From Escherichia coli (GTDB taxonomy: Bacteria > Pseudomonadota > Gammaproteobacteria > Enterobacterales > Enterobacteriaceae): a stretch of DNA of 64,000 nucleotides. This document shows positions 1 to 64,000 of the stretch, one piece after another (position 1 is the first letter of the stretch; the number at the start of each line of letters is the position of its first letter). The translations under genes were made by a program, and so were the position numbers. Location: the NCBI RefSeq assembly GCF_050320075.1, contig NZ_CP190018.1; one strand, 5' to 3'. The notes beneath the pieces were generated by a model. The model made no database searches. It saw nothing but the letters and a program-made list of their open reading frames with translations, and was not told the DNA's origin.

Positions 1-900
1 AAAAGCCTGGCGGAAGGGCAAAAGGGGGCGCTGTTAACGGCGGTGCTGAAAATGCTCGACCCGCTGGTACTGGTGCTGCCAGGGTTGATTGCGTTTCATC
101 TGTATCAGGATCTACCGAAAGCCGACATGGCCTACCCGACGCTGGTCAATAACGTTCTGCCAGTGCCACTGGTGGGTTTCTTCGGCGCGGTGTTATTTGG
201 TGCGGTGATCAGTACCTTCAACGGCTTTCTGAATAGCGCCAGTACGTTATTCAGTATGGGTATTTACCGTCGCATCATTAACCAGAATGCCGAGCCGCAA
301 CAGCTGGTCACCGTTGGGCGCAAATTTGGTTTCTTTATCGCCATCGTTTCGGTGCTGGTCGCGCCGTGGATTGCCAACGCGCCGCAGGGGTTGTATAGCT
401 GGATGAAACAGCTCAACGGTATTTACAACGTGCCGCTGGTTACCATCATCATTATGGGCTTTTTCTTCCCGCGCATCCCGGCGCTGGCGGCAAAAGTGGC
501 GATGGGGATTGGCATAATCAGCTACATCACCATCAACTATCTGGTGAAGTTCGACTTCCATTTCCTCTATGTGCTGGCCTGTACGTTCTGCATCAACGTG
601 GTCGTGATGCTGGTGATCGGTTTTATCAAACCGCGCGCCACGCCGTTCACCTTCAAAGATGCGTTTTCAGTGGACATGAAACCGTGGAAAAACGTCAAGA
701 TCGCGTCAATTGGCATCCTGTTCGCGATGATTGGCGTCTATGCCGGGCTGGCTGAATTCGGCGGCTACGGTACGCGCTGGTTAGCGATGATCAGTTATTT
801 CATTGCCGCCGTAGTGATTGTCTACCTGATTTTTGACAGCTGGCGGCATCGTCACGACCCAGCCGTAACCTTTACTCCCGACGCGAAGGATAGCCTATGA
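1..900 (+). CDS. yidK: Sodium:solute symporter family protein, C-terminal portion (5' end lies outside window)
   Basis: Open frame runs from position 1 to stop at 900; multi-pass hydrophobic translation; sits upstream of the sulfatase gene as in the K-12 yidK-yidJ arrangement. Confidence 0.75.
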   Translation, partial: KSLAEGQKGALLTAVLKMLDPLVLVLPGLIAFHLYQDLPKADMAYPTLVNNVLPVPLVGFFGAVLFGAVISTFNGFLNSASTLFSMGIYRRIINQNAEPQQLVTVGRKFGFFIAIVSVLVAPWIANAPQGLYSWMKQLNGIYNVPLVTIIIMGFFFPRIPALAAKVAMGIGIISYITINYLVKFDFHFLYVLACTFCINVVVMLVIGFIKPRATPFTFKDAFSVDMKPWKNVKIASIGILFAMIGVYAGLAEFGGYGTRWLAMISYFIAAVVIVYLIFDSWRHRHDPAVTFTPDAKDSL

Positions 901-2390
901 AACGCCCCAATTTTCTGTTCATCATGACCGATACCCAGGCCACCAATATGGTCGGTTGCTATAGCGGTAAGCCGCTGAATACGCAAAATATTGATAGTCT
1001 GGCGGCGGAAAGTATTCGCTTTAATTCCGCCTACACCTGTTCACCGGTTTGTACACCAGCGCGCGCCGGGCTGTTTACCGGTATCTACGCTAACCAGTCC
1101 GGCCCGTGGACCAACAACGTCGCGCCGGGCAAAAACATCTCCACTATGGGGCGCTACTTTAAGGATGCCGGCTATCACACCTGTTACATCGGCAAATGGC
1201 ATCTCGACGGTCATGACTATTTCGGCACTGGCGAGTGTCCGCCGGAGTGGGACGCTGATTACTGGTTCGATGGGGCGAACTATCTTAGCGAACTGACGGA
1301 AAAAGAAATTAGCCTGTGGCGCAATGGCCTAAACAGCGTCGAAGATTTACAGGCGAACCATATTGACGAAACCTTCACCTGGGCGCACCGCATCAGCAAT
1401 CGAGCAGTGGATTTTCTGCAACAGCCCGCGCGCGCCGAGGAACCCTTCCTGATGGTGGTTTCGTATGATGAGCCGCATCACCCGTTCACCTGTCCGGTGG
1501 AGTATTTAGAGAAATACGCTGATTTTTACTACGAGCTGGGCGAGAAAGCACAGGATGACCTGGCGAACAAACCGGAACATCACCGCTTATGGGCGCAGGC
1601 GATGCCATCGCCAGTCGGTGATGACGGGCTTTATCACCATCCGCTCTATTTTGCCTGCAATGACTTTGTTGATGACCAAATCGGACGTGTCATCAATGCC
1701 TTAACGCCAGAGCAACGTGAAAATACGTGGGTCATTTATACCTCCGATCACGGTGAAATGATGGGCGCACATAAGCTGATCAGTAAAGGAGCGGCGATGT
1801 ATGACGACATCACCCGTATTCCGCTGATCATCCGTTCGCCGCAAGGGGAGCGGCGACAGGTCGATACGCCAGTCAGTCATATCGATTTACTGCCGACAAT
1901 GATGGCGCTGGCAAATATTGAAAAACCAGAGATTCTGCCGGGGGAAAATATCCTTGCCGCGAAAGAGCCACGCGGCGTAATGGTGGAATTTAACCGCTAC
2001 GAGATTGAGCATGACAGCTTTGGCGGTTTTATTCCGGTGCGTTGCTGGGTGACGGATGACTTTAAACTGGTACTCAACCTCTTCACCAGTGATGAACTTT
2101 ACGATCGACGTAATGACCTAAATGAAATGCATAATCTGATCGATGATATCCGTTTTGCCGACGTTCGCCGCAAAATGCATGACGCCTTATTGGATTACAT
2201 GGACAAAATTCGCGATCCGTTCCGCAGTTATCAATGGAGCCTGCGTCCGTGGCGTAAAGATGCACAGCCGCGCTGGATGGGGGCATTTCGTCCACGCCCA
2301 CAAGATGGCTATTCGCCAGTGGTACGCGACTATGACACCGGCCTACCGACGCAAGGAGTGAAAGTGGAAGAGAAAAAACAGAAGTTCTGA
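897..2390 (+). CDS. yidJ: Sulfatase (arylsulfatase-family hydrolase)
   Basis: 497-aa ORF; N-terminal sulfatase signature region (CSPVCTPARAGLFTG, Cys-type active site motif C-x-P-x-R); start overlaps yidK stop by 4 nt. Confidence 0.9.
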   Translation: MKRPNFLFIMTDTQATNMVGCYSGKPLNTQNIDSLAAESIRFNSAYTCSPVCTPARAGLFTGIYANQSGPWTNNVAPGKNISTMGRYFKDAGYHTCYIGKWHLDGHDYFGTGECPPEWDADYWFDGANYLSELTEKEISLWRNGLNSVEDLQANHIDETFTWAHRISNRAVDFLQQPARAEEPFLMVVSYDEPHHPFTCPVEYLEKYADFYYELGEKAQDDLANKPEHHRLWAQAMPSPVGDDGLYHHPLYFACNDFVDDQIGRVINALTPEQRENTWVIYTSDHGEMMGAHKLISKGAAMYDDITRIPLIIRSPQGERRQVDTPVSHIDLLPTMMALANIEKPEILPGENILAAKEPRGVMVEFNRYEIEHDSFGGFIPVRCWVTDDFKLVLNLFTSDELYDRRNDLNEMHNLIDDIRFADVRRKMHDALLDYMDKIRDPFRSYQWSLRPWRKDAQPRWMGAFRPRPQDGYSPVVRDYDTGLPTQGVKVEEKKQKF

Positions 2391-2436
2391 CGATAATGCC
2401 CGCTGATGATCACCCGGCGGGCATTATTCAGGCTGC

Positions 2437-2886
2437 TTAAGCCAGCGAACCGCCGGTCAGGAAAGAAAAAATCAGGAACATCAGCAGAAGGCCGCACACG
2501 ATGCCGATACCAAAAAGCAAGGTATGGAAAGCCAGCGTCCCGCCGCCGAAAACCAGCGCGCCGCGAATGCCCCAGCGATTTTCCTTACGCATACCGCCAA
2601 CAAATGCGCAAAGTAGCGCAGCAATGGCCAGTGCGATACCGCTTTGATCGAGGATTTTATCGACATCCACGTCCTCTTTTTTCTCCACGGTGGTAATTTT
2701 TTCGCCTTTTATTCCGGCGAGAAGACCTCTTTTAATTTCAGCCGTTTTGTCCGCCACGATGCTTTCAAGCGTTGGCGGTGGTGCGGAAAAAGGGCCGAAT
2801 GAAAAGTGGATAATCCCCATTATTAAAGCGATGGCACCGAACAGCATGCCCAATGAACTGATTTTATTTTGCGCTATGATACCCAT
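2437..2886 (-). CDS. yidI: Small inner-membrane protein
   Basis: ORF track gives 185 aa; trimmed to internal ATG at 2886 preceded by AGGAGG (149 aa); hydrophobic translation. Confidence 0.7.
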   Translation of the reverse strand: MGIIAQNKISSLGMLFGAIALIMGIIHFSFGPFSAPPPTLESIVADKTAEIKRGLLAGIKGEKITTVEKKEDVDVDKILDQSGIALAIAALLCAFVGGMRKENRWGIRGALVFGGGTLAFHTLLFGIGIVCGLLLMFLIFSFLTGGSLA

Positions 2887-2993
2887 CTGACCTCCTTGTA
2901 GCGGATGGCAAAAGCATATCAGGAAACGGGTGGACGAAATTCTTAAAAAAACCGCTAAAGGTAGAGCGTTAGTGAAATTGCAAAGGAGCAACA

Positions 2994-3341
2994 ATGAAAA
3001 TTTCCCGCCTCGGAGAAGCGCCCGATTACCGCTTCTCGCTGGCTAATGAGCGTACTTTTCTGGCGTGGATCCGTACCGCACTAGGATTTCTGGCTGCGGG
3101 GGTTGGGCTTGACCAACTTGCGCCAGATTTCGCCACGCCCGTCATTCGCGAACTGCTGGCGTTGTTGTTGTGTCTGTTTTCCGGCGGGTTAGCGATGTAT
3201 GGCTACTTGCGCTGGTTACGCAATGAAAAAGCGATGCGTCTGAAAGAGGACCTGCCTTACACCAACAGCTTATTAATCATCAGTTTAATATTGATGATCG
3301 TGGCGGTGATCGTCATGGGACTGGTGTTGTATGCCGGATAG
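2994..3341 (+). CDS. yidH: Small inner-membrane protein (DUF202-like)
   Basis: 115-aa ORF with two hydrophobic segments; position in the yidI-H-G-F cluster. Confidence 0.75.
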   Translation: MKISRLGEAPDYRFSLANERTFLAWIRTALGFLAAGVGLDQLAPDFATPVIRELLALLLCLFSGGLAMYGYLRWLRNEKAMRLKEDLPYTNSLLIISLILMIVAVIVMGLVLYAG

Positions 3342-3693
3342 CCGCAAAGCCAGACGCATTGCCGACCCAGGGCTGCAGCCGGAGCGCACATCACTGGCGT
3401 GGTTTCGTACCATGCTGGGCTACGGCGCGTTGATGGCGTTGGCTATCAAACACAACTGGCACCAGGCGGGCATGTTATTCTGGATTTCGATTGGCATCCT
3501 CGCCATCGTGGCGCTGATCCTCTGGCACTACACTCGTAATCGCAATTTAATGGATGTCACGAATAGCGATTTTTCCCAATTTCACGTAGTCCGTGACAAA
3601 TTTTTGATCTCCCTCGCGGTGTTATCTCTCGCAATACTGTTTGCTGTAACGCATATACATCAACTTATCGTATTTATTGAGAGAGTCGCATGA
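3331..3693 (+). CDS. yidG: Small inner-membrane protein
   Basis: 120-aa ORF overlapping the yidH stop; hydrophobic; conserved gene order. Confidence 0.75.
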   Translation: MPDSRKARRIADPGLQPERTSLAWFRTMLGYGALMALAIKHNWHQAGMLFWISIGILAIVALILWHYTRNRNLMDVTNSDFSQFHVVRDKFLISLAVLSLAILFAVTHIHQLIVFIERVA

Positions 3694-4187
3694 CAGGAAG
3701 TCAGGTCATTGATGCTGAAGAGGACAGGCATAAACTGGTTGTAGAGTATAAGGATGCTCTGCAACCTGCCGATTTTTATCACAATTTCAAACAGCGGGGC
3801 ATCCGCTCCGTACAGCTCATTCCCCATCTTGAATTTGATGACCGGGGCGATCTGACGGCCGCTTCGGTGACAGCAGAGCTGTGGGGGAAATTTTTAATTG
3901 CCCTGTTTGAGTGTTGGGTGCGGGCAGATATCAGTCGTATCTCGATTGAGCTTTTTGACGCCACATTACAAAAATGGTGTGGCAGCGAAAACCCGCACTC
4001 GCGCCGTGGCTGCCAGGCGTGCGACTGGCATCGGCTGTGCCCGCACGCTCGGGAGGAGACGCCAGACAGCGTGCTATGTGCGGGCTATCAGGCGTTTTAT
4101 TCTTACTCCGCACCGCATATGCGGGTGATGCGTGATCTGATAAAGCAGCATCGTTCTCCCATGGAGCTGATGACGATGCTGCGGTGA
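3690..4187 (+). CDS. yidF: Putative sulfatase-maturating enzyme remnant (Cys-rich)
   Basis: 165-aa ORF with Cys-rich C-terminal half (CGSENPHSRRGCQACDWHRLCPH); overlaps yidG stop. Confidence 0.7.
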   Translation: MTGSQVIDAEEDRHKLVVEYKDALQPADFYHNFKQRGIRSVQLIPHLEFDDRGDLTAASVTAELWGKFLIALFECWVRADISRISIELFDATLQKWCGSENPHSRRGCQACDWHRLCPHAREETPDSVLCAGYQAFYSYSAPHMRVMRDLIKQHRSPMELMTMLR

Positions 4188-4194
4188 CGTGAGC

Positions 4195-5379
4195 TTAAAC
4201 AGGCTGCCCCTGATGCGACATCCGCGTCGCCAGCGGTAGCCAGCACAGCACGATCAACAATCCCATTAAGGTCATCAACAACCCCAGGCTGCCCTGACCG
4301 GTTTGCGGCAACATCGCAGAGAGCGACGCCAGCACGCCGGAACCAATGTTTTGCAGACCGCCGACCAGCGCGCCCGCGGTGCCCGCCAGGAAGGGGAACG
4401 GTTCCATTGCGCCGCTGGTCGCCAGCGGAAACAGCATCCCGGCACCGAAAAAGAACAGCGCGGCGGGAACGAGCAGCGTCCAGACATTCATCACGCCAAA
4501 CCAGTCGGGGATCCACATCAGCAAGCCAGCCAGCAGGCAGCAGATAACCGACTGCCACATCAACGTTGAGAAGCGTTTATTAGGACGTCCGGCAAACCAT
4601 GCCCCAAAAAATGCCGCCGGAATCGGCAGAATAAACAAAATACTGACCGTCATACTGCTCAGCCCTAATACCGCGCCCATCAGCACGCCGGAGCAGGCTT
4701 CAAAGGCGGCAATCCCGGCCAGACCGCCAATCAGCATCAGCAAATAACAGTTAAAACCGCTGTTACCGAAAAGCGTTTTATAACTGGTAAGCAGGCGTGT
4801 GCGCGGTGCGTCGACCGGACGCGTTTCCGGCATCCAGCGGGCCATACTGAAGGTCACACCGGCACAAAGTACCAACAAAAAGAGATAACAGGCGCGCCAG
4901 TTCCACATCGTATCCAGCAGACCGCCGATTAGCGGTGCGAGCAACGGACTGACAAGAATTCCCATGTTTAACAGGCTATTAGCATGGCGCAATTGTGTCC
5001 GTTCATATAAATCACGCGGCAAAGTACGCGCCATTACGCCGCCAACGCCGGTGCCCATCCCCTGCATCGCGCTGGCGGCAATCAATACTGTCAAACTGGA
5101 GGTCGTGACCGCGACCAGCGTTGCCAGCATAAAAATGGACATTCCGACGAGGATCACCGGTCGGCGACCCACACGGTCGGAAATCGGGCCATAAAACAGC
5201 TGTGAGACACCGTAAGTCAGCAGATAAGCGCCCATTACGCTCTGCACCGCCCCTTCACGGACGTTGAGATCGCGCGCCATATCGGCAATAGCTGGAATAT
5301 AAATGGTTTGCGCCATCTGACCGACGGCCACGAGTAATACCAACATCAATAACAAATTGACGTTTCTATGCCTTTTCAT
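4195..5379 (-). CDS. emrD: MFS multidrug efflux transporter EmrD
   Basis: ORF track 396 aa, trimmed to the MKRHRNVNLL start (394 aa); 12-TM MFS-like translation. Confidence 0.9.
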   Translation of the reverse strand: MKRHRNVNLLLMLVLLVAVGQMAQTIYIPAIADMARDLNVREGAVQSVMGAYLLTYGVSQLFYGPISDRVGRRPVILVGMSIFMLATLVAVTTSSLTVLIAASAMQGMGTGVGGVMARTLPRDLYERTQLRHANSLLNMGILVSPLLAPLIGGLLDTMWNWRACYLFLLVLCAGVTFSMARWMPETRPVDAPRTRLLTSYKTLFGNSGFNCYLLMLIGGLAGIAAFEACSGVLMGAVLGLSSMTVSILFILPIPAAFFGAWFAGRPNKRFSTLMWQSVICCLLAGLLMWIPDWFGVMNVWTLLVPAALFFFGAGMLFPLATSGAMEPFPFLAGTAGALVGGLQNIGSGVLASLSAMLPQTGQGSLGLLMTLMGLLIVLCWLPLATRMSHQGQPV

Positions 5380-5611
5380 TATCACGGATGCTTTTATAAA
5401 AATAATTAGAATAAGTCACTACGCATTCCCATAAATGCGGGAGAGGAATCTATCACATTGATAAATGTTAGCCAGATATACGCCAGGAATGGGGAATTGT
5501 TTAGCGGCAGAATATGTAAACAAAAGCGGCAATAAATGTTGCCGGGAGGGATGGTAGGGCGGATAAGATGCATCAGCATCGCATCCGACACCAACCCGCA
5601 CGCTAAATATG

Positions 5612-5640
5612 AAAGGGGAGCGGTTACCCGCTCCCCTTTG
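5612..5640. terminator. Hairpin terminator downstream of tisB (tisAB transcript 3' end)
   Basis: Inverted repeat aaaggggagcgg / ccgctcccctttg read directly in the sequence, just after the tisB stop. Confidence 0.55.
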
Positions 5641-5658
5641 GTGCGACTTGAATCTGAA

Positions 5659-5748
5659 TTACTTCAGGTATTTCAGAACAGCATCAAGCAGTTGCAGTGC
5701 TGCAACAATGAGTTTGAGGATAAGAATGGCGATATCCACCAGGCTCAT
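5659..5748 (-). CDS. tisB: Type I toxin TisB (29 aa, SOS-induced membrane peptide)
   Basis: Minus-strand translation reads MSLVDIAILILKLIVAALQLLDAVLKYLK, the TisB peptide with one N-terminal substitution; too short to appear in the ORF track. Confidence 0.85.
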   Translation of the reverse strand: MSLVDIAILILKLIVAALQLLDAVLKYLK

Positions 5749-5982
5749 ACGCGTCTCCTGTGGTTCAGGAGCACTGCCAGCTGACGTACCTTTCCGCTGC
5801 CTGTTGCCAGCTGTTGTGCACGCGGTATCTCAAGGAGAAACGTTGTGCTCGTTGACATAACACAGTGTGCTCACGCGGGGTTAAGGCGCTGACGGCACCA
5901 CCCGTTTCAGCCAGGACTTAGTGCGCCGGGTAACGATGCGGCCCCCGCATAACACATTGCGTACAGTGATATTATAGAAGTT

Positions 5983-6002
5983 TACTGTATAAATAAACAG
6001 TA
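5983..6002. promoter_or_regulatory. LexA operator (SOS box) at the tisAB promoter
   Basis: tactgtataaataaacagta contains a perfect CTGT-N8-ACAG LexA box; a minus-strand TATAAT (-10) lies at 5971-5976 just downstream. Confidence 0.75.
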
Positions 6003-6107
6003 ATATTTGGACAAAACGCAAACTGTGATCGATACTCAACTATGCACTAAATACGTCAAAATTCGTGCCGAAATTGCGCGTTTTGCGCGGAACACGTATA
6101 CTTTCTG

Positions 6108-6186
6108 TGTTGACATAATACAGTGTGCTTTGCGGTTACCAGCCGCGGGCGGCTGACGAAACCTCGCTCCGGCGGGGTTTTTTGTT
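6108..6186 (+). ncRNA. istR: IstR-1-like antitoxin sRNA (approximate boundaries)
   Basis: Plus-strand segment acataatacagtgtgctttgcgg (about 6110-6135) is a near repeat of 5861-5885, which lies inside the tisAB 5' UTR, giving the expected IstR/tisAB complementarity; followed by a GC hairpin and T-run near 6160-6186. Exact ends not determinable here. Confidence 0.5.
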
Positions 6187-6312
6187 ACCTGCAGTACAGT
6201 ACAAAACGTGATCAACCCCTCAATTTTCCCTTGCTGAAAAATTTTCCATTGTCTCCCCTGTAAAGCTGTGCTTGTATAAATATTGTTAAACACAAAACCA
6301 ACAAGGTCCCCA

Positions 6313-6411
6313 ATGACTACTTCCATGCTCAACGCAAAACTACTACCAACTGCGCCATCCGCCGCAGTGGTCGTCGTGCGTGTGGTGGTGGTCGTCGGCA
6401 ATGCGCCGTAG
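6313..6411 (+). CDS. ivbL: ilvBN operon leader peptide
   Basis: 32-codon ORF MTTSMLNAKLLPTAPSAAVVVVRVVVVVGNAP with the Val-rich run typical of the ilvB attenuator leader. Confidence 0.85.
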   Translation: MTTSMLNAKLLPTAPSAAVVVVRVVVVVGNAP

Positions 6412-6436
6412 GGACTGGAACAACACACGATTCCAA

Positions 6437-6470
6437 AACCCCGCCGGCGCAAACCGGGCGGGGTTTTTCG
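6437..6470 (+). terminator. ilvBN attenuator (rho-independent terminator)
   Basis: aaccccgccggcgcaaaccgggcggggttttt: GC-rich hairpin plus U-run immediately after the leader peptide. Confidence 0.75.
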
Positions 6471-6516
6471 TTTAATCACCTCCCGGAAAGTCGGCCCAGA
6501 AGAAAAGGACTGGAGC

Positions 6517-8205
6517 ATGGCAAGTTCGGGCACAACATCGACGCATAAGCGCTTTACCGGCGCAGAATTTATCGTTCATTTCCTGGAACAGCAGGGCATT
6601 AAGATTGTGACGGGCATTCCGGGCGGTTCTATCCTCCCTGTTTACGACGCCTTAAGCCAAAGCACGCAAATCCGCCATATTCTGGCTCGCCATGAACAGG
6701 GCGCGGGGTTTATCGCTCAGGGAATGGCGCGCACCGACGGTAAACCGGCGGTCTGTATGGCCTGTAGCGGACCGGGGGCGACTAACCTGGTGACCGCCAT
6801 TGCCGATGCGCGGCTGGACTCCATCCCGCTGATTTGCATCACTGGTCAGGTACCCGCCTCAATGATCGGCACCGACGCCTTCCAGGAAGTGGACACCTAC
6901 GGCATCTCTATCCCCATCACCAAACACAACTATCTGGTCAGACATATCGAAGAACTCCCGCAGGTCATGAGCGATGCCTTCCGTATTGCGCAATCAGGCC
7001 GCCCTGGCCCGGTGTGGATAGACATTCCTAAGGATGTGCAAACGGCCGTTTTTGAGATTGAAGCACAGCCCGCGGTGGCAGAAAAAGCCGTCGCGCCCGC
7101 CTTTAGCGAAGAAAGCATTCATGACGCAGCGGCAATGATTAATGCTGCCAAACGCCCGGTGCTTTATCTGGGCGGTGGTGTGATCAATGCGCCTGCGCGA
7201 GTGCGTGAACTGGCGGAGAAAGCGCAGCTGCCTACCACCATGACTTTAATGGCGCTGGGTATGCTGCCAAAAGCGCATCCGCTGTCGCTGGGTATGCTGG
7301 GGATGCACGGTGTGCGCAGCACCAACTATATCTTGCAGGAGGCGGATCTGCTGATTGTTCTCGGCGCGCGTTTTGATGACCGGGCGATTGGCAAAACCGA
7401 GCAGTTCTGTCCGAATGCGAAAATTATTCATGTCGATATCGATCGCGCAGAGCTGGGTAAAATCAAGCAGCCGCACGTAGCGATTCAGGCGGATGTTGAT
7501 GACGTGCTGGCGCAGCTGATCCCGCAGGTGGAAGCGCAACCGCGTGCAGAGTGGCACCAGTTGGTAGCGGATTTGCAGCGCGAATTCCCGTGTCCAATCC
7601 CGAAAGCGTGCGATCCATTAAGCCATTACGGCCTGATCAACGCCGTTGCCGCCTGTGTCGATGACAATGCGATTATCACCACCGATGTGGGTCAGCATCA
7701 GATGTGGACGGCGCAGGCTTATCCGCTCAATCGCCCACGCCAGTGGCTGACCTCCGGCGGGCTGGGCACGATGGGCTTTGGTCTGCCTGCGGCGATTGGC
7801 GCGGCGCTGGCGAACCCGGATCGCAAAGTGTTGTGCTTCTCCGGCGACGGCAGCCTGATGATGAATATTCAGGAGATGGCGACCGCCAGTGAAAATCAGC
7901 TGGATGTCAAAATCATTCTGATGAACAACGAAGCGCTGGGGCTGGTACATCAGCAACAGAGTCTGTTCTACAAGCAGGGCGTTTTTGCCGCTACCTATCC
8001 GGGAAAAATCAACTTTATGCAGATTGCCGCCGGATTCGGCCTCGAAACCTGTGATTTGAATAACGAAGCCGATCCGCAGGCTGCATTGCAGGAAATCATC
8101 AATCGCCCTGGTCCGGCGCTGATCCATGTGCGCATTGATGCCGAAGAAAAAGTGTACCCGATGGTGCCGCCAGGTGCGGCGAATACTGAAATGGTGGGGG
8201 AATAA
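6517..8205 (+). CDS. ilvB: Acetolactate synthase I large subunit
   Basis: 562-aa ORF, ThDP-enzyme-like translation; leader/attenuator upstream and small subunit gene 3 nt downstream. Confidence 0.95.
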   Translation: MASSGTTSTHKRFTGAEFIVHFLEQQGIKIVTGIPGGSILPVYDALSQSTQIRHILARHEQGAGFIAQGMARTDGKPAVCMACSGPGATNLVTAIADARLDSIPLICITGQVPASMIGTDAFQEVDTYGISIPITKHNYLVRHIEELPQVMSDAFRIAQSGRPGPVWIDIPKDVQTAVFEIEAQPAVAEKAVAPAFSEESIHDAAAMINAAKRPVLYLGGGVINAPARVRELAEKAQLPTTMTLMALGMLPKAHPLSLGMLGMHGVRSTNYILQEADLLIVLGARFDDRAIGKTEQFCPNAKIIHVDIDRAELGKIKQPHVAIQADVDDVLAQLIPQVEAQPRAEWHQLVADLQREFPCPIPKACDPLSHYGLINAVAACVDDNAIITTDVGQHQMWTAQAYPLNRPRQWLTSGGLGTMGFGLPAAIGAALANPDRKVLCFSGDGSLMMNIQEMATASENQLDVKIILMNNEALGLVHQQQSLFYKQGVFAATYPGKINFMQIAAGFGLETCDLNNEADPQAALQEIINRPGPALIHVRIDAEEKVYPMVPPGAANTEMVGE

Positions 8206-8208
8206 GCC

Positions 8209-8499
8209 ATGCAAAACACAACTCATGACAACGTGATTCTCGAACTCACCGTTCGCAACCATCCGGGCGTAATGACCCACGTTTGTGGCCTTTTTGCCCG
8301 TCGCGCTTTTAACGTCGAAGGCATTCTCTGCCTGCCGATTCAGGACAGCGACAAAAGCCATATCTGGCTACTGGTCAATGACGACCAGCGTCTGGAGCAG
8401 ATGATAAGCCAAATCGATAAGCTGGAAGATGTGGTGAAAGTGCAGCGTAATCAGTCCGATCCGACAATGTTTAACAAGATTGCGGTGTTTTTTCAGTAA
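8209..8499 (+). CDS. ilvN: Acetolactate synthase I small (regulatory) subunit
   Basis: 96-aa ORF with ACT-domain-like translation, tightly coupled to ilvB. Confidence 0.95.
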
Positions 8500-8763
8500 G
8501 GAGCGACATTAAACCGCTCGGGGGGTTTGCTGATGAGCGATTTTTGATAGATCCGTTCAGATATATAGGGTGAAATTGTGCCAGAGACCATCTCAGGCAC
8601 AATTTATTAGCCCAGGACGTTAATTTAAGTCGCTGCACCGATAACCAGGGGGTTGACAGTTAGGGCTAAAAATTTCCAGCGATGGTGTTAAATTCTGATT
8701 GCTGTCTATACCAGTGGTCATGACCAGCATTCTATTAATTAATGGTTCATCGTGAGGTATATT

Positions 8764-10047
8764 ATGGCAAGCCCTATAAACAGCGGAACAATGATGTCAA
8801 ATCCCTGCCCCTCCACCTTTTTGGATAAAAATAGAATTATTGCTGCTGAGCTTAATATCACAAATAACGAGAAAAAATATTCACCTGGCAGTAATTTCGC
8901 AAAATGGATGTTACAGGAAATAAAACGCTTAATAGCAAATATTATGTCCGGTTCTCGCAGTGTTAATACCGAAATACTTAACTATTTTCACCCTATGCCA
9001 GGCACTGAAAATAATGGCAATCGTACCTGGATGGCGGCAACTGGAGAGGATGAGTATATCGAAATCAAACAAACAGGTGATAAGTCATTTAATATTACTC
9101 TGGTTGGTAGAGATAAACGTTTACGAAAAGAAACTCCATATTCAGGAGTGGCTGTAGCGACTATTATCAAATCGTTGTCTGAAAAAACTGCTGCGTTAGA
9201 AACACATTCCGCTGACACGGTTTTGAGAAAGAAATTAGTTAATAGTATTGTTATCAATAATACAGACTTTAATTACGAAATTCCTGCGGGAATTTTAAGT
9301 AATATATATGATTTATTAAGCCTGCGAGTTCAAAAAGATGAAGGATATGTACCTGTTCAGGAAAGTTTTAAAAGAACAGATGTTTTTTTTGATTCCATAA
9401 TTATGGATGCTCATAGAACTATAAAAGAACAAAATCAACAAAATGGTGCTACTAAAATAACTTGCTGCGGTGTTGAGTTAAGTAAAGATATTCTTAAAAT
9501 ATTTGCAGAGAAAATTGAAATAATTGAACAAGATACAAAGAATAGTCAAAACACACTTGAACAAATGGTTGAACTGGTTTACTTTAATGATAATGACTGT
9601 GCTCGGGCAAGGGAATTATTAAAGAAATCAAATGGTAACATTGCGGATGATAAGATTGATGAAATAATCGCTTGCTTATCCAGTCATCAGGGGATTACAT
9701 GTTTTTATTATTCTTCCGTACAAGGCTATCAGAGCTATTTAAAAAATACATCTCAAGATGTTAGCGAGTTACTCTCAAAGAGTTTGGATGGTGCCATTTC
9801 ATCAATATCGGGTTTAAAAAACTCAGGAAATACCTTTTTTGGGACTGGGAAATATATTAAAGAAATTGATTTTACTATAAATGGGTTTAGTCAGAAGATG
9901 TATTCGATGGCGGTTAATAATGTTGGAAATGAAGTTAAGCTTCAGTGTTCTCGTTATTTTACTACCGGTAGGGTCGACGAACAAAACTCCAAAATCGATA
10001 AAGTCACTTTTACATTTTTCGGTGCCGCAACAACTGCTGATTTATGA
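8764..10047 (+). CDS. Hypothetical protein, AT-rich, paralog A (about 427 aa)
   Basis: Long ORF; start set at ATG 8764 with GAGG 7 nt upstream (track gives GTG 8752). Shares motifs with the next ORF (TWxAxTGxDxYIxIxQTG, CCGV, IIxCLSS). No signal peptide or TM segment seen. Confidence 0.6.
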   Translation: MASPINSGTMMSNPCPSTFLDKNRIIAAELNITNNEKKYSPGSNFAKWMLQEIKRLIANIMSGSRSVNTEILNYFHPMPGTENNGNRTWMAATGEDEYIEIKQTGDKSFNITLVGRDKRLRKETPYSGVAVATIIKSLSEKTAALETHSADTVLRKKLVNSIVINNTDFNYEIPAGILSNIYDLLSLRVQKDEGYVPVQESFKRTDVFFDSIIMDAHRTIKEQNQQNGATKITCCGVELSKDILKIFAEKIEIIEQDTKNSQNTLEQMVELVYFNDNDCARARELLKKSNGNIADDKIDEIIACLSSHQGITCFYYSSVQGYQSYLKNTSQDVSELLSKSLDGAISSISGLKNSGNTFFGTGKYIKEIDFTINGFSQKMYSMAVNNVGNEVKLQCSRYFTTGRVDEQNSKIDKVTFTFFGAATTADL

Positions 10048-10322
10048 TTTTTGCCTGATAAATCGCGTTTATCATTAAGGTGAACGCGTATTGTTAACCG
10101 TCTGTGTATAAACAGTCTTTTTGAAATAATGAGCGATTTTTGATAGTGAATAAGTAGAATTAGTGATGCAATTGCATTGGGAAAATCGTTAAAAATTAAC
10201 GACACATGGTCTTATTATTGAAATAAATGAAATATAGCGGTTAGCATTGACATATTTATCATGCTAACCATTGATGCTTCTAAAATGTCAAAATATGCAA
10301 AGTGTCATATTGCGAGGTTACT

Positions 10323-51912: not shown

Positions 51913-52059
51913 AATATAAAAAAACAAACAGTAAGCCGGTTTTTCCTGCGACCTTTTCCTGGCTTGCCGGTCTGAGGATGAGTCTCCTGTGTCAGGACTG
52001 GCACATCTGCAATGCGTCGTGTTGTTGTCCGGTGTACGTCACAATTTTCTTAACCTGAA

Positions 52060-52812
52060 GTGACGAGGAGCCGGAAAATGTCTGACAACACCATCCCTGA
52101 ATATCTGCAACCCGCACTGGCACAACTGGAAAAGGCCAGAGCCGCCCACCTTGAGAACGCCCGCCTGATGGATGAGACCGTCACGGCCATTGAACGGGCA
52201 GAGCAGGAAAAAAATGCGCTGGCGCAGGCCGACGGAAACGACGCTGACGACTGGCGCACGGCCTTTCGTGCAGCCGGTGGTGTCCTGAGCGATGAGCTGA
52301 AACAGCGCCACATTGAGCGCGTGGCACGCCGGGAGCTGGTACAGGAATATGACAATCTGGCCGTGGTGCTGAATTTTGAACGTGAACGCCTGAAAGGGGC
52401 GTGTGACAGCACGGCCACCGCCTACCGGAAGGCACATCATCACCTTCTGAGTCTGTATGCAGAGAATGAGCTGGAACACGCCCTGAATGAAACCTGTGAG
52501 GCGCTTGTCCGGGCAATGCATCTGAGTATCCTGGTACAGGAAAATCCGCTCGCCAACACCACCGGCCATCAGGGCTACGTCGCACCCGATAAAGCTGTCA
52601 TGCAGCAGGTGAAATCATCGCTGGAACAGAAAATTAAACAGATGCAAATCAGCCTCAGCGGTGAGCCGGTTCTCCGGCTGGCAGGACTGTCAGCGGCAAC
52701 ACTCCCGCACATGGATTATGAGGTGGCAGGCACACCGGCACAGCGCAAGGTGTGGCAGGACAAAATAGACCAGCAGGGAGCAGAGCTTAAGGCCAGAGGG
52801 CTGCTGTCATGA
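52060..52812 (+). CDS. sid: Sid-like capsid size-determination (external scaffold) protein
   Basis: 250-aa coiled-coil-rich ORF at the head of the late-right operon, followed by ogr/delta and psu as in P4. Confidence 0.65.
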   Translation: MTRSRKMSDNTIPEYLQPALAQLEKARAAHLENARLMDETVTAIERAEQEKNALAQADGNDADDWRTAFRAAGGVLSDELKQRHIERVARRELVQEYDNLAVVLNFERERLKGACDSTATAYRKAHHHLLSLYAENELEHALNETCEALVRAMHLSILVQENPLANTTGHQGYVAPDKAVMQQVKSSLEQKIKQMQISLSGEPVLRLAGLSAATLPHMDYEVAGTPAQRKVWQDKIDQQGAELKARGLLS

Positions 52813-53054
52813 TGCGCTGCCCTTTCTGTCGTCATTCAGCGCATACCCGCACCAGCCGGTATGTGAGTGACAATGTCAAAGAAAGTTATCTGCAGTGCCA
52901 GAATATTTACTGTTCGGCGACATTTAAAACGCATGAGTCAATTTGTGCCGTGATTCGTTCTCCGGTCACGGAGGAAAAACCAGCACCGGCAAGCACAGCA
53001 CCGGCTGTTGTCCGAAAAGTTAAAGGCTGTTACAGCTCACCATTCAACCATTAA
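52809..53054 (+). CDS. Ogr/Delta-family zinc-finger late transcription activator
   Basis: 81-aa ORF with CPFCRH...C..C Cys4 motif (MMRCPFCRHSAHTRTSRYV...YLQCQNIYCSATF). Confidence 0.85.
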   Translation: MMRCPFCRHSAHTRTSRYVSDNVKESYLQCQNIYCSATFKTHESICAVIRSPVTEEKPAPASTAPAVVRKVKGCYSSPFNH

Positions 53055-53068
53055 TCAGGAGACGGGGT

Positions 53069-53641
53069 GTGACCACAATGTCATTACAGCAGGCTTTTGA
53101 GGTCTGCCAGAATAACAAAGCGGCATGGCTGCAACGCAAAAATGAGCTGGCTGCAGCCGAACAGGAATATCTGCGGCTTCTGTCCGGGGAAGGCAGAAAC
53201 GTCAGCCGCCTGGACGAATTACGCAATATTATCGAAGTCAGAAAATGGCAGGTGAATCAGGCCGCCGGTCGTTATATTCGTTCGCATGAAGCCGTTCAGC
53301 ACATCAGCATCCGCGAGCGGCTGAATGATTTTATGCAGCAGCACGGCACAGCACTGGCGGCCGCACTGGCACCGGAGCTGATGGGCTACAGTGAGCTGAC
53401 GGCCATTGCCCGAAACTGTGCCATACAGCGTGCCACAGATGCCCTGCGTGAAGCCCTTCTGTCCTGGCTTGCGAAGGGGGAAAAAATTAATTATTCCGCG
53501 CAGGATAGCGACATTTTAACGACCATCGGATTCAGGCCTGACGCGGCTTCGGTGGATGACAACCGTGAAAAATTCACCCCTGCGCAGAACATGATTTTTT
53601 CGCGTAAAAGTGCGCAACTGGCATCACGTCAGTCTGTGTAA
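53069..53641 (+). CDS. psu: Psu-like polarity-suppression / capsid-decoration protein
   Basis: 190-aa ORF (same length as P4 Psu) directly after ogr/delta and directly before cos. Confidence 0.75.
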   Translation: MTTMSLQQAFEVCQNNKAAWLQRKNELAAAEQEYLRLLSGEGRNVSRLDELRNIIEVRKWQVNQAAGRYIRSHEAVQHISIRERLNDFMQQHGTALAAALAPELMGYSELTAIARNCAIQRATDALREALLSWLAKGEKINYSAQDSDILTTIGFRPDAASVDDNREKFTPAQNMIFSRKSAQLASRQSV

Positions 53642-53676
53642 AATTCCCCGAAAATCCGCCCGTTTTTACTGAAAAA

Positions 53677-53703
53677 AGCCATGCATCGATAAGGTGCATG
53701 GCT
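53677..53703 (+). terminator. Hairpin downstream of psu
   Basis: agccatgcatcgataaggtgcatggct inverted repeat followed by ttt. Confidence 0.4.
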
Positions 53704-53805
53704 TTGCATGCGTTTTCCTGCCTCATTTTCTGCAGACCGCGCCATTCCCGGCGCGGTCTGAGCGTGTCAGTGCAACTGCATTAAAACCGCCCCGCAAAGC
53801 GGGCG

Positions 53806-53824
53806 GGCGAGGCGGGGAAAGCAC
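53806..53824. other. cos site (P2/P4-type 19-nt cohesive end)
   Basis: ggcgaggcggggaaagcac matches the P2/P4 cohesive-end sequence as I recall it; located after psu as in P4. Confidence 0.75.
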
Positions 53825-53842
53825 TGCGCGCTAGGAACGAAA

Positions 53843-56563
53843 TTATTTGTAATTATTTATTATCTCTTCAATCTTCAAAAGTGCTTGTGAGAAATCACTT
53901 AATTTCCGTGTGTTGACTATATAGCGTAATAAACCTCTGATTGTCTCTGCTTCTGAGTTAAATCTAAATCCTTTATAGTTTTCAACAAGCTTGGATACTT
54001 TCTCAGGAAGATTGTCATAGCTGTCTGAAATCTCTGATGCTAATAAAAATAATTCAAATTTAATCTTTCTTTCTTCATTGAAATCAGTTGTGGAAATATT
54101 TTTGATAAATGATTTTATTTTATCTCTATTCTTTTCTGTTGATATTCTGTACAGATCATATAGTATTGTTTCAGCAGCTCTTGCTTTATCTGTATTCGGA
54201 TAAGAACTAATTTCATGAAGTAATTTATCGACCTTGCTGTCGTCTTCTATATTAACGCCCAGTTTTTTGGCTACTGAAAAAATATTAGCAAGGCCTCTAT
54301 TGACTATAGCTATCACCTCATACCTACCAAGGTTTCTACTTATTAACTTATCGAGAATCGTGTATATTAAAGTTTTTATGCTGTCAGTGGATAAAGTTTC
54401 ACTGTGGGTGTTGTACCTTATAACGACATATTCGGAAATAGCATCATAGAATGCTAGGTTGTGGTATGAGGACTTTAAAGTGTCGTTTAATGTTTTTAAT
54501 ACTACCGCGTCTTGCTCTGTGGTTATTTTCATTAAAGATAGTAGTTTTAATGCGTTGATTAACTTTCCTTCTATAGGGTTGAGAAACGTAGCGAACTTGC
54601 TATATGACTTCGCTAGGTTTTGCAGTACAGTATTTATTAACCAATCTAATTCTTTGGGTTGAACAGACAGCGATAATAGTTTTTTATCTTCTTTCCTTAG
54701 TATAAGAGATAGGGTTTTATTATCAATGTATTTAATGCATGAATATAATTCTAATCTTGTTAGAGAAATCTCGTCTTTATCAGAATCCTTGATTATTTTT
54801 ATTTCAATGAATTTGCGAATCACATCCTTGAATTCTTTATAAACATCAATTAAACATCCATTTTTTACAACAAAAATTATAAGGTTTTCGAAAAGAAATT
54901 CCGTTTTATGAAGATCCCCGTCAACTAATAACTTTGTATTTCTTTTTCTTATATCGCTATACTTTGTTAATAATGAGCTAACGGTGTAGTGAAGATTTAA
55001 TAAATAATTAAAGGTTACTAAATCATAGATTACGGAGACGGTTTTTTTTATATTTCTCGGTAAGTTATCATATAATTCATGAATTTTATTCTCCTCAAGA
55101 GTTGAGTATCTTTCTCTATTAATTGAAAAATCATACTTCAATCTATTCAAAATAATATTTTGATTGAAAAGCGATATGAGAATATTTGCATAGTCCTTTT
55201 GTCTGATCTCTTCTGATAATTCCTCCTCTATAATACTGTAAGCCTCATCGTATTTATTTAACTGGAAGCAATTATATTTCTTAGTCTTGTCTATACTATT
55301 TGCAACCTTATGGGGGCGTGTATAGGTAACTATTTCGTTATAGTTGAAATTAATTTCCTTATCTATTTTAATTAATGAATCATTTGGTAGCACTTCAGTA
55401 ATCAGTAGCACTTCATCATGTTTATCGTTTAAAACAATACCATATATACTTGCTTTTTTTAATATAAAAAATAATTTTTGGAGATGCGGCTTATAGTCTT
55501 TAACTTTTTTATCATTACTGAGTATACTCAAAAACTTCTTATAAAATCCTCTTAGCTCTATATTATTATCATTAGAGGTTACTTCGGTGTCATAAAATTG
55601 CAATAAAGCTTTTGGTCCATTGTCATCAATATACATTAAACCGCAATTAGTGAAACATCTGGTAACTTGTTCAGCAAGTATTGCATTTAACGATTGAAGA
55701 GATCTCACTCTTGAATAAATAGCATTAATTATTTCGATATCATCTAAGTCTGCACATAGTTCTAGGCTATTTAGGCTATGCAGGAAAGTATATAACTTGT
55801 TTGAATATGAATTGTTATTGAAAGGTTTGATTGTTTCATCGGTTAAAATAATAGTGGTTATACCATGACTTTCAAGATATTTTCTTTGAGCAGGAATATC
55901 TTCGAATACTACTAAATACATAGGGGGTCTAACAGATGAATGATTCTGAGTCCATTTAATTATTTGCTTTAGATCTATATCATTATATGAATACCCCAAA
56001 AATAGCACAGTATGGGTGGAAATAACACTTTTAACATAATTTTCAATTAAGGGAAAATTGAAGCTATAATTTAAGTAATCATCTTCTTTAAAGACGATGT
56101 TGTGATTTTTAAAATCACCATGCATTTTTATCAATTTTTTGCCAAGGTAAGATTTCATCAAATCTTTGTCACTGCTTATTATATTATAAAAGTAAGATTT
56201 GGCATTTATAGCTGCTTCAAGCAAAGTGTCCCAATTCGTTGTGATAACAGAGTGAGGATTCAGTTTAAATATTAGATCGTGAATCTTTGAATGGGGAACA
56301 TTTTCAGGAAAGAAATCTTTGATTCTTTTGTAGTAAAGATGCTCACCAAATGTGAGGTAATAAAGCTGTGCTATTTTTAAATAATCTGATTCATCTTTGA
56401 TATTGAGATCTGAAATGAGAGTGTCAATTAAGTCCCCCCATGAAGGCATTTTGATAGTTTTTGTTTCAGAGGATTTTGAAACACCAGCCCCTACAAAAAT
56501 AGCTAAAGACTCCTCATCTTTTGCTCTTAAAATACTAGCTATATGTTTGTTTAGCAAATCCAT
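53843..56563 (-). CDS. SIR2-domain protein (906 aa; N-terminal sirtuin-like NADase domain, about 600-aa C-terminal region of unknown function); candidate single-gene antiphage defence protein (DSR-like)
   Basis: N-terminal motifs FVGAGVS, ITTNWD, KMHGD and LFLGYSYND fit the SIR2 family; no Walker A/B motifs seen in the remainder. Gene is markedly more AT-rich than the P4 backbone and occupies the cos-to-int slot where P4 has gop/beta/cII. Confidence 0.8.
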   Translation of the reverse strand: MDLLNKHIASILRAKDEESLAIFVGAGVSKSSETKTIKMPSWGDLIDTLISDLNIKDESDYLKIAQLYYLTFGEHLYYKRIKDFFPENVPHSKIHDLIFKLNPHSVITTNWDTLLEAAINAKSYFYNIISSDKDLMKSYLGKKLIKMHGDFKNHNIVFKEDDYLNYSFNFPLIENYVKSVISTHTVLFLGYSYNDIDLKQIIKWTQNHSSVRPPMYLVVFEDIPAQRKYLESHGITTIILTDETIKPFNNNSYSNKLYTFLHSLNSLELCADLDDIEIINAIYSRVRSLQSLNAILAEQVTRCFTNCGLMYIDDNGPKALLQFYDTEVTSNDNNIELRGFYKKFLSILSNDKKVKDYKPHLQKLFFILKKASIYGIVLNDKHDEVLLITEVLPNDSLIKIDKEINFNYNEIVTYTRPHKVANSIDKTKKYNCFQLNKYDEAYSIIEEELSEEIRQKDYANILISLFNQNIILNRLKYDFSINRERYSTLEENKIHELYDNLPRNIKKTVSVIYDLVTFNYLLNLHYTVSSLLTKYSDIRKRNTKLLVDGDLHKTEFLFENLIIFVVKNGCLIDVYKEFKDVIRKFIEIKIIKDSDKDEISLTRLELYSCIKYIDNKTLSLILRKEDKKLLSLSVQPKELDWLINTVLQNLAKSYSKFATFLNPIEGKLINALKLLSLMKITTEQDAVVLKTLNDTLKSSYHNLAFYDAISEYVVIRYNTHSETLSTDSIKTLIYTILDKLISRNLGRYEVIAIVNRGLANIFSVAKKLGVNIEDDSKVDKLLHEISSYPNTDKARAAETILYDLYRISTEKNRDKIKSFIKNISTTDFNEERKIKFELFLLASEISDSYDNLPEKVSKLVENYKGFRFNSEAETIRGLLRYIVNTRKLSDFSQALLKIEEIINNYK

Positions 56564-56575
56564 TGTATATACCTC

Positions 56576-57739
56576 TCAATATAATTTATCTGAATACCAT
56601 TGCATCATTTTTTTTCTATGTTCAAGATATTGAGCATGATTGTAAGTCCCTCGGATTCTGTTTTTATCAACATGTGCCAATTGTATTTCAATCCATGCGC
56701 TATCAAACCCTTGTTCGTGCAATATTGTCGACATGGTATGCCGAAAACCGTGACCTGTAGCACGGCCTTTGTAGCCAATTAACTCAATCACTTGTGAAAC
56801 ACTTTCTTTTGAGATTGGCTTGCTGCGGTTGTTCCTGCCAATAAAGATGTAAGGGTAATGGCCGGTAATAGGTTTGAGCTGTTTGAAAAGGTCAACTACC
56901 TGAGTAGATAAAGGAACAATGTGAGGTCTACGCATTTTCATACGTTCCGCTGGTATCTCCCATATACCTTTTTCGAGGTCTACTTCTTCCCACGTAGCAA
57001 AGCGCATCTCCTGCGTTCTTACACCAGTCAGCATGACTATCTTCGTAGCATTTTTGGTGATGATGCTACCGGTATACGCTTCAAGATCTCGAATAAAATG
57101 AGGCAACTCTTCAGCGGATAAAAATGGATGGTGTTTTTGCTTGGGAACGGCCAGAGCGATAGCTAAATCAGGTGCAGGATTGTACTCAGCACGGCCAGTT
57201 ATGATTGCATAGCGATAAACCTCACCGCATCTTTGACGCACCTTGCGTGTTTTCTCTAGTGCTCCACGTTTTTCGATTCGTCGTAATACTTCAAGCAGTT
57301 CTAATGGTTTGATTTCACTGATAGGACGTTTACCAATGAACGGGAAGACATCTTGCTCGAATGTCTTAATGATTTCTTCTCGATAGGCCACAGTCCAGCG
57401 GTCAGCTTTGTTGGTATGCCATTCTCGACATATTGCTTCGAAAGAATTTTCTGTTGATAGCTTTTGGGCGAGTCTTAAAGCTTTGCGTTCCTCTACCGGG
57501 TCAATGCCATTAGCAACCTGCTTACGGGCGATATCACGCTTCTCACGTGCTTCTGCGAGGCTTACTAAATCGTAGCTGCCAAATGACATTAACCGCGCTT
57601 TCCCTGCAAACCGGAAACGGAAACGCCAGCCTTTCGAGCCATCGGGATTGATAAGCAATGACAGACCTTGTCCATCGTTCAATGTGTATGGCTTGTCTTG
57701 TGGTTTTGCACGTTTGATCTGTATATCGGTGAGAGCCAT
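56576..57739 (-). CDS. int: Tyrosine integrase (P4-type)
   Basis: 387-aa ORF; C-terminal catalytic residues (HGFRHT ... RGTYNHAQY); adjacent to the tRNA gene. Confidence 0.9.
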   Translation of the reverse strand: MALTDIQIKRAKPQDKPYTLNDGQGLSLLINPDGSKGWRFRFRFAGKARLMSFGSYDLVSLAEAREKRDIARKQVANGIDPVEERKALRLAQKLSTENSFEAICREWHTNKADRWTVAYREEIIKTFEQDVFPFIGKRPISEIKPLELLEVLRRIEKRGALEKTRKVRQRCGEVYRYAIITGRAEYNPAPDLAIALAVPKQKHHPFLSAEELPHFIRDLEAYTGSIITKNATKIVMLTGVRTQEMRFATWEEVDLEKGIWEIPAERMKMRRPHIVPLSTQVVDLFKQLKPITGHYPYIFIGRNNRSKPISKESVSQVIELIGYKGRATGHGFRHTMSTILHEQGFDSAWIEIQLAHVDKNRIRGTYNHAQYLEHRKKMMQWYSDKLY

Positions 57740-57901
57740 GTGTATAACTGAAAACTACTTATAAAAAATCTATACACATTACTATACATATTTTTCGCGG
57801 ATTTAGGGAGACGATCTCGGACTGTTACGGATAAGATGATTATTCATCATATTGAATATAAAGGGTTTTATGGATCATCTCGGAACTGGCTGGATGAAGT
57901 T

Positions 57902-57996
57902 TGGCGGAAGATCACAGGAGTCGAACCTGCCCGGGACCGCTGGCGGCCCCAACTGGATTTGAAGTCCAGCCGCCTCACCGGAGACGACGATCTTCC
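57902..57996 (-). tRNA. selC: tRNA-Sec (selenocysteine tRNA)
   Basis: 95-nt minus-strand sequence GGAAGATCGTCGTCTCCGGTGAGGCGGCTGGACTTCAAATCCAGTTGGGGCCGCCAGCGGTCCCGGGCAGGTTCGACTCCTGTGATCTTCCGCCA, with the long extra arm and CCA end of E. coli selC. Confidence 0.95.
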
Positions 57997-58288
57997 GCGC
58001 CTCGATTGCTACATGGAGGCGGGGCGCATTATAGCTACTTCCTTGAGTTTCTACATCCCCCAGATCAGTTTTTTCCGCCTAATACACGCAGCGTATTATC
58101 ACGGAAGCATTATAATTCATATAAAACCCATATTTTACAATGATATATGAGCGGAATTAACGCTACCACGATCACATAAAACAAGAATCATAAATTAATA
58201 ACCAGATATCGGAATATTCGCTCTCACAGGGATGGTTTACAAAATGCGTTATCGGTCTCAGCACCCCTATAGCATCAAGGAAAAGCAG

Positions 58289-59671
58289 ATGAAGAGTGAA
58301 GTGTTGTCCGTTAAAGAGAAAATTGGTTATGGCATGGGAGACGCCGCCAGCCACATTATTTTCGATAACGTAATGTTATATATGATGTTCTTTTATACCG
58401 ATATTTTTGGCATTCCTGCCGGATTTGTCGGAACTATGTTTTTGGTCGCTCGTGCACTGGATGCGATTTCCGATCCTTGCATGGGGTTGTTGGCCGATCG
58501 AACGCGCTCTCGCTGGGGTAAATTTCGTCCGTGGGTACTGTTTGGCGCACTGCCATTTGGGATCGTCTGTGTACTGGCCTATAGCACGCCAGATCTCAGT
58601 ATGAACGGAAAAATGATTTATGCAGCAATTACTTACACCCTACTTACCTTACTTTATACCATCGTTAATATCCCTTACTGCGCATTGGGTGGTGTAATCA
58701 CCAATGACCCGACTCAGCGTATCTCGCTGCAATCCTGGCGTTTTGTGCTGGCGACCGCGGGAGGCATGCTCTCTACTGTGCTGATGATGCCGCTGGTTAA
58801 TTTAATTGGTGGTGATAATAAACCACTCGGTTTCCAGGGCGGTATCGCGGTCCTTTCCGTGGTGGCATTCATGATGCTGGCATTTTGTTTCTTTACCACT
58901 AAAGAACGCGTTGAAGCACCACCTACAACGACGTCTATGCGGGAAGATTTACGTGATATCTGGCAAAACGATCAGTGGCGGATTGTCGGTTTACTGACCA
59001 TTTTCAATATTCTGGCGGTGTGCGTACGCGGCGGGGCGATGATGTATTACGTCACATGGATTTTGGGTACGCCGGAAGTGTTTGTCGCTTTTCTTACCAC
59101 TTATTGCGTGGGTAACCTGATTGGTTCCGCACTGGCGAAACCGCTGACCGACTGGAAATGTAAAGTCACTATCTTCTGGTGGACGAACGCCCTGCTGGCA
59201 GTGATTAGCCTCGCGATGTTCTTTGTTCCTATGCAGGCCAGCATCACTATGTTTGTCTTCATCTTCGTGATTGGTGTGTTGCATCAACTGGTGACACCTA
59301 TCCAGTGGGTAATGATGTCCGATACCGTCGACTACGGCGAGTGGTGCAATGGTAAACGCCTGACCGGGATCAGTTTTGCTGGCACGCTGTTTGTGCTCAA
59401 GCTGGGGTTGGCCTTCGGCGGCGCTCTTATCGGCTGGATGCTGGCTTATGGCGGATATGATGCGGCAGAAAAAGCGCAGAACAGCGCCACGATTAGCATC
59501 ATTATCGCGCTATTCACGATTGTTCCGGCGATCTGTTATTTGCTGAGCGCGATTATCGCTAAACGCTACTACTCACTCACGACGCACAATCTGAAAACCG
59601 TTATGGAACAGCTGGCTCAGGGCAAACGCCGTTGCCAGCAACAATTCACCTCTCAAAATGTGCAGAACTAA
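58289..59671 (+). CDS. yicJ: MFS glycoside-pentoside-hexuronide:cation symporter family transporter
   Basis: Track ORF 479 aa; trimmed to MKSEVLSVKEK start (460 aa); operon with the downstream alpha-xylosidase. Confidence 0.85.
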   Translation: MKSEVLSVKEKIGYGMGDAASHIIFDNVMLYMMFFYTDIFGIPAGFVGTMFLVARALDAISDPCMGLLADRTRSRWGKFRPWVLFGALPFGIVCVLAYSTPDLSMNGKMIYAAITYTLLTLLYTIVNIPYCALGGVITNDPTQRISLQSWRFVLATAGGMLSTVLMMPLVNLIGGDNKPLGFQGGIAVLSVVAFMMLAFCFFTTKERVEAPPTTTSMREDLRDIWQNDQWRIVGLLTIFNILAVCVRGGAMMYYVTWILGTPEVFVAFLTTYCVGNLIGSALAKPLTDWKCKVTIFWWTNALLAVISLAMFFVPMQASITMFVFIFVIGVLHQLVTPIQWVMMSDTVDYGEWCNGKRLTGISFAGTLFVLKLGLAFGGALIGWMLAYGGYDAAEKAQNSATISIIIALFTIVPAICYLLSAIIAKRYYSLTTHNLKTVMEQLAQGKRRCQQQFTSQNVQN

Positions 59672-59680
59672 GGAACGGCA

Positions 59681-61999
59681 ATGAAAATTAGCGACGGAAA
59701 CTGGTTGATTCAACCTGGCCTCAATTTGATTCACCCGCTTCAGGTGTTCGAGGTTGAACAGCAGGGTAATGAAATGGTGGTCTATGCTGCCCCTCGTGAT
59801 GTGCGTGAACGTACCTGGCAGCTTGATACGCCTTTATTTACGCTGCGCTTTTTCTCCCCACAGGAAGGTATTGTCGGTGTACGGATTGAGCATTTTCAGG
59901 GGGCGCTGAATAACGGTCCTCATTACCCGCTCAATATTTTGCAGGACGTGAAGGTCACAATCGAAAACACAGAACGTTACGCTGAGTTTAAAAGTGGCAA
60001 CTTAAGTGCGCGTGTCAGCAAAGGTGAGTTCTGGTCACTGGATTTTCTGCGTAACGGCGAACGTATTACCGGTAGTCAGGTGAAAAATAATGGCTACGTG
60101 CAGGACACGAATAATCAACGAAATTATATGTTTGAGCGGCTGGATCTTGGCGTTGGCGAAACAGTTTACGGTCTGGGAGAGCGCTTTACTGCGCTGGTGC
60201 GCAATGGCCAGACGGTAGAGACCTGGAACCGGGACGGCGGCACAAGTACTGAACAGGCGTATAAAAATATCCCGTTCTATATGACTAACCGTGGCTATGG
60301 GGTACTGGTCAATCATCCTCAATGCGTCTCTTTTGAAGTGGGATCGGAGAAAGTCTCCAAAGTGCAGTTCAGCGTTGAGAGTGAATATCTCGAATACTTT
60401 GTTATCGACGGCCCGACGCCGAAAGCGGTACTTGATCGTTATACCCGTTTTACTGGTCGTCCGGCGCTGCCGCCCGCGTGGTCCTTCGGCCTGTGGCTAA
60501 CCACTTCATTTACCACCAACTACGACGAAGCGACGGTAAACAGTTTTATCGATGGTATGGCGGAACGCAATCTGCCACTGCATGTTTTCCACTTTGACTG
60601 TTTCTGGATGAAAGCCTTCCAGTGGTGCGATTTTGAGTGGGACCCGCTGACTTTCCCGGACCCGGAAGGGATGATCCGCCGCCTGAAAGCGAAAGGGCTA
60701 AAAATCTGCGTCTGGATTAACCCCTATATCGGGCAAAAATCCCCTGTCTTTAAAGAGTTACAAGAGAAAGGCTATTTACTCAAACGCCCGGACGGTTCGT
60801 TATGGCAGTGGGATAAATGGCAGCCAGGTCTGGCGATTTATGACTTTACCAATCCGGATGCCTGCAAATGGTACGCCGACAAACTGAAAGGTCTGGTCGC
60901 GATGGGCGTTGATTGCTTTAAGACCGACTTTGGCGAACGTATTCCAACCGATGTTCAGTGGTTTGACGGTTCCGATCCGCAGAAAATGCATAACCATTAT
61001 GCGTACATCTACAACGAACTGGTGTGGAAAGTGCTCAAGGAAACCGTTGGCGAGGAAGAAGCCGTCTTGTTTGCTCGCTCGGCCTCCGTTGGTGCGCAGA
61101 AATTCCCGGTACACTGGGGTGGTGACTGTTACGCTAACTACGAATCAATGGCGGAAAGCCTGCGCGGTGGTTTGTCTATTGGCCTTTCAGGTTTTGGTTT
61201 CTGGAGCCACGATATCGGCGGCTTTGAGAATACCGCGCCGGCGCACGTTTACAAACGCTGGTGCGCGTTTGGTTTGCTCTCCAGCCATAGCCGTTTACAC
61301 GGCAGCAAATCTTATCGTGTGCCGTGGGCCTACGATGATGAGTCCTGTGATGTGGTGCGCTTCTTCACGCAACTGAAATGCCGCATGATGCCGTATCTGT
61401 ATCGTGAAGCTGCTCGTGCGAACGCGCGGGGTACGCCGATGATGCGGGCCATGATGATGGAGTTTCCGGACGATCCGGCTTGTGATTACCTTGACCGTCA
61501 ATACATGTTAGGCGACAACGTGATGGTTGCGCCTGTGTTCACTGAATCGGGCGATGTGCAGTTCTACTTGCCTGAAGGTCGCTGGACACACCTGTGGCAC
61601 AACGATGAACTCGATGGTAGTCGCTGGCATAAACAGCAGCACAGCTTCCTGAGTCTGCCCGTTTATGTGCGTGATAACACCCTACTGGCGCTGGGCAACA
61701 ACGAGCAACGTCCCGATTACGCGTGGCACGAAGGCACGGCATTCCAGCTCTTTAATCTACAAGACGGGCATGAAGCCATCTGTGAAGTGCCCGCTGCTGA
61801 CGGTTCCGTTCTTTTCACCCTGAAAGCGGCGCGTACTGGCAACACGATTACTGTGACTGGTGCGGGCGAGGCGAAGAACTGGACACTGTGCTTGCGCAAT
61901 ATTGTGAAAGTAAATGGTCTGCAAGGCGGTTCGCAGGCTGAAAGTGAGCAGGGACTGGTGGTGACTCCTCAAGGGAATGCGCTGACAATTACGTTGTAA
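59681..61999 (+). CDS. yicI: Alpha-xylosidase (glycoside hydrolase family 31)
   Basis: 772-aa ORF with GH31 catalytic-region motifs ([15 protein letters not shown]). Confidence 0.9.
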
Positions 62000-62293
62000 T
62001 CTATTGAAGAATGCCGGATACGAATGGTTTTGTGTCGTATCCGGTAAATAATCTCACATCTGGTAATAAATATTTCTTCCATCGTATTTGCGAGCATGAT
62101 CACGATTATTCATCACGAAAATGTGATCTGTGCCGAAAAATATCTATTAACCGCCCCGTTTTGTTTTATACATGTCCGGACTACGGACAGATTTTAGTAT
62201 TGTTGTGAAATTATTCTGCTTTATATTTACCCTCAGAGATGGCAACTGAAGCTCTTCCACATGGGGCTTCTTAATCTGTGATAAGGGTAAAAA

Positions 62294-64000: not shown

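Follow-up and report, generated by a model that had tools for sequence, protein, structure and literature searches.

An intact chromosomal tisAB/istR-1 type I toxin-antitoxin locus of Escherichia coli carrying the consensus Ser2 allele of TisB

The window, a 64,000-nt stretch of Escherichia coli DNA, contains two divergent small transcription units, the toxin unit tisAB on the minus strand and the sRNA unit istR on the plus strand, separated by a single LexA box (Table 1). They are found in the order emrD-ysdE / tisAB-istR / ivbL-ilvBN, which is also the context in the annotation of E. coli MG1655 and of E. coli CFSAN061763; in the window, the ivbL leader peptide is read at 6314 (ORF listing). 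An initial annotation of this DNA had set the limits of the locus at 5612 and 6190, and these limits agree well with the features, as the tisAB terminator hairpin forms one edge and the 3' end of IstR lies at 6183.

Table 1. Features of the tisAB/istR locus, in coordinates of the window.
Feature	Position	Strand	Basis or remark
tisAB intrinsic terminator hairpin	5612..5639	-	Perfect 12-bp stem, 4-nt loop (inverted-repeat search)
tisB CDS, 29-aa membrane toxin, Ser2 allele (WP_000060506.1)	5659..5748	-	ORF listing, HMMs
tisA ORF, 37 aa	5745..5858	-	ORF listing; 4-nt overlap with tisB start
tisB Shine-Dalgarno AGGAGA, within predicted hairpin	5754..5759	-	Direct reading; motif in PMC11264685 Table 1
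IstR-1 target, ribosome standby region in tisAB 5' UTR	5851..5871	-	Repeat search; mechanism PMC4147584, PMC8145889
tisAB -10 hexamer TATAAT	5971..5976	-	Direct reading; same as K-12; motif in PMC11264685 Table 1
LexA (SOS) box TACTGTATAAATAAACAGTA	5983..6002		Between divergent tisAB and istR-2 promoters
istR-2 promoter: -35 TGGACA 6008-6013, 17-nt spacer, -10 GATACT 6031-6036	6008..6036	+	Promoter scan; PMC11264685 Table 1
IstR-2, 140 nt, SOS-induced long form	6044..6183	+	Ends transferred from MG1655 RefSeq ncRNA by alignment
istR-1 promoter: -35 TTGCGC 6074-6079, 17-nt spacer, -10 TATACT 6097-6102	6074..6102	+	Direct reading; PMC11264685 Table 1
IstR-1 antitoxin sRNA: 5' tail 6109-6129, stem-loop, terminator hairpin 6158-6181 and U-run	6109..6183	+	Rfam, folding

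The 29-codon minus-strand ORF on which the initial annotation was built was recovered in the ORF listing, with an ATG start and a product of 29 aa, MSLVDIAILILKLIVAALQLLDAVLKYLK. This peptide scored 37.6 bits against Pfam PF13939 (TisB_toxin; cut-off 25), and the NCBIfam equivalog models NF011340 (69.9 bits, cut-off 53) and TIGR04459 (61.5 bits, cut-off 38) both matched it over its full length (1-29). TisB carries a conserved charged and polar face consisting of D5, K12, Q19, D22, K26 and K29, of which K12 and Q19 are essential (PMC11449926), and direct reading found all six residues in MSLVDIAILILKLIVAALQLLDAVLKYLK. The identical Ser2 peptide has been reported to be toxic (PMC11264685). Upstream, the overlapping tisA ORF is of the kind kept in more than 99% of loci (PMC11264685), and no translation of tisA is known, as reported. 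For the tisB Shine-Dalgarno, the probability of being unpaired was predicted to be about 0.16 whether the mRNA was in the +1, the +42 or the +106 form, so that the tisA ORF is followed by a tisB ribosome-binding site which is predicted to be structured and to need a standby site. At the 3' end of the unit, the terminator lies 20 nt past the tisB stop codon and its T-run falls partly within the stem.

A perfect LexA box had been proposed at 5983-6002. The position is exact and the TACTG and CAGTA half-sites are indeed perfect, but the whole box agrees with the idealised palindrome TACTG(TA)5CAGTA at 18 of 20 positions. Nowhere else in the 64 kb of the window is there a site with three mismatches or fewer to this palindrome, and none occurred in 100 shuffles. 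The box is identical to that of K-12 and lies 6 bp upstream of the -10 hexamer of tisAB. Its proposed overlap with the tisAB -35 region likewise stands, since the box would extend from about -38 to -19 when positions are counted from the TATAAT at 5976..5971, and transcription of tisAB probably starts near 5964, which would put the tisB AUG at +217. The tisAB and istR-1 promoters were placed by matching published hexamers, whereas a generic promoter scan recovered the istR-2 promoter only.

On the plus strand, the Rfam model istR (RF01400) matched 6054-6183 over its full length (1-130) with 145 bits, compared to a gathering score of 45, and a divergent IstR sRNA with its own promoter and its own terminator was thus identified. 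The 5' end of IstR-1 falls at 6111 if the 73-nt K-12 RefSeq annotation is transferred and at 6109 for the 75-nt form, the latter being 7 nt past the -10 hexamer. Folding of IstR-1 gave a minimum free energy of -31.2 kcal/mol (z = -2.8) and left the 5' tail (6109-6129), the partner of tisAB, single-stranded. Two further Rfam matches, STnc310 and P6 at 6426-6530 (-), were below their gathering scores and lie over the ilvB attenuator/terminator hairpin; they were taken as chance.

The initial annotation also described a repeat that gives the IstR-1/tisAB pairing region. The repeat is real, but its two copies are at 5851-5871 and 6109-6129 and not at 5861-5885 and 6110-6135, the coordinates on the tisAB side having been some 10 nt too large and the length overstated. 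The copies (GTTGACATAACACAGTGTGCT and GTTGACATAATACAGTGTGCT) are identical at 20 of 21 positions (repeat search), and no further place on either strand of the window was within four mismatches of the 21-mer. Since tisAB and istR are transcribed from opposite strands (minus and plus, respectively), a repeat on the plus strand translates into complementarity of the two RNAs. The predicted duplex is continuous over 21-22 bp, comprises 20 Watson-Crick pairs and one G.U pair (the sole mismatch), and has an energy of -37 kcal/mol, compared to -14.4 +/- 2.2 kcal/mol for shuffled IstR-1 tails (n = 1000; best -23.2). In the deduced mRNA the target spans roughly +94 to +114, its end being 102 nt upstream of the tisB AUG. 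When IstR-1 was compared to the whole tisAB mRNA by a method that ignores intramolecular structure, -78 kcal/mol was obtained as compared to -57 +/- 4.4 for shuffled sequences. Local DNA alignment showed nothing past the 21-mer, and neither a more extended complementarity between IstR-1 and the mRNA nor an origin of the two segments by duplication is claimed here. A 12-mer, CATAACACAGTG, was observed at 5856-5867, 5948-5959 and 6114-6125 with at least 92% identity; two of the copies belong to the IstR-1/target pair, and the third is located close to the 5' terminus of the tisAB mRNA (about +5 to +16) and may be fortuitous or have to do with the 5' structure masking the standby site.

We therefore assign 5612-6190 of the window, with a probability of about 97%, to the chromosomal tisAB/istR-1 type I toxin-antitoxin module of E. 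coli, present in an intact form and with the consensus Ser2 allele of the toxin. None of the observations ran counter to this assignment. That a complete tisB/istR locus is present, as claimed initially, is borne out by the agreement between the K-12 position and annotation, a genome of 100% identity, the Rfam istR model and the TisB HMMs. A 761-nt query (5560-6320) found matches in 5419 of 5426 complete E. coli genomes, and in E. coli CFSAN061763 the match was 100% identical, with tisB (WP_000060506.1) and ivbL annotated under it by RefSeq. RefSeq annotation calls tisB in these E. coli genomes. Alignment with tisAB-istR of K-12, the check that had been suggested for the initial annotation, showed that 749 of 761 bases are identical in MG1655 and that the peptide frame is undisrupted. 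The locus is already known, being the textbook SOS-induced module in its commonest natural form, and outside correct annotation the importance of the assignment is slight.

Compared to tisAB/istR-1 of MG1655 (b4618/b4616), the locus has the same position, gene order and strands, and the LexA box, the promoter hexamers, the Shine-Dalgarno and the 21-nt segment are identical. None of the 12 single-base differences from MG1655 in the 761 nt falls in any of these elements, and at the level of the sequence no regulatory element is altered relative to K-12. A C at 5744, where K-12 has T, changes codon 2 of tisB from AAC to AGC and thereby Asn to Ser, and is the sole non-synonymous difference. The difference at 5850 is synonymous in tisA and lies one base beyond the IstR-1 duplex, while those at 6147 and 6152, both A to G relative to K-12, convert U-A into U.G pairs in the IstR stem, which is kept according to the Rfam structure line. 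A change at 5626 affects a loop base of the tisAB terminator only, and changes at 6083 (in the hairpin specific to IstR-2) and 6106 (just 5' of the IstR-1 start) affect no element. The remaining five (5572, 5611, 6188, 6194 and 6196) are outside the transcripts and have no effect.

Since the sequence is near-identical to that of K-12, the mechanism established there can be assigned to the present locus (standby and processing, PMC4147584, PMC8145889; LexA repression of istR-2, PMC11264685). LexA bound at 5983-6002 would repress the tisAB promoter as well as the divergent istR-2 promoter, and DNA damage would remove LexA and allow transcription of tisAB on the minus strand. The resulting primary (+1) mRNA is expected to be translationally inert, with its own 5' end sequestering the standby region, and processing to the +42 form would expose a single-stranded standby site located some 100 nt before the structured ribosome-binding site of tisB. 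IstR-1, a constitutive transcript of the plus strand, would pair with this site through its 21-nt 5' tail, thereby blocking standby 30S ribosomes and triggering cleavage by RNase III, which yields the inactive +106 form. Once tisAB mRNA exceeds IstR-1, the 29-aa TisB would be made, enter the inner membrane and collapse the proton motive force and ATP, a depolarisation that would favour dormancy and persistence. The positions of the +42 and +106 ends in the window are presumed from K-12, and the published +106 cleavage site would lie inside the duplex, which covers +94 to +114. In predicted folds of the +1 mRNA, nucleotides 3-25 pair with nucleotides 84-105, which covers half of the target, and the accessibility of the target rises modestly from 0.31 to 0.42 between the +1 and +42 forms when folded without the published pseudoknot. 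The modelled structures thus agree qualitatively with the standby model, in that the 5' end masks the target and the tisB Shine-Dalgarno is paired in all forms.

The initial annotation referred to residue 2 of TisB as an N2S substitution. A real difference from K-12 (MNLVD...) was thereby recognised, but its direction was wrong, as Ser2 is both the majority and the ancestral state. Being a genuine non-synonymous difference from K-12, Ser2 could in principle be a derived mutation specific to this strain that alters or weakens the toxin and makes the locus unlike the textbook system. Of the 4358 complete E. coli genomes that bear the locus, however, 3288 matched a 61-nt query with the Ser2 codon at its centre at 100% identity, whereas the corresponding K-12 61-mer with Asn was found exactly in 998, corresponding to about 75% Ser and about 23% Asn at this residue in a genome collection that is rich in K-12 laboratory derivatives. 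Ser2 has previously been described as the dominant variant of TisB, present at about 85% of the loci in E. coli, B-lineage laboratory strains included (PMC11264685, mSystems 2024), and the peptide of the window does not differ from that consensus allele, termed TisB N2S (PMC11264685; WP_000060506.1), so that the present strain is one more carrier.

Outgroup loci, obtained by scanning GTDB species genomes with a 17-nt pattern and used only if a TisB-like 29-aa ORF was present, point in the same direction. The same scan gave about 50 chance matches in unrelated genomes (Clostridia, Bacteroidota and others), which were set aside. Ser2 was found in many Citrobacter species, Salmonella enterica subsp. 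diarizonae, E. whittamii, other Escherichia species and Intestinirhabdus alba, and the sole non-Ser residue among the outgroup loci was a Gly in Escherichia sp. ESNIH1. Because Ser2 is shared with Citrobacter, S. enterica subsp. diarizonae, E. whittamii and Intestinirhabdus alba, it is, judged by this distribution, the ancestral residue, and Asn2 of K-12 is a derived minority allele. Functionally, TisB-N2S is toxic when overproduced, and at low induction its toxicity somewhat exceeds that of K-12 TisB (PMC11264685), indicating that residue 2 is not wholly neutral. On the other hand, N2 is not conserved among TisB homologues and was not studied further in that work (PMC11449926), and survival of ciprofloxacin did not differ between the Ser2 and Asn2 variants (PMC11264685). 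Given its distribution within and beyond E. coli together with these reports, it is very improbable that Ser2 is a strain-specific mutation impairing the toxin, and we regard it as the consensus form. K-12 is accordingly the outlier at residue 2, and differences in small proteins should be checked against the population and against outgroups before they are named substitutions, a point already published for this residue (PMC11264685).

The Ser2/Asn2 polymorphism might tune the threshold of TisB-dependent dormancy between lineages, and the U.G changes in the IstR stem as well as the presence or absence of the locus could add to this. We consider this unlikely, albeit partly suggested already by the higher toxicity of Ser2 at low induction (PMC11264685). 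If true, studies of persistence based on K-12 would relate to a minority allele that is slightly attenuated.

Beyond E. coli, 21 loci from Escherichia, Salmonella, Citrobacter and Intestinirhabdus had enough upstream sequence for comparison, and all had a TisB ORF, pairing at no fewer than 20 of 21 positions and a CTG-N10-CAG box between the paired segments; having been found through the 17-nt pattern from the pairing region, they contain at least one conserved copy by construction. The IstR target lies about 101 nt upstream of the tisB AUG in the Escherichia and Salmonella loci and about 65-69 nt before it in many Citrobacter loci (L005, L012, L053, L058, L061, L064, L067 and L068). From this spacing it follows that the 5' UTR segment is shorter in these Citrobacter loci, and a full tisA ORF may be lacking. 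Among other divergently encoded type I systems of E. coli whose antitoxin pairs in the 5' UTR, dinQ/agrB, zorO/orzO and shoB/ohsC share several traits with tisAB/istR-1. The toxin is small and hydrophobic, the 5' UTR is long and structured, and the sRNA, encoded in trans, pairs at a site far ahead of the start codon; dinQ is, like tisAB, controlled by LexA (PMC4147584; PMC3567139). Their toxin and sRNA families are, however, unrelated to those found here, and the window locus matches the TisB and istR models only.

The locus is dispensable in nature, as no match to tisB was found in 1068 of the 5426 complete genomes of E. coli (about 20%) and the LexA box of one strain is the site of an ISL3-family insertion. 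It could hence be asked if the copy in the window is a decaying remnant with a non-functional toxin or antitoxin, as in other E. coli strains that have lost the locus or carry it in interrupted form. Both ORFs are intact, however, and any departure from K-12 in the three promoters, the LexA box, the Shine-Dalgarno, the 21-nt duplex or the two terminators is confined to structure-neutral positions. In view of these intact ORFs and regulatory elements we rejected the reading as a pseudogene or remnant, the probability of which is close to nil, and retain that of an intact module.

The whole tisAB-istR block, corresponding to about 5539-6230 of the window, is subject to presence/absence polymorphism in E. 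coli. In strain E1 (L003, 3334-3500), about 150 nt of unrelated sequence is found instead of the block between ysdE and the ilvB promoter, which is thus not a clean deletion. The insertion mentioned above is that of strain 298 (L004, 3937-5200), in which an ISL3-family element with an ISKox3 transposase separates tisAB from istR at a position equivalent to about 5996 in the window, at about the LexA box, which would be expected to disconnect tisAB from both its promoter and its operator.

Further observations concern the neighbourhood of the locus. The gene ysdE (5461-5535, +) has an ATA start here and in CFSAN061763 and an ATG start in K-12 and strain E1; an in-frame TTG is present one codon upstream at 5458, and RefSeq nonetheless annotates the same protein accession. 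A REP-like palindromic unit, GGTAGGGCGGATAAGATGCATCAGCATCGCATCCGACACC, is situated at 5545-5600 between ysdE and the tisAB terminator, and K-12 has one too. Further away, Rfam identified tRNA-Sec (selC) at 57906-57996 (-) and, about 6.7 kb from it, a P4-type C4 antisense RNA, its a1b1 target and isrK at 50924-51200 (-), which suggests that a P4-like element or island adjoins selC. In CFSAN061763, selC is about 11 kb closer to tisB, and iatC, eilA and remnants of type III secretion genes (ETT2-like) lie between them; the strain of the window therefore carries extra DNA near selC.

Follow-up and report, generated by a model that had tools for sequence, protein, structure and literature searches.

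The sole cargo of a P4-like satellite of Escherichia coli is a probable DSR2-type defense-associated sirtuin

We analyzed a window of 64,000 nucleotides of E. coli DNA (contig NZ_CP190018.1) that holds a P4-like phage satellite with a single cargo gene. By profile and predicted-structure comparison, the whole 906-aa product of this gene, and not just its SIR2 part, is distantly related to DSR2 of Bacillus subtilis. We think it quite probable that the protein is a defense-associated sirtuin: an autoinhibited NADase that would be switched on by a phage protein and cause abortive infection. A first-pass annotation of the window had read the gene as a defense-associated sirtuin and left its DSR family undecided. 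The reading is supported, and the profile and AlphaFold comparisons answer the family question in favor of the DSR2 type.

Results

The satellite and its cargo gene

The carrier of the gene is a P4-like phage satellite of 11.28 kb at tRNA-Sec. It is bounded (46641-57922) by a 23-bp att repeat in two exact copies, with none expected by chance. Its context according to PHROGs and RefSeq is that of P4: alpha primase, a sid-like gene, delta, psu, cos, int, and tRNA-Sec. The features that matter here are as follows.

46641..46663, plus strand: second att core copy
53078..53641, plus strand: psu, polarity suppression protein (PHROG 6366, E=3.6e-99, and RefSeq), which marks the hotspot's conserved right-hand boundary and is transcribed convergently to the SIR2 gene
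53787..53806, minus strand: terminator-like element (GC-rich hairpin, then TTTT) 37 nt past the SIR2 stop codon (consensus scan only)
53806..53824, plus strand: P2/P4 cos core GGCGAGGCGGGGAAAGCAC, read from the sequence
53843..56563, minus strand: DSR2-type defense-associated sirtuin gene, assigned by comparison, 906 aa plus stop (open reading frame and translation, ATG start)
56572..56575, minus strand: putative ribosome-binding site GAGG, 8 nt upstream of the ATG, inside the gap between int and the gene
56576..57739, minus strand: int, P4-type tyrosine integrase of 387 aa (translation, PHROG integrase matches, RefSeq)
57900..57922, plus strand: att core copy that overlaps tRNA-Sec (57902-57996, minus strand) at the 3′ end of the tRNA gene

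The order psu, cos, SIR2 gene, int, tRNA-Sec places the gene in the P4-satellite defense hotspot, as first proposed, and the accession of its product appears in Table S1 of Rousset et al. Between cos (53806-53824) and int there is indeed no gene besides the SIR2 gene, and we found no other credible one from psu/cos to int. The reported 12-nt gap on the same strand also holds: the TGA of int ends at 56576 and the SIR2 ATG lies at 56563. A consensus scan found no terminator-like site between the two genes. In a simple promoter scan, sites were no more frequent than chance expects, and none lay upstream of the SIR2 gene or int. In seven related satellites, where the SIR2 gene is likewise the only gene from int to cos, the spacing between int and the gene ranges from -34 to +12 nt. 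The short gap with its GAGG, the missing intervening terminator-like site, and this range of spacing suggest that int and the gene form an operon. The gene would most likely be expressed from the int transcript, with its own ribosome-binding site.

The product is WP_000365012.1, annotated in RefSeq as "SIR2 family protein." The gene is richer in AT than its neighbors, in agreement with the first-pass annotation: its GC content is 0.30, whereas psu has 0.53 and int 0.44, and 500-bp windows give 0.27-0.32 within the gene and 0.54-0.64 across the satellite backbone. At the DNA level, 31 of the 5426 complete E. coli genomes carry it at 99% identity or more. The copy in E. coli SMS-3-5 is 100% identical. 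Over 20 kb, YZLc1-3 and Ec-U3 come nearest among complete genomes, with 99.9% identity.

The dN/dS ratio of the gene is 0.06-0.12 overall, 0.03-0.05 in the SIR2 domain, and 0.10-0.16 in the C-terminal domain. As judged from these substitution patterns, the gene is intact and functional and all of its domains are under purifying selection. We considered whether it encodes a housekeeping sirtuin protein deacylase or is a decaying, nonfunctional passenger. The names in the databases leave room for this, since RefSeq goes no further than "SIR2 family protein," and the label of one homolog is "NAD-dependent protein deacylase." However, the family is SIR2_2 rather than classical sirtuin, and the CxxC zinc module is absent. 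A housekeeping role also sits poorly with the foreign base composition, with presence in so few complete genomes, and with the fact that the gene is always found in a mobile-element defense hotspot. The full-length dN/dS excludes decay. We regard this explanation as extremely improbable.

Kinship with B. subtilis DSR2

All four SIR2 motifs noticed at first reading are present in the open reading frame: FVGAGVS (aa 23-29), ITTNWD (107-112), KMHGD (146-150), and LFLGYSYND (187-195). The first-pass annotation had called for an HMM search, and this gave a Pfam SIR2_2 match at aa 105-238 (E=1.6e-23). Pfam found no second domain in the protein, an NCBIfam search gave no match, and a motif scan found neither a P-loop (GxxxxGK[ST]) nor a CxxC zinc motif. 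The remainder of the protein thus has no recognizable NTPase, as had been stated. Together with the comparisons below, these results divide the protein into four predicted domains.

55748..56563, minus strand: predicted SIR2 NADase domain, aa 1-272, with catalytic pocket S29, N110, D112, H148
55289..55747, minus strand: predicted Linker domain, aa 273-425, mixed alpha/beta, corresponding to DSR2 residues 299-408 (AlphaFold model, profile alignment)
54920..55288, minus strand: predicted helical-bundle domain, aa 426-548, corresponding to DSR2 residues 409-547 and holding the family-invariant N467
53846..54919, minus strand: predicted C-terminal domain, aa 549-906, a HEAT-like alpha-solenoid presumed to act as the sensor

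The domain limits of DSR2 itself are from PMC11850899, and the secondary structure of our protein is from the AlphaFold model. Residues S29, N110, D112, and H148 align with S51, N133, D135, and H171 of DSR2. N110 and H148 are invariant in 85 homologs, and S29 and D112 are conserved in at least 90%.

The closest known system is DSR2 of Bacillus subtilis 29R (Garb et al. 2022; PDB 8k98, 8wy8, 8ygk, and others). A sequence search returned DSR2 as the top solved structure (E=8.7e-38). In pairwise comparison, the SIR2 domain is 36% identical to that of DSR2 over 222 aa (E=3e-40). Single-sequence searches against DSR2 with phmmer and BLASTP detected the SIR2 domain alone and no significant similarity elsewhere, so homology of the sensor to that of DSR2 rests on profile and predicted structure. 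A profile built from 85 full-length homologs matches DSR2 residues 27-866 (E=3e-89), and it also matches a DSR2 fragment from which the SIR2 domain has been removed (E=1.7e-12). This profile alignment found no correspondence between the last ~80 residues of our protein and DSR2 residues 867-1005. The AlphaFold model has a pLDDT of 88.6, and Foldseek aligns it end to end with DSR2 chains at TM 0.71-0.75. The C-terminal 630 aa, a region for which a structure comparison had been suggested, match the middle and C-terminal domains of DSR2.

The two proteins therefore appear to share the same series of Linker, helical bundle, and HEAT-like solenoid after the SIR2 domain. Like DSR2, our protein is encoded by a stand-alone gene without a conserved partner gene, both here and in the seven related satellites. 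They also differ. Identity in the structural alignment is only about 18% overall, and the C-terminal domain is ~100 aa shorter than that of DSR2 (548-1005). The host of DSR2 is Bacillus, whereas our protein is found in Enterobacterales and is carried by a P4-like satellite. Two longer members of the family (P0246 and P0252, 1012 aa) proved no closer to B. subtilis DSR2 than our protein.

Comparison with other SIR2 effectors

The Dsr1 and Dsr2 proteins of PADLOC are also large, encoded by single genes, and begin with an SIR2 domain. The PADLOC v2 models for Dsr1 (PDLC04167, PDLC02183) and Dsr2 (PDLC02184, 1222 positions) did not match our protein, and Dsr2 was checked up to an E value of 10. 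Close relatives are likewise unmatched by these models, and more distant relatives match Dsr1 solely inside the SIR2 domain. In a control, the PADLOC Dsr2 model also missed B. subtilis DSR2 (residues 27-866), so a missing PADLOC call says nothing about membership in the B. subtilis type; apparently, this model describes a different C-terminal architecture. We had taken the missing call as evidence against DSR membership and dropped it after this control.

The PADLOC matches that our protein does have are confined to its SIR2 domain: ThsA (aa 7-210), PDC-S25, and PDC-S65. They raise the possibility of a ThsA-like or Avs5-like SIR2 effector, switched on through a small-molecule signal or NTPase-driven filament assembly and not through direct docking of a phage protein into a solenoid. 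Yet the matches of this kind span only aa ~7-280. The SLOG/STALD domain that characterizes ThsA of Thoeris is absent according to Pfam, and RefSeq annotation of the surroundings shows no adjacent TIR gene (ThsB) near the SIR2 gene. Also absent is the STAND NTPase with Walker A that is the feature of SIR2-STAND (Avs5), since our protein has neither a P-loop nor a Pfam NTPase domain. Unlike ThsA, KomC (of the KomBC complex), and Avs5, the 906-aa protein thus lacks SLOG, partner proteins, and STAND NTPase, and its regulatory part resembles that of DSR2, as the match of the C-terminal 630 aa indicates. We therefore consider a ThsA-like or Avs5-like effector very unlikely, and a DSR2-type NADase remains our preferred reading.

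Inheritance with the integrase

Diverged alleles of the gene, 39-92% identical, always lie directly behind int in P4-like satellites. Across satellites, the identity of int tracks that of the DSR2-type gene, and nucleotide identity between related satellites is unbroken at the junction of the two genes and falls at cos. This indicates that int and the DSR2-type gene are inherited together. The rest of the satellite backbone is mosaic. A homolog with 82% identity is very common in Salmonella assemblies, and one deleted, immobile Salmonella remnant (L004) retains int and the DSR2-type gene.

Such linkage could mean that the DSR2-type NADase serves the satellite itself rather than general defense. 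One way would be to detect the P2-type helper phage, for instance by the helper's tail tube protein, and thereby time or bias the interaction between satellite and helper. Another would be to work as an addiction module by which the satellite is stabilized, jointly with int. Co-inheritance with int amid a mosaic backbone and the retention of both genes in the immobile remnant fit this idea, as does the report that a TIR-NLR system of the same hotspot also restricts P2 and reduces the transduction of P4 (Rousset et al. 2022). However, other cargoes of this slot act on nonhelper phages and generally spare P2-like phages, and if the helper set off NAD+ depletion, the satellite would ruin its own transmission. 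An addiction module is further opposed by the lack of an antitoxin-like partner gene at the locus. On balance, a role in satellite biology seems unlikely to us, and we favor defense by a DSR2-type sirtuin.

Earlier reports of this cargo

In the survey of Rousset et al. (2022), system #9 of the P4 hotspot is named "SIR2_2," described as "Likely a NADase," and found at 115 of 5,251 loci; the Domainator paper (PMC11754643) has it as cluster 12. This system is the same family in the same slot: the printed stretch of its representative is nearly identical to our protein, and WP_000365012 is listed there by accession. The cargo was thus already a likely-NADase candidate and is not a new kind of system. 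Both papers give a Pfam label only, with no DSR2 assignment and no analysis of the C-terminal part. Rousset et al. validated 7 of the 19 systems they cloned from the P4 hotspot. The SIR2 protein actually assayed there came from another system, #39 (pFR88), and is distinct from that of system #9; with a panel of 8 phages it was not among the seven protective systems. Our literature search found no paper that links the protein to DSR2 or that assays it or a close homolog, and there are no DSR rows in the supplementary material of Hochhauser et al. (2023). We assign the cargo to the DSR2 type; elsewhere it is "SIR2-like" in the papers we found, "SIR2 family protein" in RefSeq, and without a DSR call in PADLOC v2.

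Discussion

By analogy with DSR2 (bioRxiv 10.1101/2021.12.14.472415, PMC11850899, PMC11087589), the 906-aa protein would form a tetramer around a central SIR2 core and be autoinhibited in this state. In an infected cell, a newly made phage protein would dock into the C-shaped solenoid, the core would open and hydrolyze NAD+, and the infected cell would no longer support phage growth. Against competing phages, this would be expected to benefit host and satellite and possibly also the P2-like helper.

In B. subtilis DSR2, the docking protein is the monomeric tail tube protein of a siphovirus, that of SPR (bioRxiv 10.1101/2021.12.14.472415, PMC11850899, PMC11087589). The trigger of the P4-borne allele probably differs. 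In pairwise comparison, its sensor is not significantly similar to the DSR2 sensor, and it is ~100 aa shorter, and such divergence means that the DSR2 trigger is not transferable by homology. The C-terminal domain is also the part of our protein that evolves fastest, 3-4 times faster than the enzyme domain. We tentatively suggest, as a possibility on the doubtful side, that the HEAT-like sensor of the P4-borne DSR2 clade has been retuned to another trigger, for instance some structural protein of rival coliphages but not the tube of its own P2-type helper, and that the int-coupled operon moves integrase and sensor as one regulated module. If the sensor has been retuned in this way, the 39-92% identical alleles behind different integrases would be a natural library of trigger specificities.

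The DSR2-type assignment implies no new mechanism. It does provide a mechanistic assignment, at the strength given above, for one of the ten commonest cargoes of the E. coli P4 hotspot (by the counts of Rousset et al.). A DSR2-type protein in E. coli would make the trigger mappable with well-developed coliphage collections, and a set of alleles in which the sensor outpaces the enzyme would be useful for the study of how trigger specificity changes. Finally, a DSR2-type sensor in a satellite that depends on the tail of a helper phage raises the question of how helper is told from competitor.

Results

A SIR2 gene as the single cargo of a P4-like satellite

The window gene is carried by a P4-like satellite of 11.28 kb, delimited by 23-bp att repeats, in which alpha primase, a sid-like gene, delta, psu and int were named from PHROGs and RefSeq annotation. 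The features around it are these.

53843..56563, minus strand: SIR2 ORF (the window gene), 906 aa
8 nt upstream of its ATG: GAGG site
56576..57739, minus strand: int of the P4-like satellite (PHROGs and RefSeq annotation)
53806-53824: cos core GGCGAGGCGGGGAAAGCAC, located in the window by sequence
53806-53787, minus strand: terminator-like hairpin, 3′ of the window gene and just past cos
57902-57996: tRNA-Sec
57900-57922 and 46641-46663: the two copies of the 23-bp att repeat

Only 12 nt separate the end of int from the ATG of the window gene, and a terminator scan found no terminator-like site between the two. Together with the hairpin after the gene, this fits an int-gene transcript. A simple promoter scan gave no hits in excess of the chance expectation, and none ahead of int or the gene. 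At a GC content of 0.30, the gene lies below int (0.44), psu (0.53) and the remaining satellite (0.54-0.64). The placement, AT-richness, cos and P4 context described in the first-pass annotation are each borne out by the coordinates, GC content and annotation. In RefSeq the protein is WP_000365012.1. Of 5426 complete E. coli genomes, 31 carry DNA of this allele (at least 99% identical), chromosomal every time; strains YZLc1-3 and Ec-U3 are nearest to the window, with 99.9% identity over 20 kb.

Just beyond the satellite att copy, a frameshifted internal fragment of rhuM (46437-46564) adjoins setC. In Salmonella, rhuM is part of the selC-linked island SPI-3, and the fragment may have been left behind by an element that once occupied selC. 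At ~27400-33000, a ladder of BLAST self-matches with an offset of ~290 bp marks a long tandem-repeat array. By alignment to E. coli SMS-3-5, the array sits in the counterpart of the 8.8-kb inverse autotransporter adhesin gene EaeX/Air, which adjoins eilA and type III secretion translocon-like genes. Segments 2391-2982, 11826-12593 and 38678-39563 lack a megablast counterpart in SMS-3-5, and their flanks align at 94-98%; judging by this alignment, each is probably a small insertion or replacement specific to the strain.

Sequence evidence for a DSR2-type protein

The SIR2 motifs reported from first reading are all found in the translation: FVGAGVS (aa 23-29), ITTNWD (107-112), KMHGD (146-150) and LFLGYSYND (187-195). 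Pfam SIR2_2 matches aa 105-238 with E=1.6e-23 and is the sole Pfam domain; a search of NCBIfam gave zero matches, and a motif scan found neither a P-loop nor a CxxC zinc motif. PADLOC matched the protein to ThsA SIR2 models (E=4e-27) and weakly to PDC-S25 and PDC-S65. A ThsA-like or Avs5-like mode of action is very improbable, because the SLOG domain, the TIR partner and the NTPase are all missing.

Searches with the single sequence reach the SIR2 domain only. Among all solved structures, the top sequence match is Bacillus subtilis DSR2 (E=8.7e-38, aa 12-295 against DSR2 34-325), with KomC and ThsA ranking behind. BLASTP against DSR2 gives 36% identity across 222 aa, and no significant similarity downstream of this SIR2 match. 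We found 4405 relatives at E≤1e-3 and 469 at E≤1e-30 among 1.84 billion cluster representatives, the majority being full-length matches of 890-1020 aa. An alignment of 85 full-length members (A1) served as the source of both a profile and a structure model. In its columns N110 and H148 never vary, and conservation of S29 and D112 is 90% or higher; S29, N110, D112 and H148 are the counterparts of the DSR2 NAD+-pocket residues S51, N133, D135 and H171. The A1 profile aligns to DSR2 in a single alignment (positions 5-828 to DSR2 27-866, E=3e-89). It also independently matches the SIR2-less DSR2 fragment 8ygk_A (708 aa) at positions 269-828, with E=1.7e-12.

PADLOC v2 made no DSR2 call for the window protein, even though it holds a Dsr2 model, PDLC02184 (1222 positions), plus Dsr1 models. 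PDLC02184 also fails to match residues 27-866 of the structurally characterized B. subtilis DSR2, so the missing call is uninformative. The same stretch of DSR2 gives ThsA, PDC-S25 and PDC-S65, a pattern equal to that of the window protein. PDLC02184 does match one Bacillus toyonensis relative, in the SIR2 domain only. From these matches, at least two distinct C-terminal architectures seem to go by the name DSR2, the PADLOC Dsr2 being another sequence family than the B. subtilis protein. B. subtilis-type members are probably annotated less often than they occur.

Predicted structure and family assignment

We modeled the protein with AlphaFold2 using A1 as input, without templates (mean pLDDT 88.6, pTM 0.82). 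The model is divided as follows.

aa 1-272: SIR2 Rossmann domain
aa 273-425: linker, mixed alpha/beta
aa 426-548: helical bundle
aa 549-906: solenoid, ~20 helices

This predicted layout parallels the published plan of DSR2: SIR2 1-298, Linker 299-408, helical bundle 409-547 and HEAT-like 548-1005 (PMC11850899). Comparing the predicted C-terminal structure with DSR2 had been suggested earlier, and the model agrees with it: in Foldseek against the PDB, the top 46 matches are all DSR2 chains. Query-normalized TM reaches 0.75 for full-length chains (~940 columns, ~18% identity); for chains of only 659-666 residues, target-normalized TM is 0.72-0.75. From profile and model, we conclude that the window protein is homologous to B. 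subtilis DSR2 along its whole length. The earlier interpretation as a defense-associated sirtuin-like system thus appears right, with DSR2 as the predicted family.

An int-gene module

Homologs hold the identical slot in other P4-like satellites, in the order int, gene, cos, then convergent psu. Their GC content is 0.29-0.31 in all, and they start -34 to +12 nt relative to the int stop.

Identity of int and of the DSR2-type gene to the window, by locus
L010: int 97%, gene 92%
L002, L011 (Salmonella enterica; very common there, likewise at selC): int 97%, gene 82%
L005 (Serratia marcescens): int 89%, gene 49%
L012: int 61%, gene 44%
L014: int 62%, gene 43%
L013: int 63%, gene 39%

Integrase identity follows that of the DSR2-type gene, but other backbone genes do not: L013 has psu at 96%, sid at 96% and alpha at 100%, yet the int and gene values listed. 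Sliding nucleotide identity is unbroken at the int-gene junction and falls at cos. Int and the DSR2-type gene therefore behave as a single co-inherited unit, which recombines with the remaining satellite at or near cos.

Homology of int between satellites stops at MQWYSDK, a few codons short of the stop (int 3′ end, 56576-56640). The C-terminal residues of Int vary with the cargo allele: KLY* in the window, YSLGVINNGLI* in Salmonella and FYKDRLNEQY* in Serratia. This places the left cassette border inside int. In the loci of Salmonella and Serratia, the int ORF extends into the 5′ end of the cargo gene.

Locus L004 (Salmonella GCA_020122955.1, 8001-13391) is a deleted remnant in which int and the DSR2-type gene abut the genes for DUF5375 and alpha primase. 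It has lost cos and psu, as well as delta, sid and the regulators. The element, no longer packageable, retains the defense gene. Related satellites have a second defense-type gene just downstream of alpha primase, a position read relative to alpha only. In L005 (16743-18266) it is the PADLOC candidate PDC-S25, a 507-aa SIR2 protein (E=1e-175); in L004 (14004-15611), and also in L002 and L003 of Salmonella, it is a type XII retron-type RT-TIR (E=1e-190). In the window, the ~476 bp from the alpha stop to the att copy (46664-47139) are empty.

Remoter full-length members come from Rouxiella, Amphritea, Zobellella, Halomonas/Vreelandella, Sulfurimonas and Bacillus toyonensis, with "SIR2 family protein" as their sole label. 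Further remote members reside in 40-kb prophage-like contigs.

Selection and sensor divergence

We calculated dN/dS for the window allele against the 92%- and 82%-identical alleles. The overall ratio is 0.06-0.12; by domain, it is 0.03-0.05 for SIR2, 0.08-0.24 for the linker and 0.10-0.16 for the C-terminal domain. Judging by these ratios, every domain of the gene is under purifying selection. Amino acid change is 3-4x faster in the sensor region than in the enzyme domain. In the 82%-identical allele, SIR2 is 91% and the C-terminal domain 75% identical; in the 49%-identical allele the values are 69% and 38%, and this gradient recurs across the family. That the gene encodes a housekeeping deacylase, or is decaying, is scarcely credible in view of the family assignment, gene distribution and dN/dS.

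Discussion

Sequence and predicted model establish for the window gene a catalytic set, a fold, single-gene organization, purifying selection and tight int coupling. The mechanism draws on studies of B. subtilis DSR2 (bioRxiv 10.1101/2021.12.14.472415, PMC11850899, PMC11087589). By analogy, the protein would be an autoinhibited tetramer with central SIR2 domains. A phage protein would settle into its C-shaped solenoid, and this docking would allosterically open the SIR2 core, leading to NAD+ depletion and aborted infection. The trigger is not transferable by homology, since the sensor domain shows no significant pairwise match to its DSR2 counterpart, is ~100 aa shorter and leaves its last ~80 residues unaligned. 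A role centered on the satellite, helper sensing or an addiction module, is unlikely; other hotspot cargoes behave otherwise.

Rousset et al. 2022 (PMC9122126) surveyed the hotspot between psu/cos and int, and WP_000365012 is among the P4 loci that they tabulate. System #9 of that study, "SIR2_2" (115 occurrences, "Likely a NADase"), was not one of those they tested; its representative is near-identical to the window protein over the printed stretch. The SIR2 system that was cloned, pFR88 (system #39), is a protein distinct from the window protein and is absent from the seven validated systems. The Domainator paper enters the same cluster as "Sir2-like (Likely a NADase)". Our literature search found no paper tying P4 cargo of this type to DSR2 or reporting a test of the cargo. 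The present analysis contributes an assignment to DSR2 over the full length, a control for PADLOC, the recognition of int and the gene as a module, and a series of alleles in which the sensor evolves fast. On sequence and modeling evidence, the window protein is best described as a new, diverged DSR2-family member borne by a satellite and previously catalogued as an unassigned SIR2 candidate. Its gene is a handy E. coli entry point to the trigger specificity of DSR2.
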